A program made the translations under genes and the position numbers. Under the pieces are notes generated by a model. It worked only from the letters and a program-made list of their open reading frames with translations, was not told the origin of the DNA and did not search any database. Below are positions 1-64,000 of a DNA stretch of 64,000 nt, piece by piece. How positions within the stretch are numbered: position 1 is the first letter of the stretch; each line of letters begins with the position of its first letter. The DNA lies in NCBI GenBank assembly GCA_965202985.1, contig CBDBCF010000002.1, positions 638,451 to 702,450 on the forward strand, in the 5' to 3' direction. This DNA comes from Longimicrobiales bacterium. GTDB taxonomy: Bacteria > Gemmatimonadota > Gemmatimonadetes > Longimicrobiales > Gaopeijiaceae.

Positions 1-53
1 CCCCGCCACCACCGACCCGCTGGCGGACCGGTAGCCCTCCGCGTCACCCCACC

Positions 54-1637
54 TCACATCCCCCAGACCGCGACCTCCGCCCCGCCCTCGGCCGTTCGGC
101 TCTCGCGGAAGACCTTGTCGGCCCAGCTGCGCTCCTCGCTGCGGTCGAAGACGACCAAGCAGCCCGCTTCGGCGTTGCAGCGGTCCATGTAGGCAGCCGT
201 TTGCTCCACGCCTTCGGCCACGGTGCGCTCCAGGCTGCGGCGGCCGTGCCGAACCTTGCACTCGACCACGTACCTGCCCGTGCGCTGGTCGCCCGGCCAC
301 AGCACCAGCAGGTCCGTCCGTCCTCGGCCCAGGCCATACTCGCGCTCGATTCGCCCGCCGCTGTTGACGACGCGCTGAAGGAACGCCTGCAACAGCAGCG
401 GTGGCCCGGCCTCCTTGTACTGGAACCGCTCCATCCAGTGCTCGGAGTGCTCCCTGAAAAACTCCTGGAAGGCGTCCAGCAACTTGTGCATCTCCAGGCC
501 GCCCTTCGCGTTCACGTACCACGCGGGATCGTGCGGAAGCTCCTCTTGGGCGATCCATGCAAGCTCGCGCGGCACCACCTCTGCGTAGATCGGGTTGGCG
601 ATCCGGACCGGCGGGTCCTGCGCCACCAGCCCCAAGTCCCGGACGTATTCCAGATCGCGTCCGGAGGACTCCGGCTTGTCCGTGCCCGCCAGCAGCGGCT
701 CCACCACGCGTCGCACCCGCCCTTCCCGCAACTTGTCCGCCAGCTGGTCCAGATGCGTCTCGCGACGCGCGACCAGCGCCTCCTGGGCCGCCACTACGTC
801 GTCCTCCTCGACCGGCCGCGAACGGTCCTCCGAACGCCCCCCGGCGAAGCACGTCTCGTGTGCCAGTGCGTTGACCAGCCAGGGCTGGCCTCGGGTGCGC
901 CGCCACACCGCCTCCTGCGCCGCTTGGGCAAACGCTTGTCCCGTCTCTTCGGTATGCTGCCCAAGAAGTTCGACGACCTCGGCGCGGGAGAAGTCGCCCA
1001 GCCGCAGCGACTTGGCCTTCACGTTGAAGGCGCTGCCCCCGGCCACCACCATGTTGGCCGAGCCCGAGCGGATTCGATAGTCCCTGACGTCGCGGACCCC
1101 GCACAGCACGACGCTCTGGGGGAACCCATCGGGCCGGAGGTGGTAGCCCGCGCGCAGCTGCCGCAGCACTGCCAGCAGAGAATCGCCCACCAGTGCGTCG
1201 ATCTCGTCGATCAGCAGAACCAGCGGCTTGTCGGTCGCCCGACTCCAGCGACTCAGTGCAATGCGCAGGGCGCTGTGTCCGCCGGCCTTGGCCAGCACGT
1301 CGGGCCACAGTTCGCCCAGGCGCGTGTCGCCCAGCGCCTCGTGGGCCGTCTCGGCCAGCTCGCTCAGGACAGTCCGGATCGCGGCTTCCACGTCTTCGCG
1401 CGCCGTCATTGCGCCCTCGACGTTGACGTAGACGCAACCGTGGTCGCCCTCGGCGTTCAGAAGGTCCCGGAGCGCCAGGAGAGCGGAGGTCTTTCCGGTC
1501 TGCCGGGGCGCGTGAAGCACGAAGTAGCGGTTTCGCGCAACGAGCCGCCGGACTTCGGCCAGGTCCACGCGGTCCAGCGGCGGAATGTGGTAGTGGTCCT
1601 CCGCGACTACCGGGCCCTCCATGTTGAACTCACGCAT
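54..1637 (-). CDS. AAA-type ATPase fused to a C-terminal PD-(D/E)XK nuclease-like domain (AAA-ATPase_like + PDDEXK_9-type architecture)
   Basis: 527-aa ORF with ATG at 1637. Walker A 'HAPRQTGKTSAL' and Walker B 'LVLLIDEIDAL' are present. The C-terminus carries 'GRTDLLV...RYVVECKV', a D...ExK nuclease signature. Confidence 0.8.
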   Translation of the reverse strand: MREFNMEGPVVAEDHYHIPPLDRVDLAEVRRLVARNRYFVLHAPRQTGKTSALLALRDLLNAEGDHGCVYVNVEGAMTAREDVEAAIRTVLSELAETAHEALGDTRLGELWPDVLAKAGGHSALRIALSRWSRATDKPLVLLIDEIDALVGDSLLAVLRQLRAGYHLRPDGFPQSVVLCGVRDVRDYRIRSGSANMVVAGGSAFNVKAKSLRLGDFSRAEVVELLGQHTEETGQAFAQAAQEAVWRRTRGQPWLVNALAHETCFAGGRSEDRSRPVEEDDVVAAQEALVARRETHLDQLADKLREGRVRRVVEPLLAGTDKPESSGRDLEYVRDLGLVAQDPPVRIANPIYAEVVPRELAWIAQEELPHDPAWYVNAKGGLEMHKLLDAFQEFFREHSEHWMERFQYKEAGPPLLLQAFLQRVVNSGGRIEREYGLGRGRTDLLVLWPGDQRTGRYVVECKVRHGRRSLERTVAEGVEQTAAYMDRCNAEAGCLVVFDRSEERSWADKVFRESRTAEGGAEVAVWGM

Positions 1638-1728
1638 TGCTACAGCACCGCCGTCGCCAGTGGGGCCGGGTCGCCGGCAGGGCCGCGACGAGCTTGGCGA
1701 CGCACCCGACCAAGCCGGCGAAGCACCG

Positions 1729-2460
1729 CTAGTGCGTGGCGTCGCTGCCCGTGAACGGGACCGCGTCCATCCGTCGGTAGATCGCCGACACGCGGCCGAC
1801 CAGCAGCAGGGACGACGACTTCACCCGGGTGGAGGCGGGCGCGGCGCCGGCAGGCGGGCGGCCGATCGCGTACAGGGACATTTCGCCGCCGTTGCGACGC
1901 AGACGATAGTAGTCGTGGACGCCGCCCACTCGGGCCGCGACGACCTCGCCGGTGGACAGCTCTTCGGCCAGCACCGGTTCGATCACCAGGAAGTCGCCGT
2001 CTTCGATCCCCGCGGCGGCGAGCCGATTGCCGGGACATCGCACCATGAAGCATCCCTTGCCCCCCACGAGCTGTCGGTCCAGGGACAGGCTCGGGGGCGC
2101 CTGTCCCCGGCGGGCGCCGGTCCGACGACCGCTGGCGGCTTCCTCCAAGTCCCGGTAGCACGGCACCGTCACCGTCTGCGGGTTCAGGTCCAGGCCCACG
2201 ATCCGCACTCCTCTGGATCGAGACGGGTCGCGCTCCAAGAACCCCTTGTCGGCCAGGGACTGAAGGTGCTCGGAGACGGTCTTGGTGCTCTTGATCCCGA
2301 ACTGTTCGCCGATCTCCCGAATCGACGGCTGGTAAGTGTGGGTGCGCAGGTAGAGCACCATGAAGTCCAGGATGTCTCGCTCGACGCCCGTCAGCCTGGG
2401 GGCGACCCGAACCGCAGCGTTTTGGGAGGTGGGGACAGCTGGCTTCGGGACGTGTCGCAT
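1729..2460 (-). CDS. LexA-like repressor (winged-HTH + S24 peptidase fold) with a degenerate catalytic dyad
   Basis: Internal ATG at 2460 (MRHVPKP...). HTH segment 'PSIREIGEQFGIKSTKTVSEHLQSLADKGFLER'. The S24-like C-terminus 'FMVRCPGNRLAAAGIEDGDFLVIEP...VVAARVGGVHDYYRLRR' aligns to E. coli LexA '[23 protein letters not shown]...VVARIDDEVTVKRLKK'. The start is uncertain: a TTG at 2529 is an alternative. Confidence 0.75.
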   Translation of the reverse strand: MRHVPKPAVPTSQNAAVRVAPRLTGVERDILDFMVLYLRTHTYQPSIREIGEQFGIKSTKTVSEHLQSLADKGFLERDPSRSRGVRIVGLDLNPQTVTVPCYRDLEEAASGRRTGARRGQAPPSLSLDRQLVGGKGCFMVRCPGNRLAAAGIEDGDFLVIEPVLAEELSTGEVVAARVGGVHDYYRLRRNGGEMSLYAIGRPPAGAAPASTRVKSSSLLLVGRVSAIYRRMDAVPFTGSDATH

Positions 2461-2500
2461 TCGGCGGGCGGAACGGGAACGGGCGAATCGGCAAGCGGGA

Positions 2501-2529
2501 ATGATACACGCCCGCTCCCCGGGGAGCAA
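2501..2529 (-). promoter_or_regulatory. Possible sigma70-type promoter for the lexA-like gene
   Basis: The minus strand reads TTGCTC (2529-2524), a 17-nt spacer, then TATCAT (2506-2501), about 40 nt upstream of ATG 2460. This is pattern match only. Confidence 0.3.
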
Positions 2530-4056
2530 TCAGTTCGACGCCTTCCGAAGCCGGGAGGCGGCCGCTTCCACCCGCCGAAGCGAGCGGTCCCGGCCCAAGA
2601 TCATCAGCACGTCCACGATTCCGGGGCTGGCGGACGCCCCCGTCAGCGCCACGCGCAACGGCTGGAAGACCTTGCCGGCACCCACGTTTCGTTCGCTGGC
2701 CAGCCCCCGCAACGCCTCCTCCAGGGGCTCCTCGCGCCAAGGAGCGCGGGCCAGCACCGCCGCGGCGTCCGTCAACAGGGCCGTGGTCCAGGCCGGGTCC
2801 CGCCGCCACGCCTTGCGGACGGCCTTGGGGTCGTAGCCTTCCAGCGGCGCCACGTAGGGGCGGGCCGCCTCCGCCATCTCGGCCAGGGTGCGGCTTCGGG
2901 GCGCCAGTGCGGCGACCATCCGCCGGAACGAGGCCTCGGGGAGGGCGGCGACGGGCGCAGGGGCGGCGGCGGACGGAGCGGACCGAGGCGGGCTGGGCGA
3001 CTCCGCCGCGAGCGCGGGCACGGGCGGCGACCCCGCAACGTGCCGGCCGTGCCCTGCCGTCCACTCGCGCAGCGCGGCGGCCAACTCCTCCGTCGTCATG
3101 CGGGCCATGTGCCGGCCGTTCAGCCAGCGGAGCTTCTCCGCGTCGAAGACGGCCCCCTTCTTGAGGACGCGATCCAGCGAGAACCGGGACACGAGCTCGT
3201 CGGGCGACAGCAGCTCTTCGTCCGTGCCGGGCGACCAGCCCAGAAGCGCCAGGAAGTTGGTCATGGCGTCGGGCAGCACGCCCTGCGCCCGGAAGGCCTC
3301 CACCGACTGGGCGCCGTGCCGCTTGGACAGGCGCCGGCCGCCGGGCGCGAGGATCATCGGCAAGTGGCCGAACGACGGCGCCGGACGTCCCCAGGCTTGG
3401 TAGAGCAGGAGCTGCTTGGGCGTGTTGGAGAGGTGGTCGTCGCCGCGGACCACATGCGTGATCGCCGCCTCCGCGTCGTCGGACGCGACGGCCAGGTTGT
3501 AGGTGGGCGAACCGTCGCTTCGCAGGATCACGAAGTCCTCGATCTCGGCGTTCTCGAAGCGCGCCGGGCCGTGCACCAAGTCGTCCCAAGCCGTCACCCC
3601 GTCGGGCACCTTGAAGCGGATCGCGCAGGGTTCGCCCGCCCGTGCCCGCCGCTCCCCCTCTTCGACTGAGACCCGCCCCGCCAGCTGCCGCGGCAGCCGC
3701 GCGACCGAGCCCTGCCCCGCCGCCACGGCCTCTGCCCGGGCCTGCGCGAACTCCGCCTGCGGGGTGAAGTCCCGGTAGGCGCGGCCCGCCCCCAGCAGCG
3801 CCAGGGCGTCCCGTCGGTGCCGCTCCGCTCCGGCCGCCTGGAAGAAGGGGCCCTCGTCCCAGTCCAGCCCCAGCCAGGCTAGCCCGTTCACGATGGCGTC
3901 CATGTGCTCGGGGCGGCTGCGGTCCCGGTCGGTGTCCTCGATGCGCAGGACGAAGGCACCCCCGTGCCTGCGGGCCAGCAGCCAGTTGAAGAGCGCCGTG
4001 CGGGCGCCGCCCACGTGCAGGGACCCCGTGGGCGAGGGGGCGAAGCGCAGCCTCAC
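2530..4056 (-). CDS. gltX: Glutamate--tRNA ligase
   Basis: The N-terminus 'VRLRFAPSPTGSLHVGGARTALFNWLLAR...VLRIEDTDRDRS' contains the HIGH region, and 'RLSKRHG' is the KMSKS-like motif. GTG 4056 overlaps the upstream stop as GTGA. 508 aa. Confidence 0.93.
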   Translation of the reverse strand: MRLRFAPSPTGSLHVGGARTALFNWLLARRHGGAFVLRIEDTDRDRSRPEHMDAIVNGLAWLGLDWDEGPFFQAAGAERHRRDALALLGAGRAYRDFTPQAEFAQARAEAVAAGQGSVARLPRQLAGRVSVEEGERRARAGEPCAIRFKVPDGVTAWDDLVHGPARFENAEIEDFVILRSDGSPTYNLAVASDDAEAAITHVVRGDDHLSNTPKQLLLYQAWGRPAPSFGHLPMILAPGGRRLSKRHGAQSVEAFRAQGVLPDAMTNFLALLGWSPGTDEELLSPDELVSRFSLDRVLKKGAVFDAEKLRWLNGRHMARMTTEELAAALREWTAGHGRHVAGSPPVPALAAESPSPPRSAPSAAAPAPVAALPEASFRRMVAALAPRSRTLAEMAEAARPYVAPLEGYDPKAVRKAWRRDPAWTTALLTDAAAVLARAPWREEPLEEALRGLASERNVGAGKVFQPLRVALTGASASPGIVDVLMILGRDRSLRRVEAAASRLRKASN

Positions 4057-7000
4057 GCCGCCGCCGCGCGCGAGCGTCTCTCCTTGTGGCGTTCGAAGAG
4101 CAGGTACAGGGCCGGGGTCGCCGTCAGCACCAGGAAGGTGGACGACAGGAGGCCGCCGATGAGGGCGTAGGCCAGGGCGTTCCAGATGTTCGAGTTGGCC
4201 GAGTCGCTGAGCAGCACCAGGGGCAGCATTCCCAGGATCGTGGTCGTGGAGGTCATGAGAATGGGCCGCACGCGCTCCACCGTGCCCTGGACGATAGCCG
4301 GCTCCAGCCCCAGGCCGCGTTCCCTTCGGATTCGGCTGACGTGGTCCACCAGCAGGATCGCGTTGTTGACGACGATGCCCCCCATCATGATGACGCCGAT
4401 CCACGCTTCGCGCGTGAAGTGGGCGTCGGTGAAGAAGAAGATCATGAAGACGCCGATGAGCGCCATGGGGACGGCCAGCAACACGCAGAGCGGCAGCAGC
4501 AGGGACTCGAAGAGGGCGGCGGTGACCATGTAGACCAGGAAGATCGAGACCAGCAGCACCAAGCGGAGCTGGGACTGCTCCTCGACCGACCAGCGCCAGC
4601 GGTCCGACTTCTTGACGGTGTAGCCGGGAGGCACCTCGGTGGCGTCGATGACCGTGTTGTGCACCAAGTCGCCCAGCTTGTAGGGACCTCGGAACTCGTA
4701 GGCCACGGACCGCTCGTACTGCTGGTCTTCCCGGTTGATGTTGGCCAGCACGTCGCGGGGCTCGATCTCGACCAGCTCGCCCAGGCGGACGGGCTGTCCG
4801 GAGGGGGTCACGACCAGGGTCTGCTCCAGCTCCAGCAGGTCCACCTCGCGGTTGCCCTCCAGCTTCACGTCGTAGCGGACCTCTTCGCCTCCGATCTTCA
4901 TCGTGCTGAGGCTGACCTGGCCCATGACAGCCGCCTGGATCTGGCCCACCAGCTGGGAAACGGTCAGGTCGTGGCGAGCCAGCAGGTCCCGCTTCACGGC
5001 GACGGCGAACTCGGACGCCTTGTCGCGCTCGTAGCCCCAGCCGCGCGAAGCGTTGGTGTCCACGTCGCGAACGCGGGGCAGTCGGGTCAGACGGCTGCCC
5101 AAGTCCTCGGCGATGTCCCGCACCTTCTCGTAGTTGTAGCCCAGCACCTGAATACGGTAGGTGGGCGCCGACCCTCCGCCCCCGTAGAACGACGGGCCGA
5201 ACCCGTACACGCGCACGTCCGCTCCCGAGAACCCCAGCGAGAAGGCGAAGAGCTGATCCTTGATCGCCACGGGCACCATCGTGTTTTCCAGCTCCTCCGG
5301 GAAGGTGACCCGCATTCGGGCACCTTCCTCTTCGACGTTGGCCGTGAACCTCTCCACCTCGGGCATCTGGCGCAGGCGCTCTTCGAAGTAGCGGGTCAGC
5401 TGGTCGGTGCGCTCCAAGTCCGAACCCCGGGGAAGTCGAATGTTGATGCTGATGTAGGTCTCCTGGCCCCAGCCCCCTCCCCAGATCCTGCCCCGCGTCA
5501 CGTACTCGTCGAACAGGTACCAGGAACCGCCCAAGGCGCCCAAGCCCAGACCCACCGTGAGCCAAGGCCAGCGCAGCGTGCGCGTGACCAAGCCTCGGTA
5601 GAAGCGCTCGTAGAAGGGGGGGCGGGCGGGCGGGTCGCCGGAGTCGGCGGAGGTCTCGCCGGGGGCGGGCGGCACGCCGGACGCGTAGGCGAAGCCCGAC
5701 GCGCGCGATCCCGATCCCAGCGTCGGAAGCAGCTTCTTGACCAGAGCCGGGATGAAGGTGAACGCCACCGCCAGCGACGCCAGCAGCGTGAGGGCGACCA
5801 CGATCGCCAGCGGCACGTAGAAGACGCGCAGCTCGTCCTGCATGTAGACGAACGGCACGAACACGATGAGCGTGGTGGCGGTGGCGGCCATGATCGGGAG
5901 GACCACGTGCGACGCGCCCTCGTGAATGGCCTCGTCGGGGGTGCGGCCCGATTGCCATCGTCGATAGACGTTCTCCAGCACCACGATGGAGTTGTCCACG
6001 ATGAGCCCGAACCCCATGGCCAGGCCCATGAGCGTGAGAAGGTTCAGGGACAGGCCCGAGAAGTAGATCAGGTTGAGCGAAATGAGGATCGAGAAGGCGA
6101 TCGTGGCGAAGACCACGACAGCGGACCGGAACGAGCGGAGGAAGAGCAGAAGGACCCCGAAGATCACGACCACCGAGACGGCGGCTCGGTTCCGCAGGTC
6201 CGACAGCTGGCGCCGGATCTGGCGGCTCTCGTCCCAGTTCAGGATGAACCGGGTGTTGGGCGGGTTCCGGAGCTTGACGGCGGCGATCCGCGCCTTGACC
6301 CCGTCGGCCACGCGCACCGTGTTGGCCCCGATCTCCTTGGTGACGTACATGCTGACCGCGGGCCGTCCGTTCACCCGGTTGTAGCCCCGAACATCCTCGT
6401 AGGTGTCCCGGACGACCGCGATGTCGGCGACCCGGACGATGCGCCCGTCCCGGCTGTTCACCACGGCGTTCCGAATGTCCTCGGCGGAGCCGGGGCGGTT
6501 GCGGATCGTGACCGTCCACTCGCGCCCGCCGTCGCGGACGCTTCCGGCCTCGCGCACCAGGTCCAGGGACCCCAGCCGACCCGCCACCGCTTGGGGCGTG
6601 ACCCGCATCGCCGCCATGAGTTCGCGGTTCAGCTCGACCTCCAAGAGGCGCTCCCGACCGCCGTAGGCCCGGACGGTGGCCACCCCCTCGACCCGGGCGA
6701 GTTCGGGGATCACCACGTCGTCCAGGTGCTGCCGCAGCGACTCCAGCGTGCGGGGACCCGTGAAGGTGTAGCTCAGCATGGGCCGTTGCGCGTCTTGGAA
6801 CGCCTCGGGCACGTACGGCTCGATCAGCACGCGCCGCACGCCCGGCGGCAGACTCTCTTCCAAGGTGGCCAGCCGCTCGGAGAGGTCCAGCCGGGCGAAG
6901 TCCATGTCGGTCTCGCGGTCGAACTCCACCGTGACCCGAGCCCGCCCCTCTTGCGACACCGACGTGACCTTCTCCACGCCCTGGACCTGCTGGATCACGG

Positions 7001-7199
7001 CCTCGACCGGCGAGGTCAGGAACGCCTCCACGGTCTCGGGCGACGCGCCCGGCCATTCGCCCGCCACGTCGAGCCGAGGCAGACGCGCGTCGGGAAGCAG
7101 CTCGACCGGGATGTTCCCCCACGCCGCGACCCCCAGGAGCGCGACCGCGAAGTAGCCCATGGCGACGGCCACGGGACGGCGGATGCTCATGCGGATCAC
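4053..7199 (-). CDS. RND efflux permease (HAE1/AcrB-MdtC-like), second of a tandem pair
   Basis: 1048-aa ORF. N-terminus 'MSIRRPVAVAMGYFAVALLG...LPDARLPRL' is followed by typical RND 12-TM/periplasmic-loop organisation. The start is GTG 7199 (GTGA overlap with the upstream stop) or ATG 7190. Confidence 0.9.
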   Translation of the reverse strand: MIRMSIRRPVAVAMGYFAVALLGVAAWGNIPVELLPDARLPRLDVAGEWPGASPETVEAFLTSPVEAVIQQVQGVEKVTSVSQEGRARVTVEFDRETDMDFARLDLSERLATLEESLPPGVRRVLIEPYVPEAFQDAQRPMLSYTFTGPRTLESLRQHLDDVVIPELARVEGVATVRAYGGRERLLEVELNRELMAAMRVTPQAVAGRLGSLDLVREAGSVRDGGREWTVTIRNRPGSAEDIRNAVVNSRDGRIVRVADIAVVRDTYEDVRGYNRVNGRPAVSMYVTKEIGANTVRVADGVKARIAAVKLRNPPNTRFILNWDESRQIRRQLSDLRNRAAVSVVVIFGVLLLFLRSFRSAVVVFATIAFSILISLNLIYFSGLSLNLLTLMGLAMGFGLIVDNSIVVLENVYRRWQSGRTPDEAIHEGASHVVLPIMAATATTLIVFVPFVYMQDELRVFYVPLAIVVALTLLASLAVAFTFIPALVKKLLPTLGSGSRASGFAYASGVPPAPGETSADSGDPPARPPFYERFYRGLVTRTLRWPWLTVGLGLGALGGSWYLFDEYVTRGRIWGGGWGQETYISINIRLPRGSDLERTDQLTRYFEERLRQMPEVERFTANVEEEGARMRVTFPEELENTMVPVAIKDQLFAFSLGFSGADVRVYGFGPSFYGGGGSAPTYRIQVLGYNYEKVRDIAEDLGSRLTRLPRVRDVDTNASRGWGYERDKASEFAVAVKRDLLARHDLTVSQLVGQIQAAVMGQVSLSTMKIGGEEVRYDVKLEGNREVDLLELEQTLVVTPSGQPVRLGELVEIEPRDVLANINREDQQYERSVAYEFRGPYKLGDLVHNTVIDATEVPPGYTVKKSDRWRWSVEEQSQLRLVLLVSIFLVYMVTAALFESLLLPLCVLLAVPMALIGVFMIFFFTDAHFTREAWIGVIMMGGIVVNNAILLVDHVSRIRRERGLGLEPAIVQGTVERVRPILMTSTTTILGMLPLVLLSDSANSNIWNALAYALIGGLLSSTFLVLTATPALYLLFERHKERRSRAAAA

Positions 7200-10100
7200 G
7201 GCGATTCCGCTTCCTTCGGCCCACCGCCCGCGATCAGCCGGCGCAGGTCTTCGACGGCGGCGTACACGACGGGGACGACGATCAGCGTCAGGGCCGTGGC
7301 CACGACCAGGCCGCCGATCACGGCCACCGCCATCGGGGCGCGCAGGTCAGCCCCCCGACCGATCCCCAGCGCCATCGGCAGAAGGCCCAGCACTGTGGTG
7401 ACGGTAGTCATGACGATCGGCCGCAGGCGCACCTCGCCCGCCCGGAGGATCGCCTCGCGAAGGCCGGCCCCCCGTGCTCGCGCCTGGTTGATGAAGTCCA
7501 CCTTCACGATGGCATCGTTGACCACGATCCCCACAAGGATCACGACTCCGATCAGACTCATCGTGTTGAGCCCCTGTCCGGCCAGCGCCAGCGCAAGGAC
7601 GGCGCCCACCAGCGCCAGCGGCACCGCCATGAGGATCGTGAACGGGTGCACGAACGACTCGAACTGGGCTGCAAGGATCATGTAGACCAGAAGCAGGGCC
7701 AAGCCGAACGCGAAGATCAAGTCGCGGAACGACCGACGCATCTCCTCGTTCTCGCCGCCCACCTCCATCCGCGTGTCCCTGGGCGGTTCCAGCCCCGCCA
7801 GGGCATCTTCGACCGCAACGATGGCGCCCGCCAAGCCGCCCGAAGCCACGTCGGCGTAGACGGTGACGACTCTTCCCTGCTCTTCGCGACGGATCTCCGC
7901 CGGCCCCACGGTTTCCCGCACGTGAACCACCTCGCGCAGCGGGACGCCGCGCACTTGAAGGCCGTCCAAGGTGGAGGCGTCGTAGCGAAGGGCGTCCGGG
8001 AGCCGCACCATGACGGCGATCTTGCGGTCGAAGTCCACGAACTCCGTGGCGCGCTTGCCCCGCATGGCGGTCTCGATCGTCTCGGCCACCTGGCGCGGCT
8101 CGAGGTCGAAGCGCGCTACGGCCTCTCGGTCGATGGAGACCTGATACTGGGGCTGGCCTCGCTCGGAGCCGATGCGAACGTTGCGCACTTCGGACACGCC
8201 TCCCAGCCGGCGCTCCACGGCCTCGGCGAAGCCGTACGCCTGGTCCAAGTCCTCTCCCAGCACGCGGACCGCGATGTCCGACTCGCTGCCTCCCAGGATC
8301 TGTCCCAGCGCCGTGGCTTGGCCCGTCTCGAACGACAGGACGCCGCCGGTGACGTTCCCCTGCACGTCGCGCGCCCGGCGGATCACCTCTTCCGTGACGG
8401 CGCCGTCGGCCAGCCTGACCTGCAACAGGGCCGTGTTGACGCCTGCGGCCTCGCCTTCGCTGCCCTGGGCGCGCACGTCGCGGCCGATGCGGCCGAAGAC
8501 GGCGGCCACCTGCGGATCGGGGAGCAGCCGCCTTTCCACGGTCTCCGCGGCTTCGGTGGTGGCTTCCAGGGACGTGCCTTCGGGCAGCTCGATCCGCACG
8601 TCGAAGGCGCCTTGGTCCACGTTGGGCAACAGGTCGCGGTCCAGAGACGCCGCCAGAACGAGGACGCCGGCGAGCGTGCCCCCGGCAGCGGCCAAGACCA
8701 CTCCCTTGCGGTCCAGCGCCGCCGCCAGACGGCCGTGGTACCAGACGGCGAAGGCGCCGAAGGCCCGGTCGAACGCGGCGAAGAGCGGCGAGAAGACGAC
8801 CTGGAGGATTCGGCCCACCGTCTCCGCCCAGAAGCGGACCAGCTGGGGCACCAGGGCCGCCGCGGTGCGAAGCAGCCACCAGGGCGCAAAGGCGATCCAG
8901 GCCGCAGCCCAGACGACCAGCCGCAACGCCGCGCGGAGCCCGTGCAGCAGCCGTGCGAAGACGCTCCGGGGCGGACGCGCGGGACGCGACCACTGCCAGA
9001 ACGCGACCGGCCACGGCGTGCGCGCGCGGTCTGGTCGGTCGGCGCGGCCGACCCGACCCGTGAAGTGGCCGGCCATGGTGGGCAGCAGGGTCAGCGCCAC
9101 CGCCAGGCTGGCCAGCAGCGAAAAGGCCACCGCCAGCGAGAGGGCGCCGAAGAGCTCGCCGGCCACGCCCTCCACGTAGATGATCGGGCCGAAGACGGAG
9201 ATCGTGGTGAGCGTCGCTGCGGTGATCGCCCCCTGCACTTCTTCGGCGCCCCGGGCCGCGGCCTCCACGATGCCCATGCCGGCTTGGCGGTGCCGGAAGA
9301 TGTTCTCCAGCACGATGATCGAGTTGTCCACCAGCATCCCGACGCCCAGCGCGAGCCCCCCCAGGCTCATGATGTTGAGCGAGACGCCGAACGCCTCCAT
9401 GAGGGCGAAGGTGCCGACCACCGAGATCGGGATCGCCAGGGCCACCGCCACCGGATAGCGCGGGTCGCGCAGGAAGAAGAAGAGCACCACGAACGCCAGC
9501 ATCCCGCCCAGGATCAGGGCTTGGACAACGTTGCTGATCGAGTCGGCGATGAAGCCGGCTTGGTTGGAGGCGATCTCCACGGTGAACTCGGGGTACTGCT
9601 CGCGCAGAAGGTCGAGCGTCTGCTGCACCGACTCGGAGACAGCCACCGTGTTCGCCCCCGACTCCTTGAAGACGAGGATCCCGACCGACTCGGCGCCGTC
9701 GTAGCGCGCGATCGCCTCGCGCTCCTCGAAGCCGTCCACCACGGCGGCCACGTCCGACAGGCGCACCAAGCGCTGCTTGGGCTCCTCGCCTTCCTCCCCG
9801 CCCCGCGACCCTGCACCGGCCCCCGGCGGGTCCGCCGGGTCGCGGCTGACCACCACGTCGCCGATCTCGGCCACAGTCTGGAACTCGCCCAGCGTTCGCA
9901 GCGGGTAGCGGTACCGGCCCCGCAGGATCGTGCCGCCCGGCGACGAGTAGTTGGCCTGGTCGAGCGCCGTGGACACCTCTTCCAAGGTGACTTGGTACGC
10001 CTCCAGCAGCGCCGGGTCCACCTCCACGTGGATCTCGCGGTCCAGCCCTCCGGTGACGGACGCCTGAGCAATGCCGTCCAGCTGCTCCAGCCGACGCCGG

Positions 10101-10579
10101 AAGACGGTCTCGGCGATCTCCTTCGTCTGCCACAGGTCGCGGCCGCCGGCCACGGAGACCGTCAGTACGGGCTCGGCCTGGGGGTCCACGCGCAAGATCG
10201 TGGGCCGTTCGGAGGTCTCGGGCAGGATGTCCCGGATGTTGTCCAGCCGCTCGCGCACGTTCAGCGCGGCGAAGTCCATGTCGGTGCCCCACGCGAAGCG
10301 CAGGGTCACCAAGCTGACCCCTTCTTGGGAGACGGAGGTGATCTTCTCGACGCCGGGCACTGCGGCCGCCTGCGACTCGATCCGCTCCGTGACCAGCCGC
10401 TCCACCTCCGCCGGCGCCACGTCGGGGTAGGCGGTGTGGACCACCAGCCGCGGGAAGCTCACGTCCGGGAGCAGGTCGATCGGAAGGCGCGTGTAGGAGA
10501 TGATCCCCAGCAGCACCACCGCCAGGAAGAGCATGGCGACGGCCACGGGCCGGCGGGTGGAGGCGCGGGGGATCGACAC
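7196..10579 (-). CDS. RND efflux permease (HAE1/AcrB-MdtB-like), first of a tandem pair
   Basis: 1127-aa ORF. 'SIPRASTRRPVAVAMLFLAVVLLGIISYTRLPIDLLPDVSFPRLVV' is a typical RND N-terminus. GTG start at 10579, 3 nt after the OMF stop. Confidence 0.9.
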   Translation of the reverse strand: MSIPRASTRRPVAVAMLFLAVVLLGIISYTRLPIDLLPDVSFPRLVVHTAYPDVAPAEVERLVTERIESQAAAVPGVEKITSVSQEGVSLVTLRFAWGTDMDFAALNVRERLDNIRDILPETSERPTILRVDPQAEPVLTVSVAGGRDLWQTKEIAETVFRRRLEQLDGIAQASVTGGLDREIHVEVDPALLEAYQVTLEEVSTALDQANYSSPGGTILRGRYRYPLRTLGEFQTVAEIGDVVVSRDPADPPGAGAGSRGGEEGEEPKQRLVRLSDVAAVVDGFEEREAIARYDGAESVGILVFKESGANTVAVSESVQQTLDLLREQYPEFTVEIASNQAGFIADSISNVVQALILGGMLAFVVLFFFLRDPRYPVAVALAIPISVVGTFALMEAFGVSLNIMSLGGLALGVGMLVDNSIIVLENIFRHRQAGMGIVEAAARGAEEVQGAITAATLTTISVFGPIIYVEGVAGELFGALSLAVAFSLLASLAVALTLLPTMAGHFTGRVGRADRPDRARTPWPVAFWQWSRPARPPRSVFARLLHGLRAALRLVVWAAAWIAFAPWWLLRTAAALVPQLVRFWAETVGRILQVVFSPLFAAFDRAFGAFAVWYHGRLAAALDRKGVVLAAAGGTLAGVLVLAASLDRDLLPNVDQGAFDVRIELPEGTSLEATTEAAETVERRLLPDPQVAAVFGRIGRDVRAQGSEGEAAGVNTALLQVRLADGAVTEEVIRRARDVQGNVTGGVLSFETGQATALGQILGGSESDIAVRVLGEDLDQAYGFAEAVERRLGGVSEVRNVRIGSERGQPQYQVSIDREAVARFDLEPRQVAETIETAMRGKRATEFVDFDRKIAVMVRLPDALRYDASTLDGLQVRGVPLREVVHVRETVGPAEIRREEQGRVVTVYADVASGGLAGAIVAVEDALAGLEPPRDTRMEVGGENEEMRRSFRDLIFAFGLALLLVYMILAAQFESFVHPFTILMAVPLALVGAVLALALAGQGLNTMSLIGVVILVGIVVNDAIVKVDFINQARARGAGLREAILRAGEVRLRPIVMTTVTTVLGLLPMALGIGRGADLRAPMAVAVIGGLVVATALTLIVVPVVYAAVEDLRRLIAGGGPKEAESP

Positions 10580-10582
10580 GGG

Positions 10583-12049
10583 TCAGTTCCCCGCCCCGAC
10601 CGGCGTCACGCCCGCCTCCCGCGCCACCGTGCCGGCGGCCTCGTAGAGCCCCACCAGGGCCGTGGCGAACTCGTAGCGCTGATCCACGACGTCGCGCAGC
10701 GCCGACGCCTCTTCCCGGACGGCGGTGCGCAGGTCCTCCACGCTCTTGGTGGCCAGCTGGTACTCCTGGCGGACGATGCGCAACCGTTCGCGCGCGATCT
10801 CCAGCCTGCGGTCCCGCTCCTGGACGGTGGCCCACGCGGTCTCCAGGTCCACGTAGCGCGCCCGAATCTGCTCTTCGACTTCGAGTTCGGTCTGGCGCAT
10901 CGCTTCTCCGGCGTTCCGAAGCTGAACGTCCGCCTCGGCGATCGACCGCGAGGTCTCGAACCGCGTGAAGATGGGAATGCTAACCGACAAGCCAATCGAC
11001 GCCCGGAAGTCGTCGGGGCTCAAGTTCACCTCCAGGAGGTCGAAGAGCGCCGTTTGGTCTTGGCCGAACGCGTTGCGGTAGAAGTTCGAGTTCAGACTCA
11101 AGGTGGGCCACCGCGCAGCCTTCCGGTTGCGCAAAGAGGCTTGGCGGAGCGACAGGGTGGCCGCGGCCTCGCCGACCTGGGGACTCTCGCGCCGCCCCAG
11201 CTCCACCAGTCCGTCCAGGTCCAGCGTGGCCGGGTCGAAGGGCTCCGGATCGCCCGCCGCCACGTCGATCTTCGACAGCCCCGGGTCGCCGATCGCCCTG
11301 GCGAGCGCCAGAAGTCCCTTGTCGAACTCGCCACGAGCCTGGATCACGGCCGCGCGCTGGGTCTCCAGCTCCAGCTGCGTTCCCAGCAGGTCGGACCGGC
11401 CGACCGTGGCCAGCTCGAAGCGCCTTCGGGTCGCTTCCACGTCCCGCTCCCGCGCGGCCAGCAGCTCGAGCTCCACCGCCACGCGGGCCTTCTGGCGCTG
11501 GGCCGTCAGGAACTGCCGCTGGACCTCGGCCAAGACGGCGTTCAGCTCGCGTTCGCCGGTTCTGCGGGTGACGCTGGCCTGGGCGCGGGCCTCGCCCAAG
11601 GCGTGGAAGCGCGCTCCGCCCTGCAACAAGTCCATGCTCATAGAAAGGTACTGGCTGGCGTCCGACGATATCCGAGTTTGCAGGTCGGTGTTTTCGATGG
11701 GGTTGCCGAAGAAGTCCACGGCGGTGGGCTCGCGGCTGAACCGCTGACCGGTGCTGTAGCTCAGGCTCAAGTTGGGCAGGAAGGCGCCCCAAGCGGCGCG
11801 TGCCTGGGGGCCGGCCAAGTCGACCTGGTTGAGGGCTTGGCGGTACCGGGGGTTGTGGTCCGCGGCCCGGGCTAGCGCGTCTCCCAGCGTCAGGATCACG
11901 GGCTCCTGGGCGGACGCCACGGGCGCCGCCGGCACCGCCGAAAAGAGCGCCGCCGCCGCGAGCCCTTGGAGCCACGCCGCCGCGGCCCACCGGAGGGACG
12001 CCACGCCCGGCCGACGCGCTCGACACGCTCTTCGCGCAGGCGCACTCAC
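10583..12049 (-). CDS. TolC-like outer membrane efflux factor
   Basis: Signal peptide '...AALFSAVPAAPVASAQE' followed by 'LTLGDALARAADHNPRYRQALNQVDLAG' and a duplicated coiled-coil/beta-barrel repeat pattern typical of OEP family proteins. GTG 12049 overlaps the MFP stop (GTGA). Confidence 0.85.
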   Translation of the reverse strand: MSAPARRACRARRPGVASLRWAAAAWLQGLAAAALFSAVPAAPVASAQEPVILTLGDALARAADHNPRYRQALNQVDLAGPQARAAWGAFLPNLSLSYSTGQRFSREPTAVDFFGNPIENTDLQTRISSDASQYLSMSMDLLQGGARFHALGEARAQASVTRRTGERELNAVLAEVQRQFLTAQRQKARVAVELELLAARERDVEATRRRFELATVGRSDLLGTQLELETQRAAVIQARGEFDKGLLALARAIGDPGLSKIDVAAGDPEPFDPATLDLDGLVELGRRESPQVGEAAATLSLRQASLRNRKAARWPTLSLNSNFYRNAFGQDQTALFDLLEVNLSPDDFRASIGLSVSIPIFTRFETSRSIAEADVQLRNAGEAMRQTELEVEEQIRARYVDLETAWATVQERDRRLEIARERLRIVRQEYQLATKSVEDLRTAVREEASALRDVVDQRYEFATALVGLYEAAGTVAREAGVTPVGAGN

Positions 12050-13221
12050 CGGCCCGGCCTCCCGCCCGCCGCCGCCGGGTCGTCGACGAGTTCGACCGCG
12101 GCGTCGTGGGTCAGGTAGTGGTGACCGTCCACGAGCACGACCTCGCCGGGCGCCACCCAGTCCTCGTCGCCCTCCAGCAGCTCCACCACGTCGTCGTTCT
12201 CCAGGCCGGGGGTGACGTAGCGCCACTTGGCGCGGCCGTCTTCCAGCACGAAGAGCATGGTGCGCCGGTTGCGCTCCAGCACGGCCGCTCGGGGAACCAG
12301 GATGCGATCCGGGAACTGCTGTGCCTCCAAGCGGGCTTCCGCGTACATGCCCGGCTTGATGCGCCCGTTCGGGTTGGGGATGTGGACCGTGACGCGGGCC
12401 GTCCCGGTCGCCGGGTCCACCACGGGGTTGATCGTGCGGATGCGCCCCGTGAAGGTCGTGTCGGGGAAGGCGGCGAAGTGCAGCTCGGCGACGCGGCCCT
12501 CGGTGAGGTGCACGACCTCCGTCCCCAGCACCTGGACCTCGACCTTGGCGGGGTTCAGGTCGATCAGAGTGAGCAGCTCGTCGCCCTCTCGGACGAACTG
12601 GCCGGGCACGATCTTCAGGTCCGCCGCCCGCCCGCCGAACGGCGCCCGCACCGATGTCTTCTGCAGGTTGAGGAGCGCCCTTCGGTGCTCGACCTGGGCC
12701 TGCGGCAGTCCGGTGTTGGACCGCGCGAACCGGTCCCGGCGCGCGCGCGCCTCTTCGTCCTCGATCTCGTCGTCGAAGAGGACCGTGGCTTGGTAGTCGG
12801 CCTCGGCCTTGAGCAGCGCGGCCGCCTTGGCCGCCACCTCCAGGGCGTACTCGGTGGTGTCGACCAGCACGAGCAGATCGCCCTGCCGCACGTACTGGTT
12901 CTCGCGCACCGGCGCTTGCGCCACGTAGCCCGAGACTTGGGCGGTGACGCCGACCCTGCGCATGGCTTCGGCGCGCCCCTCGGCGGTCACCGATATCCAA
13001 AGCGTGTCCTGTACCGCGACCGCGCCGGTCACCGGCTGGGGAAGCTCCGTGTTGAACTGCTCCTGCACCGACTCGACGACTTCGGCGTTCTCCTGGGGCT
13101 CGTCGGACGCCTCGGCGTCGTCCTGCGGTTCGGGCCGAATCCGCCAGTAGATCGCGGCCGCCACCGCCGCCAGCACGGCGACGACGGTGAGCACCCGCAA
13201 CGTGGCGCGCGAATAGGTCAT
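12046..13221 (-). CDS. Periplasmic adaptor (HlyD/AcrA membrane-fusion protein) of the RND system
   Basis: ATG 13221 ([26 protein letters not shown] = N-terminal anchor). Lipoyl/beta-barrel segments '[26 protein letters not shown]' and '[20 protein letters not shown]'. ATGA overlap with the ispG stop. Confidence 0.88.
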
Positions 13222-14477
13222 GGGTTTGTGCTCCCTTGAGCTTGCAGTGAGTTCGACGCGGCGCCCGTGCCGTAGCGACGCTCCACGTAGTCGTTCAGGA
13301 TGCCCTTGAACTCGGCCACGATGGCGTCGCCCTTGAGCGTGCGCAGGTGGACGCCGTCGGCGTAGACCGGCGCCTTGGGCTCTTCGAAGGTGCCCGGCAG
13401 CGAGATGCCCAGGTCGGCGTGCTTGGATTCGCCGGGGCCGTTCACCACGCACCCCATGACGGCCACCTTCAGATCCTCGACCCCCGGAAAGCGGCCGCGC
13501 CACTCGGGCATCCGCTGGCGGATGTGGCCCTGGATGTCCTCCGTCATCTCCTGGAAGAAGGTGCTGGTGGTGCGCCCGCAGCCCGGGCACGCCGTGACCT
13601 GTGGCTCGAAGCTGCGGATCTCCAACGACTGGAGGATCTGCTGGGCCACACGCACCTCTTCGGTCCGGTCGCCGCCCGGGCGAGGCGTCAGCGACACCCG
13701 GATCGTGTCGCCGATGCCGTCCAGCAGGAGCGGCGACAGCGCCGCCGCCGAGGCCACGATCCCCTTGGCGCCCATCCCCGCTTCCGTCAGGCCCAAGTGA
13801 AGCGGGTGGTCGCGAAGCGGGGCCAGCCGGCGGTACACGGCGATCAGGTCGCGCACGCCCGAGACCTTGGCGCTCAGCACGATCCGGTCCGCGCCCAGCC
13901 CCGTCTCCATCGCCAGGTCCGCCGAGCGCACGGCGCTCCCGACCATGGCGTCCTGCAACACCTCGCCGGCGTTCTTGGGCTTCTCGCGCCTTCCGTTCTC
14001 GTCCATGAGTTCGGTCAGCAGCCGCTGGTCCAGCGAGCCCCAGTTGACGCCGATGCGGACCGCCTTGCCGTTGTCCACGGCGACGCGGACGATCGACTGG
14101 AAGTTCTCGTCGCGACGGCGGGCGCCCACGTTGCCCGGGTTGATCCGGTACTTGGCCAGCAGCGCGGCGGTCCGGGGGAAGTCGCGGAGCAGGATGTGGC
14201 CGTTGTAGTGGAAGTCGCCCACGATCGGCACGGTGCAGCCGTCGTCTTGCAGCCGCTGGAAGAGTTCGGGAACCGCCGCGGCCGCCTGCTTGTTGTTGAC
14301 GGTGATGCGGACCAGCTCGCTGCCGGCGCGGGCCAGAGCCGCGACCTGGGCGGCGGTGGCGGCGGGGTCGGCGGTGTCCGTGTTCGTCATGGACTGGACC
14401 GCAACCGGATTGCCGCCGCCGATCTTCACCCCCCCGATCTCGGCTTCCAGGGTCCTCACGACGGTGCTTTCAGGCAC
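13218..14477 (-). CDS. ispG: 4-hydroxy-3-methylbut-2-en-1-yl diphosphate synthase
   Basis: '[18 protein letters not shown]...VRITVNN...[12 protein letters not shown]...INPGNVG' and the C-terminal Fe-S motif '[10 protein letters not shown]...[10 protein letters not shown]'. GTG 14477 is preceded by GGAGG. Confidence 0.93.
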
Positions 14478-14522
14478 GGTTGCCTCCGCGGGTATGGCGA
14501 TCTTTGCCTGCGGCTGAAACAG

Positions 14523-14608
14523 CGGAGGGGGTGGGATTCGAACCCACGCGTCCTTTGGAGGACGCCGGTTTTCAAGACCGGTGCATTGAGCCGCTCTGCC
14601 ACCCCTCC
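14523..14608 (-). tRNA. tRNA-Ser (anticodon UGA)
   Basis: The minus strand reads GGAGGGGTGGCAGAGCGGCTCAATGCACCGGTCTTGAAAACCGGCGTCCTCCAAAGGACGCGTGGGTTCGAATCCCACCCCCTCCG. It has a 7-bp acceptor stem, anticodon loop CTTGAAA, a long variable arm and a GTTCGAATC T-loop. CCA is not encoded. Confidence 0.93.
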
Positions 14609-14846
14609 CTTGGGGCACGAAGCCCGGCTTGGGGAAAGATGAAGCCGCCGGCGCGCGGTTGCAAGCGCGGAAGCGCCGTGCTTCGTCGCAGCGCCTTGAC
14701 CTGCCGACGCGCCGTGGCCGAGCCTTCGGAAACCTGGGTTCCTCATGAACGTCCCCTTGCATTTTGGACGGCCCGTCGCGCGGACCGGTTGCCGCGCGGC
14801 TTACAGGTTATACCACGAACGTCCGAAAATGTTCCACGGCGCGCGT

Positions 14847-17441
14847 TCAGTGCCGGAAGAGGCGCCTCCCGGTGAAGACCATCGCCAAGCCGTGCTCGTC
14901 GGCCGCGGCGACCACCTCCTTGTCGCGAACCGAGCCGCCGGGCTGCACGATCGCGGACACCCCGGCACTCGCGGCCGCGTCCACGCCGTCGCGGAAGGGA
15001 AAGAAGGCGTCGGACGCCAGGACGGCGCCGGCAAGAGCCTCGTCGAAACCCGCGTCCTTGGCCTTGCGGACAGCGATCTTGGACGAATCCACGCGGCTCG
15101 TCTGCCCCGCCCCGATGCCCAGCGTGGCCATCTCCCTCGCCAAGAGGATCGCGTTCGACTTGACGCCGTAGACGGCCGACCAAGCGAAGGACAGGTCCCG
15201 GGCCTCGCGGGCCGTGGGGTCGCGCCGGCTGGCGACGGTCCAATCGGGCTCGCTTCGTCCGTGGAACGGCGGCGGCGGCACGGTTTGGGCCAGCAAGCCG
15301 CCGTGGACCGAGCGCAGAGCAAGGCCGCCCTCGGGCGACGCCCAGCCGGCCAGAAAATCGCGAGCGGGGTCGGCGCCTGGGTGGTCGGCGGCGTCCGATC
15401 GGGTCCCGGGGAAGGCCAGGAGGCGCAGGTTCTTCTTCTTGACCAGGACTTCCAGCGCGTCGGCGGCGAAGCCGGGAGCGACCAGGCACTCCACGAAGAC
15501 GGCGGCCACCGCGGCGGCAGCCTCGGCGTCCACCACACGGTTGAAGGCGATCACCGAGCCGAACGCCGACGCGCGGTCCGTGTCTCGCGCTCGGGTGAAG
15601 GCTTCGACCAGCGACGGGCGCACGGCCAGCCCGCAGGGCGTGGCGTGCTTGACCAGACACGCCGCCGCTTGGTCGGCGTGGGCGAACGGGGCCAAGCTCG
15701 TCAGGGCGCCGTCGAGGTCCAGGATGTTGTTGTAGGAGAGCGCCTTGCCCCCGAGCTGCCGGAGGGCCGCCATTCCTGCGGGCGTCGGTGGGTCGGGGCG
15801 GACCGGGCCGCCCGGCGATTCCGGGGCGTCCAGCGACAGCGGGACGGCCGGCGACGGAGCGGCTGCCGGCGCCGACGGGGCGACGACGGGCGACCGGGCG
15901 TCCGGCTCGTAGAAGGCGGCGGCTTGATCGGGGTTCTCGCCGTAGCGAAGGGCCGACTGGCGTCTGAGGCGGAGGGCGATACGGGGCGGCAACCCCGACG
16001 ACGGCGGGACGTGAGCGGTCGGCGGTCGTTCCTCCGGCCCCAAGTAGGCCGCCACCGCGTGATCGTAGGCGGAGACGTGGCGGAACGCCTTGGCGGCCAA
16101 GCGGCGACGGAGCGCGCGGGCGGCTTCGGCGGCGGCGACGGAAGCGCGAGCGTCCAGGGCCTGGAGGACGGCGTCGTAGTCGGCGGGGTCCACCACGGCC
16201 CACACGTCCCGGTGGTTCTTGGCGGCCGCCCGCGCCATTGCCGGGCCGCCGATGTCCACATTGTCCATGGCGCGTTCCATCGTGGCGTCCGGCTGGGCAA
16301 CCGTCTCGCGGAACGGGTACAGGTTGATCGCTACCAAGTCGACGGTCGGGTAGCCCCTGCGGGCCATCTCCGCGCTGTCGTCCGGGTGGCCCCGGCGTGC
16401 CAGTATCCCCGCGTGCACGGCCGGGTGGAGCGTCTTGACCCGCCCCTCCATCATCTCCGGGTGTCCCGTGATCCGCTCCACCTCGATCACGGCCACGCCC
16501 GCCTCCCGCAGGACGCGCGCGGTCCCCCCCGTGGACACGATCTCCCAGCCCCGTCCGGCCAGCGCCTTGGCGAAGTCGGCCACCCCCGTCTTGTCGGACA
16601 CGCTGACCAACGCGCGGGGAGCGCCGCCCGATGCAGCGCCCACGCCGAACGCCCGCCGCGCGAGCGCCCGCAGCTCCGGCCCAGCACCCAGCTCCGTTCC
16701 CGCGCCCAACCCGGCCCCTGCCGCCCCTGCCGGCCAACGGAACTCCGGCGCACCCGCCGCGCCCGTCGCAAACCTCGCCAGGGCGCAGGCGGCCTCTGGG
16801 AACAGGATGTGCTCGACCTCCAGCACGCGCGCCGCCAAGGACCCGGGCGTGTCGGTCGGCGACACCGGGACCGGCCACTGGGCCAGGATGCGTCCGTCGT
16901 CGTAGCGCTCGTTCACGTAGTGGACCGTAGGCCCCGACACAGTCGCGCCGGAGCGGAGCACGGCCTCGTGCACGCGGGCACCGTACATGCCTCGGCCCCC
17001 GAACGCCGGAAGCAGCGACGGATGGACGTTGAGCGCACGCCCCCGATACGCCCTGCACACCGTCGCGGGCACCAGCGACAGGAAGCCGGCCAAGAGTATT
17101 CCCTGCACGCCGCGGCGCTCCAGGAGTTCGGCCAAGGCCACGGAGGCGTCGCCCGACGAGGTCGTATCGTCGTCGCCCGACGAGGCCGCACCGCCGCCCG
17201 GCATGGTCGCTTCGTTCCCCGTCGAGACCGCATCGCCGTCGCCGCTGCCGCCCGCACCCGTGAACCGCACCCGCTCCACGGCCCGTCCCTTCCTGCGCGC
17301 CCGCGCCTCAGCCCCGCACTCGCGGTCGGTGACCACCAGCTCGACCCGGTACGGCGCCCCCTCCTCTTCCCGGTCCAGCAACGCCTGAAGGTTGGAGCCC
17401 GACCCGGACGCGAATACGGCGAATCGCGCCGGTTCGCTCAC
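14847..17441 (-). CDS. purNH: Fused phosphoribosylglycinamide formyltransferase (PurN) and AICAR transformylase/IMP cyclohydrolase (PurH)
   Basis: There is one open frame with no stop between the two parts. PurN part: '[16 protein letters not shown]...[13 protein letters not shown]...[14 protein letters not shown]'. PurH part: '[11 protein letters not shown]...VSTGGTA...VKTLHP...[10 protein letters not shown]...[13 protein letters not shown]...LRYGENPDQ...SNAI...GAGQTSRV...VQPGGSVRD'. GTG 17441 overlaps the upstream stop (GTGA). 864 aa. Confidence 0.8.
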
Positions 17442-18085
17442 GCCAGCCGGCCTGCGTAGACCGGCGCCAGAAACGGGTTCGTCTGCGCCTCGCGGCCGAC
17501 GGTGGTCGGGGGACCGTGGCCCGGAAAGAGCCGGGTCTCGGGCGGCAAGGTCAGCACTTCGGACCGGATCGAAGCCATGAGCGTGCCGTAGTCGCCTCCG
17601 GGCAGGTCGGTCCTGCCTATGGAGCCCGCGAACACCACATCGCCGACCAGGGCCAGCGCCTCCGTATCGCACACGAACATGACGTGGCCCGGCGCGTGGC
17701 CGGGCACGAACGCCACGCGAAACTCCGACCTGCCGACGGTCAGCACATCCCCGGGCGTCAGCGCCTTGTCGGGCGGCGGCGGCGCCTCGAACGGCAAGCC
17801 GAAGCTGGCGCCTCGCACGGCCGCGTCGTCGTACAATGGGCGGTCGGCAGGGTGAAGATGGACGGGCGCTCCCGTGACGCGCCGCGCCAGGGCGACGCCC
17901 TCGACGTGATCGAAGTGGGCGTGGGTGAGCAGGATGTCCCGGACGGTCAGTCCCCTGCTCTTGACCGCGGCCAGGGCCTGATCGGTGGCGGCGCCGGGGT
18001 CCACCAGCACGGCGCTGCTCCGGTCGGCGCACACCACCAGCAACGTGTTCTGGGCGAAGCTGCCGCCCGTGAAGGCGTGAACCAA
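17438..18085 (-). CDS. MBL-fold metallo-hydrolase (glyoxalase II/YcbL-like)
   Basis: 'LTHAHFDHVEG' (HxHxDH), '...VPGHAPGH', '...GRTDLPGGD'. The inferred start is TTG 18085, because the upstream iscA-like gene ends at 18094. About 215 aa. Confidence 0.8.
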   Translation of the reverse strand: MVHAFTGGSFAQNTLLVVCADRSSAVLVDPGAATDQALAAVKSRGLTVRDILLTHAHFDHVEGVALARRVTGAPVHLHPADRPLYDDAAVRGASFGLPFEAPPPPDKALTPGDVLTVGRSEFRVAFVPGHAPGHVMFVCDTEALALVGDVVFAGSIGRTDLPGGDYGTLMASIRSEVLTLPPETRLFPGHGPPTTVGREAQTNPFLAPVYAGRLA

Positions 18086-18093
18086 GGTCGTCC

Positions 18094-18423
18094 CTATACC
18101 GTGAACGAGCTTCCGCAGCCGCAGCCGCCCGACGCCTGCGGGTTCTTGAAGGCGAAGCCGGAGCCCATCATGGAGGTCACGTAGTCGATCTCGATCCCCT
18201 CCAAGTACTGGGCGCTGAACGGGTCCACGAAGATGCGGACGCCCCGCCGCTCGAAGACCTCGTCGTCGCCCTCGGGCGCGTCGTCGATCTCCACGCCGTA
18301 TTGGAACCCCGAACAACCGCCGGGCAAGACCGCCACGCGAAGACCCGCGCCGGGACCGCCGCCGTGCTCCTTCAGAAACCCCTGCACCTTCTCTGCGGCG
18401 TTGGGGGTAAGCGTCATCTCCAT
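18094..18423 (-). CDS. Iron-sulfur cluster insertion protein (HesB/IscA/ErpA family)
   Basis: 'LTPNAAEKVQGFL...GLRVAVLPGGCSGFQY...FVDPFSAQYLEGIEIDY...FKNPQASGGCGCGSSF' includes the C-terminal CGCG motif. The start is ambiguous (TTG 18429, ATG 18423 or ATG 18417). Confidence 0.9.
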   Translation of the reverse strand: MEMTLTPNAAEKVQGFLKEHGGGPGAGLRVAVLPGGCSGFQYGVEIDDAPEGDDEVFERRGVRIFVDPFSAQYLEGIEIDYVTSMMGSGFAFKNPQASGGCGCGSSFTV

Positions 18424-18499
18424 GGCCAAAGCTACCCGCAGGCGCAGGCAGAGGTCAACGTCGGGCGCAGGACCGGCGCGTCAAAGCGCCGCCCCGAAC

Positions 18500-19006
18500 T
18501 CAGGCCAGGGCCGCCCTCATCTTGGCCAGCGTGCGGCGGTGAACGGTGCGCACGGTCGCGGCGGGCATCCCCATGCGCCGCCCGATATCCACGAAGGTGC
18601 GCCCTTCCAAGTAGTGCTCGTGCATGATCGTTCGCTCGCGCTCCGACAAGTCGCACGTTTCGGCGATCAGTGCCGCGCAACGGACTTCGGGAGATTCGGG
18701 CGCCACGGCCTCTCCGGGCGGACGCTGGGACTTGAACCGCTCCAGCGTGTTGCGTCGGCCCGCTTCTCGACGGTTCTGGCGGAGGGCGACCAGTCGGAGC
18801 GCTCGGCGCATCCATACGCGGAACTTCGGTTCCGGAAGGGCCAGCACCCCGCGCTCCACGGCGACCACCAGGGTCTCCTGCACGACATCGTCGACATCGG
18901 CCGAATCGCGACAGAACTGCGCCGCCCGAGCGCGAAACTCCGGCCCGCATCGTTCATACATCTCGCGAAGCCTCTTGTTCTCCTCGCGACTCCCAGCTTT
19001 GGCCAC
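18500..19006 (-). CDS. ECF-type sigma-70 family factor
   Basis: GTG 19006 is preceded by AAGGAGG plus 8 nt. Region 2 'DVDDVVQETLVVAVER'. Region 4 'LSERERTIMHEHYLEGRTFVDIGRRMGMPAATVRTVHRRTLAKMR'. 168 aa. No anti-sigma gene lies on either side. Confidence 0.8.
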   Translation of the reverse strand: MAKAGSREENKRLREMYERCGPEFRARAAQFCRDSADVDDVVQETLVVAVERGVLALPEPKFRVWMRRALRLVALRQNRREAGRRNTLERFKSQRPPGEAVAPESPEVRCAALIAETCDLSERERTIMHEHYLEGRTFVDIGRRMGMPAATVRTVHRRTLAKMRAALA

Positions 19007-19037
19007 TTGGAAGACCTCCTTCTCGTAACCCTTTACT

Positions 19038-20276
19038 CTACTTCTGGCGCACCAGCCTCCTTCCGACAACATATGGAATGTCCAGCGAGTCGCGCCGGGT
19101 GCCCCAAACGTGCGTCTCCGTCGCGTCCATGAGCCGGAAACCTCTGGGCAAGAGCACTTTGCGCGCGGGCGACTCCACGTCTCCTCTGGGAAAAGAGTAC
19201 CACGCGGGCAGCGTGTCGGCCCCACGGATCGAAAGCCAGATGTGGCCGGACGAGGACAGCATTAGGCTGCTGACCGGAGGGAAGTACCCGGATTCGGGCA
19301 CGTACATGGCTTCGACAACCTTCTTTCGCAAGTCGCCGGTACCCGACAATCCTCCCGGCATTCTGCTGACGAAGCGCTCGACCATTTCGGTACGCTGGTC
19401 GGCGTACCAAGCCACCTGTTCCGGCGTGATCGGGATCGGGGCAACCGTGTCTTGCCGACGCCACAACGTGTCTCCGCCGGCCGCGATTTCCAGGATCTCA
19501 ATGAGTCCCGGCCCCCCCTTGCGACGCACGACGACCAAGGTCCCGGTGCCGAGATCGACCTCGTGAAGATCTTGGTCCGACAGCGGCTGTGCCGTCACCA
19601 AGGGGCTGCGGTCCCCTTCTCGGGGCTTCATGTGGAAGGTCGCGTTCGCTTGGTCCAACCTGTAGATCTCGTCCAGCGTCCATCCTTGATCGGTCTCCCG
19701 AATGTGGTAGACGGGTATCTGATCGACGGGATCATCGCCGTCAAGTCCCAACTCTACTCTCGTGGGCAACTCTGCTACACCCATGTAGCTTCCGTCCGAA
19801 AGATGCGCTTCCGCTTTGATGCGGGAGCCTCGAAAGCTGACCGACATGGGAGGGTTCGGAGCGGTGCTCAGCACCTCTCCGTCAAAGGAGAGCTCGGTGA
19901 ACCGCTGCGTGTCGCGCACGCGAAAGCTCGACGCGCCCAGGTGAACGCGATATGGGCCGATGAACTCTCCCGGACCCGCTCCTCGCCGCTCCCGGTCAAA
20001 GAGCAGCGATCCCTCCGGCGTCCAGATCGTAACCCTGCTCTCGTTGGGCTCCAGCACAAGCACGCGACCCTCGTCGGCGCGCACGAGATGCACCCAAGAG
20101 AAGGCGGCGGGTCCTTCGTAGGCAGGCCCGATCTTGAACTCGGCCTCGGAGGTCCAGACCGTTTGCGTGGGAACCTGCGGGCCGGAACGCATGTCCGGCC
20201 CGCAGGCGACCACCAGGACGAGAAGCCACAGCCCCAAGGGCGCGACTCGTCCTGCCCGACCGGTCCGTCGCTTCAC
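19038..20276 (-). CDS. Beta-propeller-like lipoprotein, paralogue A (GxGPGEF-motif family)
   Basis: GTG 20276 overlaps the stop of the Cys-rich gene (GTGA). Lipobox 'LLVLVVAC'. Motifs 'RRGAGPGEF' and '...SSSGHIWL'. 412 aa. The nucleotide sequence is near-identical to 20888-22114 at both ends. Confidence 0.8.
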   Translation of the reverse strand: MKRRTGRAGRVAPLGLWLLVLVVACGPDMRSGPQVPTQTVWTSEAEFKIGPAYEGPAAFSWVHLVRADEGRVLVLEPNESRVTIWTPEGSLLFDRERRGAGPGEFIGPYRVHLGASSFRVRDTQRFTELSFDGEVLSTAPNPPMSVSFRGSRIKAEAHLSDGSYMGVAELPTRVELGLDGDDPVDQIPVYHIRETDQGWTLDEIYRLDQANATFHMKPREGDRSPLVTAQPLSDQDLHEVDLGTGTLVVVRRKGGPGLIEILEIAAGGDTLWRRQDTVAPIPITPEQVAWYADQRTEMVERFVSRMPGGLSGTGDLRKKVVEAMYVPESGYFPPVSSLMLSSSGHIWLSIRGADTLPAWYSFPRGDVESPARKVLLPRGFRLMDATETHVWGTRRDSLDIPYVVGRRLVRQK

Positions 20277-20752
20277 CCGCCGATCCCCGACTTGGCAGGC
20301 CGGGGCTTCGTCACCCCTTCGGGTACAAGCTCGACTCCGATTTCCGCCGCCGCGACACGGTACACGGGCTCCCCGTTGCACTTTCGGCGGAAGACGATAT
20401 CGGGTCCGGCGACAGCGTAGTACAGTGGTCCGTCCGCCGGCATGGAGTTGCCAACCTTGAGACTGGCCAGTGCCATCGGAAGGTGTTCTTCCACTGTACC
20501 GTCGGCGGCGGCGGCTTCGCACGAAGCGCCGTATTCTTGGCACATGCAGACGAAGCCGGGGCGGCCGTCCTCGTTTTCGCCTTCGAAGCCATCTTGGCCG
20601 CAGTTCGCGGACCCCCCTTCCTGGGCTCCCGCGCAGCCCCTCCCATGCCCGTAGGAGCAGTCCTTGCACTCCATGCACTGCGCCGAGGCTTGGTCGGGGA
20701 GCGCGGCCACCGCGAAGACGGCCAGCAGGATGAACAGAATGCGATAGGTCAT
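20273..20752 (-). CDS. Secreted cysteine-rich protein of unknown function
   Basis: AGGAGA plus 7 nt precedes ATG 20752. Signal peptide 'MTYRILFILLAVFAVAALPDQASA'. The mature N-terminus 'QCMECKDCSYGHGRGCAGAQEGGSANCGQDGFEGENEDGRPGFVCMCQEYGASCE' has 8 Cys in 53 aa, with a ninth Cys later. 159 aa. Confidence 0.65.
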   Translation of the reverse strand: MTYRILFILLAVFAVAALPDQASAQCMECKDCSYGHGRGCAGAQEGGSANCGQDGFEGENEDGRPGFVCMCQEYGASCEAAAADGTVEEHLPMALASLKVGNSMPADGPLYYAVAGPDIVFRRKCNGEPVYRVAAAEIGVELVPEGVTKPRPAKSGIGG

Positions 20753-20842
20753 GTCACGTTCTCCTAGTTGAGGCGGGTTTCGGTCGCTAAAAGGACTAGG
20801 CCTGCTTCGGCATCTTGCCGCCAGGCACGGTTCCGCCGTGTG

Positions 20843-20858
20843 TGCCAATTAAGTGCCA
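20843..20858 (-). promoter_or_regulatory. Sigma54-type (-24/-12) promoter candidate upstream of the Cys-rich gene
   Basis: The minus strand reads TGGCAC-TTAAT-TGGCA, versus the consensus TGGCAC-N5-TTGCA. GG and GC are at the canonical 12-nt register with one mismatch. The site is about 90 nt upstream of ATG 20752, inside an unusually AT-rich patch. Confidence 0.45.
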
Positions 20859-20887
20859 CCCAGCCCCCGAAACGTTTCAACGCTCCG

Positions 20888-22114
20888 CTACTTCTGGCGC
20901 ACCAACCTCCTTCCGACAACGTATGGAATGTCCAGCGAGTCACGCCGGGTGCCCCAAACGTGCGTCTCCGTCGCGTCCATGAGCCGGAAACCTCTGGGCA
21001 ACAGCACCTTGCGCGCGGGCGACTCCACGTCTCCCCTGGGGAAAGTGTGCCACGCCGGCAGCGTGTCGGCCTCATGCTCGGTCCGGATCCGAAGCCAGAC
21101 GTGGCCGGACGAGGACAGCATGAGACGACGGACCGCAGGCAGGTACCCGGATTCGGGCACGTACATGGCCTCGATGGCCTTCTTTCGCAGGTCACCGGCA
21201 CCTGACAGTCCGGGCATTCTGCTCATCTCGGTGTGCAGGTCGGCGTACTCGGCCAGCAACTCGGGGGTGATCGGGATCGGGGCAACCATGTCTTGGCGCC
21301 GCCACAACGTGTCTCCGCCGGCCGCGATCTCGAGGACCTCGACGAGTCCCGGGCCCCCCTTGCGACGCACAACGACCAAGGCTCCGGTACCGAGATCGAC
21401 CTCGTGCAGATCTTGGTCCGACAACAGCTGCGCCGTCGACATGGAGGCATCTTCGCCATACTCCACCCGGAAGATCGAGTTCGCTTGGTCCAGCCTGTAG
21501 ATCTCGCCCAGCGTCCACCCTTGATCGGTCTCTCGTATGCGAAAGACGGGTATCTGATCGACGGGATCATTACCGTCAATCCCCATCCGTACTCTTGCGG
21601 ACAACGCCGCCACACCCACGTAGCTCCCGTCCGAAAGATGCGCTTCCGCTCGGACGCGGGAGCCTCGAAAGCTGGCCGACGTGGGAGGGTTCGGAGCGGT
21701 GCTCAGCACCTCGCCGTCGTAGGAGAGCTCGGTGAAGCGCTGTCGGTCGCGCACTCGAAAGCTCGACGCGCCCAGGTGAACGCGATATGGGCCGCTGAAC
21801 TCTCCCGGTCCTGCTCCTCGCCGCTCCCGGTCAAAGAGCAGCGATCCCTCCGGCGTCCAGATCGTAACCCTGCTCTCGTTGGGCTCCAGCACAAGCACGC
21901 GACCCTCGTCGGCGCGCACGAGATGCACCCAAGAGAAGGCGGCGGGTCCTTCGTAGGCAGGCCCGATCTTGAACTCGGCCTCGGAGGTCCAGACCGTTTG
22001 CGCGGGAACCTGCGGGCCGGAGCGCGCGTCCGGCCTGCAAGCGACCACCAGGACGAGAAGCCACAGCCCCAAGGGCACGACGGCCCTCGGCAGGAATGGA
22101 ATGCGACGAGTCAT
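20888..22114 (-). CDS. Beta-propeller-like lipoprotein, paralogue B (GxGPGEF-motif family)
   Basis: GAGGAG plus 8 nt precedes ATG 22114 (ATGA overlap with the gmhB stop). Lipobox 'LLVLVVAC' and motif 'RRGAGPGEF'. 408 aa. Confidence 0.8.
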   Translation of the reverse strand: MTRRIPFLPRAVVPLGLWLLVLVVACRPDARSGPQVPAQTVWTSEAEFKIGPAYEGPAAFSWVHLVRADEGRVLVLEPNESRVTIWTPEGSLLFDRERRGAGPGEFSGPYRVHLGASSFRVRDRQRFTELSYDGEVLSTAPNPPTSASFRGSRVRAEAHLSDGSYVGVAALSARVRMGIDGNDPVDQIPVFRIRETDQGWTLGEIYRLDQANSIFRVEYGEDASMSTAQLLSDQDLHEVDLGTGALVVVRRKGGPGLVEVLEIAAGGDTLWRRQDMVAPIPITPELLAEYADLHTEMSRMPGLSGAGDLRKKAIEAMYVPESGYLPAVRRLMLSSSGHVWLRIRTEHEADTLPAWHTFPRGDVESPARKVLLPRGFRLMDATETHVWGTRRDSLDIPYVVGRRLVRQK

Positions 22115-22758
22115 GGCACATGCTCCTCTGTGGAAGGTGGATCGTACATCCGTTCCAGGCGTACCGTCCGGCGGCCCGCACTCTCGGCCTCCAGCGCCTC
22201 CACGAGTTCGGCCGCCGCCGCCAGGTCGTCCACGACCCGGTACTCGGGCGAAAGGGCCGATTCCTCCTCCCGGCCCCAGCCGGTGCGGACAAGGATTCCG
22301 GTGCCGTTCAAGGCGCGGGCGGGCTCCACGTCGCTGGCCTTGTCGCCCACATAGTAGGATCCCCGGGTGACGAGGCCAAGGTCGCGGGCAGCTGTGCGGT
22401 GCATGAGGGTGCTGGGCTTGCGGCAGGTCGTCCTGGGGTCGCCGCCGGGGGGGTCGGGGCAGTAGTAGACGCCGTCCATGACCACGCCGGCCTGGGCCAG
22501 CCGGCGTTCCACCTCCGCAGCCACGCGCCGGTAGTCGTCGACGCCGTAGAGTCCGCGGCCGATCCCGGACTGGTTGGTGACCAGGACCAGGGCTAGCCCC
22601 ATGGCCTTGAGGCGAAGGAGCGCGTCCGCGGCGCCGGGGACCAGCGAGACGCCGGCCGGGTCCGACAGGTAGTGGCGCTCCACGATAATCGTGCCGTCGC
22701 GGTCCACGAACGCGGCCCGGCGGAGGGGCGTGCCGTCTTGTGGCAGGGGAAGCGTCAT
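22111..22758 (-). CDS. gmhB: HAD-IIIA phosphatase, D,D-heptose 1,7-bisphosphate phosphatase-like
   Basis: 'AAFVDRDGTII' (DxDGT), 'VTNQSGIGRG', 'YYCPDPP...CRKPS', 'YYVGDKASD'. ATG 22758 overlaps the selA stop. Confidence 0.75.
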   Translation of the reverse strand: MTLPLPQDGTPLRRAAFVDRDGTIIVERHYLSDPAGVSLVPGAADALLRLKAMGLALVLVTNQSGIGRGLYGVDDYRRVAAEVERRLAQAGVVMDGVYYCPDPPGGDPRTTCRKPSTLMHRTAARDLGLVTRGSYYVGDKASDVEPARALNGTGILVRTGWGREEESALSPEYRVVDDLAAAAELVEALEAESAGRRTVRLERMYDPPSTEEHVP

Positions 22759-24140
22759 CGGCCGCCCAAGCGGCGGGTCGCGGCGGCCAGGGCCGCAGCC
22801 ACGACCGGGTCCTGCTCGGGAAGGACGGTGCGGAAGTCCAGCACGACCCGGCCTTCGCGGCTGCGAGCGACGACCGGCGGGTCGTGTGCCCGCAACGCCG
22901 CCGTCCATGCGTCGGCGCCGGAGCCGGGTGCCGGTATGCGCAGCACCGCAGTGGGAAGACTCGCGTCCGGGCAGGTCCCGCCGCCCACCACCGACCACCC
23001 CGCCCCAACTTCGGCGTCCAGCTCCGGCACGCGCTCCAGCACGGCCCGGACGCGCCGCTCGAGCACGGCCGGCGTCTGGGCGATCATGCGCAGGGCGGGA
23101 ACGCGCTCCTTTGCCCGCTCCGGGTCCCGGTACAGCGTCAGCGTGGCTTCCAGGCCAGCCAGGGTCGTCTTGTCGCATCGCAGCGCCCGGCACAAGGGGT
23201 GCGACTTGGCCAACGTCACGTGCTTCCTGGTTCCGGCCAAGACGCCCGCCTGGGGGCCGCCCAGCAGCTTGTCGCAGGAGAACACGACCAGATCGGCGCC
23301 CGCCGCGACGCTCTCGGCCGGGGTCGGCTCCGGGGGAAGCCCCAGGTCAGCGGCGTCCGCCAGGAGGCCCGAGCCAAGGTCGTGCACGAGCGGCAGCCCT
23401 TGAGCGGCGGTCAGCGGGGCAAGCTCCTCCAGGCCCGCGTGTCCGGTGAAGCCGGTCAGCCGGAAGTTGGAGCGGTGGACCTTGAGGACGGCTCCGACGC
23501 CGCCGGCTTCCAGCGCTCGGGCGTAGTCTTCGGCTCGGGTCCGGTTCGTGGTGCCGACGGGCACGAGCCGCGCCCCGGCGGCCTCCACGACCTCGGGAAT
23601 GCGAAAGCCGCCGCCGATCTCCACCAGTTCGCCGTGCGACACGACGACGCCCTTGCCCCGCGCCAGGGCCGTCAGCGCCAGGGCCAGGGCGCCGGCGCCG
23701 TTATTCACCACCAGGGCGTCTTCGGCCCCGGCGAGCTCCGCGAGCAGGCTTGCGCAGTGGACGTAGCGGGAGCCCCGCCGGCCCGCGTCCAGGTCGAACT
23801 CGAGGTTCCCGTAGCCGGTCGCCGCGGCCATGGCGCTCGCGGCCTCCGACGCCAGCGGGGCGCGGCCCAGGTTGGTGTGCAGCACTACGCCGGTCGCATT
23901 CACCACGGGCCGGAGCGAGGGCATGGACGCTCGGTCCGTCTCCGCGTAGACGAGCGCCGCCCAGCCTTCGTCGTCCGCGGGGGCGGCTAGCCCGCCGGAC
24001 CGGACGTGCCCCAGCACCGCACGCACGCGGTCCGCAACCCAGGCGCGGCCGTGGAGCGCCGCCAGTTCCTTGCACCAGGGGCACCCCAGAAGGTGGTCCA
24101 CGCCGGGGATCGAGCGGCGCGGGTCCGGCCGTCCCTTCAC
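22755..24140 (-). CDS. selA: L-seryl-tRNA(Sec) selenium transferase
   Basis: 'IPGVDHLL', 'VVNATGVVLHTNLGRAPL', 'NLEFDLDAGRRGSR', 'VVNNGAGAL', PLP-lysine motif 'FSCDKLLGGPQAG'. GTG 24140 overlaps the upstream stop. Confidence 0.88.
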   Translation of the reverse strand: MKGRPDPRRSIPGVDHLLGCPWCKELAALHGRAWVADRVRAVLGHVRSGGLAAPADDEGWAALVYAETDRASMPSLRPVVNATGVVLHTNLGRAPLASEAASAMAAATGYGNLEFDLDAGRRGSRYVHCASLLAELAGAEDALVVNNGAGALALALTALARGKGVVVSHGELVEIGGGFRIPEVVEAAGARLVPVGTTNRTRAEDYARALEAGGVGAVLKVHRSNFRLTGFTGHAGLEELAPLTAAQGLPLVHDLGSGLLADAADLGLPPEPTPAESVAAGADLVVFSCDKLLGGPQAGVLAGTRKHVTLAKSHPLCRALRCDKTTLAGLEATLTLYRDPERAKERVPALRMIAQTPAVLERRVRAVLERVPELDAEVGAGWSVVGGGTCPDASLPTAVLRIPAPGSGADAWTAALRAHDPPVVARSREGRVVLDFRTVLPEQDPVVAAALAAATRRLGGR

Positions 24141-25585
24141 GGGCGCGGGCTGGGTCGCGGGGTCTCCGCGCACGGCTCGGCAGCGGGAGGGCGCGACCGC
24201 GCGACCGGCAGCGTGTCCGTCGAGAGAGTGTTGTCCAACTGCGCGGGGGCGGCCAGCGTGTCCGTAGCCAGCGTGTCGACGGCCGCGGCCGCGCTGTCCA
24301 CAACAGCCGCACCGGCGCTGTCCACCGGCGCGGCCGCGCTGTCTTGCGCCAATTCTTCCCAGACGAACACGGCCGTCTGACGACCGCCGACCACGCCGCC
24401 CAAGTTGGCCACGCCGGACAAGCTCGCCTCGTAGGGCACTCCGCGCTCCAGAGGCTCTTCCACGACGCCCACCATCGCCTGCGACGGCAACAGAAGGCCC
24501 GACAGGCCCACCGGGTCCTGGCCGGCGGCGTCCTCCGGGCCACCCGGGTCCGCCGTCGCAGCGGCCCCCGCCGAGCCCTCCCGGCCCGCCCCCTCGGCGC
24601 CGGACTCGGTCGTGTCGGCTCGCGCCGCCCGAGCCGCCGAATCCGCCCGCTCCGCCTGCCAGCGCCGGTACTCGTGCTCGTGGAAGAAGAGAACCGCCAG
24701 CCGCACGGTGTCGCCGCCCTCGGCTTCGCGGCCGATCGTGCCCTCCACGGCCACGCCGGGGCGGTACGGCTCCAGGTAGTCGTCGAAGTCGAACCGCAGC
24801 GTGACCGAGTCGTCCACCGCCACCTTGGCCAAGCGGGCCGGCGTCGTGTCCGGCTCCACCAGGGACAGCACAAGCAGGTTCGTGTCCGGCTGGGCGGCCA
24901 AGCGGGCGTTCTGGTACTCGCTCCTGGGCTCGCTCGCGTTCAGGGTGTCGTTGCGGTTGAGGTCCTGCCAAGCGCGAACTCGGGCGGCGCCTGCGGGCAG
25001 GTAGCGCAGCGAGAAGAGGCCGTCGGGTCCCGTGGTGTTCCAGTGGACCGCGGGCGCGCCCCCTTCTCCGCCGCCGCCGTCGAACTCGGCGTCCACGCGC
25101 ACGCCCGCCGCGGCCTCGCCCGTGACGCGGTCCTCCACGACGCCGCCGATCACGTTGGGCACGAACTCGGGCCCGGTGGACACGACCAGGTCGAAGGGGT
25201 CGCGCAGCGGGTTGTCGAACATGTCCGCGATTACCGGGAGCACGGTGACCCGATAGACCCGGCCGGGCAGAAGGGCGCGCTGGACCTTGACGGCGATGCC
25301 GTCTCGACCGTGCTCCACGCGCACATTGCCCGAAGCGGGCGACACGATCACGGCGTCGTCCAGGCGGCCCTGGGACGGGCGTTCGCGGATCCGTTCGCTG
25401 AACCGAAAGTGGAACTCGGTTTCCCCTGGCTCCACTTGGGCGAAGGTGTCCGGGCGCGTCTCGACCACATAGGGCGGGAAGCGGTCCTCGGGTCCGCCCG
25501 GCGGCGCCTCCGGGCGCGCGCAACCCGCGACGGCGACCACCCCCAGCCCAGTCGCCAGCGAAAGGGCCGCCGTCGCCCGCGGCAA
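24137..25585 (-). CDS. Lipoprotein with Ig-like (SbsA/Big-type) and CarboxypepD_reg-like segments
   Basis: Lipobox 'VAVAGC'. 'PYVVETRPD...VIVSP...YRVTVLPVIADMFDN' is Ig-like and 'GGVVEDRVTGEAAAGVRVD' is regulatory-domain-like. The start is uncertain (TTG 25585, CTG 25591 or TTG 25645). Confidence 0.6.
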   Translation of the reverse strand: MPRATAALSLATGLGVVAVAGCARPEAPPGGPEDRFPPYVVETRPDTFAQVEPGETEFHFRFSERIRERPSQGRLDDAVIVSPASGNVRVEHGRDGIAVKVQRALLPGRVYRVTVLPVIADMFDNPLRDPFDLVVSTGPEFVPNVIGGVVEDRVTGEAAAGVRVDAEFDGGGGEGGAPAVHWNTTGPDGLFSLRYLPAGAARVRAWQDLNRNDTLNASEPRSEYQNARLAAQPDTNLLVLSLVEPDTTPARLAKVAVDDSVTLRFDFDDYLEPYRPGVAVEGTIGREAEGGDTVRLAVLFFHEHEYRRWQAERADSAARAARADTTESGAEGAGREGSAGAAATADPGGPEDAAGQDPVGLSGLLLPSQAMVGVVEEPLERGVPYEASLSGVANLGGVVGGRQTAVFVWEELAQDSAAAPVDSAGAAVVDSAAAAVDTLATDTLAAPAQLDNTLSTDTLPVARSRPPAAEPCAETPRPSPRP

Positions 25586-25587
25586 CG

Positions 25588-28494
25588 TCAGCTTCCGCCC
25601 AGCGCCGCCCGCTTCTCCGCGAGCGTTTCGATTCTGCGCTCCCAAGCCTCGGCCTTCTCCCGCTCGCGAGCCACGATCTCCGGCGGCGCCTTGGCCGCAA
25701 AGCCGGGGTTGGCCAGACGCGCCCGCGCCCCGTCCAGCCCCGACCGGAGGCGCGCCAGCTCCTTGTCCAGGCGCGCCCGCTCCCGGGCCACATCAATCAC
25801 GCCCTCCAAGGAAAGGAACACCTCCGTGCCGTCCCGCAGCACGGCCCCCGCCCCGGGCGTCCCCGCCGCAGGCTTCGTCCTCTCCACGCGCTCCACGCGC
25901 GCCAGTCGAGCCAGGGCCGCCTCGATTCCCGGCGAAAGCGGTCCCTGGGCGCCGGCGGCCTCGTCGCGGTTGGCCCCGCCGCTCGCGGCCGATACGTGCA
26001 CCACCACCGTTCGCCCTTCGCCCACGCCGTACTCCTTCCGCAGCGCGCGCACCTGCACCACGAGCTCCTGCAACCATGCGAACCGCGTCTCGGCGTCCTG
26101 GTCGGACAGGCCGTCCGCGGCTTCGGGCCACCGAGCAACCGCAAGCGGCCCGTCCTCCTGGCCGCGCTCCGGCAGCCGCGCCCACAGCTCTTCGGTCACG
26201 AACGGCACAAACGGGTGAAGCAAGCGGCAGGCCGCGTCCAGCGCGTGCACCAAGACCGAGCGCGCGGTCTCCCGGCCACTGTCCACGTCGTGCCGTCCTA
26301 GCTGGCCCGTCGGCCCGGCGTTGCCTGATGCGCCGGTGTCGCCAGTCGGCCCTTCCCCAAGCCGGTCCTTGGCCAGCTCCAAGTACCAGTCCGCGAACTC
26401 GCCCCGCACGAAGTCGCGCAGCACCTCCGCGGCCCCGTGGATGCGGAAGCCCTCCAACTCCTCGCCGGCGCGCCGAACCGCGACCTGGAGCCGCGACAGG
26501 ATCCAGCGGTCCTCCAGCCGGAAGCTGCCGGCAACCTCCCCCAGCGGCTGCACGGGCTCGTCGCCCACCTTCATGAGCACGAACCGCCCGGCGTTCCACA
26601 GCTTGTTGACGAAGTTGCGGCCCGGCGCGAACGCGGCTTCCAGGTCCTCGTGGTCCAGGCGGATGTCGGCGCCCACCCCGGCGCTGGCCACCAGCGTGAA
26701 GCGCAGGGCGTCGGCGCCGTAGAGCTCCACGACCTCCAGCGGGTCGATGCCGTTGCCCAGGGACTTGGACATCTTGCGGCCGTGCTTGTCGCGCACGGTG
26801 CCGTGCAGGTAGACCCGCGGGAACGGCGGCTCGCCCATGGCGTAGCAGCCCGCCATGATCATGCGCGCTACCCAGAAGAAGAGTATCTCCGGCGCGGTGG
26901 ACAGCGCATGGCCGGGGTAGAACGCCGCCAAGTCGTCGCTCTCCTCGGGCCATCCGAAGACGGAGAACGGCCACAGCCACGACGAGAACCACGTGTCCAG
27001 CACGTCCGGATCCTGCTCCAGGTCGCTGCCGCCGCACTCGGGACACGCCTCGGGGTCCTCTCGAAGCGCCATGACGGCGTCGCAGCCGCCGCAGTACCAG
27101 ACTGGGACGCGGTGACCCCACCACAGCTGCCGCGAGACGCACCAGTCGCGGATGTTCTCCATCCAGTGCTCGTAGACGCCGGTCCAGCGCTTCGGGACGA
27201 AGGTCACGGCGCCAGCGCGGGCAGCCTCCAGTGCGGGCTCGGCCAAGGGCTTCATGCGGACGAACCACTGCTCGCTCAAGCGCGGCTCCACCACCGTGTC
27301 GCAGCGATAGCACCGGGGCACGGCGTGGCGGTGTCGGTCCCGGCCCGCCAGCAGCCCCTGTCCCTCCAGGGCGGCCAGCACGGCCTCGCGGGCCTCTTCG
27401 CGACTCATGCCCTGGAACGCCGCGGGCGCGTTCTCATTCATGATCGCGCGCTCGTTCATGACGTTCAGCACGTCCAAGTCGGCACGCCCGGCGATCTCGA
27501 AGTCGGCCGCGTCGTGCGCGGGCGTGACCTTGAGCGCGCCCGTCCCGAACTCGGCGCTGGCGTGTTGATCCGCGACCACGGGGATCCGCCGGTCCGCCAG
27601 CGGCAGATCCACGGCGGCCCCGACCAGCGACGCGTAGCGCGGATCGGCCGGACCCACCGCGACGCCCGTGTCCCCCAGCATCGTCTCCGGGCGCGTCGTC
27701 GAGATCGTGAGGTACCACCGGCCGTCGGCCAGCCGCCCCACGCCGCCCGCCCCGGCGGCCCGCGCGGCCTCGGCGTCCTCCTCCCGGCCCGGCGCCAACG
27801 GGTAGCGGATGTGCCAGAGCGAGCCTTCGGATTCGGCCGCCTCGGCCTCTTCGTTGGACAGCGCAGTCAGGCAGCGGGGACACCAGTTGACGACATACTT
27901 GTCGCGATAGATGAGATCGTCGTCGTAAAGTCGCACGAACACTTCTCTTACGGCTCGCGACAAATCCTCTTCCAAGGTGAACCGGGCTCGGGTCCAGTCG
28001 CAACTGCAACCGATGCGCTCGAGCTGGTTCAAGATGCGCCCGCCGGTGCGTTCGACGTGTTCCCACACCTTGTCCACGAAGGCGTCGCGCCCCAGGTCGT
28101 GACGGGTCTTGCCGTCTTGGGCCAAGCGCCGCTCCACGACGTTCTGCGTGGCGATCCCGGCGTGGTCGGTGCCCGGGACCCACAGCGCGGTCCGACCCTC
28201 CATGCGCCGCCATCGCACGATCACGTCCTGAATGGTGTTGTTCAGCCCGTGGCCCATGTGAAGCACGGCAGTCACGTTGGGCGGAGGGATGACGACCACG
28301 AACGGCTGTCCGTCCGACCGGCCCGCATCGTTCTCCGGCGTCGGGCTGCTCCGGGCCGCGTCGGCCGCGGACGCGCCGAAGCAGCCGCTCTCCTTCCACA
28401 GGCGCAAAACGCGGGCTTCGACTTGGCTGGGGTCGAAGGTCGGGGGCAGGCCGGGGGCGGCGTGCGCCGGGCTGGTCGACTCGGTGTGGCTCAT
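25588..28494 (-). CDS. valS: Valine--tRNA ligase
   Basis: ATG 28494. 'PPPNVTAVLHMGHGLN' (HIGH), 'WVPGTDHAGIATQ', 'KMSKSLGN' (KMSKS) and a C-terminal coiled coil. 968 aa. Confidence 0.95.
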   Translation of the reverse strand: MSHTESTSPAHAAPGLPPTFDPSQVEARVLRLWKESGCFGASAADAARSSPTPENDAGRSDGQPFVVVIPPPNVTAVLHMGHGLNNTIQDVIVRWRRMEGRTALWVPGTDHAGIATQNVVERRLAQDGKTRHDLGRDAFVDKVWEHVERTGGRILNQLERIGCSCDWTRARFTLEEDLSRAVREVFVRLYDDDLIYRDKYVVNWCPRCLTALSNEEAEAAESEGSLWHIRYPLAPGREEDAEAARAAGAGGVGRLADGRWYLTISTTRPETMLGDTGVAVGPADPRYASLVGAAVDLPLADRRIPVVADQHASAEFGTGALKVTPAHDAADFEIAGRADLDVLNVMNERAIMNENAPAAFQGMSREEAREAVLAALEGQGLLAGRDRHRHAVPRCYRCDTVVEPRLSEQWFVRMKPLAEPALEAARAGAVTFVPKRWTGVYEHWMENIRDWCVSRQLWWGHRVPVWYCGGCDAVMALREDPEACPECGGSDLEQDPDVLDTWFSSWLWPFSVFGWPEESDDLAAFYPGHALSTAPEILFFWVARMIMAGCYAMGEPPFPRVYLHGTVRDKHGRKMSKSLGNGIDPLEVVELYGADALRFTLVASAGVGADIRLDHEDLEAAFAPGRNFVNKLWNAGRFVLMKVGDEPVQPLGEVAGSFRLEDRWILSRLQVAVRRAGEELEGFRIHGAAEVLRDFVRGEFADWYLELAKDRLGEGPTGDTGASGNAGPTGQLGRHDVDSGRETARSVLVHALDAACRLLHPFVPFVTEELWARLPERGQEDGPLAVARWPEAADGLSDQDAETRFAWLQELVVQVRALRKEYGVGEGRTVVVHVSAASGGANRDEAAGAQGPLSPGIEAALARLARVERVERTKPAAGTPGAGAVLRDGTEVFLSLEGVIDVARERARLDKELARLRSGLDGARARLANPGFAAKAPPEIVAREREKAEAWERRIETLAEKRAALGGS

Positions 28495-28523
28495 GAGGTG
28501 CGGGGAAGGGTTGGCGACGGGGC

Positions 28524-29369
28524 TCAGCGGTTCCGCCGGGGCGTCGCGGGGACCGTGTCGGGCTTGACCTGGACCTGTACCTGCTTGCCGTCGGCCTCCT
28601 CCTCTTGGGCCCTTCGGCGCTCCTCGCGTCGCCGCCTCATGATCTCGACCCGTTCCTTCCAGCTGCGCCGCGCCGCGACCGAGCCCGCCGCCCGGTCGAT
28701 GTCCGCGATCCGGAATGCCATCTCCGCGCGATCGCCGCTGTAGTCCGGCGGCGGACCGAAGCCGAAGGGGAGCGGCACGGTGATCTTGCCCAGATGGATG
28801 CGGCCGGGCGACACGCCCCACTTGTTGCCGTCCTCGTCGGTGCGCGTCCAGTCGAGGGCCGCGCGGGTCCGTTCGGCTTCGGCGACGGCGGAGTCGTGCA
28901 TGGCCTCCAAGGCGATCTTGATCTCGAGTTCGAGGATCTCGTGGGCCGTGAGCTCCACCAGCGCCGGGTCCATGGGCATCCACAGACGGGCGTCGCCGGG
29001 GCGCGAGCGAAGGCGTTCCGCCACCGAGCGGTAGCGGGGCATCGTCCACTCGGGGCCGCCCTCCAGCGCGGGAACCTCGGGCACGACGGCGGGCGCGTCG
29101 GGGGCGTCGATCTCGACCGGGTCCTCGGGCTCTCCGGAGGGGGACGTGCCGATCTCGACGATGCGAACGACCTGCGTGCCGCCGGGGGCCGCCGTCGGAG
29201 CCCGCGCGAAGGGCGGCGGTTCGCCGGGGCCGGGGCCGGTGGCGAACGAATAGGCGATCAGCGCCAGCAGGTGGCCCAGGGCCGACAGCGCCAAGCCCGC
29301 GACCAACGGACGGCGTGCGGCGCGGCGGCGGCGGTCCGGGCTGGGCTGGTCCTCGCCGGGCGGCGTCAT
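28524..29369 (-). CDS. Membrane-anchored hypothetical protein (Pro-rich linker)
   Basis: ATG 29369 (ATGA overlap with the FAH stop). The single TM 'LVAGLALSALGHLLALIAYSF' is followed by a Pro/Ala-rich stretch. No recognised catalytic motif. Confidence 0.55.
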   Translation of the reverse strand: MTPPGEDQPSPDRRRRAARRPLVAGLALSALGHLLALIAYSFATGPGPGEPPPFARAPTAAPGGTQVVRIVEIGTSPSGEPEDPVEIDAPDAPAVVPEVPALEGGPEWTMPRYRSVAERLRSRPGDARLWMPMDPALVELTAHEILELEIKIALEAMHDSAVAEAERTRAALDWTRTDEDGNKWGVSPGRIHLGKITVPLPFGFGPPPDYSGDRAEMAFRIADIDRAAGSVAARRSWKERVEIMRRRREERRRAQEEEADGKQVQVQVKPDTVPATPRRNR

Positions 29370-30022
29370 GCGCGGCTCGCTGCCGGTTCGCGAGCGGCCA
29401 GCGGCTCGCCCGCCTCGACCGGGTTGGTCACCGACGAGCCGCACGAGAGCTCGACGGCCACGACGTCGCCGGGCGCGAGCGGGCCGATCCCGGACGGCGT
29501 GCCCGTGGCCACCAGGTCGCCCTCTTCCAGGGTCATCATGTGCGACGCGAAGCTCACGACGCGCTCGCAGGAGAACGCCATCTCGTCGGCCCTTCCCTGC
29601 TGCCGGACATCACCGTTGACGCGCGTGACCAGCGACAGGCCGGCCGGGTCCACGCCGGCGGCCTCCACTTCGGCGCCCAGCGGGCAGAAGGTGTCCATCC
29701 CCTTGGCGCGGGTCCACTGGCCGTCGGCCCGTTGCAGATCCCGGGCGGTCACGTCGTTCACCGCCGCGACGCCGCCCACGAACGACCAAGCTTGATCCGG
29801 CAAGACGCGACGGCACCGCCGACCGATCACCAACCCGATCTCGCCCTCGAAGTCCACCCGTCCCGCGTCCGGTGGGATGCGCACCGGCGCGCCGCTCGGG
29901 ATCACGGACGACGGCGGCTTGAGGAACAGCAGGGGCTCGCGGGGAACGTCGTTGCCCAGCTCGGCGGCGTGAAGCGCGTAGTTCCGCCCCACGCAGACGA
30001 TCTTGCCGGGGCGGCGCGTCAC
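29366..30022 (-). CDS. Fumarylacetoacetate hydrolase (FAH) family protein
   Basis: 'KIVCVGRNYALHAAELG', 'FLKPPSSV', 'VDFEGEIGLVIG', 'NDVTARDLQ', 'GDLVATGTPSGIG'. Confidence 0.88.
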   Translation of the reverse strand: MTRRPGKIVCVGRNYALHAAELGNDVPREPLLFLKPPSSVIPSGAPVRIPPDAGRVDFEGEIGLVIGRRCRRVLPDQAWSFVGGVAAVNDVTARDLQRADGQWTRAKGMDTFCPLGAEVEAAGVDPAGLSLVTRVNGDVRQQGRADEMAFSCERVVSFASHMMTLEEGDLVATGTPSGIGPLAPGDVVAVELSCGSSVTNPVEAGEPLAAREPAASRA

Positions 30023-30023
30023 G

Positions 30024-30221
30024 CTACCCCGACGACCGGGCGTGGATCGCGGTCCCCACCAGCGCGCCCAGCGCCGCGATGCCCAACAGCGACGCGATCA
30101 CGGTCCACCAAAACCCCACGTCCGAGTGGCCTCCGCCCCAGCCCAGAAACGCCGTGCGGGCGGCCCCCGCGGCCAACGTCAGAAGCGCGAACCCAGCAAG
30201 GAAACCAAGAGCCTTCTTCAT
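30024..30221 (-). CDS. Small two-TM membrane protein
   Basis: 'MKKALGFLAGFALLTLAAGAA...FWWTVIASLLGIAALGALVG'. An alternative TTG start at 30287 overlaps the DinG stop. Confidence 0.45.
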   Translation of the reverse strand: MKKALGFLAGFALLTLAAGAARTAFLGWGGGHSDVGFWWTVIASLLGIAALGALVGTAIHARSSG

Positions 30222-30283
30222 GGGCGATTCCACCGATTCCGGGAGAGGGACGTAACTCCAACCTACCGGTTCCCCGTCGCAGG

Positions 30284-32830
30284 TCAAGCGTGCTCATCGG
30301 GTTGCGAGTCGTAGAACCGCGCGACCTGTGCGCGGGCCTCTTCCCACGGGCCCGTGATGCGGGGCATCGGCGGCAGCGTGTCGAGGATGGCCTTTCCGTA
30401 GCGCTTGACGAGGACGCGGTCGTCCAGGAGCACGACAGCGCCCCGGTCCGTGCGACGACGGATCAACCGGCCCACGCCCTGCTTGAGACGGATCGCGGCG
30501 TCGGGAACCATGAACTCGGCGAAGGCGTTCCGGCCCCGTGCCTCCAGAGCCTCGCTGCGGGCCTCCACCAGGGGATCGGACGGCACTCGGAAGGGCAGCT
30601 TGTGGAGGACCAGAGCGCGGAGCGGGCGTCCGGGAACGTCCACGCCCTCCCAGAACGACGCGGTGCCCAGGAGCACGCCGTCCCCTGCCTCGGTGAAGCC
30701 CTGCAGAAGCCGCGAGCGGCGCCCTTCCCCGTGCACGAACAGCGGCCAACGAAACGCGCCGCCGATCGCCCGGAGCGCCGCCGCCACGGCCCGAAGCGCG
30801 TTGAACGACGTGAACAGGACGAAGAGCCCGCCCCCGGTGATCGACGCCGTGTCGTGGACGACGCTCGCCGTGGCCCGGTGGTTGGCGTCCGCTCGCGCGC
30901 TCCCGCCTCCGGGAGACGGCAGCCCGGAGGGGACGACGATGCGGCTCTGGGAGGCGTAGTCGAACGGCGAGCCCATCACCGCTTCGGCCACGGCCGGGGT
31001 TCGGGACGCCAGGCCCAGGCGCCCCCGGACGTACGCGAAGGAGCCGTTGGCCGTCATCGTGGCGGAGGTCAGCACGGCGGTCTCGACGGTATCGAAGAGG
31101 TGCTCGGCCAGCAGGGGTCCCGGGTCCACGGGCGCCGCCGCGAAGGCCAGGTTGAGCACGGGCGGTCGGCCCCGCGACCTCGCGGAGCGTCTCGGTTCCA
31201 GCCACCGCACCCAGTCGCCTTCGCCGTCGCCCGCCAGCAGACAGCGACAAAGCGCGTCCGCCCCCACCTCCAAGCGCCTCTCGCAGCCCTGGAGGTCCAG
31301 GATGCGGCCCTGGACCGCTTCTCCCAGCCTGTCTTCGTCCTCCAGCGCGCCGTGAAGCAAGTCCAGCTCGCGACGGAGGTCCTTGATCGCCGCCAAGGCC
31401 CGTGTCAGCGACTCGCCGACCCCGGCGTCCTCCGCCGGTTCGCGCCCAGGCGCCGCGCCCAGGCGCACGGCCCCCTGCCCGCCCTGCGCCAGGACCCACG
31501 GCTCGATCATGCCGAAGAACTCGTCCAGCGCCTCGCGAGCGGCATGAAGTCGCCGGCCCGTCTTCGTCTCCAGCTGTTCCTGCAACCAGTTGCCGACCGC
31601 CAAGCCGCCGTCCGCTTGCCGGACCGTCTTGAGCAGGGCGGCTAGCACGCCCTTGTCGGTCCCGCCCCGGTCCAGCCGCGACAGCGCGGCGTAGAGGCCG
31701 GCCCGCGTGGTCTCCATGCCCAGGTGGGTCGTGGCCGCGTCCTCCAAGTGGTGCGCCTCGTCGAAGACGACCCGTTTGTACGACGGCAGCACGGCGGCCT
31801 CGCGGTAGTTCTCGGTGGCGATGCGAACCGCCAGGTCCGAGAAGAACAGCGCGTGGTTGACCACCAGCAGGTCGGCGGCGGCGGCAGCGCGTCGGGAGCG
31901 CTGGTAGTGGCATTCCTGGAAGTGGGGGCACTTCGACCCCAGGCAGGCGTCGCCGTCGCTCCGCACCTCGTCCCACACCTCCCGGGACGGAGTGAAAGGC
32001 AGGTCACCCCTGGACCCGTCCTCGGTGGACTCGAGCCACTCCAGCACGGCCTTCGTCTCTTGGGAGCGGTCGTCGGCAAACAGGTCGGCCGCCGACTGCG
32101 CCGCCAGCTTGGCTCGCCGGATCGAGACGTAGTTGGCCCGCCCCTTCACCAGCGCCCAGTGCACCTTCTCGCCCAGCAGCTCCTCGGCCAGCGCGATGTC
32201 CTTGCCCACCAGCTGTTCCTGCAGGTTGATCGTGTTGGTGGACACGACCGTCCGTTCCTTGTTGCGCGCCGCCCAGCGCGCCGCCGGCACCAAGTACGCC
32301 ATCGACTTGCCGGTGCCGGTGCCCGCCTCCACCAAGCCCGTGCCGCCTTCGTTGAACCGCTCCGTCACGAAGCGGAGCATCTCGCGCTGTCCGGTCCGGT
32401 TCTCGTAGCCGGGCAGCGCGGACAGCGGGCCGCCGGGCGCCAGCAGCTCTTCGAGCGCGTCCGGGTCCAGCGGCTCGATCCGGCGGGGCTGCGGCGGCTC
32501 GACCACGACGTAGAAGTTCGCCGCCCCGTTGTCCACGATCGCCGAGCCCAGGCCCTCGTCGTGGAGACGGCCCGCCACGATCAGGTCGGCGTCCGAGGGT
32601 TCGGTGCAACCCGACGGGTGGTTGTGGATCACGATGCCGCCGGGGGTGGCGTCCCGCGCCGCGGCCAGCACGGCCCCTCGGTTGCCGCGCGCCACGGCCC
32701 TTGGGTTCGCGACGACCCGGTCCGGCGTCACCTCCGCCAGGAACGACACCTCGCGCCCTCCCGCCCTCGCCACCTCGTCCCGGATCGCCCGAGCGGCCTG
32801 CGGGGCCAAGCGAAGAGGCCCCGACCTCAC
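30284..32830 (-). CDS. JAB/MPN (JAMM) metalloprotease domain fused to a DinG/XPD-family DEAH helicase
   Basis: The N-terminal ~125 aa contain 'GGREVSFLAEV' and 'IVIHNHPSGCTEPSDADL' (E...HxHx7SxxD). Then come helicase motif I 'EAGTGTGKS', the Cys cluster 'CLGSKCPHFQEC' and the DEAH box 'VFDEAHHLED'. The C-terminus matches helicase_C_2 ('VLLGTASFWEGVDVPG', 'LPF'). GTG 32830 overlaps the upstream stop. 848 aa. Confidence 0.82.
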   Translation of the reverse strand: MRSGPLRLAPQAARAIRDEVARAGGREVSFLAEVTPDRVVANPRAVARGNRGAVLAAARDATPGGIVIHNHPSGCTEPSDADLIVAGRLHDEGLGSAIVDNGAANFYVVVEPPQPRRIEPLDPDALEELLAPGGPLSALPGYENRTGQREMLRFVTERFNEGGTGLVEAGTGTGKSMAYLVPAARWAARNKERTVVSTNTINLQEQLVGKDIALAEELLGEKVHWALVKGRANYVSIRRAKLAAQSAADLFADDRSQETKAVLEWLESTEDGSRGDLPFTPSREVWDEVRSDGDACLGSKCPHFQECHYQRSRRAAAAADLLVVNHALFFSDLAVRIATENYREAAVLPSYKRVVFDEAHHLEDAATTHLGMETTRAGLYAALSRLDRGGTDKGVLAALLKTVRQADGGLAVGNWLQEQLETKTGRRLHAAREALDEFFGMIEPWVLAQGGQGAVRLGAAPGREPAEDAGVGESLTRALAAIKDLRRELDLLHGALEDEDRLGEAVQGRILDLQGCERRLEVGADALCRCLLAGDGEGDWVRWLEPRRSARSRGRPPVLNLAFAAAPVDPGPLLAEHLFDTVETAVLTSATMTANGSFAYVRGRLGLASRTPAVAEAVMGSPFDYASQSRIVVPSGLPSPGGGSARADANHRATASVVHDTASITGGGLFVLFTSFNALRAVAAALRAIGGAFRWPLFVHGEGRRSRLLQGFTEAGDGVLLGTASFWEGVDVPGRPLRALVLHKLPFRVPSDPLVEARSEALEARGRNAFAEFMVPDAAIRLKQGVGRLIRRRTDRGAVVLLDDRVLVKRYGKAILDTLPPMPRITGPWEEARAQVARFYDSQPDEHA

Positions 32831-34110
32831 GTCTTGAGCTTTTTCTTCTTGGCGGCGGGGAAGAGCACGTTGTTGAGGATGAGCCGGTAGCCGGGCGAGT
32901 TGGGATGGAGCTCCAGGTCGGTGGCTGCGTCGCCGATCTGGTGCTCCGGGTCCTCGGGATCGTGGCCGCCGTAGTAGGTCCACGTGCCCTGGCCGGCGGC
33001 GCCGTGGATGTACTTGGCCCAGCCGCCTTCGGTGGCCAGCTTCACCACGCCCGGCTTCAGGCGGTCCTGGGCGAACGAGGTGGTCAGCCCGTAGAAGTCC
33101 GGCACGACGGCTTCGTGGTTCTGGGTGAGCATGGCCGGAACGGGGTCGAACTTGGCCGAGAACTCGAAGAGCGTGAACGCCCCGAGCTCCTTCCGCCACG
33201 GCGTGTTGACCTGGTGGCCGTCGATGTCCGAGAAGGCGTTGACCGAGGGCGCCGTCTGGACGTGCGCGTCGCGAAACGCCATCGCCGCCTCCCAGTCCAG
33301 CTTGGCGCCGGCGTCGGGGTCGGGTGGCGTGCCGTCCGAGTAGGCCGCCGCGATGTCCACGGGACCCGCCGCCAGGGCCAGCTCCAGCGTCTCGGGGGCG
33401 GAGCACATGGCGAACAGGAAGCCGCCCTCTTCCACGTACCGGCGAATGCGCGCACTCACGGCCTTCTTGAGGGCGGGCACGTCGGAGAAGCCCAGCGCGC
33501 GGGCCACCTCTTCGTTGCGCGCGACCTCCTCTTCCAGCCACGGCGCGCCCGCGTAGGCGATGTAGAACTTGGAGTACTGGCCGGTGAAGTCCTCGTGGTG
33601 CAGGTGCAGCCAGTCGTACCGGCTCACGTCGCCTTCGAGCACCTCCGGGTCCCATATCTCCTCGTAGGGGATCTCGGCGTAGTCCAGGGCCATCGTGACG
33701 GCGTCGTCCCACGGCGCGCTGTTGGGCGGCGTGTAGATCGCGATCTCGGGGGCCTTCTCCAGCACGACCGACTCCATGTTGGAGGACGCGACAACGCCCC
33801 GGATGCGCGCCTCCTCGGCGGGTGCTACGGGCTGCCACGAGACGCCCATCAGCGCCGCCCGCCTCCGCACGCGCTCCGTGTCCGGCAAGAAGAAGGAGCC
33901 GCCCCGGTAGTTGAGCAGCCATTCGGCCCGGCCCCCGTCGGTCAGAACCGAGTACGTCAGTCCGTACGCCTTGAGGTGGTTCGTCTGCGACCGGTCCATG
34001 GGCACCAGGATCGACTGCGCCGAGGCTGCACCGCCCCCGCCGCCGGCGACGGAGGCAAGGAAGCAGGCCAACAACAGCCGGCACGTCGTCTTCACGGGGA
34101 ACTGTCGCAC
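32827..34110 (-). CDS. Secreted conserved hypothetical protein
   Basis: Signal peptide '...CRLLLACFLASVAGGGGGAASAQS'. Conserved-looking blocks 'MDRSQTNHLKAYGLTY', 'YDWLHLHHEDFTGQY', 'GGFLFAMCSA' and a C-terminal 'KKKKLKT'. No function is assignable from sequence alone. Confidence 0.6.
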   Translation of the reverse strand: MRQFPVKTTCRLLLACFLASVAGGGGGAASAQSILVPMDRSQTNHLKAYGLTYSVLTDGGRAEWLLNYRGGSFFLPDTERVRRRAALMGVSWQPVAPAEEARIRGVVASSNMESVVLEKAPEIAIYTPPNSAPWDDAVTMALDYAEIPYEEIWDPEVLEGDVSRYDWLHLHHEDFTGQYSKFYIAYAGAPWLEEEVARNEEVARALGFSDVPALKKAVSARIRRYVEEGGFLFAMCSAPETLELALAAGPVDIAAAYSDGTPPDPDAGAKLDWEAAMAFRDAHVQTAPSVNAFSDIDGHQVNTPWRKELGAFTLFEFSAKFDPVPAMLTQNHEAVVPDFYGLTTSFAQDRLKPGVVKLATEGGWAKYIHGAAGQGTWTYYGGHDPEDPEHQIGDAATDLELHPNSPGYRLILNNVLFPAAKKKKLKT

Positions 34111-34309
34111 CGGTGCAATCTACCGTCCGCGAGGCGCCGGTTCAACGAGCGTGGGAGGCCAGCCGCTGGCCAAGCTGCGAGGACGCGTTCGCCAGGACGC
34201 CTTCGCGGCGACCGACCCCGGTGTTCCTTCCCGAGAAGGCGCGTTTCCTTGCTTCTTCGGTACCGGGGTCCATAGTGTGGCGAACCCAGATCCCCGAAGG
34301 GAGGATGCG

Positions 34310-35590
34310 ATGGAACCGGAGACCGGCTTCTTCGAGGCGCTCGCCAACGTTGTGCCCGAACTACGCAGGCGCACGCGGCGGCGGCGAACCCAACGCCCCC
34401 GGAGGCTCGAACTGAGTCCGGCCTCGGCGGGCCGCTGCCTCGTCCTTGCCTGGCTGACGGCCGCCGGGTGCGGGGACCTGCCGGACGCGCACCCGTCCGA
34501 TGGAAACCCGTTGCCGCTCGTGGGCGGGACGCCGCTCGTGTTGCGTCCGGTCGGCGAGGTTCAGCACGACTTCATGCACGTCACCGATGTCGAAGTGGGT
34601 CCGGAAGGTCGGGTGTTCGTGGCCGATTGGAGCGCCAAATCGGTGTGGGCGGCGACCCCGGACGGCCAGATGATCGGCCAACTGACCGGCGGAGACAGCC
34701 TTTTCTCGTTCAACTCCATTGCGGACATGGCCGTCGCCGGCGACACGCTCTACGTGCTGGACAACGGATTCGACCGCATCCACTTGTTCGCGCTGAACTC
34801 CGAGGGAACGCCCTGGGCCCGGACGATCGCCTTGACCGACCCGGCCTTGGACGCCTTCGGGCGCATTGGAATCGGACCGAACCGGGCGATCATGGTGCAG
34901 GCAAGGCCCCCGTCGGGCGCGACGCCAAATCAGCCGGCCAGGGAGTTCGGCCTTCACCGGGTCGCCGACGACGGCTCTTCGTTGGGGACGCCGTTGCTCA
35001 CGTTGCCGGCCGACGAGATGCTCGTGACCACCAGCGAAGAGTACGGCACCGTCGTTGAACCGATGCCCTTCGGAAAGAAGTCCTTCGTGGTGTTCGGCGA
35101 CGACGGCGCGGTCTTCCACCTTTGGACGGAGAACTCGTCGGTGACCGCGCACGACGCCACCGGCCGTCTCTTGTACACCGTGCCGTTTTCGGAGTCGCCC
35201 GTTCGTTCGGTTGCGCAGCAAGACGTCGACGCCCTCGTCGCGTCCATGGAATCGGAGGGCGGCGGCGGCTTTCTTGCAAAGCTGCGGGCCGACCGGACAG
35301 CCCAGGCGGCCGAGGACGGGCTGTTGCCGGCGTCTTGGCCGACCGCCAAGAACTTGGTCGGCGACGACTTGAGAAGGCTGTGGATCGTCGTGTCCGCCGA
35401 AGGTACGGATCGGGTGCTCGTCGCCGATCTGCGGGCGGTCCGCGACGTTGGCGCGGGCGTACTGCACGAAGGCGCCCTTCCCTTGGGCAGCGACCTTCAC
35501 GCCGTCGCGAACGATCGGGCGTATCTGGCGACGATCGGTCCCGACAACAGACAGCGCGTCGGCATATTCGCCGTCGAATCGCAACCGTGA
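34310..35590 (+). CDS. Beta-propeller-like lipoprotein (same paralogous family)
   Basis: GGGAGG plus 6 nt precedes ATG 34310. Lipobox 'LTAAGC'. Repeated strand-rich blocks ('VGPEGRVFVAD', 'AGDTLYVLD'). The C-terminal 'LPASWPTAKNLVGDDLRRLWIV' parallels the neighbour's 'PPSWPVASGLLADDSNRLWV'. Confidence 0.7.
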   Translation: MEPETGFFEALANVVPELRRRTRRRRTQRPRRLELSPASAGRCLVLAWLTAAGCGDLPDAHPSDGNPLPLVGGTPLVLRPVGEVQHDFMHVTDVEVGPEGRVFVADWSAKSVWAATPDGQMIGQLTGGDSLFSFNSIADMAVAGDTLYVLDNGFDRIHLFALNSEGTPWARTIALTDPALDAFGRIGIGPNRAIMVQARPPSGATPNQPAREFGLHRVADDGSSLGTPLLTLPADEMLVTTSEEYGTVVEPMPFGKKSFVVFGDDGAVFHLWTENSSVTAHDATGRLLYTVPFSESPVRSVAQQDVDALVASMESEGGGGFLAKLRADRTAQAAEDGLLPASWPTAKNLVGDDLRRLWIVVSAEGTDRVLVADLRAVRDVGAGVLHEGALPLGSDLHAVANDRAYLATIGPDNRQRVGIFAVESQP

Positions 35591-35747
35591 ACCGCCGATT
35601 CGCGATACGACCACGTTTCTGGGCGTGCGTCCAGTCTGCGCCGCCGTTGCGACGAGTGTTCGCCGACAAGGTCCTCGGCGAGTCGATCGGCGTCTTTGGC
35701 ACGCCTGCGTTCGTGTTGGAGGCCGTTCTGGCAAAGCCATAAGCCGG

Positions 35748-37001
35748 ATGCCGTCCGGTCGCGCTCGACGTCGCCGGGCCGTCCCGGCTTGCTGGCTGAT
35801 CCTTGTCGGGGCCGCAGGTTGCGACGGGGCCTCAAGGTCGGGCGGCGCGGGATCGGGCGGGGCCGCCGAGTTGGGCGAATCGGTCGCCCTGGGCACGCCC
35901 TTCGTCGAGGGCGCGCCGCTGACCTTCTCGGAGGTTCGCAGCATTCGCCACTCCTTCGGCAGGGTCGCCAGCGTGGCCGTGGGCGGGGACGGCGCCGTGT
36001 ACGTGGGGGACCGTCAAGCGCTCACGGTTTGGCAGTTCGACTCCGCGGGCGTGCTGGTCGACTCCATCGGGGCCGAGGGAGACGGTCCGGGCGATTTTCG
36101 GAACATCACCAGCGTTCAGTTTGTCGGGGATCGCTTGCTCGTCTTCGATGGGTCTCTCAAACGCCTGACTTCTTTCGACGGGAAGGACCCCGGCGATATC
36201 CGAACAACGACGTTCCGAGTACTGCGAGGAACTGCATTTGCATGGGCGATGGACGACGGCCAAGTCGTGGCGGGCGCGCAGTCGGCGCTTGCCGTGGGCC
36301 ACGATACGCCGACGGATTCGACGACGGTTCATCTCGTATCGGAAGGCGGGATCGTCGAGTCGTGGGGCGACACCCTGTTCTCCCTTCCCAGAAACGAATC
36401 CCTGATCTTTAACCGTCCAGGCTTCGTCTGGGCCAGGCCGATGCCGTTCGCGCGTCGCTCATGGGTTCAAGCAGGAAGCGGCGGGACCGTGTTCTACTTG
36501 TGGTCGGGCGCCCCCGAGATTCTGGCGTTCAGCCCGGAGACCTCCGCTTGGGACACGTTGCCGCTGCCGCCGGGACTCGGACGCCCGGTCAAGGACCAGG
36601 CCTACGTCGCCCTCTACGCGTCGATCGATCGAGAAGACCCAAGCCCGGGCCTCACGAAACGGATGATCGCCGAGGCGCGGGCTGCCGGTCGCACGCCACC
36701 GTCCTGGCCCGTGGCGTCGGGGTTGTTGGCGGACGATTCGAACCGACTGTGGGTCACGCTGATCTCCGAAGACGACGTGATCCGGGCGTTGGAAACAGGC
36801 GAGTACGGGTACGGCCCGCAGGACGGAGGCGGTTCCCATCTGCTGGTCTTCGACTTGGCGAACGGGACGACTCACGTGGGGCGCGCACCGGCGCGCGGCA
36901 ACATCGAGGCCGCGAGCGGCGAGCACGTGTACTTGCTGGCAATCGGCCCCAGCGGCGAGGAGTACCTTCGGCAGTTCCGCGTGCGGGCAGGCCCGAGCTA
37001 A
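35748..37001 (+). CDS. Beta-propeller-like lipoprotein (same paralogous family)
   Basis: ATG 35748. Lipobox 'LVGAAGC'. Motifs 'GAEGDGPGDF', 'GDGAVYVGD' and 'DDSNRLWVTL'. Confidence 0.7.
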   Translation: MPSGRARRRRAVPACWLILVGAAGCDGASRSGGAGSGGAAELGESVALGTPFVEGAPLTFSEVRSIRHSFGRVASVAVGGDGAVYVGDRQALTVWQFDSAGVLVDSIGAEGDGPGDFRNITSVQFVGDRLLVFDGSLKRLTSFDGKDPGDIRTTTFRVLRGTAFAWAMDDGQVVAGAQSALAVGHDTPTDSTTVHLVSEGGIVESWGDTLFSLPRNESLIFNRPGFVWARPMPFARRSWVQAGSGGTVFYLWSGAPEILAFSPETSAWDTLPLPPGLGRPVKDQAYVALYASIDREDPSPGLTKRMIAEARAAGRTPPSWPVASGLLADDSNRLWVTLISEDDVIRALETGEYGYGPQDGGGSHLLVFDLANGTTHVGRAPARGNIEAASGEHVYLLAIGPSGEEYLRQFRVRAGPS

Positions 37002-37027
37002 CGGAGCACGCCTGCGTGGGGGCCCCG

Positions 37028-37798
37028 TCATGGTGCCGGAGGCGCTCGACGCGCCAACGCCACGATGCGAGGGAACACGTCCCAAGCCTCAATTGTGAAC
37101 ACCATGTCCCCGTCCACGACTGCCTCGTTCGCAAAGTGAGGAAGGACTTCGGTTTCCAAGTACTCCCCAGACTGCACGTCGAACTTGTCCAGCAACCGGC
37201 CGCGCCCCGGAGTCTTGCCGCTGAACAGGACGAACAGCGTGTCCGCGACCACGGACAGCGATACCCCTGCCCTGACTGGGCGCCTCATCATGTGCGAAGA
37301 ACGCCCTCCAAGAGGCCCGCTCCGCACCTCTCGCACCTCCGGGAAATCCACGTGCTCGACGTATGGGAAGACGCCCCGCAACTCGGCGCCCCGGAACTTC
37401 ATCCAGCCATTGTTGCCCGAGTCGACCAGCACCACCGACCCGTCCGGTGCGACGTCCAGCGCCTGGACGTTCGCCAACTCGCCCGGCCCCTCGCCCTTGG
37501 TGCCCCAGGACCACAGCAACTCGCCGTCCGACCCGATCCGGTAGGCGGCCTGGTTCAGCACGTCAAAGAAGACCACCCCCTGCGCACCGTCCGCGCGAGG
37601 CATGATCGGGCTTGCAAGCACTGTGTCCGCCGGCCCGCCGAACGCCCAAAGCGTGTCGAGCGTCACCGACGACCGAACCCGATCCACGTCGTCGGCCGAC
37701 GAGAACAACGCCTGCGCCACTACCGGCCTTTCGCCGCCACCGCACGCCAGCACCAAAAGAAGCGAAACGAGCACCGTATCCCTGATCCGTGTCTTCAT
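37028..37798 (-). CDS. Short beta-propeller-like lipoprotein (same motif family)
   Basis: GGAGGA plus 6 nt precedes ATG 37798. Lipobox 'LLVLAC'. Motifs 'GTKGEGPGEL' and 'APDGSVVLVD'. 256 aa. Confidence 0.7.
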   Translation of the reverse strand: MKTRIRDTVLVSLLLVLACGGGERPVVAQALFSSADDVDRVRSSVTLDTLWAFGGPADTVLASPIMPRADGAQGVVFFDVLNQAAYRIGSDGELLWSWGTKGEGPGELANVQALDVAPDGSVVLVDSGNNGWMKFRGAELRGVFPYVEHVDFPEVREVRSGPLGGRSSHMMRRPVRAGVSLSVVADTLFVLFSGKTPGRGRLLDKFDVQSGEYLETEVLPHFANEAVVDGDMVFTIEAWDVFPRIVALARRAPPAP

Positions 37799-37840
37799 TC
37801 ATGTTCCTCCTTCTTGACGTCCAGCACCTGGGCGAGCCAT

Positions 37841-39685
37841 CTACCGCAAGCGGCGCAGTTCGCGACGGGCTCCGGGCGCGACGGGGCTTGACGGGTGCGA
37901 GACGATCAGGCGCTCCAGTAGGGACACGGCCTCGCTTTTTCCGCCGGCGCGGGCAGCCAAGCTCCGGGCCAGCTCCAGGGCGGCTTCCGGGAACTCGGGA
38001 GAGTCGGGATGATCGGCCACGATCCTTCGGCGAAGCGTCTCTGCGACGTCGGCAGTCTCCGCGATGTCGGCCAAGCGGGCACCCATGGCGAGGGCCGTGG
38101 GCTGGTCCGTTGCCGGCAGCGCATCGGCGCCCTCGGCCAACAACCGGGCGCCGTTCTCGGGGTCTCCGCGTCGGGCGGCCACGGCGGCGGCGGCCACCAA
38201 GCGCGCTCCGCCCGGCGACAACCGGCCGAGCGCCATCGCCAACTCCAGCGCTTCCGTGGCCTCCCCGGGTTCCAGTTCGGGCAACGAGGTCTGCAACGCC
38301 TCGGCGGCCTCGGGGAACGCGCCGCCCTCCAAGAGCAGGAATGCCCGCTCCTGGGCCGCCCCCGCTCCCTCAATGCCGTCCAACACCTCCATGGCGGCCC
38401 CTCGCTGGCCCAGCGCCAGGAGCCGGGACGCCAGGGCGGCCGACAACTCGTCCAGCACGTCGGCCTCCGGGTACTCGTCCCGGAACGTTCCCAGCGCTTG
38501 GGCGACCTCGGCGGGGTCTTCGGCGGCAACGCGAACTTCCAGCTCCCGCGTCCACGCCTCTTGCCGCTCCCGAGACTCGGCAGGCCAGCTGTCCCGGACC
38601 CGCGCCAACGCCGCCAGCGCCGTGGCCGTGTCGGTCGCGGACAATGCGGCTTCCGCCAGCCGCTCGTCGGCGGAGCGGGCCTCGCCGGCGACTTCCGCCG
38701 TGGCCCCCAACCGCTGGTACGCCCACACGGCGCCGTCAAAGCGGCCCAGGTCCTCCGCCTTCCGGGCAAAGCCGCGCAGGAACCCACGCGCCTCGGGACG
38801 CCGAAGCCGCGCCAGGGCCGCTTCCGCCAAGGCGACCGCGTCGTCGACCATCCCTTCGCGCAGGGCCAGCTCGGCGCCGGACTCCAGCCGGGCGACCGTG
38901 GCGGGCGCGGCCCCCAGGTCGCTCACCAAGCGGCCCGCCACCGCCTCGCGCGTCGAACCCAGGTCGGCCACCCGCCGGAAGATCTCCCCCGCGACGGCTC
39001 GGTCGCGACCGAGCGCCCGGCCCCACGCCTGGGCGCCACGGTCCAAACGGCCCGCCGCCAGGTGCACGGTTCCCATCTCCACGAGCAACTGGGGTGGTTC
39101 CCCAAGGGCGCGCAGCCCCTCTTCCAGCAACGCCGTCGCGACGCCGCCCCCGAAGTGCTCGAGCAGGGCGCGCGCGCCCTCCCGATACGGCTCGGTCGAG
39201 CCCGGATTCGCGCGGGTCCACTCGGTCACCGCTTCCTCGACTTCGGCCCTGGACCCGTTCTCGGCCACCACCCGCACCCTCAGCGCCCAGATCGCGTCCG
39301 CGGAGGGTTCGGCATCCAGGTAGGCGTCCACGACAGGCAGCACGTCCCGGGGCCGGCCCGCCGTCTTGAACACCCGCTCCAGCGCAAACACGGCGGGCGA
39401 GGACCCCGGCCGGCGCCGAAGCAACTCTCTCAGCGTAGCCTCGGCGCCGTCCAGGTCGCCCTCGGCCTCTTGAGCGGCAGCCTCGCGCAACAGACGGTCC
39501 TCCGCCCGCGGCAGCGTGCGCTGCAACGCGCAGACCGGGCCGGCCAGGGCGGCTCCGGCTAGGACCCAACCGAGCCCGACCATCGCCGCGGCCCCAAACC
39601 CGCGTCGGCGGGACGACGCTCGGGAACAGCGCCTCGCGACGACCGCCGCCAGCCTCGGGGGAGAACCGAGTAGCCCTCCGGTCAT
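37841..39685 (-). CDS. TPR-like / all-alpha repeat protein with N-terminal membrane anchor
   Basis: 614-aa ORF. ATG 39685 overlaps the upstream stop (ATGA). Highly Ala/Leu/Glu/Arg-rich helical repeats. Confidence 0.6.
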   Translation of the reverse strand: MTGGLLGSPPRLAAVVARRCSRASSRRRGFGAAAMVGLGWVLAGAALAGPVCALQRTLPRAEDRLLREAAAQEAEGDLDGAEATLRELLRRRPGSSPAVFALERVFKTAGRPRDVLPVVDAYLDAEPSADAIWALRVRVVAENGSRAEVEEAVTEWTRANPGSTEPYREGARALLEHFGGGVATALLEEGLRALGEPPQLLVEMGTVHLAAGRLDRGAQAWGRALGRDRAVAGEIFRRVADLGSTREAVAGRLVSDLGAAPATVARLESGAELALREGMVDDAVALAEAALARLRRPEARGFLRGFARKAEDLGRFDGAVWAYQRLGATAEVAGEARSADERLAEAALSATDTATALAALARVRDSWPAESRERQEAWTRELEVRVAAEDPAEVAQALGTFRDEYPEADVLDELSAALASRLLALGQRGAAMEVLDGIEGAGAAQERAFLLLEGGAFPEAAEALQTSLPELEPGEATEALELAMALGRLSPGGARLVAAAAVAARRGDPENGARLLAEGADALPATDQPTALAMGARLADIAETADVAETLRRRIVADHPDSPEFPEAALELARSLAARAGGKSEAVSLLERLIVSHPSSPVAPGARRELRRLR

Positions 39686-42600
39686 CTGCGATTCCCCGCC
39701 GCCGGGTCGCCGCCGTTCAGCCGCTGGAAGTAGCGCACCACCATGGCCCGCTGGGCCGGCGGCAGGGCCCGAAGGACGTCGCCGCCCGGAAGGCGGTAGC
39801 GCAGCGCGTCCACGTCGGCGCTGTCCAGCGGCCCGGCCGCGGCGCGGACGAACGCTCCGGGCGTCTCCGATTCGCGGTCCTCCGATTCCTCGTCGCGCTC
39901 CAACGTGCGCCCAGCGTCCAGCAGTCGATGAAACAGACGTTCCTGACGCCGCAACACCTCGGGGTCCAGCCGCCCTTCGGCCATCGCCTCCGCCAGCCGG
40001 CGCGCCTCGTCCGCAAGCGCCGACAGGTCGCCCAGCGGGTCGGCCTCTTCGCCTTGACCGTCCTCGGCGACGTCGCCCAGCTCCTGGGCCACCTCTTCCT
40101 GACGGCCGGCCATCTCCTCCATCCGCCGGTCCAGGGCCTCCTGGGCCAGCTGCATGGGCGACATGGACGCCGCGTCCTGCATGATCTCGCCCTGGGCCTG
40201 GGCCAGCTGCTGCAGTTGCTGCATCATCTGCTCCGACGCGGACGCCGAGGCCGATCCCTGGGCCTGGCCCTGCTGCCCGGAGACGATGGCAAGCCGGGCG
40301 ACCTCGTTCAGGGATCGAACCGCCGCTTCGGCGCTGGCGGCGGGGGACCGTCCCCTGCCCCGCCGGCTCTCCATGGCCCGAATCGCACCGTCCACGTGCT
40401 CCATAGCCTGTCCCGCCGCGGTCAGCAGGTCGCGCGCGCCCGGGGCGGCCATCTCCGTCTCGGCGGCGTAGCTCTCGACCAAGTTTCGGATGCCTTGGGC
40501 GATGGCGGCCTCGTCGCCCCGAAGGGCCGCGAGTTCGGAAGCCGGGGCGTCCGCGATCTCGTCCAGGAGCTCCGACTGTCGGCGGGCCAGCGCCAGCGCG
40601 CCCACGGCGGCGCGGCCCACGGCGTCCCGAAGCGCCTGCATCATCTGCTGCTGCATCTGCATCCGCGCGTCGTCCAGTCGTTCGGACACTTGCGACATGT
40701 CCCCGGCGGCCTGCTGCGCCTGCTCGGCGCCGGCACCCGACTGGCCTTGGGCGGCCTGCGCCGCTGCCTGGGCCATCTGCTGCCTGGCCTGCGACAGCTG
40801 ATGACGCGCCTCCTGCACGCCGGCGCCCGCGTCCTGTTCGCCCGCCTCCGCAAGCCGCTGCTGCAGCGTCTCCAGGCGCTCCTGCAACCGCGCCGCTTCG
40901 GCCTCCAGCTCGGCCTGCTGTTCCGCCCTCAGCTCCGGGGCACCTTCGCCTTCGCCGTCCGGCTCGGCCTCGGCACGCGCCGCCTCGGCCGCCATGGCCT
41001 CCGCCAGCAACGCCTGTTCCTGCGCCAAGTCCTCGGCCTCCCGGCCGGTCGCCTGGAAGTCCTGGTCCAGAGCAGCCTGCCTGAACTGCGCTACTGACTC
41101 CTCCAGGCGCTGGCGAAGCCGCTCCTGTTCTTCCGCCATACGCTCCATCGCTTCGCGCAACGCACGGGGGTCCATCTCCTCCAGGGCGTCCGCCTGCGCC
41201 GCCAAGTCGTCCGCGTCTTCGCCCGCAGCCGCCTCTTCCAGCAATGTCTCGAGCCCCTCGATCCGGTCCCGAAGCTCCGGGTCGGCCAGCCCGGCGTCCC
41301 GAAGCGCTTCCCGGAGCCTCGCGAGCTCGCGCCGAAGCGAGTCCACCGACTCCACGACCCGGCCTTGGCGCTCCATGGCCCGGGTGGTCTCTTCGCGATC
41401 CCGAAACCCCGGGTCCTCGGCGCGGGAACCCGCGGCGTCCTCCCCGGCGCGACCCGCGTCCTCGCCCCTGCCCGCCTCCGCCGAAAGCGCCTCCACGCGG
41501 TCGGCGGCGTCTTCAAGCTCGGCGTGCGCGGCGCGTTCCAGCTCGGCGGTCCCCGGCATGCGCAGAATGTGCTCGGCGGTCTGGGCGACTTGGCTCGAAG
41601 GATGGTTGTCCACGGCGCGCGCCAAGTACCGGATCGTGTCGCCCGGCGAGAGGCCCCACGCAGTCATGTCCAGCACCGGACGGACGACGGCGCCCGGGAC
41701 CGAGCCCAGCTCCACGCCCCTCGTGACCGGATCGCCGGCCTCGCCGAACGCGGTGATCCGTCGCGCCACGATCTCCACGCGACGCACTCCGTAGTCGTCC
41801 TCCACGCGCACGACCAGCGGCTGCCTCAGGTTCACAGGCGCCAAGGTGTCGGGCTCCGGATACGCTATCTCGACGCGCGGCGCCCGGTCGGCCGCGACCT
41901 CGATCAGCAGCGGCGGCGGCGCAGTCGCGGCGGCCCCTCCGGCAGCATCCTCGAACTGCCAAGCGTACGTGCCGGAGCGCTCGGGCACCCACCGGCCCTC
42001 GAAGCGGTCGTCCTCCACACGGAACTCCAGCACGCTCTGCCCTTCGGCGTCCACGAGCGCACCGCTGCCGATCGCTCGGCTTCCCCTTCCCCGGACCGAC
42101 AGGACCGTGCCCGCCGGCAAGGCCAGCGGTGGCGCTTCGTCCCGGTACTCGGCGGCGGCGATCCCGGTGTGGGGCGGATAGGTCGCTTCCAGCACGAACG
42201 AGGCCACGAACAACGGGTCCACCGGCGACAGCACGTAGAGCGGGCTCCGGGCGCCGTCGGGCGCCTCGGCCCAGTAGCGCGTCTCGGCGGTCGCCGGCGG
42301 CAGCGACGCGCGCCCTTCCCCCGCCGTCAGCCGCACGCCCCGCGCACCCGCCACCTGCCCCGTCGCTTCCCATCGAAGCAGGGCGCTGTCCCGGAGGGGC
42401 GCCCGAACCACGACCTCGACCACGGCGCCTCGGGCCACCTCGGCGGTGCCGGGCTCGACGGAGACGGGCGGCAACACAGGGGCGGCCAGCACGGCGAACG
42501 GGTTCAGCAGGCCCGTCCAGGCGGACAGCGCACGCCCGGGCGCGACCAGGGCGGCCAGCAAGACAAGCGGCGCCGCGACCGCAACCGCCGCCAGTCCCCG

Positions 42601-43098
42601 ACGAAGCGACGTGGACGCCCGATCGCCCAGCGCGCCGGCAAGCGTGCCCGCGTCGCCGCCCAGCCGCTCGCCGGTCAAGCGCAGCGCCAAGTTCCGGAGC
42701 GCCGGGGACGTGCCCGGAGGCATGGAGCGCGACAGCTCCAGGCTGCCCAGCGTCTGGCCCTCGTTCAGTCCGGCCACGGCGTCCATGGCCCGAGTGACGC
42801 GGTGGTCCGCCCCCCAGCGCCGCGCCAGACGCCTCCACCAAGCGAGGCCCGCAAGCACCACGACGAAAGCCGCCCCCGCCATCGCCAGGGGAACCGCACT
42901 CCCCGCGCCCCATCCGCGGCTGCCGGCAAGGATCGGCGCCAGGGCCAGCAAGGCCAGCATCGCCCCGGCGCACCACGCGGCAACGGCCAGCGCAAAGCGG
43001 CGCACCACCAAGCGGCGCACGCCAGCAACCGCCCTGACAATCCCCGCGCCGCCGGAGCTCGCGCCCCCGCCGGGACCCGCGACGACACCCGAACTCAC
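39682..43098 (-). CDS. Large membrane protein with extended Q/A/E-rich coiled coil (DUF4175-like)
   Basis: GTG 43098 overlaps the DUF4159-like stop. N-terminal TM helices ('FALAVAAWCAGAMLALLALAPIL', 'AGAAFVVVLAGLAWW'), beta-rich middle, ~450-aa coiled coil and C-terminal '...MVVRYFQRL'. 1138 aa. The family assignment is from memory of its architecture. Confidence 0.6.
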   Translation of the reverse strand: MSSGVVAGPGGGASSGGAGIVRAVAGVRRLVVRRFALAVAAWCAGAMLALLALAPILAGSRGWGAGSAVPLAMAGAAFVVVLAGLAWWRRLARRWGADHRVTRAMDAVAGLNEGQTLGSLELSRSMPPGTSPALRNLALRLTGERLGGDAGTLAGALGDRASTSLRRGLAAVAVAAPLVLLAALVAPGRALSAWTGLLNPFAVLAAPVLPPVSVEPGTAEVARGAVVEVVVRAPLRDSALLRWEATGQVAGARGVRLTAGEGRASLPPATAETRYWAEAPDGARSPLYVLSPVDPLFVASFVLEATYPPHTGIAAAEYRDEAPPLALPAGTVLSVRGRGSRAIGSGALVDAEGQSVLEFRVEDDRFEGRWVPERSGTYAWQFEDAAGGAAATAPPPLLIEVAADRAPRVEIAYPEPDTLAPVNLRQPLVVRVEDDYGVRRVEIVARRITAFGEAGDPVTRGVELGSVPGAVVRPVLDMTAWGLSPGDTIRYLARAVDNHPSSQVAQTAEHILRMPGTAELERAAHAELEDAADRVEALSAEAGRGEDAGRAGEDAAGSRAEDPGFRDREETTRAMERQGRVVESVDSLRRELARLREALRDAGLADPELRDRIEGLETLLEEAAAGEDADDLAAQADALEEMDPRALREAMERMAEEQERLRQRLEESVAQFRQAALDQDFQATGREAEDLAQEQALLAEAMAAEAARAEAEPDGEGEGAPELRAEQQAELEAEAARLQERLETLQQRLAEAGEQDAGAGVQEARHQLSQARQQMAQAAAQAAQGQSGAGAEQAQQAAGDMSQVSERLDDARMQMQQQMMQALRDAVGRAAVGALALARRQSELLDEIADAPASELAALRGDEAAIAQGIRNLVESYAAETEMAAPGARDLLTAAGQAMEHVDGAIRAMESRRGRGRSPAASAEAAVRSLNEVARLAIVSGQQGQAQGSASASASEQMMQQLQQLAQAQGEIMQDAASMSPMQLAQEALDRRMEEMAGRQEEVAQELGDVAEDGQGEEADPLGDLSALADEARRLAEAMAEGRLDPEVLRRQERLFHRLLDAGRTLERDEESEDRESETPGAFVRAAAGPLDSADVDALRYRLPGGDVLRALPPAQRAMVVRYFQRLNGGDPAAGNRR

Positions 43099-43829
43099 GA
43101 CGCCTGGACGGCCTGCGCCACCGCGAAGACGAAGATGTTCACGCCCATGCGAAGGGCCGCCTCCCGCGTCTCCTCCGGGTCCTGGTGCACGTCGGCGTCC
43201 TCCCAGCCGTCGCCCAGATCGGTCTCGAACGTGTAGAGCACCGCCAGCCGGCCCTGGTGGAAGATCCCGAACGCCTGGGGCGGCCCGCCGTCGTGCTCGT
43301 GTATCTTCGGCAGCCCGTCGGGGAACGCGTACGGCGCGCGAAACATCGCGTGGTCCGGCGGCAGCTCGACCAGCCGCTTGTCGGGGAACACCTGCGACAT
43401 CTCCAGCCGAAAGGAGGCGTCCATGCCGTAGTTGTCGTCGGCATGGAGGAAGCCGCCCGCCAACAGGTGCCGGCGAAGCGCCAGACGTTCTTCGGGGGTG
43501 AAGCGGACGTTGCCGTGACCTGTCATGTAGAGGAAGGGATAGTCTCGGAGCGACGGGTCGCCGGGCGCCACGGTGGCCTCCTGCCCGGCGGTGGGGATCC
43601 CCGTTCGCTCCCGGACGGCGGCCATCAGGTTGGGAAGGGACGACGGGTTCGCGTACCAGTCTCCGCCGCCGTCGTACCGCAGCCGGGCGATGGCGACCGG
43701 CCCACGGCCCTGCGCGACGCCCTCCGCCGGCGCCGCCGATTCCGCCGCCCAGGCAACCATGAAGACCACCGGGGCGCGCATTGCCCGACCGACCGCTCGG
43801 GATCGGCGCGACGACGAGGCGCCCCTCAT
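43095..43829 (-). CDS. DUF4159-like protein
   Basis: 'IARLRYDGGGDWYANPSSLPNL...YPFLYMTGHGNVRFT...GGFLHADDNYGMD'. ATG 43829 overlaps the rsmI stop (ATGA). ATG 43781 is an alternative start. Confidence 0.65.
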   Translation of the reverse strand: MRGASSSRRSRAVGRAMRAPVVFMVAWAAESAAPAEGVAQGRGPVAIARLRYDGGGDWYANPSSLPNLMAAVRERTGIPTAGQEATVAPGDPSLRDYPFLYMTGHGNVRFTPEERLALRRHLLAGGFLHADDNYGMDASFRLEMSQVFPDKRLVELPPDHAMFRAPYAFPDGLPKIHEHDGGPPQAFGIFHQGRLAVLYTFETDLGDGWEDADVHQDPEETREAALRMGVNIFVFAVAQAVQAS

Positions 43830-44722
43830 CTTCGTCGCTCGCTCGGGCTTGGACCGCGCTTGTTGCCCGCGCCGGCCTGCGGCCCGTCGGGCGCACCGCC
43901 CCGCTCCTTGGCGTCCTGCACCAGCTGGTAGGCGCGGCTCCGCGACACGCCCGTGCCCTCGGCCACGGCCCTGGCGGCCGCCGGCGGCCCCATCCCCTGC
44001 TCCACGAGGCTTCGCGCCAAGGATCGCGCCCGCGCCGGATCCGCGCTCTCGGCCCCGCCCTCGACGACCACCGTCACCTCGCCCCGGGCCGGCGTCTCCT
44101 GGAAGCGCCGCGCCGCCTCGGCCACCGTACCGCGAAAGACCTCCTCGTGAACCTTGGTCAGCTCGCGGCAGACGGCGAGCCGCCGGTCCGAGCCCGCGCG
44201 CATCGCCAACTCTTCCAACGTGCGCAGCAGCCGCTCGGGAGACTCGAAGAGCACGACGGTCTCGGTCGCGTGCGCGATGCGGTCCAGCAGCCGGTCTCGC
44301 TTCCCCGCAGTCCGCGGCGGGAACCCCACGAACGTGAACGGGACGCACGGCAAGCCGGAGACCACCAACGCCGCCAGCACCGCCGACGCCCCCGGCACCG
44401 GAACCACCGAATGGCCGTCCTCGAGCGCCGACCTCACCAGCCGATCCCCCGGATCGGACAGCAGCGGCGTGCCCGCGTCGGAGACCAGCGCCACGTCTTC
44501 TCCCTGCGACAGCCAGCGACGGGCCAGCACGACCCTGGACGCCTCGTTGCGCGCGTGAAGGGAGACCGGGCGCGCCTGGGCCCCGGCGCGACGCAACAGC
44601 ACGCGGGCGCGCCGGGTGTCCTCCGCCAGCACGCGACGGCTCTGCCGCAGGACTTCCTCGGCCCGCGCCGTCAGGTCCGACAAGTTGCCGATGGGCGTCG
44701 CCACGACGAAGAGTCTTCCCAC
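43826..44722 (-). CDS. rsmI: 16S rRNA (cytidine1402-2'-O)-methyltransferase
   Basis: 'LFVVATPIGNLSDLTARA...LAEDTR...VSDAGTPLLSDPG...VPGASA...RELTKVHEE'. GTG start at 44722. Confidence 0.88.
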   Translation of the reverse strand: MGRLFVVATPIGNLSDLTARAEEVLRQSRRVLAEDTRRARVLLRRAGAQARPVSLHARNEASRVVLARRWLSQGEDVALVSDAGTPLLSDPGDRLVRSALEDGHSVVPVPGASAVLAALVVSGLPCVPFTFVGFPPRTAGKRDRLLDRIAHATETVVLFESPERLLRTLEELAMRAGSDRRLAVCRELTKVHEEVFRGTVAEAARRFQETPARGEVTVVVEGGAESADPARARSLARSLVEQGMGPPAAARAVAEGTGVSRSRAYQLVQDAKERGGAPDGPQAGAGNKRGPSPSERRR

Positions 44723-44748
44723 GGCCCCCGGTCAGGTTCGCGGACCCG

Positions 44749-45081
44749 TCAGAGGTGCTGTTCGATCTTCTGCTGCAACTGCGCCTTGGGCACCGCCCCG
44801 ACAACCGTGTCCACGTGCTTCCCCCCCTTGAAGAAGAGGATGCTCGGGATCGAGCGAACCCCGAAGCGGATCGACGTGGCTTGGTTCTCGTCCACGTCCA
44901 GCTTGCCGACGCGCACGCGACCCGAGAACTCGTCCGCGAGTTCGCCGACCACCGGGGCGACCATGCGGCACGGACCGCACCACTCGGCCCAGAAGTCGAC
45001 CATTGCAAGTCCGTCGTGTCCCTCGATCTCGGTTGGGAAGGTGTCGTCCGTGACCGTGACGACGTTGCTGTTCTCCGTCAT
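44749..45081 (-). CDS. trxA: Thioredoxin
   Basis: 'VDFWAEWCGPCRMVAP' (WCGPC). 110 aa. GGAGA plus 8 nt precedes ATG 45081. Confidence 0.95.
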   Translation of the reverse strand: MTENSNVVTVTDDTFPTEIEGHDGLAMVDFWAEWCGPCRMVAPVVGELADEFSGRVRVGKLDVDENQATSIRFGVRSIPSILFFKGGKHVDTVVGAVPKAQLQQKIEQHL

Positions 45082-45206
45082 CCGTGCGTTCTCCGTAGCT
45101 GGCGCGCCGGCTTGGCCGGGCCGTCTGCAAGGCGCTTGGGCGCGTCGCGAGTCTCAAGTAAACTCAAGGTAACGTCTTCCCCGTCCCCCCGAACCGGAAA
45201 GAGCAA

Positions 45207-45644
45207 GTGACCTTGCCCGCCCCCGCCGGGCTTCGCCGACCAGGATTCGCGCTGGACCACGTGGCCTTCGCCGCGCGCTCGTTCGCCGAGATCGTCCCGA
45301 CCCTCGAGCGCGCCTCCGGCACCGGCGCGTCGGCCCCGGTGCGGGTGGAGTCCCAGGGGGTCGAGGCGTGCTTCGTCGGCCAAGTGGAAGTGATCGTGCC
45401 CCTGGCGGGCGACGCGGGCGACAACAACGTGAGCCGGTTCCTCGAACGACGGGGACCCGGCCTCCACCACGTGGCGTACCGCGTCGAGAACGTGGCCCGA
45501 GCCATGGAGGAGCTTGCGGCAGAGGGCTACGAGTTCACCTCGCAAGAGCCCTCGACGGGCGCGGGCGGCCACCGCGTGGCGTTCCTGCACCCGCGATCCA
45601 CGGGCGGCTTGCTGATCGAGATCGTGGAGAAGGCGTCGCGCTAG
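45207..45644 (+). CDS. mce: Methylmalonyl-CoA epimerase (VOC superfamily)
   Basis: 'LDHVAFAA', 'GPGLHHVAYRVENV' and 'GGHRVAFLHPRSTGGLLIEIVE' are typical of MCE. GTG start at 45207. Confidence 0.8.
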   Translation: MTLPAPAGLRRPGFALDHVAFAARSFAEIVPTLERASGTGASAPVRVESQGVEACFVGQVEVIVPLAGDAGDNNVSRFLERRGPGLHHVAYRVENVARAMEELAAEGYEFTSQEPSTGAGGHRVAFLHPRSTGGLLIEIVEKASR

Positions 45645-45677
45645 CCCATGAGCCGGTCCAGCGCCACCCGCGCAGCT

Positions 45678-45696
45678 GCCGAACGGACCCTTCGGC
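45678..45696. terminator. Hairpin between convergent mce and clpB (possible bidirectional terminator)
   Basis: GCCGAA-CGGACCC-TTCGGC forms a 6-bp stem with a 7-nt loop. There is no clear U-tract. Confidence 0.3.
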
Positions 45697-45699
45697 GGT

Positions 45700-48318
<2,619 letters not shown>

Positions 48319-48353
48319 CGCTTCTTCTCCTGTTTTTCGCCTTCCCCTCCGGT

Positions 48354-48451
48354 CTGCCATTTTGGCAGGACGAGGGCGCCCCGAGCGCCATTTTCCTGCC
48401 ATTTTGGCAGGTTGCGACGCGACTTGACCGGCCGTTCTGCCATTTTGGCAG
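48354..48451. promoter_or_regulatory. Three phased copies of a perfect 15-bp palindrome CTGCCATTTTGGCAG in the clpB/OPT divergent intergenic region
   Basis: Exact copies lie at 48354-48368, 48396-48410 and 48437-48451 (start-to-start 42 and 41 bp). Degenerate relatives are GCCATTTTCCTGCC (48387-48400) and GCCATTATTGGC (48561-48572). Confidence 0.7.
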
Positions 48452-48609
48452 TCCTTCGCGACCGGCCCGGCGCAACACGCGGCCTATCCATGAAAGATTC
48501 GTGCCACGGCTTGGCGTCGGCCCCCGGCGGGCCTAGCCTTGTCCCGCTTCCGGGCCGGGGGCCATTATTGGCGGCCTACTTCCCTCCCAGAAGGACGCGC
48601 CGTTCCAAG

Positions 48610-50637
48610 ATGGCTGCCACCGACTCCCCCTCCCCGGATCGCAAGGGTCTGCCGCCCGAGGCGTACGAACCCGTTCCCGGCGAACAGTACCGACCCTACG
48701 TCGCGCCCGAGACCTCGCTTCCCGAGCTTACGCTGCGGGCAGTGGGAATCGGCCTGATCCTGGCCGTGGTCTTCGGCGCCGCGAACGCCTACCTGGGGCT
48801 CCGGGTCGGGCTCACGGTGAGCGCGTCGATCCCGGCGGCGGTCATGGCCGTGGCGATCTTCCGGGCGATCCGGCGCGGGTCGATCCTGGAGACCAACATG
48901 GTCCAGACGATCGGCTCGGCGGGCGAGTCGGTGGCGGCGGGGGTCATCTTCACCTTGCCCGCCCTGTACATCTGGCAGCGCACCGACCCCTCGATCGTCG
49001 TGGACCTGGTGGAGATCTCGGTGATCGCGGCGTTCGGGGGCATCCTGGGCGTCCTGTTCATGATCCCGCTCCGGCGCTACCTGATCTCGCGCGAGCACGG
49101 CAAGCTGCCCTACCCCGAGGGCACGGCCTGCGCCGAGGTGCAGGTGGCCGGCGAGGTCGGCGGCAGCAAGGCGCGGCTTCTGTTCTCGGGGCTGGGCGTG
49201 GGCGCGCTGTACCAAGCGCTGGCGAACAGCCGGGGACTGGCGCTGTGGAACGAGTCGCCCAGCGTGCCGCTGCCCCGGAAGGCGGAGATCGGCGGCGACT
49301 TCACGCCCGAGCTGCTGGGCGTCGGCTTCATCATCGGGCCGCGCATCGCCGCCATCATGTTCGGCGGAAGCGCCCTGGCATGGCTGATCCTGATCCCGCT
49401 GATCGACCTCTGGGGCGGCGACGCCGTCGTCTACCCGGCCACCGCGCCCATGGCCTCGCTGGGGTCGAGCGAGATCTGGAACCACTACATCCGGTACGTG
49501 GGCGCCGGCGCGGTGGGCTTCGCCGGCATCGCGACGCTGCTCAAGTCGCTGCCCGTGATCGCGGAGTCGTTCAAGCTGGGGCTGTCCCACGCCGGGAGCG
49601 GGCCAGGCGCCGACGCCGCGCGGCGCACCGACCGGGACTTGCCCCTGAAGCTGGTCCTGGGGCTGGCCGGCCTCATGGCGGTCGCGCTGTGGCTGTGGCC
49701 GGGCGTGCCCGTGGGTCCGCTGGGCGCCGTGCTCATCGTCGTGTTCTCGTTCTTCTTCGTGACGGTGTCCAGCCGCATCGTGGGCCTGATCGGGTCGTCG
49801 TCGAACCCGGTGTCCGGGATGACGATCGCCGCGCTCATCCTGACCTCGCTGATCTGGGTGGCCCTGGGACTGGCCGACGGAGGGGCCGGCGCCAAGGTGG
49901 CGGTGCTGGCCGTGGGCGCCGTGGTGTGCATCTCCGCCGCCGTGGCCGGCGACACCTCGCAGGACCTGAAGACGGGCTTCCTGGTGGGCGCCACGCCGCG
50001 CCGGATGCAGATCGGCGAGATGACGGGCGTGCTGGCCAGCGCGGCGGTCATGGGCCTGGTGCTGATGGTCCTGAACGAGTCCTACGGGCTGGGCACGGCC
50101 GACGGACTGCCCGCCCCCCAAGCCACGCTGATGAGCCTGGTCGTCGACGGCGTGCTGAACGCTTCCCTGCCCTGGGGGTTCGTGCTGCTGGGCGTCGCCA
50201 TCGCCGCGGCGGCCGAGTTCGTGTTCAAGCTGCCGTCGCTGGCCTTCGCGGTCGGCGTCTACCTGCCCGTCTCGCTCATGACGCCGATCTTCGTGGGCGG
50301 GCTCATGCGCGGGCACTTGGCGCGGAAGTTCGGCGGTGCGGACGCAGGCGGCGCCGCGAACGCCGACCTGGCCGAGAAGCGGGAGCGGGGCGTGCTGTTC
50401 GCGTCGGGGCTGATCGCCGGGGCGGCGCTGGTCGGCGTCCTGATCGGCGGCGCGATCTACGCGGTGACGCGCATCACCGGCAACCCGGACGCGGCGTCGG
50501 CTTGGATCGTGGGGCACGGCTGGATGGACGGCATCTGGGCGCAGCTGGCGTCGGTAGCCGGCGGACTGGTCTTCGCCGGCCTGTGCTGGCTGCTGTGGCG
50601 CGCCGCCGTCCGCGAGCCCGACCAAGACGCCGCATGA
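48610..50637 (+). CDS. OPT-family oligopeptide transporter
   Basis: 'PELTLRAVGIGLILAVVFGAANAYLGLRVGLTVSASIPAAV...QTIGSAGESVAAGVIFTLPAL' with about 16 TM segments. 675 aa. Confidence 0.85.
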   Translation: MAATDSPSPDRKGLPPEAYEPVPGEQYRPYVAPETSLPELTLRAVGIGLILAVVFGAANAYLGLRVGLTVSASIPAAVMAVAIFRAIRRGSILETNMVQTIGSAGESVAAGVIFTLPALYIWQRTDPSIVVDLVEISVIAAFGGILGVLFMIPLRRYLISREHGKLPYPEGTACAEVQVAGEVGGSKARLLFSGLGVGALYQALANSRGLALWNESPSVPLPRKAEIGGDFTPELLGVGFIIGPRIAAIMFGGSALAWLILIPLIDLWGGDAVVYPATAPMASLGSSEIWNHYIRYVGAGAVGFAGIATLLKSLPVIAESFKLGLSHAGSGPGADAARRTDRDLPLKLVLGLAGLMAVALWLWPGVPVGPLGAVLIVVFSFFFVTVSSRIVGLIGSSSNPVSGMTIAALILTSLIWVALGLADGGAGAKVAVLAVGAVVCISAAVAGDTSQDLKTGFLVGATPRRMQIGEMTGVLASAAVMGLVLMVLNESYGLGTADGLPAPQATLMSLVVDGVLNASLPWGFVLLGVAIAAAAEFVFKLPSLAFAVGVYLPVSLMTPIFVGGLMRGHLARKFGGADAGGAANADLAEKRERGVLFASGLIAGAALVGVLIGGAIYAVTRITGNPDAASAWIVGHGWMDGIWAQLASVAGGLVFAGLCWLLWRAAVREPDQDAA

Positions 50638-50969
50638 GGCCCATGCCTGCGCGCCTGTCCGTGGTCGCGGCCTGCCTGTCGCTGGCAATCGCGTGCTCGC
50701 CGAGCGCCGACCCGACGCCCGTGCCCGAGGGCGTCATGAGCCGGGAGGCGTTCGTGGACGTGTACGTGGCGCTGCGCCGGGCCGGCCTGCAGTCCGGTCG
50801 GATGGTCGCGGCACCGTCGGAGCGGGAGCGCATCCTGACCGAGCACGCGACCTCGGAAGAAGCGCTGCTGGAGTTCGCCGAAGTCCACGGGGCCGATGCG
50901 GCGTTCATGAAGGAGGTGTGGGACCAGGTCCAGCAACGCCTCCAACAGCACGACGCCGAGACGCCCTGA
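50634..50969 (+). CDS. Small lipoprotein, unknown function
   Basis: ATG 50634 overlaps the OPT stop (ATGA). Lipobox 'LSLAIAC'. 111 aa. Confidence 0.55.
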   Translation: MRPMPARLSVVAACLSLAIACSPSADPTPVPEGVMSREAFVDVYVALRRAGLQSGRMVAAPSERERILTEHATSEEALLEFAEVHGADAAFMKEVWDQVQQRLQQHDAETP

Positions 50970-50981
50970 CCGGCCTGGGCC

Positions 50982-51016
50982 GGCGCCGCCTCCGGCCGAA
51001 GCGCCGTTATATTTTC
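50982..51016 (+). terminator. Possible intrinsic terminator after the OPT operon
   Basis: GGCGC...GCGCC stem followed by GTTATATTTT. The pairing is weak. Confidence 0.3.
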
Positions 51017-51041
51017 CAGGGGCGTCGCGTTGCGTCGAAGA

Positions 51042-51112
51042 TGGCCCGTCGTCTAATGGCAAGACACCGGTCTTTGGAACCGGTGATGGTGGTTCGACTC
51101 CACCCGGGCCAA
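51042..51112 (+). tRNA. tRNA-Gln (anticodon UUG)
   Basis: TGGCCCGTCGTCTAATGGCAAGACACCGGTCTTTGGAACCGGTGATGGTGGTTCGACTCCACCCGGGCCAA. The acceptor stem is TGGCCCG/CGGGCCA, the anticodon stem CCGGT/ACCGG, the anticodon loop CTTTGGA and the T-loop TTCGACT. CCA is not encoded. Confidence 0.9.
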
Positions 51113-51339
51113 CTCTCCGCCCCGCAACCCGTGGATAAACGGGCTTGGCGCGTGCGCGACAGAACATTGGCGGGACACGGGCGGCTTGGAGCGGCCCAAA
51201 GATGCACCGAAGCGGCTCATAGCAGACCATGGGGCGGTCGTCTGCACCGTCACACCCACCACGGGTTACCAGGTCTTACTTGCCTACAAGTCTCTGCTCC
51301 ACTCAAGTTTTTCAATATCTCGTCGGCCCCGTTCGATTA

Positions 51340-51600
51340 TCAGTACCTGCGGCGTCGCGGCGGGTCCCGGGATATCGCCGTATACGTTCGACCAGGGGCA
51401 TGACCAAGCGCCCAAGTAGACCAAGACCAGCTCCTCGCCTCCCGTAGAAGACGCTGACGGGGAAACGAGCCGGGGTCAATCCAGGAGGCCTGCCACGTGA
51501 CTGATATCTTGGGCACAGGAAATACACCCTTTATGCCAAGAATAATGCCCACTGCCGCTCCCAAGACCACCGTTCCGAGATAGGGGCGCTTAATAGTCAT
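51340..51600 (-). CDS. Small hypothetical membrane protein (low confidence)
   Basis: ATG 51600 overlaps the stop of the upstream lipoprotein gene (ATGA). There is an N-terminal hydrophobic helix 'YLGTVVLGAAVGIILGI'. It lies inside the low-GC islet. Confidence 0.3.
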   Translation of the reverse strand: MTIKRPYLGTVVLGAAVGIILGIKGVFPVPKISVTWQASWIDPGSFPRQRLLREARSWSWSTWALGHAPGRTYTAISRDPPRRRRY

Positions 51601-52820
51601 TCTTGCGTAGATGCACGCATAACAAAGACTTCAATCTGAGGGTAGGGGTCGGCGGTGACAACGACATAGCGGTTTTCGTTGATTGCCATGACCTGCCCAA
51701 GATCGGTCGACACCTTCGCTCCCCTCCCGGTCGGCAGATCAAGCAAATAGGTATCTATTGTGGATTTGGGCCTCGTATCCTCCGGTGCCATTGCTCCAAA
51801 ACGCTCAACTTGCAGCAACAGATGGGAATCTAGATATGGCAGTATCCTCACGATCACGTCCCAATCTGCCGTCGACATCTGGGTCAATCTGGTTTCAGTA
51901 CCCTGCATCACCATCTGTCGGTGGTCCAATAAGCGAGCAGTCCAAACGACAGAGCCGTCCACAACACTCATGAGGCGGAGAAAATTAAGAGGCGGAAATG
52001 CATGCACTATGAATTCGGCATCTCCGTGGTCCACACAGGCAACCGGACCACGGTTCGCAATCACATAGCGTATCAAGGGCGACGGATCCTGATAGCCCAA
52101 GCCAAAGCTCCTGGTTTGCTCCCCGGCCCCAATCGGGATTTCATGCAGCAACACGTTTCGAGTCGACCTTGTATCGGCACCTGCCACAATCGTACGACCC
52201 GACTTCGTGACACAGGCCATGCCGCCAGCAAGCGGCAACGGCCTAGTTTCGCGATAACTCCAGCCTGACACGGTGCGACCAAAGACCTTGAGGTGCCGCC
52301 CAGTGCCAACGACCAGAATATCTCCAGAGGGTTCCATCTCAATCGCATACGCGCCCCGCAACTCTTCGGGTCCGTCACCCAAGCGACCGAAGGCCTCTAC
52401 GAACTCGCCTGACGGATCGAAGACACTGACCCTCTGGAAATGTCCATCTAGCAACAGGATTCTGTTCTGCCAATCAAGTACTACGTCCTCAATTCGACCG
52501 AAAACGTCCGGGCCGTCCCCCTCGAATTCTCCCAGGCGATACACCAAATCGGCATCGGCGAGGCTCCGGCGTGCAACGGTCCAAGCGACGAGCCTATCAG
52601 GAGTAAGGCCGACTGGCACCGAGTCGGGCACGATCGGAGAGGCAGTGGCCGGTGGCTGGTTCGGGTCGGTGGGGTGATCAATCACCGCTGGAGCGCGGTC
52701 GCATCCACCCAGGCTTGCCGCAACCAAGCAAGGCAAAACCCATCGACCGCGCACTCGTTGCCAACACGGCGCACCCCGCACGCATCGGGTCGTACGCGGG
52801 GTGCGCCGTCTCGGTCTCAT
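51597..52820 (-). CDS. Beta-propeller-like lipoprotein (same motif family), in the low-GC islet
   Basis: Lipobox 'AASLGGC'. Motifs 'GRLGDGPEEL', 'GEFEGDGPDVF', 'ILLLDGHFQRVSVFD' and 'GDILVVG'. 407 aa. GC is about 52-58%, versus about 70% in the flanks. Confidence 0.7.
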   Translation of the reverse strand: MRPRRRTPRTTRCVRGAPCWQRVRGRWVLPCLVAASLGGCDRAPAVIDHPTDPNQPPATASPIVPDSVPVGLTPDRLVAWTVARRSLADADLVYRLGEFEGDGPDVFGRIEDVVLDWQNRILLLDGHFQRVSVFDPSGEFVEAFGRLGDGPEELRGAYAIEMEPSGDILVVGTGRHLKVFGRTVSGWSYRETRPLPLAGGMACVTKSGRTIVAGADTRSTRNVLLHEIPIGAGEQTRSFGLGYQDPSPLIRYVIANRGPVACVDHGDAEFIVHAFPPLNFLRLMSVVDGSVVWTARLLDHRQMVMQGTETRLTQMSTADWDVIVRILPYLDSHLLLQVERFGAMAPEDTRPKSTIDTYLLDLPTGRGAKVSTDLGQVMAINENRYVVVTADPYPQIEVFVMRASTQE

Positions 52821-52933
52821 GTTCTGCCCCCGGTGCTGCCCTGGGCTGTGGCTGAGAGGTCGCTTACCGTCGCGACGATGGTCCCGCCGACGAGGAGCCC
52901 GACGACGATACAGGCCACCTCAGCATCGTGCAT
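52817..52933 (-). CDS. 38-aa hydrophobic mini-ORF, translationally coupled to the lipoprotein gene (speculative)
   Basis: I translated it by hand as MHDAEVACIVVGLLVGGTIVATVSDLSATAQGSTGGRT. Its TGA overlaps ATG 52820 (ATGA). The AGGAGA is only 1-2 nt from the ATG, which is poor spacing. Confidence 0.2.
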   Translation of the reverse strand: MHDAEVACIVVGLLVGGTIVATVSDLSATAQGSTGGRT

Positions 52934-53216
52934 GTCTCCTGATCTGGAACTTGGCGGTTGTGGCGGAGTGGAGCCGGGTCAGGCAACTCCACCAAGATGA
53001 CCGTAATCATACAACCAGGAGGAAGCGAATGCAAGCTCCTTGTTGAGACGGTTGCCAGACCACGAGAGACAGAAGTTCCGTAAGTGTATAACGCTCATTG
53101 TATTTACGGCCACACAGCAATCTGGAACACCGAGGACTGGGCTCCTCGGACTCTCGCCGACTGTGCCCCGAAGCCCCTCGAACCTGGGCAGGTGCAGGCA
53201 CCCGTTGTCCTCGAGC

Positions 53217-53642
53217 CTACCGCCGCAGCCACGACCGGTGGAGGGGGCGTTCGATCGTCAGGAAGACGGTTTCGCCGGGGCTGACGGAGACTTGGTTGGT
53301 GGTGAAGCTGTCGCCGGCCAGGATGTCGATTCGGATGCGCAGGTCGTTGACGCCGGGCCAGGGAAGGTCGAACGACTTTCGGCCGTTGCCGGAAACAACC
53401 CCCAGTCGGCGCTCGGTGCGGTACAGCGCCCGAAGCGTGGCCTCGTTGAAGTTGTTGTTGATCACGCTGACGCGAACGCTCTCGGCCCCCGAGCCCCGGC
53501 TCTCGAAAGGGTTGGACGGCTGGGCGGTCCCGGCGCAGGCGGACGCAACCCACGCCGCCAGCAGCGTCGCCGCCAAGCTCGCGGGTCCGCGCCCGACCGA
53601 CCGGAGTCGGCAACCGCCGCGCGGCCGCCGGAACGCCTTCAG
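53217..53642 (-). CDS. Small lipoprotein, unknown function
   Basis: '...LAATLLAAWVASAC' is a lipobox, followed by a beta-rich ~110-aa domain. The only start giving a charged n-region is CTG 53642 (CTGA overlap with the upstream stop). The start is uncertain. Confidence 0.45.
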   Translation of the reverse strand: MKAFRRPRGGCRLRSVGRGPASLAATLLAAWVASACAGTAQPSNPFESRGSGAESVRVSVINNNFNEATLRALYRTERRLGVVSGNGRKSFDLPWPGVNDLRIRIDILAGDSFTTNQVSVSPGETVFLTIERPLHRSWLRR

Positions 53643-56600
53643 CTGACCAGCCGCCGGTCCTCGATGGGCTCCAGGCCCTCGCGGATCAGCAGTTCGTTGA
53701 GCCGGCCCAGGTCGCGCCGGATCACGATCCCCATTTGGGATATCTGCTCGTCCAGCAGAGCCGACAGGTGGCGGAAGACTTCGCGGGACTGGTCGGTGGG
53801 CCGGCTCTCGGAGCTTTCGACCACGCCCAGGAGCGCGGCCAGCTTGTTGTTGAGCTTGATGGGGTAGTTCAGCGGGTCCTGGTTGCTCTGGTTCCGGACT
53901 TGGTAGATCTCGGCCTCGACCACGTTCAGGTTCTCTTCGACCACATCGGCCTGCGTCGCCACGTCCTCGGCTTCGGTGTTCTCCAAGCGGTCGGCGATCT
54001 CGCCTTCGATCTCGCGCACCTTGATCACGGCCTCGTTGGCCTCGGACACGCGATCCCGTATCTGGATCGCCAGGTCGAAGCGCGCCTGCAGGTCGGCCAC
54101 GGTCACGCCTCCCAAGTTCGGGTTGATCTCGATCTCGAAGTCGCGGACCTGGGGCGGGCCGTCGTTCACGGTCATCCGGACCGAGTACGAACCGGGGACC
54201 GCCATCGGCCCCATGGGTCGCGCCGCCCACATGATTCGGCCTTCGAAATCGGTCCACTCGGGGTAGCGCAGGTCCCAGCGGAAAGCGTGCGCGCCCGCCT
54301 TCACCGGCGGCGTGCGGTTCCCGCCCCCGCCGAAGAACCGCGCGAACGGGCTGTCGTCCTCCTCTTCGTCCTCGTCCTCGCTGGGCACGCCTTCCCACGA
54401 GCGCACCGTCTCCCCCGCCCCGTCCAGCACCTCGATCGCCACGCGCTCGGCGTCTTCGGCCAGGTAGTACTGGAAGCGCGCGCCGCCCAGGCCGCGAACA
54501 GGATCGGCGGGATCGAACAGCCACCACTCCGCCGCCGCCACCTCTTCCGTGGCCTGCCGCAGCGGCCCGATGTCCTCCAGCACCCAGAACGACCGCCCGT
54601 GCGTGGCGATCACCAGGTCGTGCTCCTCGACCACCAAGTCCGACACCTGCACCACGGGCAAGTTCAGGGACAGGGGCTGCCAGCGCCCGCCGTCGTCGAA
54701 CGACACGTACACGGTGCGTTCCGACGCCGCGTACAGCAGCCCGGGCCGTACCGGATCCTCGCGCGTCGCGCGCACGAAGTCGTCCGCGGGGAGGCCGTCC
54801 ACGATCTTGGTCCAGCTGGCGCCGTAGTCGTCGGTCTTCCACACGTACGGCGCCCGGTCGTCGTCCACCAAGTAGCGGATCCCCGACACGTAGGCCTTGC
54901 CCCGCGTGGTGGGCGACGCCTCGACGGTGTTGATGCGCACGAACTCGGGCGCGTCCGGCGGCGTCACGTCGGTCCAGTTCAGGCCGCCGTCGCGCGTGAC
55001 GTGGACCAGCCCGTCGTCGGAGCCGGCCCAGATCGTCCGGGGGTCGTGGTACGACGGCGCGACGGCGAAGACGGTGGCGTACGTCTCCACTCCCGTCTGG
55101 TCCTTCGTGATCGGGCCGCCGGACGGGCCCATCGTCATGGGGTCGGCGCGGGTCAAGTCGGGGCTGATCTGCTCCCACGACTGTCCCTCGTTGGTGGTCT
55201 TCCAGACCTTCTGCGTGGCCGTGTAGAGCACGTTGGGGTCGTGGTGCGAAAAGACGATGGGGAACGTCCACTGGACCCGTTCGATCAGGTCTTCCGAGGA
55301 CTGCCCCATAGGGTTCTCGGGCCAGACGTTGACGGCGCGAGTGGCCCCCGTGGCCATGTCGAAGCGCGACAGCGCGCCGCCGTAGCATCCCGCGTAGAAC
55401 ACGTCCAGGTTGATCGGGTTGGGCGCCACGTAGCCGCTCTCGCAGCCGCCCACGGCGTAGTACCACGAGCGGTTGCCCGGCCCGCGGGCGGCCATCTGGT
55501 TCCAGCCCCGCACGGGGATGCACGCCGTGGAGTTGTCCTGCTGGCCGCCGCAGATGTGGTACGGCGTGTGCTCGGTGGTGATCACGCGGTAGAACTGGGC
55601 GGTCGAGTAGTCCTGGTCGGTCCAGCTTCGGCCGCCGTTGAAGGTGACGTTGGCGCCCCCGTCGTTGCCGTTGACCATGCGGTCCGAATCGTCGGGCGCG
55701 ATCCACAGGTCGTGGTTGTCGCCGTGCGGCACGCGAATCCCGCGCGGGAACGTCTCGCCGCCGTCCCGGGAGCGGTACAGGCCCGTGTTCAGCGCGTACA
55801 TGACGTCTTCGTCGTTGGGATCGGCGTAGACGCGCGTGTAGTAGAAGGCGCGCTGCCGCAGCTTGCGTTCGTCGTTGACGCGCTCCCAGGTGGCGCCGCC
55901 GTCGTCCGAGCGCCAGACGCCGCCGTCGGGTTCGTGCTCGATCAGCGCCCACACCCGCTCCGGGTTCGCCGGCGACACCGCCACGCCGATCTTGCCCACC
56001 GGCCCTTCGCCCAGCCCCACGTTCTCGGTGATCTCGGTCCAGCTCTCGCCGCCGTCGGTGGACTTGAAGAGTCCGCTGTCCTCGCCTCCCGACGACATGC
56101 CCCACGAGCGCCGCCACGCCTCCCAGATCGACGCGTACAGCACGTCGGGGTTGGTGGCGTCCACGCTGACGTCTGCCGCCCCGGCCTTGTCGCTCCGGTA
56201 CAGGACCTTGCGCCACGTCTGGCCGCCGTCGGTGGTCTTGAAGACGCCCCGCTCCGGGTTCGGCGCCGAGTGCTTGCCGAAGGCGGCGGCCCAGGCCACG
56301 TCGCAGTCCTCGGGGTGAATGCGGATGCGCGCGATGTTCTGCGTCTCGCGAAGGCCGACGTGCTCCCAAGTCTCGCCGCCGTCGGTGGACTTGTAGGCCC
56401 CGTCTCCCTGCTGGATGTTGCCGCGCAGCTGCGTCTCCCCGGTGCCCATGTACACCACGTCGGGGTCGACCTCGCACACCTGCACGGCCCCGATCGACGC
56501 GCTTCCGATCTGCCCGTCGGTCACGGGCTCCCAGTTCTGGCCGGCGTCGGTGGACTTCCACAAGCCGCCGCCCGTGGTGCCCATGTAGTACTCCATGGGC

Positions 56601-56797
56601 CTGGCTCCGGAGCCCGCGACGGCGATCGACCGTCCGCCCCTGGGCGGCCCCACGTTTCGCCACTCCAGAGACGACCAAAGGGCCTCCGGGTAGGCGGGTT
56701 CCTGGACGGCGCTGGCCGGAACGGCGCTGACGGGGACAAGTACGGCGGCGAGCGCGAGGGCGCGGAGGAAGGACGCGCGAGGGAGGCCGGAATGCAT
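53639..56797 (-). CDS. Secreted BNR/Asp-box repeat protein (sortilin/VPS10-like double beta-propeller)
   Basis: Signal peptide 'MHSGLPRASFLRALALAAVLVPVSAVPASA'. There are at least 8 Asp-boxes (STDAGQNW, STDGGETW, TTDGGQTW, STDGGESW, SDDGGATW, SRDGGETF, TRDGGLNW, FDDGGRW). 1052 aa. Confidence 0.82.
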   Translation of the reverse strand: MHSGLPRASFLRALALAAVLVPVSAVPASAVQEPAYPEALWSSLEWRNVGPPRGGRSIAVAGSGARPMEYYMGTTGGGLWKSTDAGQNWEPVTDGQIGSASIGAVQVCEVDPDVVYMGTGETQLRGNIQQGDGAYKSTDGGETWEHVGLRETQNIARIRIHPEDCDVAWAAAFGKHSAPNPERGVFKTTDGGQTWRKVLYRSDKAGAADVSVDATNPDVLYASIWEAWRRSWGMSSGGEDSGLFKSTDGGESWTEITENVGLGEGPVGKIGVAVSPANPERVWALIEHEPDGGVWRSDDGGATWERVNDERKLRQRAFYYTRVYADPNDEDVMYALNTGLYRSRDGGETFPRGIRVPHGDNHDLWIAPDDSDRMVNGNDGGANVTFNGGRSWTDQDYSTAQFYRVITTEHTPYHICGGQQDNSTACIPVRGWNQMAARGPGNRSWYYAVGGCESGYVAPNPINLDVFYAGCYGGALSRFDMATGATRAVNVWPENPMGQSSEDLIERVQWTFPIVFSHHDPNVLYTATQKVWKTTNEGQSWEQISPDLTRADPMTMGPSGGPITKDQTGVETYATVFAVAPSYHDPRTIWAGSDDGLVHVTRDGGLNWTDVTPPDAPEFVRINTVEASPTTRGKAYVSGIRYLVDDDRAPYVWKTDDYGASWTKIVDGLPADDFVRATREDPVRPGLLYAASERTVYVSFDDGGRWQPLSLNLPVVQVSDLVVEEHDLVIATHGRSFWVLEDIGPLRQATEEVAAAEWWLFDPADPVRGLGGARFQYYLAEDAERVAIEVLDGAGETVRSWEGVPSEDEDEEEDDSPFARFFGGGGNRTPPVKAGAHAFRWDLRYPEWTDFEGRIMWAARPMGPMAVPGSYSVRMTVNDGPPQVRDFEIEINPNLGGVTVADLQARFDLAIQIRDRVSEANEAVIKVREIEGEIADRLENTEAEDVATQADVVEENLNVVEAEIYQVRNQSNQDPLNYPIKLNNKLAALLGVVESSESRPTDQSREVFRHLSALLDEQISQMGIVIRRDLGRLNELLIREGLEPIEDRRLVS

Positions 56798-57072
56798 GGG
56801 CAAGGGATCCTGTTGTGCGACGGGACGGGATGAGGCGCGGAGCGGGTCCGCGGGACGGGAGGCAAGATACGGCTCGCGGAGGTCCGGGACCAGCCGAAGG
56901 GGGGTGCCGCCGCTGGTTGCCTGCCGCCGAATCGTGCCCGGATATGCGCCTTTGGGACGGCGGCATGTCCGCATGGGAACCAGTTCGCTTCCGGGGGTTG
57001 CGTTGGCCGCCGGCAGGGCCTTGATTCCAGGCGAACCGGCTGGGAACCCCTTGTCCTCGGAAAGGACCTGCG

Positions 57073-57621
57073 ATGGAGCGACTTGAAAGATGGCGAGCCG
57101 TGTTGAAGGAGAACCTTGAGATTGCTGCCTTGGTGGCCACCGCGTTGGTGGCGATTGTCACGATCGTGGGAGCCGTGGTGGGCTCGGCAAGGTGGCTGAA
57201 GGCCGGCATTGACGCGGAGATCGCCGAGGTCAGGCAAGACCTCGCCCAGGTCAGGCACGACCTGGAAGCGCAGATCGCCGAGGTCAAGCAGGAACTAAAG
57301 GTGGAGATCGCCGAGGTCAGGCAGGAACTAAAGGTGGAGATCGCCGAGGTCAGACAGGAACTAAAGGCGGAGATCGCCCAGGTGAAGCAGGACCTGGAGG
57401 ACCAGATCGCGGGCCTCGCAACCGGCACGGAATGGCGGATCGACACGAGCGCGGGCAGCCTGCAACAGCAGATCGTCGGCCTTCGAGAGCAGCTGAACGG
57501 AATGCAGCAGCAGATCACCGCTCTGCAAGAACAGCTGGCTCTGATCGCGCTCCGCCTGCCGGCCAGGGAATCGGGCGGGACGCCCGAACTCGGCAGGTCC
57601 GGCGGCGACGCGCAGGAATAG
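57073..57621 (+). CDS. Membrane-anchored coiled-coil protein built from 11-residue repeats
   Basis: ATG 57073. TM 'IAALVATALVAIVTIVGAVVG' followed by the repeats IAEV(R/K)QELK(V/A)E. 182 aa. Confidence 0.65.
   Translation: MERLERWRAVLKENLEIAALVATALVAIVTIVGAVVGSARWLKAGIDAEIAEVRQDLAQVRHDLEAQIAEVKQELKVEIAEVRQELKVEIAEVRQELKAEIAQVKQDLEDQIAGLATGTEWRIDTSAGSLQQQIVGLREQLNGMQQQITALQEQLALIALRLPARESGGTPELGRSGGDAQE
57217..57402 (+). repeat. 33-bp tandem repeat array (about 5.5 units) inside the coiled-coil gene
   Basis: The units gagatcgccgaggtcaggcaggaactaaaggtg (57304-57336) and gagatcgccgaggtcagacaggaactaaaggcg (57337-57369) are near-identical. They are flanked by more diverged units at 57217, 57271 and 57370. 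Confidence 0.85.
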
Positions 57622-57631
57622 CGCCGGCAAG

Positions 57632-58879
57632 GTGATTCGGTCGGGCCTGCGATCGCTCTACATCCGGGCGCGGCTGGGGGAGGAGTGGGCCCGAAGCGGC
57701 GTCGTGTGGTGGCCTCTGGCGCGCCGCTTCGTCGCCGATCCCTACCCGTCCTATCGGAAGCTGCGCGAGAAGGACCCGTTCCACTACAGTCCGCTGACCG
57801 GCCAGCTCGTGGTTTCGCGCTACGAGGACGTGGACCGCATCCTCCGCGATCACAAGCGGTTCAGCAACGACCTCCGGCTGGCGCGGCCCCGGCGGAAGGC
57901 CGACGCCCGAAGCAAGCTGAAGCCCAGCATGTTGTCGCTGGACCCGCCGGACCACACGCGGTTGCGGAGCCTGGTGAGCCGGGCGTTCACGCCGCGCTCC
58001 GTGGCCAAGATGGAGGAGTTCGCGCGGTCCACGGCCCACGCGCTGCTGGACGAGGCCGCCGGATCAGGCGAGTTCGATCTGATGGCCGCCTTCGCGGAGC
58101 CGCTGCCGACGCTGGTGATCGCAAGGATGATCGGCGTCCCGTCCGAGGACCTGGACCGGTTCAAGGAGTGGTCGGACAAGTTCGCACGAGTGCTCGAGCC
58201 CCTGCTCTCGGAACGCGAAGCGCGGGACGTGTTCCACGCCGAACAGGAGTTCGCCCGCTACTTCGCCGGGATCATCGAGCAGAGGCGCCGGGAGCCGTGC
58301 GACGACTTGGTGACTCGGCTGGTCCAGGCCGAAGACGAGGGCGACCGGCTCACCTCCGGCGAGACGCAGGTCATGCTGCGGCTGCTGCTGGTGGCGGGGA
58401 ACGAAACCACCACCAACCTGATCGGCAACGGCACGCTGGCGCTGCTGCGCCACCCCGAACAGATGGAGCTTCTCCGCGGCGAGCCCGACCAGGCCGCCGC
58501 CGCGGTGGAAGAGCTGGCCCGCTACGACTCGCCGGTGCAGGTGGACGGGCGCTTCGTCAAGGAGGATATGGTGCTGGGCGGCAGGAGGGTGCGCACCGGC
58601 GACCGGCTGGCGTTGTTGATCGGCGGCGCCAACCACGATCCCGAGCAGTTCGGGCGCCCCGACGAGCTCGACATCGCTCGCACCGACGGCGGCAACATCT
58701 CGTTCGGGCGCGGCATCCACCACTGCCTTGGCGCACCGCTGGCCCGGCTGGAGAGCCGCGTCGCGTTCCAGGTGCTGCTGGAGCGGTTCCCGAAGCTCCG
58801 TCTGGGCGACCGTCCGCCCGAGTTCCGGCCTACGATCGTGCTCCGGGGGTTGAAGCGGCTGGGGGTTCGGGCGGCGTGA
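57632..58879 (+). CDS. Cytochrome P450
   Basis: I-helix 'VAGNETT', 'ELARYDSPV' (ExxR) and heme loop 'FGRGIHHCLGAPLA'. GTG start at 57632. 415 aa. Confidence 0.9.
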   Translation: MIRSGLRSLYIRARLGEEWARSGVVWWPLARRFVADPYPSYRKLREKDPFHYSPLTGQLVVSRYEDVDRILRDHKRFSNDLRLARPRRKADARSKLKPSMLSLDPPDHTRLRSLVSRAFTPRSVAKMEEFARSTAHALLDEAAGSGEFDLMAAFAEPLPTLVIARMIGVPSEDLDRFKEWSDKFARVLEPLLSEREARDVFHAEQEFARYFAGIIEQRRREPCDDLVTRLVQAEDEGDRLTSGETQVMLRLLLVAGNETTTNLIGNGTLALLRHPEQMELLRGEPDQAAAAVEELARYDSPVQVDGRFVKEDMVLGGRRVRTGDRLALLIGGANHDPEQFGRPDELDIARTDGGNISFGRGIHHCLGAPLARLESRVAFQVLLERFPKLRLGDRPPEFRPTIVLRGLKRLGVRAA

Positions 58880-59300
58880 GAGTCGGAGTCCAGACGTGGA
58901 TGCGATGCTTGAACCTGCGAAAGTCCTTGGCGTTGAAGGTCAGCAGCCTGTCCTCGCCGTAGGCAAGCATGGTGGCGACGATGTTGGCGTCGTGGACCTG
59001 CTTTCCCGCCACCGGCGCCTCCGCGCACAGCTCCGCCAGCTTGACGGCCACCCTCGGCCCGTCCTCCAGCACCTGGAACGATCCAACCAGCCGGGCCGCG
59101 TCGTCCAGCGCGTCCGCCATCGGCAGCGGCGCCGCCCACGTCTGCGGCCTTGTGACCACCGCCAAGTACTCCCGAACGACTTGGCGGCTGATCCTGACGG
59201 CGCCTTCGGCCCGCGCCCTCTCGAGGCTTGCGGACGCCGCGGCCCTGTTCGGGGCGCTCGCCACCCGCACCGCGACGAGCACGTTCGTGTCCACGAACAT
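58830..59300 (-). CDS. vapC: PIN-domain ribonuclease toxin (VapC-like)
   Basis: 'MFVDTNVLV' (Asp4), 'REYL', 'VHDANIVATML' and 'TFNAKDF'. It starts 3 nt after the upstream antitoxin-like gene. Confidence 0.8.
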   Translation of the reverse strand: MFVDTNVLVAVRVASAPNRAAASASLERARAEGAVRISRQVVREYLAVVTRPQTWAAPLPMADALDDAARLVGSFQVLEDGPRVAVKLAELCAEAPVAGKQVHDANIVATMLAYGEDRLLTFNAKDFRRFKHRIHVWTPTLTPPEPPAASTPGARS

Positions 59301-59303
59301 CGA

Positions 59304-59717
59304 TCACCGGCCCTCGTCGTCGTAGATCTGTTCCCTTCGCGCCGCGAAGCCCTGGGGCCACGGTCCGAAGTCGCGGGGCGGCAGCAGCTCGTCGACAGGG
59401 GGAACGCGAGGCGTCGCCGCGGAGACCGACGTCCCCTCGATCCTTTCGAACACCAGTTCCTCGGCCCCGAGGTCCACCAACCGCGTCCTCCACCCCGCGG
59501 CTTGCCAAGCCAGAGCATGGCTGTGGCCGCCTCCTGCGCCCGGATTGGCCCACCACGGCCGGTGGATGCGAGCCGAATCCGGCAAGGAAAAGCCCAAGAT
59601 CGTCTCGATCTCGACAAAGGAAGCGCGCCAACGCGGCTCGGCGAGTTCGGAGAGGTGGCGGTACAGCGGCGCGTACTTTCCCCTGGAAGCGACCTTGCGG
59701 ACGAGTTGCGTGGTCAT
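59304..59717 (-). CDS. Putative cognate antitoxin with atypical N-terminal domain
   Basis: 137 aa, immediately upstream of the PIN gene. The C-terminal 'PPRDFGPWPQGFAARREQIYDDEGR' resembles the toxin-binding tail of AbrB/VapB-type antitoxins. The N-terminal ~70 aa ('KYAPLYRHLSE...FVEIETILGFSLPDSARIHRPWWAN') is not a classical AbrB/RHH/Phd fold as far as I can tell. Confidence 0.55.
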   Translation of the reverse strand: MTTQLVRKVASRGKYAPLYRHLSELAEPRWRASFVEIETILGFSLPDSARIHRPWWANPGAGGGHSHALAWQAAGWRTRLVDLGAEELVFERIEGTSVSAATPRVPPVDELLPPRDFGPWPQGFAARREQIYDDEGR

Positions 59718-59796
59718 CGGGGGCTCCGTTGGTTGAGTTGAGCGGGAGTCGGAACACGACGCTGCGCTCCGGCCGAACGCAGGTTCTGGTTTCGCC

Positions 59797-59826
59797 AGAT
59801 ATGAGTGAGTATATGAGTACTATAGC
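59797..59826 (-). promoter_or_regulatory. AT-rich patch with direct repeat ATATGAGT x2 upstream of the TA module (candidate promoter/operator)
   Basis: atATGAGTgagtatATGAGTactatag. The minus strand reads TATAGT (-10-like) followed by ACTCATAT x2. It lies 80-110 nt upstream of ATG 59717. Confidence 0.35.
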
Positions 59827-60087
59827 CGATTGGGTAGGGGGCCAGTCCCGTCTGCGCCCCTGCGTGGTCCCAGGCAGGCCCCTCGCTTCCAGATCAGAAT
59901 TTTCTTGCGGTTGCGGCCTTCGGGCCGTATTGTGCGGCTCGTGCCGGTCAACCGAGGGAGGCGCGGGAGGTAGCGCGCAATCGTTGCAACCCGTATCCTC
60001 CCCGGATTCTCGGCTCGGGCAACGGCCTTGTTGCCGCCATATAGCCTGCGGGAACGGAGATCCCGCCTACACAACGGAGGATAGGAC

Positions 60088-63000
60088 ATGCACCCACCGC
60101 TACCGAGACGGGCCCTTGGAGTCGCCACCAGCCTCACGACGGGATCACGGGGGGGGGGGGGGGGGGGGGGATCGCCCTTCTGCTCTTCTTCCTCGTGGCC
60201 ACGGGCCAAGCAGCGGGCCAGCAGGCGGGCACCGTCACTGGCATGGTTTCCGACGTGGCGACGGGCCAGACGCTGGAATCCGCGCTAGTTCGGCTGAACG
60301 ACAACGAGGCCGGGGTCCTCACCAACCAGTCCGGCCGCTACCTGATGGTCGGCGTGCCTGCTGGGACCCATCAGCTGAACTTCCTCATCGTCGGCTACGC
60401 CGAGCAGACGCTCGAGGTCACGGTTGTTGCCGGCGAGACCACGGTCTTGAACGCCGAACTCGCGGCACAGGCGATCCAGATGCAGGACTTGGTCGTGACG
60501 GGGGTGGCCCGGGCTACGCCACGCGTGAAGCTCCCCTTCACGGTCGAGAAGCTGGACATCGCCGACGTTCCCGTGCCCGCCGTATCCGCCGAGTCGTTCC
60601 TGGTGGGCAAGGTGCCGGGCGTGAAGGTCGTCCGTGGCTCAGGCCAGCCAGGCCAGACCGGCGACATCCTGCTTCGAGGCGCCACCGCCATTAGTGGCGG
60701 CCAAGGCCCTCTCGTTATCGTCGACGGCATCATTACCGACGACAGCTTCGACGACATCGCGGCACTGGACATCGAATCGATGGAGGTCGTCAAGGGAGCC
60801 GCCGGCGCGTCCCTCTACGGTTCACGGGCGGCCAACGGCGTCATCCAAATCCGCACCAAGCGCGGAACCGGCTTCGGTGGCCGCGATTACAGCCGAATCG
60901 TAACCAACAACGAACTCGGCTCCGAACGAATGTACGGCCGCGTTCCACTGTCCCAGAATCATCCTTGGAAGCTCGACGCTGGCGGCAATCTTGTGGACGT
61001 ACGTGGCGAGTCGATCCCCGACATCACCGACCCCGACGCAAACAACCCTGCACTCAACGGCGACGACGTTTTCACGTCGTTTCAGGACGGAAGGTGGCCG
61101 TCGTCGCTTCCCAACTACGACCAGCTCGGCCGGATTTTCTCCCCCGGGACGCTGCTCACGAACTCCGTTGCGACGGAGGGACGCAATGGGGCCACCAACT
61201 ATCGGGCGTCCTTTGAGCACCGGGTCGACCGCGGTATCCTGCCCGACTTCAACGACGGATTTGGTCGAAAGGGATTCCGGATCAACGTTGATCACGATGT
61301 CCGAGACAACCTCGCAGTCTCACTGAGCACGTCATACAGCCAACGAACCCAGCAAGACATGGGGGACACTCCTTGGTATGAAATCACGTTCATGCCGCCG
61401 TACGTGGACCTGCTTAGACGTGATCCATCAACGATCGGGCTTCCCTTCTGTCCGTCCAACGGCTGTCTCTACGTGCACCCGGATCCGTTCAACGAAGGAA
61501 CTGTCGACAACCCGCTGTACAACCTGGAATTGTATGATTTTCGTGACAGGAGACAAACCGTAGCTGCTGCTGCTACCGTCCGGTGGACACCCTTTGCCTG
61601 GATGGATCTTGAAGGCGTCTTCGGTATGGATCGCAAGGCTTTGGCTCAAACGGATATTGTTCCCGAGGGTCTCCAGACGATCACTACGGGCACTTCCCCT
61701 GGCAGCTACTTCCGCTATCAGAATCACGATCAAGACGTCAACGCCGAGGCTACTCTCTCGTTCAACAAAGCGTTCGGAGACTTCGCTACCAGAACTCGAG
61801 TTCGTTATTCGCAGGAGAACAGTTCCTACGACAGATTCGACACGTATGGTGAAGACTTCTTGGCCTCCGATATTCCTCGGCTCAATAACCTCGACCCGGA
61901 GACTTTCTCCTCCGGCTCGTACATTAGCGAAGTCGTCTCTGAGAACTATTTCCTGATCTCCGCGTTGGACTACCAAGGCAAGTACATTCTCGACGGCGTA
62001 GTTCGCCGAGACGGCTCCAGCCTCTTTGGCGAGAACCAGAGATGGCACACCTTCGCTCGCGGGTCCGCTGCGTGGAGGCTAGCTCAGGAAGCTTGGTGGC
62101 CATTTGACCAGATCAACGAATTCAAGCTCCGCTATTCCGTCGGTACGGCAGGTACTCGTCCTAGGTTCGAGGCCCAGTACGAGACCTACAGCGTCGGCGG
62201 CGGCAGCATTACGCCGGTCACACTAGGCAACAAGGAGCTCAAGCCCCAGAAGACCGTCGAAGTCGAATACGGCATGGACATGGTCTTGTTCGACAGGTTC
62301 AACATGGGCCTGACCTACGCCACAACGTCTTCCGAGGATCAGATTATCCAGGTCCCGCTTCCCAAGGCGGGCGGATTCGGTTCGCAATGGCAAAACGCAG
62401 GGACCTTGCAGTCCAGCACGTGGGAGTACTTCCTCGAGACTTCGCTGATCAACACCGAAAACGTGACCTGGACCGCCAGACTGAACTTCGACCGCACGCT
62501 AGAAGAGATCACGCGCCTCGATCGACCTGCGTTCCGAAGCGGCTTTTTCTACTTTCGCGACGATGAAATCTTCGGCTCCTTCTTTGGTGCAGCTTGGGCG
62601 CGGACATGTGCCCACCTTCCCGCTGGCGCACCGTGTGACCAGTTCGAACTTAATGACGACGGGCTACTCGTCTGGGTCGGGTCCGGAGCCAGCTACACCG
62701 ACGGCATAGGAAACGGCCTTTGGGGCACCGAATCGTCCGGCCAGACAGGAGAAGATGTATTTCAGTGGGGCATGCCCATTAGGAGGTTCGACGAGTGCGA
62801 GAGTCGCCGGCAGGGTGGCCTTGGTTGCTCCGATTTCCTTTATATGGGTAACACCAGGCCCGATTTCAGCGTGAGTTTTTCCAACAACTTCAGATGGAAG
62901 GACCTGACGCTGTATGTGCTGTTGGACGGCGAATTTGGCACGGAGATATACAACAGGACTCGTCAATGGGCCTATCGAGACAATCGCTCCGGCGACCAAG

Positions 63001-63353
63001 ATCAGCTCGGCAAGGCGGACGGCCTGAAAAAACCGGTGGCGTATTACCAGCGCCTCTACAACACCAACGCACTCAACGAGTGGTTCGTGGAGGACGGCAC
63101 GTTCATCAAGGTTCGCGAAGCATCTGTGCGATACTCGGTTCGGCCGGACTGGATCGACTCGCTGTTCGCCGGCCGGGTCACCGCGGTCGAGCTCAATCTG
63201 ATTGGCCGCAACCTCTTCACGTTTACCGACTACGCCGGCTATGATCCCGAGGTTGGCAACGGCAATGGCGGATCGGACGTAGTCGGGCGCATAGACAGCT
63301 ACTCCTATCCCAACTTCCGAACCATCAGCGCGAACGTCGAGATCATCTTCTGA
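60088..63353 (+). CDS. SusC/RagA-family TonB-dependent outer-membrane receptor, with the reading frame interrupted inside a G22 tract
   Basis: GGAGG plus 8 nt precedes ATG 60088. The main frame is open from 60171 to the stop at 63353. CarboxypepD_reg-like 'GTVTGMVSDVATGQTL...'. Plug 'ILLRGATAISGGQGPLVIVDGI...MEVVKGAAGASLYGSRAANGVIQIRTKRG'. C-terminal '...NVEIIF'. ATG 60088 is in a different frame from 60171 onward, and joining them needs G23 or G20. Confidence 0.85.
60149..60170 (+). repeat. Homopolymeric G22 tract
   Basis: Counted directly: g at 60149-60170, flanked by ...gatcac and atcgcc.... Confidence 0.95.
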
Positions 63354-63379
63354 CGCAACGGAAAGGACCCTACCAAGAA

Positions 63380-64000
63380 ATGCCTAACATCGCCAAAAAG
63401 CTAGCTGCATCCAGCATGTTGCTGGTGCGGAACGTCGGCGTGCTCGCCTTCTCTCTGCTGATGGTCGCGTGCGCGGACCTGACGGTCGTGAACTACAACG
63501 ACCCCGATCGCGAGCGTGCGATCGCCGGCGCCTCCGACGTGGAAGCTCTGATCAGCGGAGGATGGCAGAGCTGGCACGTGGTGGCGCACCAGAACTACCC
63601 GGGGTCGGCCCTCAGCACGGCGGCCGATGCGCACTCGTCCTCGTGGGGCAACTGGGGGATGCGCGACTCCGGATGGGAACCCCGCAAGTCGTACAACAAC
63701 GACCCGTCGTACAGCTACCGATCCCTGGCCGAAACCCCGTGGACTCGATCGTACCGGTCCCTAGCCGCCGTGCGGGACGGCTTGCTGGCGATCGAGGGTG
63801 GAACCCGGATTCAGGAGAGTCCACCGCTTGGAGAGGACAACACTGATCGAGCGATCGTCTTCGCAAAGATGATCCAGGCGATGTCCTTGGCCAACTTGGC
63901 CGTGCTGTTCGACCAAGCGTTCGTCGTCGACGAAACCGTCGAGGACGTGACCGCATTGGAGCTTCAGGGCTACGAACAGGTCTGGAGCGCAGCGGAGGCC
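63380..64000 (+). CDS. SusD/RagB-family lipoprotein (5' part; runs off the window)
   Basis: Hand-translated from ATG 63380 as MPNIAKKLAASSMLLVRNVGVLAFSLLMVACADLTVVNYNDPDRERAIAG..., with lipobox 'LLMVAC'. The frame is open to 64000 and starts 27 nt after the SusC stop. It is not in the supplied ORF track because it has no stop within the window. Confidence 0.7.
   Translation, partial: MPNIAKKLAASSMLLVRNVGVLAFSLLMVACADLTVVNYNDPDRERAIAGASDVEALISGGWQSWHVVAHQNYPGSALSTAADAHSSSWGNWGMRDSGWEPRKSYNNDPSYSYRSLAETPWTRSYRSLAAVRDGLLAIEGGTRIQESPPLGEDNTDRAIVFAKMIQAMSLANLAVLFDQAFVVDETVEDVTALELQGYEQVWSAAEA

Follow-up and report, generated by a model that had tools for sequence, protein, structure and literature searches.

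Exported propellers of the DUF5128/NHL type are exemplified by BF0058 of Bacteroides fragilis (PDB 4RAA), a protein of ~400 aa that has a lipoprotein signal and the blade motif G-x-G-P-G-E-F; a full-text literature search for “DUF5128” found no paper, and an obligatory Cys-rich partner gene is not known to have been reported for this family. A small disulfide-rich subunit is combined with a β-propeller subunit in the TTQ methylamine dehydrogenase MauA/MauB, and in Neisseria the porA and opc promoters are phase-variable and carry a homopolymeric tract in the −35/−10 spacer. Among regulators, ECF sigma factors that lack an anti-sigma factor and are under transcriptional control form a known class (PMC8999054). 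HrpL (ECF32) is driven by sigma54 together with HrpRS and has no cognate anti-sigma factor, and SigE of Streptomyces (ECF39) goes with CseABC, which includes the lipoprotein CseA (PMC8999054).

The locus described here lies in a 64-kb window, meaning the whole stretch of DNA analysed, and we give about an even chance to its being a three-gene transcription unit, particular to one lineage, in which a conserved cassette of two genes forms the base and the sigma factor is controlled by co-transcription. Reading along the minus strand, the cassette promoter and leader occupy a 135-nt intergenic region (20753–20887), followed by the gene for a Cys-rich secreted protein (20273–20752; 159 aa, nine Cys), by lipoA (19038–20276; 412 aa), encoding a predicted propeller lipoprotein, by a spacer (19007–19037), and by the gene for an ECF-type sigma factor (18500–19006; 168 aa). 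Upstream, on the same strand, lies lipoB (20888–22114; 408 aa), an unpaired paralogue of the propeller lipoprotein. The sequence-only reading had located the Cys-rich ORF, lipoA, the sigma gene, erpA, and the promoter motif correctly, and its finer details are borne out: the Cys-rich TGA stop (20273–20275) overlaps the lipoA GTG start (20274–20276) in GTGA, the sigma start follows the lipoA stop after 31 nt, with the SD AAGGAGG in front, and the gene after sigma (18094–18423) is iscA/erpA by TIGR00049.

The Cys-rich protein begins with MTYRILFILLAVFAVAALPDQASA followed by Q, which resembles a Sec signal peptide with cleavage between AxA and Q, and continues with a Cys-rich β domain (26–78), a helix, a small β domain that contains RRKC[DN], and a flexible tail with GG at its end; the mature form, of ~134 aa, is predicted to be Sec-exported and disulfide-rich. 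As first described, eight Cys fall within 53 residues at the mature N-terminus (C26–C78; CxxCxxC...C...C...CxC...C), and the ninth is C125. The family counts about 50 representatives (51) among 1.84 billion entries, with 7–9 invariant Cys, and, apart from Cys, the invariant residues are Gly and a single Lys. Six family members lack both C32 and C69, a joint loss that suggests a disulfide between the two. No family member matches Pfam, the family profile finds nothing among PDB sequences, and the AF2 model (pLDDT 78) has no fold match in the PDB or BFVD (TM at most 0.22). The protein is a previously undescribed family, with no detectable sequence or fold relative.

The partner, lipoA, opens with an n-region and h-region followed by a lipobox, reading KRRTGRAGRVAPLGLWLLVLVVAC. 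The lipobox LVVAC follows the lipoprotein pattern of n-region, h-region, and [LVI][ASTVI][GAS]C, by which lipoA is a bacterial lipoprotein, and its Cys25 is kept in at least 90% of 59 relatives. Like BF0058, the protein combines ~400 aa and a lipoprotein signal with the blade motif, here GAGPGEF. Its AF2 model (pLDDT 90, pTM 0.86) finds its best folds among NHL propellers and BF0058, and the family profile matches NHL domains at E = 1e-34, as well as 4RAA; by this model, lipoA is a six-bladed propeller of the NHL/DUF5128 type. It further resembles these propellers in that its family occurs in multi-paralogue arrays. Unlike DUF5128, it has a helical insertion at 285–323 in the model and lies below every Pfam and NCBIfam threshold, with no Pfam match at E ≤ 0.1; membership of PF17170 (DUF5128) would follow by transitivity only, through the 32 of its 59 aligned relatives that match that family.

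The second copy, lipoB, had been called near-identical to lipoA, which overstates an 83% protein identity (dS 0.28), but it does stand unpaired, without a Cys-rich partner. Many other paralogues of the lipoprotein also lack such a partner. The lipoB ATG overlaps the stop of an upstream HAD/GmhB-like gene (ATGA, 22111–22114) and lipoB therefore belongs to a selA–HAD operon; a positional orthologue is present in two related genomes (L006 and L024).

A secreted Cys-rich protein of ~130 aa encoded beside a propeller of ~45 kDa recalls MauA/MauB, a likeness that is an architectural analogy only, and the lipoA propeller is six-bladed and NHL-type, not seven-bladed like MauB. We considered and rejected a TTQ/CTQ amine dehydrogenase small subunit, in which conserved Trp residues form the quinone cofactor: the window protein, like several other family members, has no Trp at all, and TTQ or CTQ is therefore impossible. 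In the annotated neighbourhoods examined there are no mauG-type or radical-SAM maturation genes.

Judged by gene neighbourhoods, the conserved unit is the pair only, Cys-rich protein and propeller lipoprotein, in one order of Gemmatimonadota. In each of 14 more distant loci (13 GTDB loci and L008; all Gemmatimonadota, the majority of them Longimicrobiales MAGs) the gene immediately after a Cys-rich homologue, on the same strand, encodes a lipoA homologue (40–46% identity). The Cys-rich ORF is a conserved, real gene, and across the pair loci the Cys-rich stop and lipoprotein start overlap or lie within ~12 nt. Because the two are adjacent, on the same strand, and overlapping or abutting in every locus found, the Cys-rich gene is, on this gene order, functionally tied to the propeller lipoprotein. 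The pair evolves faster than its flanks (dN 0.03–0.16, dN/dS 0.3–0.7). Cassettes head arrays of lipoprotein paralogues and are themselves duplicated in tandem, and IS elements lie near some of these arrays.

The trio, taken as conserved neighbours, does not hold. A sigma gene is near none of the 14 distant pairs and is missing from loci L004–L022; it is confined to near-identical relatives (dS ~0.1), whose flanking housekeeping genes differ by dS 0–0.17. At this site L006 and L024 read HAD–lipoprotein–erpA, with neither Cys-rich gene nor sigma, and relative to them the Cys–lipoA–sigma block is present or absent as one unit, a pattern that would also fit a three-gene functional module. From its distribution, the sigma gene is a recent addition in one narrow clade and stands outside the conserved unit.

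The Cys-rich protein and lipoA would be made in fixed proportion, and the two may form a cell-envelope complex in which the small subunit sits on the propeller. With no catalytic constellation conserved, such a pair would serve in binding and not as an enzyme. We believe the cassette may encode variably expressed envelope or surface proteins, because of the paralogue arrays, the tandem duplication, the fast evolution, and the poly-G promoters found in most relatives.

The third gene belongs, by its domains, to the ECF (group 4) members of the sigma-70 family, which have sigma2 and sigma4 only, in ~170–200 aa, without region 3 or region 1. It contains PF04542 and PF04545/PF08281 (Sigma70_r2 and r4; residues 16–82 and 120–165), scores 59.1 bits against TIGR02937 (cut-off 42.9), and aligns over nearly its full length (residues 9–157) to SigL of M. 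tuberculosis. It is a highly divergent orphan: its best NCBIfam subfamily scores are far under the cut-offs, with no affinity to any defined subgroup, and a search of 5.8 billion proteins at E ≤ 1e-5 brings up nothing but its own cluster, of at least 90% identity. The next relatives, from a JGI metagenome scan, share at most 34% identity over most of the length (short segments up to 56%), and none of them adjoins a lipoprotein or Cys-rich gene. The start codon and SD are conserved (GTG at 19006 in the window, ATG in relatives), and a dN/dS of 0.14–0.29 indicates purifying selection; this is probably a functional gene, co-transcribed with the pair.

That no anti-sigma gene adjoins it had been correctly noted. 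A canonical ECF/anti-sigma pair, defined by an adjacent, co-transcribed ASD, zf-HC2, RskA, or FecR partner, was rejected: the neighbours are lipoA upstream and erpA, with its own promoter, downstream, and the Cys-rich protein, with a signal peptide at its very start, lacks a cytoplasmic domain. An unlinked anti-sigma factor may be encoded outside the 64 kb, and zf-HC2/FecR genes do accompany distant ECF relatives.

Neither a terminator nor a sigma70-type promoter was detected in the lipoA–sigma spacer. Downstream, the block is bounded by the sigma70-like erpA promoter (TTGACC-N18-TAGCTT; 18429–18458, minus strand), which is conserved even in genomes that have no sigma gene, and erpA is therefore a separate transcription unit. 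Because the gap is 31 nt, with no terminator or promoter detected in it, and because erpA has its own conserved promoter, co-transcription of sigma with the pair is probable as far as spacing can tell. The GC3 that all four genes of the block have in common speaks for this as well. Two close relatives (L002 and L003) have 54 extra nt here, and these 85-nt gaps could hold a sigma promoter. In this narrow clade the sigma gene is appended behind the lipoprotein gene, and most likely it is transcribed by read-through that starts at the cassette promoter; its activity would therefore be set by the amount made, that is, by transcriptional control, or by an unlinked regulator, and not by gating through the two exported proteins.

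Like HrpL and SigE, the window sigma is a short two-domain ECF factor with no adjacent anti-sigma gene; unlike them, it has no enhancer-binding protein (EBP) or two-component system nearby, is the last gene of its unit and not the first, and occurs in one narrow clade only. With SigE–CseABC it shares a lipoprotein gene in the operon. The ECF39 type, in which sigma is followed by the lipoprotein and a two-component system, was rejected: there is no histidine kinase or response regulator gene in 16.5–24.5 kb, and the order is reversed, the lipoprotein preceding sigma.

The cassette promoter appears remodelled, and it may be fired by sigma54, by the ECF factor itself, or by an activator acting on a TGGCAC repeat. 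On the minus strand, the leader contains TTGAAA (20875–20880), a palindrome GAAACGTTTC (20869–20878), the direct repeat TGGCAC-N5-TGGCAC (20842–20858), a sigma54 −24/−12 look-alike TGGCACTTAATTGGCA (20843–20858), GGAACC (20829–20834), and the SD AGGAG (20761–20765). Relatives have homologous promoters of the form TTGCG-polyG-TACNNT, in most of them with a long poly-G tract between −35-like and −10-like hexamers. In nine of the 14 distant cassettes a run of G6–G14 lies between TTGCGN and TACNNT, in a spacer of 12 to 21 nt, with hexamers assigned by eye and regex and with homopolymer lengths taken from MAG assemblies, which are error-prone in this respect. These runs of 6–14 G, in their assembled lengths, resemble the tracts of porA and opc and suggest that the Gemmatimonadota relatives switch envelope proteins on and off. 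At this promoter the window clade, unlike porA and opc, is limited to runs of G5 and G3, the G-run being interrupted. A phase-variable promoter, which takes a homopolymer of ~8 nt or more in the spacer together with length polymorphism, was rejected for the window, where the longest G-run of 5 is not slippage-prone.

As with HrpL, there is a possible −24/−12 promoter upstream of the operon, and we regard a sigma54 promoter ahead of the Cys-rich gene as plausible. A full sigma54-to-ECF cascade, in which TGGCAC-N5-TTGGCA is a genuine −24/−12 promoter fired by an EBP as for hrpL, is nonetheless rather unlikely, and with HrpL as a precedent it would be no novelty (PMC8999054). The motif has the correct GG-N10-GC spacing, agrees at 10 of 11 specified bases, lies 90 nt before the ATG, and precedes both Cys-rich genes of L001; sigma54 activators do occur in Longimicrobiales, one of them directly upstream of the cassette in L012 and L016. 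The element is present where the sequence-only reading saw it, but on its own the match is not significant: two matches with at most one mismatch occur in the window against 1.38 expected by chance, and conservation in four of five close copies (the −12 GC is lost in L002) does not extend to the homologous position in most distant loci, nor beyond the clade. The motif reads equally as the TGGCAC direct repeat and arises where relatives have GGGGTAC. The ECF32/HrpL type is defined by a functional −24/−12 promoter and a dedicated EBP, and the window holds no EBP and no GAFTGA-containing ORF.

Less likely again is an autoregulatory loop, in which the orphan sigma recognises the remodelled promoter and the cassette is both its own operon and its main regulon, under positive feedback. 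ECF sigma factors commonly autoregulate, and GGAACC is often the −35 core of ECF promoters; departure from TTGCG-polyG-TACNNT is seen in the very clade that has the sigma gene, and there GGAACC is invariant. However, no matching CGT-type −10 lies at 16–17 nt from GGAACC, the argument comes from a single lineage, and close genomes share the entire 135-nt region, which leaves conservation with no power to discriminate.

We consider highly improbable the earlier proposal that the ECF factor is gated post-translationally by the Cys-rich protein and the lipoprotein, acting together as an extracytoplasmic sensor of redox state, metals, or a ligand in place of an anti-sigma factor. The missing anti-sigma gene, the tight packing of the three genes, and their joint gain or loss relative to L006 and L024 would all fit, and CseA of SigE is a precedent for a lipoprotein modulating an ECF pathway (PMC8999054). 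Neither exported protein, however, has a cytoplasmic or transmembrane part to contact sigma, given the signal peptide of one and the lipobox of the other; the pair does without sigma in 14 of 14 other loci, and the neighbourhood contains neither a two-component system nor a transducer. Obligatory gating by the Cys-rich protein is further disfavoured because two of the five copies of its gene in the window clade have N-terminal lesions while sigma is under purifying selection. Just as improbable is a wiring of the exported pair to a dedicated, anti-sigma-less ECF factor through an unlinked transducer or feedback on its own promoter, which, if true, would be a new ECF architecture, with an extracytoplasmic complex controlling sigma without a membrane-spanning anti-sigma factor. 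Current models stand, and the case for a conserved sensor-to-sigma module finds no support. Least probable of all is that the secreted protein is a toxin or resembles a bacteriocin, with the lipoprotein conferring immunity and sigma an unrelated neighbour, which would suit a small secreted protein followed by a lipoprotein, tandem arrays with IS elements near some of them, and diversification faster than the flanks, but which is opposed by invariant residues with no toxin-like catalytic constellation, by the lack of any PADLOC or Pfam match, by the many partnerless paralogues, and by a lipoB embedded in a housekeeping operon.

On the preferred reading of a conserved cassette with a co-transcribed sigma gene, the Cys-rich family would be the first candidate protein partner for the large, function-less families of DUF5128-like lipoproteins, and the poly-G promoters hint at envelope-protein switching in the little-studied, largely uncultured Gemmatimonadota. 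The orphan sigma would exemplify how an envelope operon can capture a regulator at its end, and is a candidate for an ECF factor under purely transcriptional control. Finally, the intergenic patch once described as AT-rich is so in relative terms and not in absolute ones, lying within a four-gene block of 60–67% GC; GC3 is 0.76–0.79 in all four genes, against 0.87–0.90 in the flanking genes.

The four-gene block lies on the minus strand of a window of ≈72% GC, in the 16.5–24.5 kb stretch that also holds selA and a HAD-IIIA/GmhB-like phosphatase gene (HAD; 22111–22758), the stop of which is overlapped by the ATG of the first propeller lipoprotein gene, lipoB (20888–22114). An intergenic region of 135 nt separates lipoB from the gene of the secreted nine-cysteine protein (the Cys-rich gene, 20273–20752), whose stop overlaps, as GTGA, with the GTG start of the second lipoprotein gene, lipoA (19038–20276); after a 31-nt gap with AAGGAGG comes the gene for the sigma factor of 168 residues (18500–19006), and beyond it, also on the minus strand, erpA/iscA, a metallo-β-lactamase-fold gene (MBL) and purH. 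The sequence-only reading had these details right, apart from calling the two lipoproteins near-identical: their identity is 83%. GC3 is 0.76–0.79 in lipoB, the Cys-rich gene, lipoA and sigma versus 0.87–0.90 in the flanking selA, HAD, erpA and MBL genes, reflecting either another origin of the block or another level of expression. Rfam gave no match over 17.5–23 kb.

Three contigs with close relatives of the Cys-rich gene have a common order, selA–HAD–lipo–[Cys–lipo]n–sigma–erpA–MBL–purH, with two Cys–lipo units in L001, a locus of the window's own clade. Because these genomes are very close to the window (dS of 0–0.17 in erpA and MBL), the shared order says little about function. Run against 185,579 species genomes, the family alignment gave 13 true Cys-rich loci, all in Gemmatimonadota and mostly in Longimicrobiales MAGs, with several copies in some genomes. 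In every one of the 13, as in the distant metagenomic locus L008, a same-strand lipoA homologue (40–46% identity) comes directly after the Cys-rich gene; in the distant loci stop and start overlap or lie no more than about a dozen bases apart, and further lipoprotein paralogues often come after the pair. No sigma factor is present in any of these loci: the window sigma as query (tblastn, phmmer) gave none, nor did RpoE and SigW (phmmer) or Pfam applied to 33 ORFs of the neighbourhoods, and the Pfam-annotated contexts of other lipoprotein relatives likewise lack one. The one Sigma70_r4_2 match, adjoining the pair in L019, is the HTH of an IS21-type transposase, not a sigma factor. At the equivalent site in two related lineages (L006/L007 and L024) the order is HAD–lipo–erpA–MBL–purH, without the Cys-rich gene, the second lipoprotein or sigma; here the lipoprotein has 52–55% identity, and the HAD protein of L006/L007 75%. 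The comparison shows that the Cys-rich/propeller-lipoprotein pair is the functional unit, and that sigma is an addition specific to the window's clade. The genes had been correctly observed, and their interpretation is borne out in part; a conserved sigma54-to-sensor-to-ECF module is not supported, 14 of 14 distant pairs being without sigma.

The Cys-rich protein is a new, hitherto undescribed family. A word-indexed search returned only seven close relatives; searching 1.84 billion representatives exhaustively with a profile brought up 51. Members are ≈150 residues long and have a signal peptide ending A-x-A before Q, seven invariant cysteines (C26, C29, C40, C51, C71, C78, and C125), a conserved C-terminal domain (...ADGPFFY...VVRRKCD...) and a flexible tail that usually closes with Gly-Gly or Ala-Gly. 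C32 and C69 are lost jointly in six members, for which a C32–C69 disulfide is the best explanation. We rejected CxxCxxC as a ferredoxin-like Fe-S motif: the signal peptide is of the Sec type, without twin arginine, and the co-loss fits a disulfide. No family member has a Pfam match, the family profile finds no PDB sequence, and the AF2 model (pLDDT 78) has no fold match in PDB or BFVD (TM ≤ 0.22). Two large proteins among the profile matches, P0121 (B_lectin repeats) and P0142 (RCC1 repeats), were judged spurious, as they match through repeated Gly-rich hairpins. The number of cysteines in the family is odd (nine or seven), and the partner lipoproteins have only the lipobox cysteine. Glycine is the C-terminal residue in about two-thirds of the members, whichever stop codon is used and however far away the next gene lies.

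Neither lipoprotein matches a Pfam model directly, and NCBIfam and PADLOC gave no match for them or for the Cys-rich protein. Among the matches to the profile of their 59-member family are NHL-repeat propellers, with E as low as 1e-34, and 4RAA, an exported protein of Bacteroides; 32 of the 59 relatives match PF17170 (DUF5128, “6-bladed beta-propeller”). AF2 (pLDDT 90, pTM 0.86) gives a propeller that has a helical insertion, and NHL domains are the model's best structural matches. The strict coupling of the Cys-rich family to DUF5128/NHL-like lipoproteins in Longimicrobiales is new here, and we infer that the two proteins would form an envelope complex. We also considered that a PAL-like propeller might amidate the C-terminal glycine, and rejected this: the lipoprotein has no conserved histidine or metal site, PAL is not among the best-matching folds, and a monooxygenase partner is missing. 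In L009 (1–17239), where no Cys-rich gene was detected, at least five DUF5128-like lipoprotein paralogues form an array, with transposase genes (ISL3 and IS21) and ankyrin-repeat proteins scattered between them. Judged only by contig names such as RHO1_bin, RHO3_bin and SB0662_bin, these may be sponge-associated Gemmatimonadota.

The minus strand showed neither a sigma70-type promoter nor a terminator between genes; the sole terminator-like site lies inside lipoA (19201–19215). A separate promoter-like element, TTGACC-N18-TA(G)nnT (18429–18458, minus strand), serves erpA and is kept also in the sigma-less L006 and L024, so the unit would end after sigma. This element stops ≈5 nt before the ATG (18423), which suggests, on sequence grounds, a leaderless or very short-leader erpA mRNA. 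Upstream of the Cys-rich gene, TGGCACTTAATTGGCA (20843–20858) matches 10 of the 11 specified sigma54 positions with correct spacing, and it precedes both L001 Cys-rich copies as well. In L012 (4121–5851) and L016 (4144–5865) the cassette has, immediately upstream and in the same orientation, a complete gene for a sigma54 activator (enhancer-binding protein; Sigma54_activat + HTH_8, GAFTGA), with no good -24/-12 site at either cassette. Matches as good as TGGCACTTAATTGGCA are expected by chance 1.4 times per window, its -12 GC is lost in L002 of the window's clade and mostly missing from the corresponding place of distant loci, and a direct repeat, TGGCAC-N5-TGGCAC, is another way to see the motif. 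Sigma54 control of the cassette is a plausible candidate, to which we give a fairly low probability. A partial copy of the 3′ end of the sigma54 activator gene precedes another cassette in L015, which belongs to the genome that also has L012. RNAalifold found no consensus structure in 15 cassette leaders, though single leaders look hairpin-prone. The only other sigma54-like match in the window (48491–48506) is without the -12 G and lies just upstream of three copies of CTGCCAAAATGGCAG, with inverted arms CTGCCA/TGGCAG, in the leader (48380–48450, minus strand) of clpB (45700–48318); these copies may be a heat-shock operator.

The sigma factor itself is a genuine two-domain ECF-type protein (Sigma70_r2 and r4), scoring above the TIGR02937 cut-off and aligning weakly (30.7 bits) but nearly full length (residues 9–157) with M. 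tuberculosis SigL. It is an orphan: none of the curated sigma subfamilies fits, and at the strict limit of E ≤ 1e-5 the only match among 5.8 billion proteins is its own cluster (≥90% identity). Its nearest relatives in JGI metagenomes are ECFs of 24–34% identity over most of the length (up to 56% in short segments); none adjoins a lipoprotein or Cys-rich homologue, and classical zf-HC2/FecR anti-sigma genes accompany some of the distant ones. A tblastn search against phages gave no match. Within the clade sigma is under purifying selection (dN/dS 0.14–0.29), and its start codon (GTG or ATG) and Shine–Dalgarno sequence are conserved. Two of the clade's five Cys-rich copies have lesions at the N-terminus, L002 (5923–5965) a +1 frameshift following codon 4 and L003 (1373) a change of ATG to ATA, with lipoA and sigma intact in both, and the Cys-rich dN/dS reaches 0.69; a role of the Cys-rich protein as a necessary control of sigma is hard to reconcile with this.

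Sigma would instead be co-transcribed with the pair and so regulated via its own synthesis. ECFs without an anti-sigma factor include the transcriptionally controlled HrpL (sigma54 promoter) and SigE (lipoprotein CseA) (PMC8999054), so the locus, read as favourably as possible, still follows a variant of a known logic. Autoregulation by sigma seems to us rather doubtful, and post-translational gating of sigma by the pair through a transducer, given the lesions, quite improbable. That the pair is a toxin with its immunity protein is the reading to which we give least credence.

Also new here are the poly-G promoters of the cassettes. Nine distant cassettes have a promoter-like skeleton of TTGCGN, a run of 6–14 G in a spacer of 12 to 21 nt that varies with the run, and TACNNT, with the ATG 61–74 nt further on (L008, 7440–7545; L010, L011, L012, L016, and L021, about 5890–6000; L014, 4880–4997; L015, 5880–5990; L018, 540–647), and a conserved GGTACACTCC box just before the Shine–Dalgarno sequence in distant cassettes. 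The L013 contig breaks at the equivalent spot, in poly-C/poly-G. The arrangement resembles slipped-strand phase-variable promoters and looks like slipped-strand phase variation, but homopolymer lengths in MAGs are unreliable. In the window's clade the G-run is interrupted (GGGGGctGGGtGG), and the TGGCAC element occupies the place of the relatives' GGGGTAC. Elsewhere in the window, a G22 homopolymer (60149–60170) falls within the signal-peptide region of a SusC/TonB-dependent receptor (ORF 60195–63353, CarboxypepD_reg and Plug), the upstream ATG (60089) being one base out of frame; this means either a phase-variable gene in its “off” state or an error in assembling the homopolymer.

What the first reader, a model, noticed from the sequence alone, without database searches (positions are those of the whole stretch)
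30284..32830. JAMM/JAB metalloprotease domain fused to a DinG/XPD-type helicase
The first ~125 residues carry a complete JAMM signature, with a Glu in 'GGREVSFLAEV' and 'HNHPSGCTEPSDAD' (HxHx7SxxD). The domain therefore looks catalytically competent rather than a relic. It is fused in-frame to a full superfamily-2 DinG-like helicase, which has motif I GTGKS, the DEAH box and a CxxxxCxxxxxC cluster spaced like three of the four DinG Fe-S cysteines. At the position of the fourth I read 'NYVS', possibly Ser. Known bacterial DinG N-terminal fusions are DnaQ-like exonucleases (Firmicutes). A deubiquitinase/RadC-like isopeptidase on a 5'-3' helicase suggests a different job. One possibility is removal of a protein or peptide adduct from DNA, conceptually similar to the eukaryotic FANCJ helicase plus SPRTN protease pathway for DNA-protein crosslink repair. 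Another is removal of a ubiquitin-like tag. The gene is translationally coupled (GTGA) to an upstream gene for a secreted protein, which is odd for a DNA enzyme.
Basis: partly seen in the sequence, partly recalled or inferred. Interest (0 to 1): 0.65.

Follow-up and report, generated by a model that had tools for sequence, protein, structure and literature searches.

The report
RadC-like JAB domain fused to DinG helicase
This gene really does join an intact zinc-hydrolase (JAB) domain to a DinG-type DNA helicase, but the architecture was described in 2011 and named "RadC-like DinG" in 2025, so this is a new Gemmatimonadota member of a catalogued family whose function has not been tested.

Summary
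Window 30284-32830 (minus strand) is one uninterrupted 848-aa gene. It encodes a compact RadC-type JAB/JAMM domain (E27, H69-N-H71, S79, D82), a short linker, and a complete DinG/YoaA-like Fe-S helicase. The JAB catalytic pentad is kept in 120/121 close orthologues and 45/47 sequences across phyla, and the AlphaFold model is confident (pLDDT 92.6, pTM 0.91).

The architecture is not new. Iyer et al. (2011) reported RadC-JAB::DinG fusions in several phyla and proposed that the JAB is a nuclease. A 2025 review names the subgroup "RadC-like DinG" and says nobody has studied it. I find it in hundreds of species across ten or more phyla, always as a stand-alone gene. No ubiquitin-like, E1/E2, Cas or defence partner is conserved next to it.

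The coupling to the upstream exported protein is real, but it is synteny confined to Gemmatimonadota.

The lineage-specific detail is that the first Fe-S cysteine is an invariant serine in the Longimicrobiales-type clade.

The most likely function is a helicase-delivered zinc amidohydrolase acting on something attached to DNA, favouring a protein or peptide. This is untested, and the nuclease reading remains open.

Interest is low to moderate.

The parts
30284..32830 (-). Complete JAB-DinG ('RadC-like DinG') gene, 848 aa plus TGA stop, GTG start
   Evidence: ORF and translation. Full-length orthologues at 55-98% identity. AF2 model pLDDT 92.6, pTM 0.91.
32495..32830 (-). RadC-type JAB/JAMM domain, residues 1-112 (strand-helix-strand core; helices 10-22 and 80-91)
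   Evidence: Pfam RadC. 32/32 family members hit PF04002. PDB 2QLC RadC at E = 2e-7 by profile. Foldseek top hits are CsRpn11, RadC 2QLC, CSN5, AMSH and AfJAMM. JAB-only AF2 model pLDDT 95.
32750..32752 (-). Glu27, the JAMM general-base glutamate
   Evidence: Kept in 120/121 close orthologues and 46/48 diverse sequences.
32585..32626 (-). H69-N-H71-x7-S79-x2-D82 zinc-site motif (HNHPSG is the RadC-type signature)
   Evidence: H69, H71 and S79 kept in 121/121, D82 in 120/121. The pentad is intact in 45/47 diverse sequences.
32411..32494 (-). Linker, residues 113-140, with two short helices joining the JAB domain to helicase domain 1
   Evidence: AF2 secondary structure. Query residue 137 aligns to position 251 of the Bacillus-type ExoDinG model, just after where the DnaQ exonuclease domain lies in those proteins (position of the exonuclease domain from prior knowledge).
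30284..32410 (-). DinG/YoaA-like SF2 helicase core (HD1, Fe-S, Arch, HD2), residues 141-848, plus stop codon
   Evidence: NCBIfam YoaA, DinG and dinG_rel hits. Foldseek match to E. coli DinG 6FWR at E = 7e-42, TM 0.77 normalised to the target.
32303..32317 (-). Walker A / motif I, GTGKS (172-176)
   Evidence: Invariant in 121/121. K175 kept in 48/48.
32123..32125 (-). Ser236 at the position of the first Fe-S cysteine (NYVS)
   Evidence: Ser in 121/121 orthologues and in 59/59 fused ORFs of L001-L062. Cys in 38/48 diverse sequences and in Gemmatimonadaceae.
31910..31945 (-). C296-x4-C301-x5-C307, the remaining three Fe-S ligands
   Evidence: All three are invariant in 121/121. No other conserved Cys lies in the Fe-S region.
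31751..31762 (-). DEAH box / motif II (357-360)
   Evidence: Invariant in 121/121.
30368..30856 (-). Helicase_C_2 domain (residues 659-821)
   Evidence: Pfam PF13307, E = 8.7e-43.
32827..34110 (-). Context only: conserved exported protein of unknown family (427 aa) whose TGA overlaps the JAB-DinG GTG
   Evidence: No Pfam, NCBIfam, PADLOC or PDB hit. Lies upstream of JAB-DinG in 59/62 and 26/28 Gemmatimonadota loci. Sec- or Tat-like signals and a 4-nt overlap in 26/86 loci.

Best explanation
This is a Gemmatimonadota (Longimicrobiales-type) member of the catalogued but uncharacterised 'RadC-like DinG' family. It is a single housekeeping-type polypeptide. An ATP-driven DinG/YoaA-like Fe-S helicase, presumed to move 5'-to-3' on ssDNA, carries a catalytically intact RadC-type JAB zinc hydrolase at its N-terminus. 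That is the same position where Firmicute ExoDinG carries a DnaQ exonuclease.

What is shown: one ORF; an intact E/HxH/S/D site under purifying selection; intact motor motifs; a JAB fold; no conserved partner genes.

What is inferred: the motor tracks along ssDNA and brings the JAB site to an obstacle or lesion, where a zinc-activated water hydrolyses a bond. My preferred substrate is an amide (peptide or isopeptide) bond of a protein or peptide stuck or crosslinked to DNA. The reason is that the whole JAMM pentad is retained, including the serine that in characterised JAMMs stabilises the carbonyl oxyanion. Every biochemically characterised JAB is an amidohydrolase. I know of no JAB shown to be a phosphodiesterase.

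I put family identity at about 0.95 and the protein-adduct substrate at only about 0.35. The confidence value below refers to the whole mechanistic statement.
For: Single ORF with all motifs. Full-length orthologues share the same start. The JAB pentad is kept in 120/121 close and 45/47 diverse sequences, and the JAB domain is as conserved as the helicase core (72% identity against 62-78%). An exhaustive profile search with the JAB domain finds 692 cluster representatives. At least 96 of the top 146 are demonstrably fused to the helicase, and most of the rest are short proteins that look like fragments. The family occurs in KSB1, Nitrospirota, Geobacteraceae including cultured Geobacter, Geotalea and Geomonas, Spirochaetota, Binatia, Nitrospinota, Poribacteria and others. 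The fold is JAB, and the closest solved structure by sequence is RadC 2QLC. The helicase fold matches E. coli DinG 6FWR. The JAB sits at the position of the ExoDinG exonuclease domain (PMC3239186). The family has been named (PMC11981726).
Against: No biochemistry exists for any RadC-type JAB or for any RadC-like DinG. E. coli radC mutants show normal sensitivity to DNA damage, as cited in PMC11981726. Genomic context gives no clue to the substrate, because no neighbour is conserved across phyla. The published inference from domain displacement favours a nuclease. I could not obtain model coordinates, so I do not know where the JAB site sits relative to the DNA path. Helicase polarity is assumed from E. 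coli DinG and XPD and was not tested.
Confidence: 0.4

Rival explanations
1. The JAB domain is a nuclease or other nucleic-acid hydrolase. It would be functionally equivalent to the 3'-5' DnaQ exonuclease of ExoDinG, so the protein would be a helicase-nuclease that processes DNA ends or flaps (the Iyer-Aravind 'non-homologous domain displacement' argument).
For: The JAB occupies exactly the N-terminal position of the exonuclease in closely related DinG helicases. Query residue 137 aligns to position 251 of the ExoDinG model (PMC3239186). RadC JABs are repeatedly fused to DNA-binding or DNA-acting modules such as HhH, primase and ArdC. Other DinG subgroups carry nuclease domains: ExoDinG, EndoDinG and CasDinG-HNH.
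Confidence: 0.22
2. The JAB is a deconjugating isopeptidase for a ubiquitin-like or other protein tag (Rpn11, CSN5, PfJAMM1 or Bil/Bub-like). It would remove a modifier from a DNA-bound protein or from the helicase's own partners.
For: Minimal archaeal JAMMs that lack Ins-1 and Ins-2 cleave Ubl tags (PfJAMM1 and CsRpn11 are among the closest folds). Bacterial Ubl-DUB structures also appear among the hits (8TYX, BubCD).
Against: No Ubl, E1 or E2 gene is conserved next to JAB-DinG in 62 + 80 + 28 loci. PADLOC finds only generic DinG homology and nothing in the neighbours. The motif is the RadC-type HNHPSG, not the H[ST]HP of Ubl peptidases. The gene sits in a housekeeping block with ValRS and an FAA hydrolase.
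Confidence: 0.07
3. The JAB domain mainly acts as a binding, recruitment or regulatory module. For example, it could grip a C-terminal peptide tail such as that of SSB, replacing the chi (HolC) adaptor that YoaA uses, or it could gate the helicase. Catalysis would be secondary.
For: The helicase core is YoaA-like, and organisms with RadC-like DinG lack HolC (PMC11981726). A pTM of 0.91 suggests the JAB is rigidly docked on the motor. Some fusobacterial versions have lost the zinc ligands, and 2 of 47 here have as well (P0166 and P0275).
Against: Near-universal retention of all five catalytic residues over ten or more phyla is hard to explain without catalysis.
Confidence: 0.15
4. The fusion is an artefact: two adjacent genes were merged by a sequencing or assembly error, or the JAB is a decaying relic.
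For: Databases hold many short 'JAB-only' proteins.
Against: Two such short proteins on long contigs (P0284, P0311) proved to be pieces of frameshifted full-length genes. Over 100 intact fused orthologues exist. Fused ORFs are found in 59/62 Longimicrobiales-type loci and 74/80 loci from other phyla. The JAB is as conserved as the helicase core.
Confidence: 0.01

Closest known systems
RadC-like DinG subgroup (Comput Struct Biotechnol J 2025, PMC11981726; first noted by Iyer, Zhang, Rogozin and Aravind, NAR 2011, PMC3239186)
   Same: The architecture is identical: an N-terminal RadC-type JAB with the E/H/H/D site, then a YoaA-like Fe-S DinG core. The JAB segments of Desulfuromonas and Kuenenia quoted in the review's table share the same motifs (GNEVFF, HNHPSG-x3-PS-x-AD, IVDN). 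No HolC-type partner is present.
   Different: This is a Gemmatimonadota member, a phylum not listed for this subgroup; the review lists Gemmatimonas as plain DinG. The first Fe-S cysteine is an invariant Ser in this clade, whereas the two RadC-like DinG rows I read in the review's table are marked '4C'. The gene is embedded in a phylum-specific operon-like block behind an exported protein.
RadC / YicR (PF04002; structure 2QLC)
   Same: Same JAB subtype, with the HNHPSG...PS..D signature and the conserved Glu. It is the best PDB sequence match and a top fold match. Function is equally unknown.
   Different: RadC proteins have an N-terminal HhH (UPF0758) DNA-binding domain and no motor. Here the JAB is N-terminal and the DNA-binding partner is a helicase. 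Outside the zinc motif, sequence similarity is weak (Pfam match covers residues 56-91 only).
ExoDinG (Bacillus / S. aureus DinG with an N-terminal DnaQ-like 3'-5' exonuclease; PDB 9II8, 8ZEF)
   Same: The helicase core is closely related (NCBIfam PRK08074 469 bits; Foldseek E = 4e-30). An accessory hydrolase sits at the same N-terminal position.
   Different: The accessory domain is a JAB (deaminase-like fold, zinc) rather than an RNase H-fold DEDD exonuclease.
E. coli YoaA-chi and DinG
   Same: SF2 XPD-family core with an Fe-S domain, an Arch domain and a DEAH box. YoaA is the best NCBIfam model (523 bits) and DinG 6FWR is the best structural match.
   Different: The score is below the YoaA and DinG equivalog cut-offs (680 and 598-789). 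There is an extra JAB domain. A 3-Cys plus Ser cluster site replaces the 4-Cys site.
Eukaryotic FANCJ helicase plus SPRTN protease (DNA-protein crosslink repair)
   Same: This is a conceptual analogy only: an XPD-family 5'-3' helicase working with a DNA-dependent zinc metalloprotease.
   Different: SPRTN is a zincin (HExxH) protease, not a JAB, and it is a separate polypeptide. No homology or experimental link exists. This is a 'works like' hypothesis, not membership.

Membership tests
JAMM/MPN+ (JAB) metallohydrolase superfamily | E-x(n)-H-x-H-x7-S-x2-D zinc-site motif | tested here: met
   E27, H69, H71, S79 and D82 are present. They are conserved in 120/121 close and 45/47 diverse sequences.
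JAMM/MPN+ (JAB) metallohydrolase superfamily | JAB / deaminase-like alpha-beta fold | tested here: met
   AF2 JAB-only model has pLDDT 95. The top 50 Foldseek PDB hits listed are almost all JAB/MPN-fold proteins, including CsRpn11, RadC, CSN5, AMSH and AfJAMM, and none is a nuclease (TM about 0.5).
JAMM/MPN+ (JAB) metallohydrolase superfamily | Zinc binding and (iso)peptidase activity | not testable with these tools
   Needs purified protein.
RadC-type JAB domain (PF04002) | Pfam score at or above the gathering threshold, plus the HNHPSG signature | tested here: met
   22.4 bits against a cut-off of 22.1 for this protein. 32/32 diverse family members hit PF04002, best E = 5.7e-9. Profile search hits 2QLC at E = 2e-7.
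RadC/YicR protein (NCBIfam PRK00024 / TIGR00608) | Full-length RadC architecture (N-terminal HhH domain plus C-terminal JAB) and an equivalog score | tested here: not met
   25.4 bits against a cut-off of 180. Only residues 57-91 match, and no HhH domain was detected. It shares the domain but is not a RadC orthologue.
DinG/XPD-family SF2 helicase | Walker A, DEAH box, Helicase_C_2, Arch and Fe-S insertions in HD1 | tested here: met
   GTGKS, DEAH and PF13307 at E = 8.7e-43. Foldseek match to 6FWR at E = 7e-42.
DinG/XPD-family SF2 helicase | Four-cysteine 4Fe-4S site | tested here: not met
   There are three Cys (296, 301, 307) plus Ser236. Ser is invariant in this clade. Whether a cluster still forms cannot be tested here.
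DinG/XPD-family SF2 helicase | 5'-3' DNA unwinding and ATPase activity | not testable with these tools
   Inferred from homology only.
YoaA (NCBIfam NF053712 equivalog) | Score at or above 680 bits; HolC (chi) partner | tested here: not met
   523.5 bits in two stretches. HolC is reported absent from organisms with RadC-like DinG (PMC11981726); I did not test this here.
ExoDinG (dinG_rel TIGR01407 / PRK08074) | N-terminal DnaQ-family exonuclease domain | tested here: not met
   The alignment starts at model positions 244-251, after where the exonuclease domain lies in ExoDinG proteins, and scores are below the cut-offs.
RadC-like DinG subgroup (PMC11981726) | N-terminal RadC-like JAB domain with conserved E, H, H, D fused to a YoaA-like DinG core | tested here: met
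   The JAB segments of the review's exemplars from Desulfuromonas and Kuenenia quoted share the family motifs.
CasDinG / type IV CRISPR-associated helicase | Cas (Csf) neighbours, no Fe-S cysteines | tested here: not met
   PADLOC typeIV_DinG hits reflect core homology only. The neighbours have no PADLOC hits, and Fe-S cysteines are present. Only the immediate neighbourhood was examined.

The most novel reading that the evidence does not exclude
JAB-DinG is a self-contained bacterial DNA-protein-crosslink (or DNA-bound roadblock) repair enzyme. The Fe-S helicase would translocate 5'-3' up to a protein adduct and the tethered RadC-type JAB would proteolyse it. That would make it a one-polypeptide analogue of FANCJ plus SPRTN. 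By extension it would reveal the long-sought biochemical activity of the whole RadC family.
Probability: 0.25. Interest if true: 0.75.

Novelty: new member of a known kind. Interest (0 to 1): 0.3.

Why it matters
RadC-type JAB domains occur in most bacterial lineages, yet none has a demonstrated activity. The old DNA-repair assignment for RadC has been questioned. A version hard-wired to a DNA motor, with the zinc site conserved over ten or more phyla, is probably the cleanest system for finding out what RadC-type JABs cut: protein, peptide adduct or nucleic acid. If the substrate is protein on DNA, it would fill a gap in what is known about bacterial repair of DNA-protein crosslinks. The present window adds little to that. 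It extends the family to Gemmatimonadota, shows the family is a stand-alone housekeeping gene, and shows a clade in which one Fe-S ligand is serine.

Tried and rejected
1. A word-indexed homology search with the JAB segment alone and with a diverse JAB profile returned almost only short fragments. It was useful for taxon names but not for architecture.

2. The listing of cluster members gave almost no taxonomy for diverse representatives and no entry for the upstream protein.

3. The search for related loci with the 32-sequence profile failed because no stretch was conserved enough. A 6-sequence subset worked.

4. I looked for a conserved partner gene by all-against-all clustering of six-frame ORFs in 80 loci from other phyla. 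The only recurrent cluster (24/80) is generic sigma-54 response regulators at varying positions. The next (13/80) is a radical-SAM gene confined to Geobacteraceae. I therefore rejected a cross-phylum operon partner.

5. The idea that stand-alone versions of this JAB exist gained no support. Two short database proteins on long contigs that I examined are frameshifted pieces of full genes; the other short hits were not examined individually.

6. I tested whether Gemmatimonas-type DinG lacks the JAB, as tabulated in the review. Close relatives carry it in frame, so JAB loss in Gemmatimonadales is rejected.

7. The promoter and terminator scan of 29900-34600 gave nothing above shuffles. I did not pursue a LexA-box search because no Gemmatimonadota consensus was at hand.

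8. The upstream 427-aa protein has no hit in Pfam, NCBIfam, PADLOC or PDB sequences.

10. Literature searches for any biochemical activity of RadC or RadC-like DinG found none.
Full report
**1. What is in the sequence**

On the minus strand, 30284-32830 is a single open reading frame of 848 codons. It starts with a GTG that overlaps the TGA of the preceding 427-aa ORF: plus strand 32827-32830 reads tcac, which is GTGA on the coding strand.

- Glu27 in GGREVSFLAEV.
- H69-N-H71-PSGCTEP-S79-DA-D82.
- Walker A GTGKS (172-176).
- DEAH (357-360).
- C296-x4-C301-x5-C307.
- Ser236 in NYVS.

Pfam reports a RadC-like JAB domain at residues 56-91, 22.4 bits, just above the 22.1 cut-off. It also reports DEAD, weak DEAD_2, and Helicase_C_2 at E = 8.7e-43. 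NCBIfam's best models are YoaA (523 bits, cut-off 680) and two DinG models (469 and 392 bits). All are below their equivalog thresholds, and the RadC models match only around the zinc motif. The window has 69% G+C, and this is its only JAMM motif.

**2. It is one gene, and the JAB domain is under selection**

A full-length homology search returned more than 100 orthologues of 822-939 aa. They share 55-98% identity, and all but a few align over 97-100% of the query. Every hit that carries a taxon name is from Gemmatimonadota.
- 117 of the 121 aligned sequences, the query included, begin at the same residue, which supports the GTG start.
- In this set E27 is kept in 120/121, H69, H71 and S79 in 121/121, and D82 in 120/121.
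- In a set of 48 sequences that includes 42 distant cluster representatives, the full pentad is intact in 45 of 47 non-query sequences.
- The JAB domain is as conserved as the motor domains: 72% mean identity against 62-78% for HD1, Fe-S and HD2, and 45% for Arch.

AlphaFold2 with a 70-sequence alignment gives pLDDT 92.6 and pTM 0.91 for the whole protein, and pLDDT 95 for the JAB alone. Foldseek places the full model next to E. coli DinG (6FWR, E = 7e-42), S. aureus ExoDinG, XPD and CasDinG. It places the JAB model next to the Caldiarchaeum Rpn11 homologue, Chlorobium RadC (2QLC), CSN5, AMSH, AfJAMM and PfJAMM1. Almost all listed hits are JAB/MPN-fold proteins and none is a nuclease. By sequence profile, the closest solved structure is RadC 2QLC at E = 2e-7. 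All 32 diverse family members hit Pfam RadC. The HNHPSG form of the motif is the RadC signature, distinct from the H-S/T-H of Rpn11 and CSN5.

**3. It is already known as an architecture**

[quoted passage not shown] They note that these helicases are closely related to versions fused to a 3'-5' exonuclease. From non-homologous domain displacement they infer that the JAB might be a nuclease.

A 2025 review (PMC11981726) defines a subgroup called "RadC-like DinG". It models the Desulfuromonas soudanensis protein with zinc, notes a YoaA-like core and the absence of HolC, and finds PfJAMM1 and CsRpn11 as the closest folds. [quoted passage not shown]

The family is catalogued but remains uncharacterised. 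My literature searches found no biochemical work on it or on RadC's activity.

**4. How widespread it is, and in what context**

An exhaustive HMMER search of 1.84 billion cluster representatives with the JAB-domain profile found 692 hits at E <= 1e-3 and 468 at E <= 1e-10. Among the top 146:
- 41 are full length (803-921 aa).
- 55 are fragments that still include helicase sequence.
- 24 end at the JAB domain, as contig-edge fragments would; the remaining 26 short hits were not resolved.

Two "JAB-only" proteins on long contigs turned out to be pieces of frameshifted full genes in long-read assemblies.

They come from KSB1, Nitrospirota, Nitrospinota, Geobacteraceae and Desulfuromonadales (including cultured Geobacter argillaceus, Geotalea toluenoxydans, Geomonas azotofigens and G. 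anaerohicana), Spirochaetota, Binatia, Poribacteria, Dependentiae, Deferribacteres and others. Source names in another search add Sumerlaeota and Desulfobacteraceae.

I clustered all six-frame ORFs in 80 such loci. No neighbour is shared across phyla. The largest non-self cluster (24/80) is generic sigma-54 response regulators at varying positions and strands. The next (13/80) is a radical-SAM gene restricted to Geobacteraceae. No ubiquitin-like, E1/E2 or defence gene recurs, and no cas gene was seen in the loci examined. PADLOC gives only generic DinG homology for the helicase and nothing for its neighbours. The gene therefore behaves as a stand-alone chromosomal housekeeping gene.

**5. The coupling to a secreted protein**

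Within Gemmatimonadota the order is exported 427-aa protein, JAB-DinG, small two-TM protein, FAA-family hydrolase, 306-aa protein, ValRS.
- The upstream protein lies directly before JAB-DinG in 59 of 62 Longimicrobiales-type loci and in 26 of 28 Gemmatimonadaceae/Gemmatimonadales loci.
- At 58-83% identity it is better conserved than the helicase.
- It has a variable Sec-like or twin-arginine-like signal (for example RRDFL) followed by an invariant LLVPMD..Q..HLKAYG.
- It has no match in Pfam, NCBIfam, PADLOC or PDB sequences.
- The 4-nt stop/start overlap occurs in 26 of 86 loci. Elsewhere the gap is 2-270 nt.
- In another genome it follows a DUF4159/TPR cluster, whereas the window has divergent beta-propeller genes upstream. 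The pair therefore stays together even when the surroundings change.
- It is absent from JAB-DinG loci of every other phylum examined.

I read this as lineage-specific synteny or co-transcription rather than a functional module. The persistence of the pair is unexplained and is recorded below.

**6. Lineage-specific detail in the Fe-S site**

Position 236 corresponds to the first cluster cysteine, NY[LVI]C in 38 of 48 diverse sequences.
- It is Ser in 121/121 close orthologues and in 59/59 fused ORFs of L001-L062.
- No other cysteine is conserved in the Fe-S region. His308 is common in this clade (115/121), where other lineages have Phe.
- Gemmatimonadaceae keep Cys.
- A KSB1/"Cytophagia" clade instead has Ser or Thr at the second ligand.

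Whether these proteins carry a Ser- or His-ligated 4Fe-4S cluster, a 3Fe-4S cluster or no cluster cannot be decided here.

**7. A correction to the literature**

The review tabulates Gemmatimonas aurantiaca C1A7T8 as a plain DinG starting MTLGPYG. Its closest relatives in the genome collection (75-82% identity) encode an intact JAB domain in the same frame immediately upstream. That entry is probably an N-terminally truncated gene model, and RadC-like DinG appears to be the standard form across Gemmatimonadota.

**8. How it most likely works**

What is shown:
- An intact motor.
- An intact, selected zinc-hydrolase site.
- A confident single-chain model (pTM 0.91), which suggests the JAB is docked on the motor.
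- The JAB in the place of the ExoDinG exonuclease. Query residue 137 aligns to position 251 of the ExoDinG model.
- No partner genes.

What is inferred: the helicase loads on ssDNA, translocates (5'-3' by analogy with DinG and XPD), and presents the JAB site to whatever stops it.

I favour an amide substrate, meaning a protein or peptide stuck or crosslinked to DNA. The complete JAMM pentad, including the oxyanion serine, is retained. Every JAB with known chemistry is an amidohydrolase, and all structural neighbours are peptidases. I give this about 0.35-0.4. The published nuclease hypothesis rests on domain displacement and on RadC's DNA-related fusions, and I give it about 0.2. A Ubl-deconjugating role lacks any contextual support (about 0.07). 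A mainly binding or regulatory role, for example substituting for the chi/HolC adaptor, is possible (about 0.15) but fits poorly with catalytic-residue conservation.

**9. Verdict**

The thing is real and functionally unsolved, but it is a new member of a kind described in 2011 and named in 2025. What is specific to this window is modest: the Gemmatimonadota membership, the Ser-for-Cys Fe-S ligand, and the conserved pairing with an unknown exported protein. Interest is about 0.3. It would rise sharply only if the protease-on-DNA hypothesis were demonstrated.

Noticed in passing
window 32123-32125 (Ser236), 31910-31945 (C296/C301/C307); loci L001-L062, L066-L094, L146-L165: The first Fe-S cysteine is an invariant Ser in the Longimicrobiales-type clade (121/121 and 59/59), with His308 frequent next to the last Cys. 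Gemmatimonadaceae and most other phyla keep Cys. A KSB1/'Cytophagia' clade has Ser or Thr at the second ligand instead. This suggests recurrent 3-Cys variants of the DinG cluster site.
   Followed up: partly
window 32827-34110 (minus strand): A highly conserved (58-83% identity) exported protein of 427 aa has no Pfam, NCBIfam, PADLOC or PDB match. It has a variable Sec- or Tat-like signal followed by an invariant LLVPMD..Q..HLKAYG. It lies immediately upstream of JAB-DinG across Gemmatimonadota (59/62 and 26/28 loci), with a 4-nt overlap in 26/86 loci. Its function is unknown, and the reason for the persistent pairing is unexplained.
   Followed up: partly
window about 25588-34110 (minus strand): A conserved same-strand block runs exported 427-aa protein, JAB-DinG, small two-TM protein (about 30024-30287), FAA-hydrolase family protein (29366-30022), 306-aa protein (28524-29444), ValRS (about 25588-28400, inside the 25588-29049 ORF). 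It is kept in most Longimicrobiales-type loci (44-59 of 62 for each gene).
   Followed up: partly
loci L146-L148, L152, L161, L165: Close relatives (75-82% identity) of Gemmatimonas aurantiaca C1A7T8, tabulated in PMC11981726 as a plain DinG starting MTLGPYG, encode an intact JAB domain in frame just upstream. The UniProt or KEGG gene model is probably N-terminally truncated, so the review's subgroup assignment for Gemmatimonadales is probably wrong.
   Followed up: partly
loci L063 (8001-10633) and L064 (8001-10526): Database 'JAB-only' proteins of about 160 aa on long contigs are the first pieces of JAB-DinG genes. Frameshifts in long-read metagenome assemblies have broken each gene into 4-5 called ORFs (RadC, DEAD, ..., Helicase_C_2 in a row).
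   Followed up: yes
loci L177-L225 (for example L177, L178, L194, L203, L217): Helicase cores at 33-39% identity to this one occur without any detectable JAB coding sequence upstream, in Chloroflexota, Verrucomicrobiota, Planctomycetota and some Spirochaetota. The JAB is therefore a modular addition or loss within one DinG clade.
   Followed up: no
window 34111-34160 (minus strand): Upstream of the 427-aa ORF there is a weak sigma-70-like pair: TTGAAC, 17 nt, TAGATT. It ends 6 nt before the GTG start, which would imply a leaderless or near-leaderless transcript. It scores below the scan threshold (8/12) and I did not test it further.
   Followed up: no
window 34361-37001 (plus strand): Two divergently oriented ORFs have weak beta-propeller signatures (NHL, SGL, DUF5128, Kelch; E = 6.5e-4 to 0.025). 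They replace the DUF4159/TPR cluster that precedes the 427-aa gene in another Longimicrobiales genome (L065).
   Followed up: no

Follow-up and report, generated by a model that had tools for sequence, protein, structure and literature searches.

The principal finding of this study is that a SusC-type transporter gene in the 64,000 nt stretch of Longimicrobiales DNA analysed here (the window) carries, within the part encoding its signal peptide, a run of 22 G residues which, on comparison with related loci, is a genuine and evolutionarily maintained homopolymer of variable length, placed where the charged n-region of the signal peptide meets its hydrophobic core. We consider it probable that this run is a conserved contingency tract, which by slipped-strand mispairing switches translation of signal peptide and SusC body on and off. 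The features of the locus are as follows.

59718 to 60075, plus strand: intergenic region upstream of the SusC gene; no sigma-70-like site found; one 1 nt indel against a relative, at 59758.
60076 to 60080, plus strand: Shine-Dalgarno-like GGAGG, 7 nt before the ATG; conserved in same-species relatives and GGAGG- or GGAG-like in other lineages.
60088 to 60148, plus strand: true start codon and signal-peptide n-region (MHPPLPRRALGVATSLTTGS, then the first base of an Arg codon), from orthologues P0001, P0123, P0124 and P0003 and DNA alignment A3.
60149 to 60170, plus strand: G22 homopolymer, poly-Gly (GGG) when in frame, the putative hypermutable element; homologous tracts are G11, G14 and G18 at about 99 % identity and G10 to G18 elsewhere.
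60171 to 63353, plus strand: SusC/RagA frame, shifted by one base relative to ATG 60088; it encodes the h-region and cleavage region of the signal peptide (IALLLFFLVATGQAAGQQAG), CarboxypepD_reg, Plug and the barrel, and includes the stop codon.
60286 to 60288, plus strand: stop codon of the 66 aa out-of-frame product read from ATG 60088 as sequenced.
63380 to 64000, plus strand: 5' part of the downstream partner gene, encoding a lipoprotein (563 aa in relatives; lipobox LMVAC), possibly a divergent SusD-like protein.

The tract lies exactly where the preliminary description of this DNA had placed it, beginning 61 nt past ATG 60088, and a scan of the window found no further run of 8 nt or more, the second-longest homopolymer being 7 nt; in this sequence of 69.4 % GC, dinucleotide shuffles gave an expectation of 0.15 occurrences for a 12-G word. 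Frame 1 from ATG 60088 reads MHPPLPRRALGVATSLTTGSRGGGGGGGS... and, on re-reading as in the first account, leaves the SusC frame and stops at 60288. The SusC/RagA frame (frame 0) comprises 1060 codons, is open from 60045 and reads ...GGGGGGG, then IALLLFFLVATGQAAGQQAGTVTG 3' of the tract, with the hydropathy peak immediately 3' of the homopolymer. A scan for ATG, GTG and TTG confirmed that its earliest in-frame start is GTG 60195, and frame arithmetic bore out the claim that gain of one G (G23) or loss of two (G20) would fuse ATG 60088 to the SusC frame. In this respect the locus has the make-up of a contingency locus, namely a homopolymer of at least the threshold length that we used for hypermutability (about 8 nt or more) in the 5' part of an ORF, with its length (G22 here) dictating the frame. 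The ribosome-binding motif that had been reported before ATG 60088 is present, at a spacing of 7 nt and not 8. Comparison with orthologues validates ATG 60088 as the start codon: P0001, P0123, P0124 and P0003 begin with the N-terminal peptide encoded in the window, and the orthologue N-termini (MHPPLPRRAL... or MHPPLLKRAL...) are joined in frame to the SusC body. In the deposited annotation the gene starts at ATG 60243 and is truncated to a 1036 aa product (P0122), on a contig of 940,285 bp. Exact look-ups of the ORF, taken either from GTG 60195 or as P0122, matched no record.

The assignment of the gene to the SusC-like TonB-dependent receptors, made previously from the letters of the sequence, was upheld by profile searches. 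The product scored 496.9 bits against TIGR04056 (SusC/RagA; cut-off 368.25), covering model positions 2–981, and 48.7 against the SusC signature TIGR04057 (cut-off 46.2), and PF07715 (Plug) and the CarboxypepD_reg-type families PF13715 and PF13620 all exceeded their cut-offs. The downstream gene lies directly 3' of the SusC gene in every orthologous locus for which a gene table was returned. Its product gave no match in Pfam and NCBIfam searches, and a homologue search with the 207 aa start of the gene found fragments only; a profile of eight orthologues had as its best PDB match 3otn, a SusD-superfamily structure, at a weak E value of 0.16, a result consistent with the possibility that this lipoprotein is a divergent SusD-like protein.

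The preliminary description had proposed that orthologous loci be compared for tract-length polymorphism, and had held that a tract absent or invariant in relatives would speak against a switch. The opposite was seen: tracts of variable length occur in at least six diverged lineages, and lengths differ between near-identical strains, with in-frame and out-of-frame alleles. Within the species of the window, at 98.7–99.1 % nucleotide identity, the tract is G22 in the window, G14 in L001, G18 in L086 and G11 in L087, the last three being in frame and all at the same place. The 3183 nt gene bodies of L001 and L087 are 100 % identical, yet their tracts differ by three G residues. The window differs from L001 by 16 synonymous and two non-synonymous codons, and its gene body from the in-frame allele P0001 by two amino acids; over 11 kb shared by the window and L086, the only indels besides the tract are three of 1 nt each, all between called genes. 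Strains of a second group, about 98–99 % identical, have G15 (L093), G10 (L004) and G12 (L005), and over 12.5 kb the tract is the sole indel between L093 and L004; in both comparisons it thus stands out as a hotspot for indels. A third species shows G10 (L094) and G18 (L088). Length polymorphism among otherwise near-identical strains is found in the first two of these groups (G11/G14/G18/G22 and G10/G12/G15).

In alignment A3 the homologous codon position carries a G tract in each of these lineages: besides the window's own species and L094 (G10) and L088 (G18), these include L002 and L003 (A5G10; 80 % aa identity), L093, L004 and L005 (G15, G10 and G12; 73 %), L091 and L092 (G14; 68 %) and the Longimicrobiales MAG L007 (G12; 65 %). 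The distant orthologues from Longimicrobiales and Gemmatimonadota (65–80 % aa identity) have in-frame tracts of G10, G12, G14 and G15 and out-of-frame tracts of G10, G12 and G18, and two to seven Gly residues occupy the tract site within protein clusters of 90 % identity. Tract glycines are encoded almost entirely by GGG, against the codon bias of the gene bodies, where GGG makes up 12–25 % of Gly codons and GGC 55–62 %. Orthologues with no tract at all also exist (P0002, P0006, P0008–P0014, L006 and L089). When species-representative genomes were scanned, a 31-sequence profile picked very general SusC motifs and returned mostly Bacteroidota, with L006 and L007 as the only orthologues; a scan of JGI metagenomes returned one orthologue, the tractless L089.

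Of some 46 alleles about 42 keep the SusC frame (P=3×10⁻¹⁶ against an expectation of one-third), as do 27 of the 31 distinct alleles (P=9×10⁻¹⁰), an excess which argues that selection acts on the transporter and that it is mostly ON. Given that excess, OFF would be no more than a minority condition among consensus genomes; contingency genes of the classical kind are commonly OFF. The four out-of-frame alleles (window, L004, L005 and L088) all have intact gene bodies, and their distribution between types of assembly bears on how they should be read. Megabase contigs, probably products of long-read assembly, account for five DNA-verified alleles: those of the window, L004 and L005 are OFF, each one base off an in-frame length, and those of L094 and L007 are ON. 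The scaffold series has one OFF allele among seven that are DNA-verified, and about 1 in 40 at the protein level. That one, L088 (G18), shares its assembly series with six in-frame alleles of 10 to 18 G residues, so length calls in the series are mostly accurate.

The excess of OFF alleles on megabase contigs implies that some OFF calls may be homopolymer consensus errors, and the most serious competing account is that the tract is real and variable among strains, but that the count of 22 reflects an error of basecalling or consensus building, the run being in truth an in-frame G23 or G20, the gene ON and the split of its signal peptide technical. We regard this as quite possible. Homopolymers of 10–22 nt are the main class of error in long-read consensus sequences, the window gene (P0122) comes from a contig of 940 kb, and three of five megabase-contig alleles are out of frame by a single base as against one of seven in the scaffold series. 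On the other hand, the same assemblies have no other coding indels relative to their short-scaffold relatives (three intergenic indels of 1 nt in 11 kb, and none in 12.5 kb), one of the OFF contigs has 191× coverage according to its name, and L088 provides an OFF allele in the scaffold series too. The window gene is, then, apparently OFF as sequenced, a reading that depends on the exact count of 22 G residues in a probable long-read consensus; a miscount would leave the nature of the tract unchanged.

A different objection concerns not the count but the function of the tract, which might be a non-adaptive hazard: a GGG-encoded poly-Gly spacer, expanded by slippage and held in frame by purifying selection, with OFF alleles as deleterious mutants. 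The strong in-frame excess, the several orthologues that manage without a tract and the lack of further tracts in the flanks all fit this account. However, one synonymous change from GGG to GGC would abolish the hazard, and yet six lineages, down to 65 % aa identity, have kept tracts of 10 to 22 G residues that are interrupted once at most; persistence of this kind is classically taken to argue for selection on mutability, and although it is an indirect argument it leads us to think the hazard account rather unlikely. Less likely still, and in our view improbable, is recoding, whereby RNA polymerase slips on the C run of the template or a −1 ribosomal frameshift occurs at G GGG GGG, so that the DNA frame matters little or a fixed fraction of full-length product is set. 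A 22 nt homopolymer exceeds the length of the RNA–DNA hybrid, GGG codons re-pair in any frame, and a −1 shift is exactly the one that frame arithmetic requires; efficient rescue would nevertheless remove selection on the DNA frame, whereas some 42 of about 46 alleles keep the frame, and the fold predicted for the RNA spanning the tract does not exceed that of shuffled sequence in stability (z=−0.14), with no Rfam element found. That the tract is purely an artefact, either of two-colour sequencing chemistry or of a chimeric join of two contigs, is scarcely credible. Poly-G artefacts are known, and one related contig ends in a C/G run of 21 nt (L088, positions 1–21), but twelve more loci, drawn from independent samples and assembled by at least two pipelines, are collinear with the window on either side of the tract and have a G tract at the same codon position, which refutes this explanation.

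Other forms of control were also considered. No sigma-70-like promoter was present in the region upstream of the SusC gene, and an Rfam search of the locus found no riboswitch or other family; in view of this and of the RNA fold result, a regulatory RNA was dropped from consideration. The search for inverted repeats gave a single weak pair (18 nt with 78 % complementarity, its arms separated by 858 nt), and no recombinase was found among the genes called beside orthologous loci, those upstream encoding PIN and DUF7662 proteins and a P450; control by an invertible promoter or shufflon of the Bacteroides type was rejected on these grounds. A role for a G-quadruplex would leave the conserved feature unexplained, as the G10 tracts of relatives should be too short for an intramolecular quadruplex. 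In related loci totalling about 0.45 Mb, the only further tracts of this kind were a C10 run (L091, 1113–1122) and the C21 run at the contig end of L088, and since there is also none in the window, the data do not demonstrate a genome-wide set of phase-variable genes (a phasome).

Our working hypothesis remains that of a slipped-strand switch, as first proposed from the sequence, and it is supported by the length variation, the cross-lineage conservation and the occurrence of in-frame as well as out-of-frame alleles, reversible switching within a clone being inferred. Slipped-strand mispairing during replication would add or remove G residues. Tracts of 2+3n G residues (11, 14, 17, 20, 23) would join ATG 60088 to the SusC frame, giving a full precursor with a poly-Gly spacer of variable length (ON); at other lengths translation would end after about 66 codons and no remaining start would supply a signal peptide (OFF). 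Populations would in this way contain a mixture of ON and OFF cells for a surface transporter, in a state heritable yet presumably reversible within a clone. The consensus would usually be ON, the transporter being useful, and OFF variants may act as a lasting reserve, whose most plausible benefit lies in escape from phages, bacteriocins or predators that exploit the receptor, or in sparing the cost of the transporter itself. For the further step, that this is an adaptively maintained contingency locus of free-living, uncultured Gemmatimonadota, in which a long-kept poly-G tract in a signal peptide ensures that receptor-less cells are always present, we judge the chances to be even.

To our knowledge, phase variation by simple repeats has been described almost exclusively in pathogens and in commensals of hosts. 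A 2025 review counts phase variation in bacteria from other stressful environments, for example the ocean and soil, among the gaps in current knowledge (PMC11868660). If our interpretation is correct, this would be the first report of phase switching by a simple repeat in a SusC-type transporter, and in the Gemmatimonadota, and a concrete entry to phase variation in environmental bacteria, through a well-defined case in uncultured members of the phylum represented by metagenome assemblies. Since natural alleles range from G10 to G22 and occupy both frames, ON/OFF ratios should be readable from existing metagenomic reads and relatable to phage load or substrate. The tract has practical consequences as well: such runs lead to truncated gene calls, as with the 1036 aa fragment deposited here, and may also break assemblies, and annotation pipelines would do better to flag them than to label the genes pseudogenes.

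Comparison with known systems places the locus between several precedents. HpuAB and HmbR of Neisseria meningitidis are TonB-dependent receptor systems in which the length of a poly-G tract in the ORF sets the frame and hence ON or OFF (PMC3786947). The likeness is close, in that an outer-membrane uptake system is subject to frame-based ON/OFF control by an in-ORF poly-G tract. The Neisseria examples, however, are classical iron and haem receptors of host-restricted pathogens with experimentally shown switching, whereas the present locus belongs to uncultured environmental Gemmatimonadota, encodes a protein of the SusC/RagA type and has its tract in the signal peptide, conserved to 65 % aa identity, with switching inferred. 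Campylobacter jejuni, an organism lacking mismatch repair, similarly has G/C homopolymers, some 8 nt long or longer, in the 5' coding regions of surface-related genes, but in small, low-GC genomes with dozens of tracts each, as against one tract so far in a genome of 69 % GC. Its phase-variable phage receptors have been interpreted as bet-hedging (PMC8224891, PMC6625227 and PMC8355987). High GC content is in itself no bar, poly-G/C frameshift switching operating in GC-rich Bordetella pertussis, in glpK of Mycobacterium tuberculosis and in others (PMC1891110, PMC10334774, 10.1101/717272). Novelty would lie in the SusC gene and in the phylum and not in high GC alone; the tracts in those pathogens are mostly short (about 7–10 nt) and lie in non-SusC genes, as compared with up to 22 nt here. 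The same gene class is phase-variable in Bacteroides, where shufflons of B. thetaiotaomicron move an N-terminal segment comprising signal peptide and CarboxypepD_reg between susC genes (bioRxiv 10.1101/2025.06.24.661302) and phase-variable susC/susD regions of B. fragilis were found in work on phage susceptibility (PMC13064476). There the agents are a recombinase and inverted repeats (invertible promoters and shufflons), in contrast to a homopolymer in the window locus. Since the shufflons relocate the signal-peptide segment, the point of control is again the link of start and signal peptide to the SusC body, and the poly-G tract described here would represent a second, independent route to a switchable SusC at the signal-peptide junction.

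A run of 22 consecutive G residues at 60149-60170, read directly from the sequence, lies between a translation start and the body of a large gene in another frame. The 64-kb window has a GC content of 69.4 %, its longest homopolymer after this tract is 7 nt, and dinucleotide-preserving shuffles gave an expectation of 0.15 for a 12-G word. The elements concerned are as follows.

60076-60080, plus strand: Shine-Dalgarno-like GGAGG, with a 7-nt spacer to ATG 60088
60088-60288, plus strand: frame of ATG 60088, reading MHPPLPRRALGVATSLTTGSRGGGGGGGS..., with its stop at 60286-60288
To the stop at 63353, plus strand: SusC frame, one base back from the ATG 60088 frame, open through the tract and continuing IALLLFFLVATGQAAGQQAGTVTG... 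for 1060 codons

The earliest canonical start of the SusC frame is GTG 60195, which falls inside the hydrophobic core, and the addition of one G or the removal of two would fuse the ATG 60088 part to the SusC frame, giving a hypothetical precursor whose hydropathy maximum comes directly after the tract. The preliminary description had set out the tract, the split frames, the position of GTG 60195 and the +1/-2 fusion just as we find them; it had also placed GGAGG before ATG 60088, where it is indeed present, but with a spacer of 8 nt rather than 7. Directly 3' of the tract, 60171-60194 is pyrimidine-rich (ATCGCCCTTCTGCTCTTCTTCCTC) and supplies the h-region codons; RNA fold prediction pairs it with G22, at a stability not above that of shuffled sequence (z=-0.14).

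The long frame encodes a SusC/RagA-family TonB-dependent transporter (TIGR04056, 497 bits against a cut-off of 368) with the SusC signature, Plug and CarboxypepD_reg. Its closest homologues all come from Gemmatimonadota metagenome-assembled genomes, and orthologues of about 65 % identity from genomes labelled Longimicrobiales. The product of the ORF from ATG 60243 (60243-63353) is identical to the deposited protein P0122 (NCBI/ENA, 940,285-bp contig), so that the deposited annotation is a 1036-aa SusC fragment without signal peptide. Gene calls at related out-of-frame (OFF) alleles are similarly affected: among these products, found within protein clusters and confirmed at the DNA level in all three cases, P0150 is truncated and P0145 and P0155 begin upstream in another frame at spurious starts.

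Comparison within the species bears directly on the tract. In a protein search, P0001 (1085 aa) differed from the window at two amino acids across the 1060 residues after the tract, and its N-terminus, MHPPLPRRALGVGTSLTTGSRGGGGIALLLFF, matches the fusion that was predicted, here with a stretch of four glycines. Over 4.4 kb the DNA encoding it (L001) and the window share 99.1 % identity, the sole gap being the tract (G14 versus G22). Two further loci of the species are in frame: L086 with G18, where the codon after the tract is GTG and not ATC, and L087 with G11, whose 3183-nt gene body is identical to that of L001 although their tracts are three G apart. Since 11 kb of alignment between the window and L086 holds just three other indels, each of 1 nt and all between called genes, the tract stands well apart from the rest of the region in its proneness to indels. 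A poly-G chemistry artefact or a chimeric join is excluded, and on these alignments the tract is both real and hypermutable.

Orthologue DNA from other lineages also has a run of G in the homologous position, directly before the hydrophobic-core codons.

Tracts in other lineages (locus, amino acid identity to the window, tract, frame)
L002/L003: 80 %, A5G10, in frame
L093: 73 %, G15, left when the second base of a 17-nt run changed from G to A, in frame
L004: 73 %, G10, out of frame
L005: 73 %, G12, out of frame
L094: 73 % cluster, G10, in frame
L088: 73 % cluster (96 % nucleotide identity to L094), G18, out of frame
L091/L092: 68 %, G14, in frame
L007 (Longimicrobiales MAG): 65 %, G12, in frame

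Across 12.5 kb, L093 and L004 differ by no indel other than the tract, and within 90 %-identity protein clusters the site holds from 2 to 7 glycines; some orthologues have no tract at all (P0002, P0006, P0008-P0014, L006, L089). This comparison of orthologous loci, suggested as a check in the preliminary description, shows length differences within the species (G11, G14, G18 and G22) and in other lineages too, and supports the view put forward there that the tract is a candidate slipped-strand phase switch.

Codon usage indicates the level at which the tract is maintained. GGG makes up 12-25 % and GGC 55-62 % of glycine codons in the SusC gene bodies, whereas in the tract nearly every glycine is GGG, and the Arg/Lys codon ahead of it mostly has G as its last base. 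Were selection to act on the protein alone, a poly-Gly spacer should drift towards GGC, and one synonymous change in the tract would abolish the risk of frameshifting. Runs of 10-22 G, with at most one interruption each, have nevertheless been kept in six lineages, which points to slippage dynamics, a feature of the DNA rather than of the protein, and probably also to selection on mutability. Among about 46 tract-bearing alleles at the protein level, about 42 keep the frame (p=3e-16 versus the neutral one third), as do 27 of 31 when only distinct alleles are counted (p=9e-10 versus the same expectation). It follows that the DNA frame matters, which argues against efficient rescue of out-of-frame alleles through slippage during transcription or frameshifting by the ribosome; the same excess shows that the transporter is of use and is ON in most cases. 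Nor do the out-of-frame alleles show decay: the bodies of all of them are uninterrupted, and the codon differences between the window and the in-frame L001 are 16 synonymous and two non-synonymous.

Whether this genome is itself OFF depends on the count. It is possible, though somewhat doubtful, that an in-frame length has been miscounted as G22. Of the four out-of-frame alleles, three are found on megabase contigs (the window, L004 on ctg22263_191x_c and L005 on ctg394340_37.61x_l), with names that look like long-read metagenome assembler output; two other megabase-contig alleles (L094 and L007) are in frame. The 'PANK22-1 ... scaffold' series, by contrast, has a single out-of-frame allele (L088) among seven that were verified in DNA, so that errors in the homopolymer consensus may account for some of the OFF calls. 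Against this, the long contigs with OFF alleles have no coding indels relative to their relatives, and one of them has, according to its name, 191x coverage. The OFF call of L088 is credible because the scaffold series has its long tracts in frame in the other six cases. The nature of the tract is the same whether G22 is a true count or a miscount.

Upstream of SusC lie the following genes.

57632-58879, plus strand: cytochrome P450 gene, its 3' end overlapped by about 50 nt by the PIN gene
58830-59717, minus strand: PIN-domain gene (156 aa) and DUF7662 gene (137 aa), a toxin-antitoxin-like pair directly upstream of SusC

The pair is present in L086 and L087 and absent from the other lineages. 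No sigma-70-like promoter, Rfam family or inverted repeats of the invertible-promoter type were found in the 370 nt upstream of SusC; an AT-rich island at 59795-59830 (…gatatgagtgagtatatgagtactatagcc…), in GC-rich intergenic surroundings about 260-290 nt upstream of the SusC start, might mark a promoter, although the sigma-70 scan found nothing there. Downstream is a conserved lipoprotein gene with a lipobox, which has no family match and whose best PDB match, a weak one, is a SusD-superfamily structure. In relatives this is followed by a small ORF and then by genes for a GWxTD-domain protein, a sodium:alanine symporter and large BNR/Sortilin-type proteins. The GWxTD protein, the symporter and BNR/Sortilin-Vps10-type proteins, two or three of the latter, form a conserved neighbourhood around the SusC-lipoprotein pair (L086 15462-17309; flanks of L002, L086, L087 and L091); the 73 % lineage has amino-acid permeases and an S9 peptidase instead. 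These neighbours hint at peptide- or amino-acid-related uptake rather than glycan uptake.

A small second case of strain-to-strain length difference is found at 56899-56904, between a BNR/Sortilin-type and an apolipoprotein-like gene, with G6 in the window and G7 in the 99 % identical L086. In about 0.45 Mb of related loci the only other homopolymers of at least 10 nt are a C10 of the 68 % lineage (L091 1113-1122), within the short gap that separates a type II secretion F-like gene from a 102-aa ORF, and a 21-nt C run at L088 1-21, the end of contig PANK22-1_SAMN12291591 scaffold_28. The other strand of the latter reads ATG GAG CCG GCC GTC ACG GAA TTC and then G21, and may belong to another gene carrying a 5' poly-G, at which the assembly broke, or be a contig-end poly-G sequencing artefact.

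Our working model is that slipped-strand mispairing at the G run alters tract length, so that in-frame lengths would give a precursor in which a poly-Gly spacer separates the n-region of the signal peptide from its h-region, and other lengths would stop translation after about 66 codons. As no internal start can supply export, the receptor would be absent from the outer membrane in the OFF state. One-base changes would toggle the gene and three-base changes alter the spacer only, which would explain the abundance of in-frame length variants. TonB-dependent receptors are frequent receptors for phages and bacteriocins, and the switch would probably be of benefit by always keeping a minority of cells free of the receptor when agents that use it attack. 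Phase-variable phage receptors and SusC/SusD loci have been discussed as such protection (PMC8224891, PMC6625227, PMC13064476).

In principle the SusC tract resembles the classical contingency loci. The closest case is that of the meningococcal TonB-dependent haemoglobin receptor systems HpuAB and HmbR, for which PMC3786947 describes poly-G tracts within the ORFs. High GC content is not itself new, since poly-G/C switching has been described in the GC-rich Bordetella and M. tuberculosis (PMC1891110, PMC10334774). For SusC-type genes elsewhere, by contrast, the known mechanisms are recombinase-driven, namely invertible promoters and shufflons, the latter shifting the signal peptide and CarboxypepD_reg segment among susC genes in B. 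thetaiotaomicron (bioRxiv 10.1101/2025.06.24.661302), whereas here a homopolymer is involved. In a full-text search no paper joined TonB-dependent, homopolymeric, Bacteroidetes and phase variation, and the sole paper with Gemmatimonad*, phase variation and homopolymeric has the phylum just as a table entry. The proposed mechanism is therefore already known, and the gene family, phylum and organism type are new; the SusC tract is also unusually deeply conserved and has a wide allelic series.
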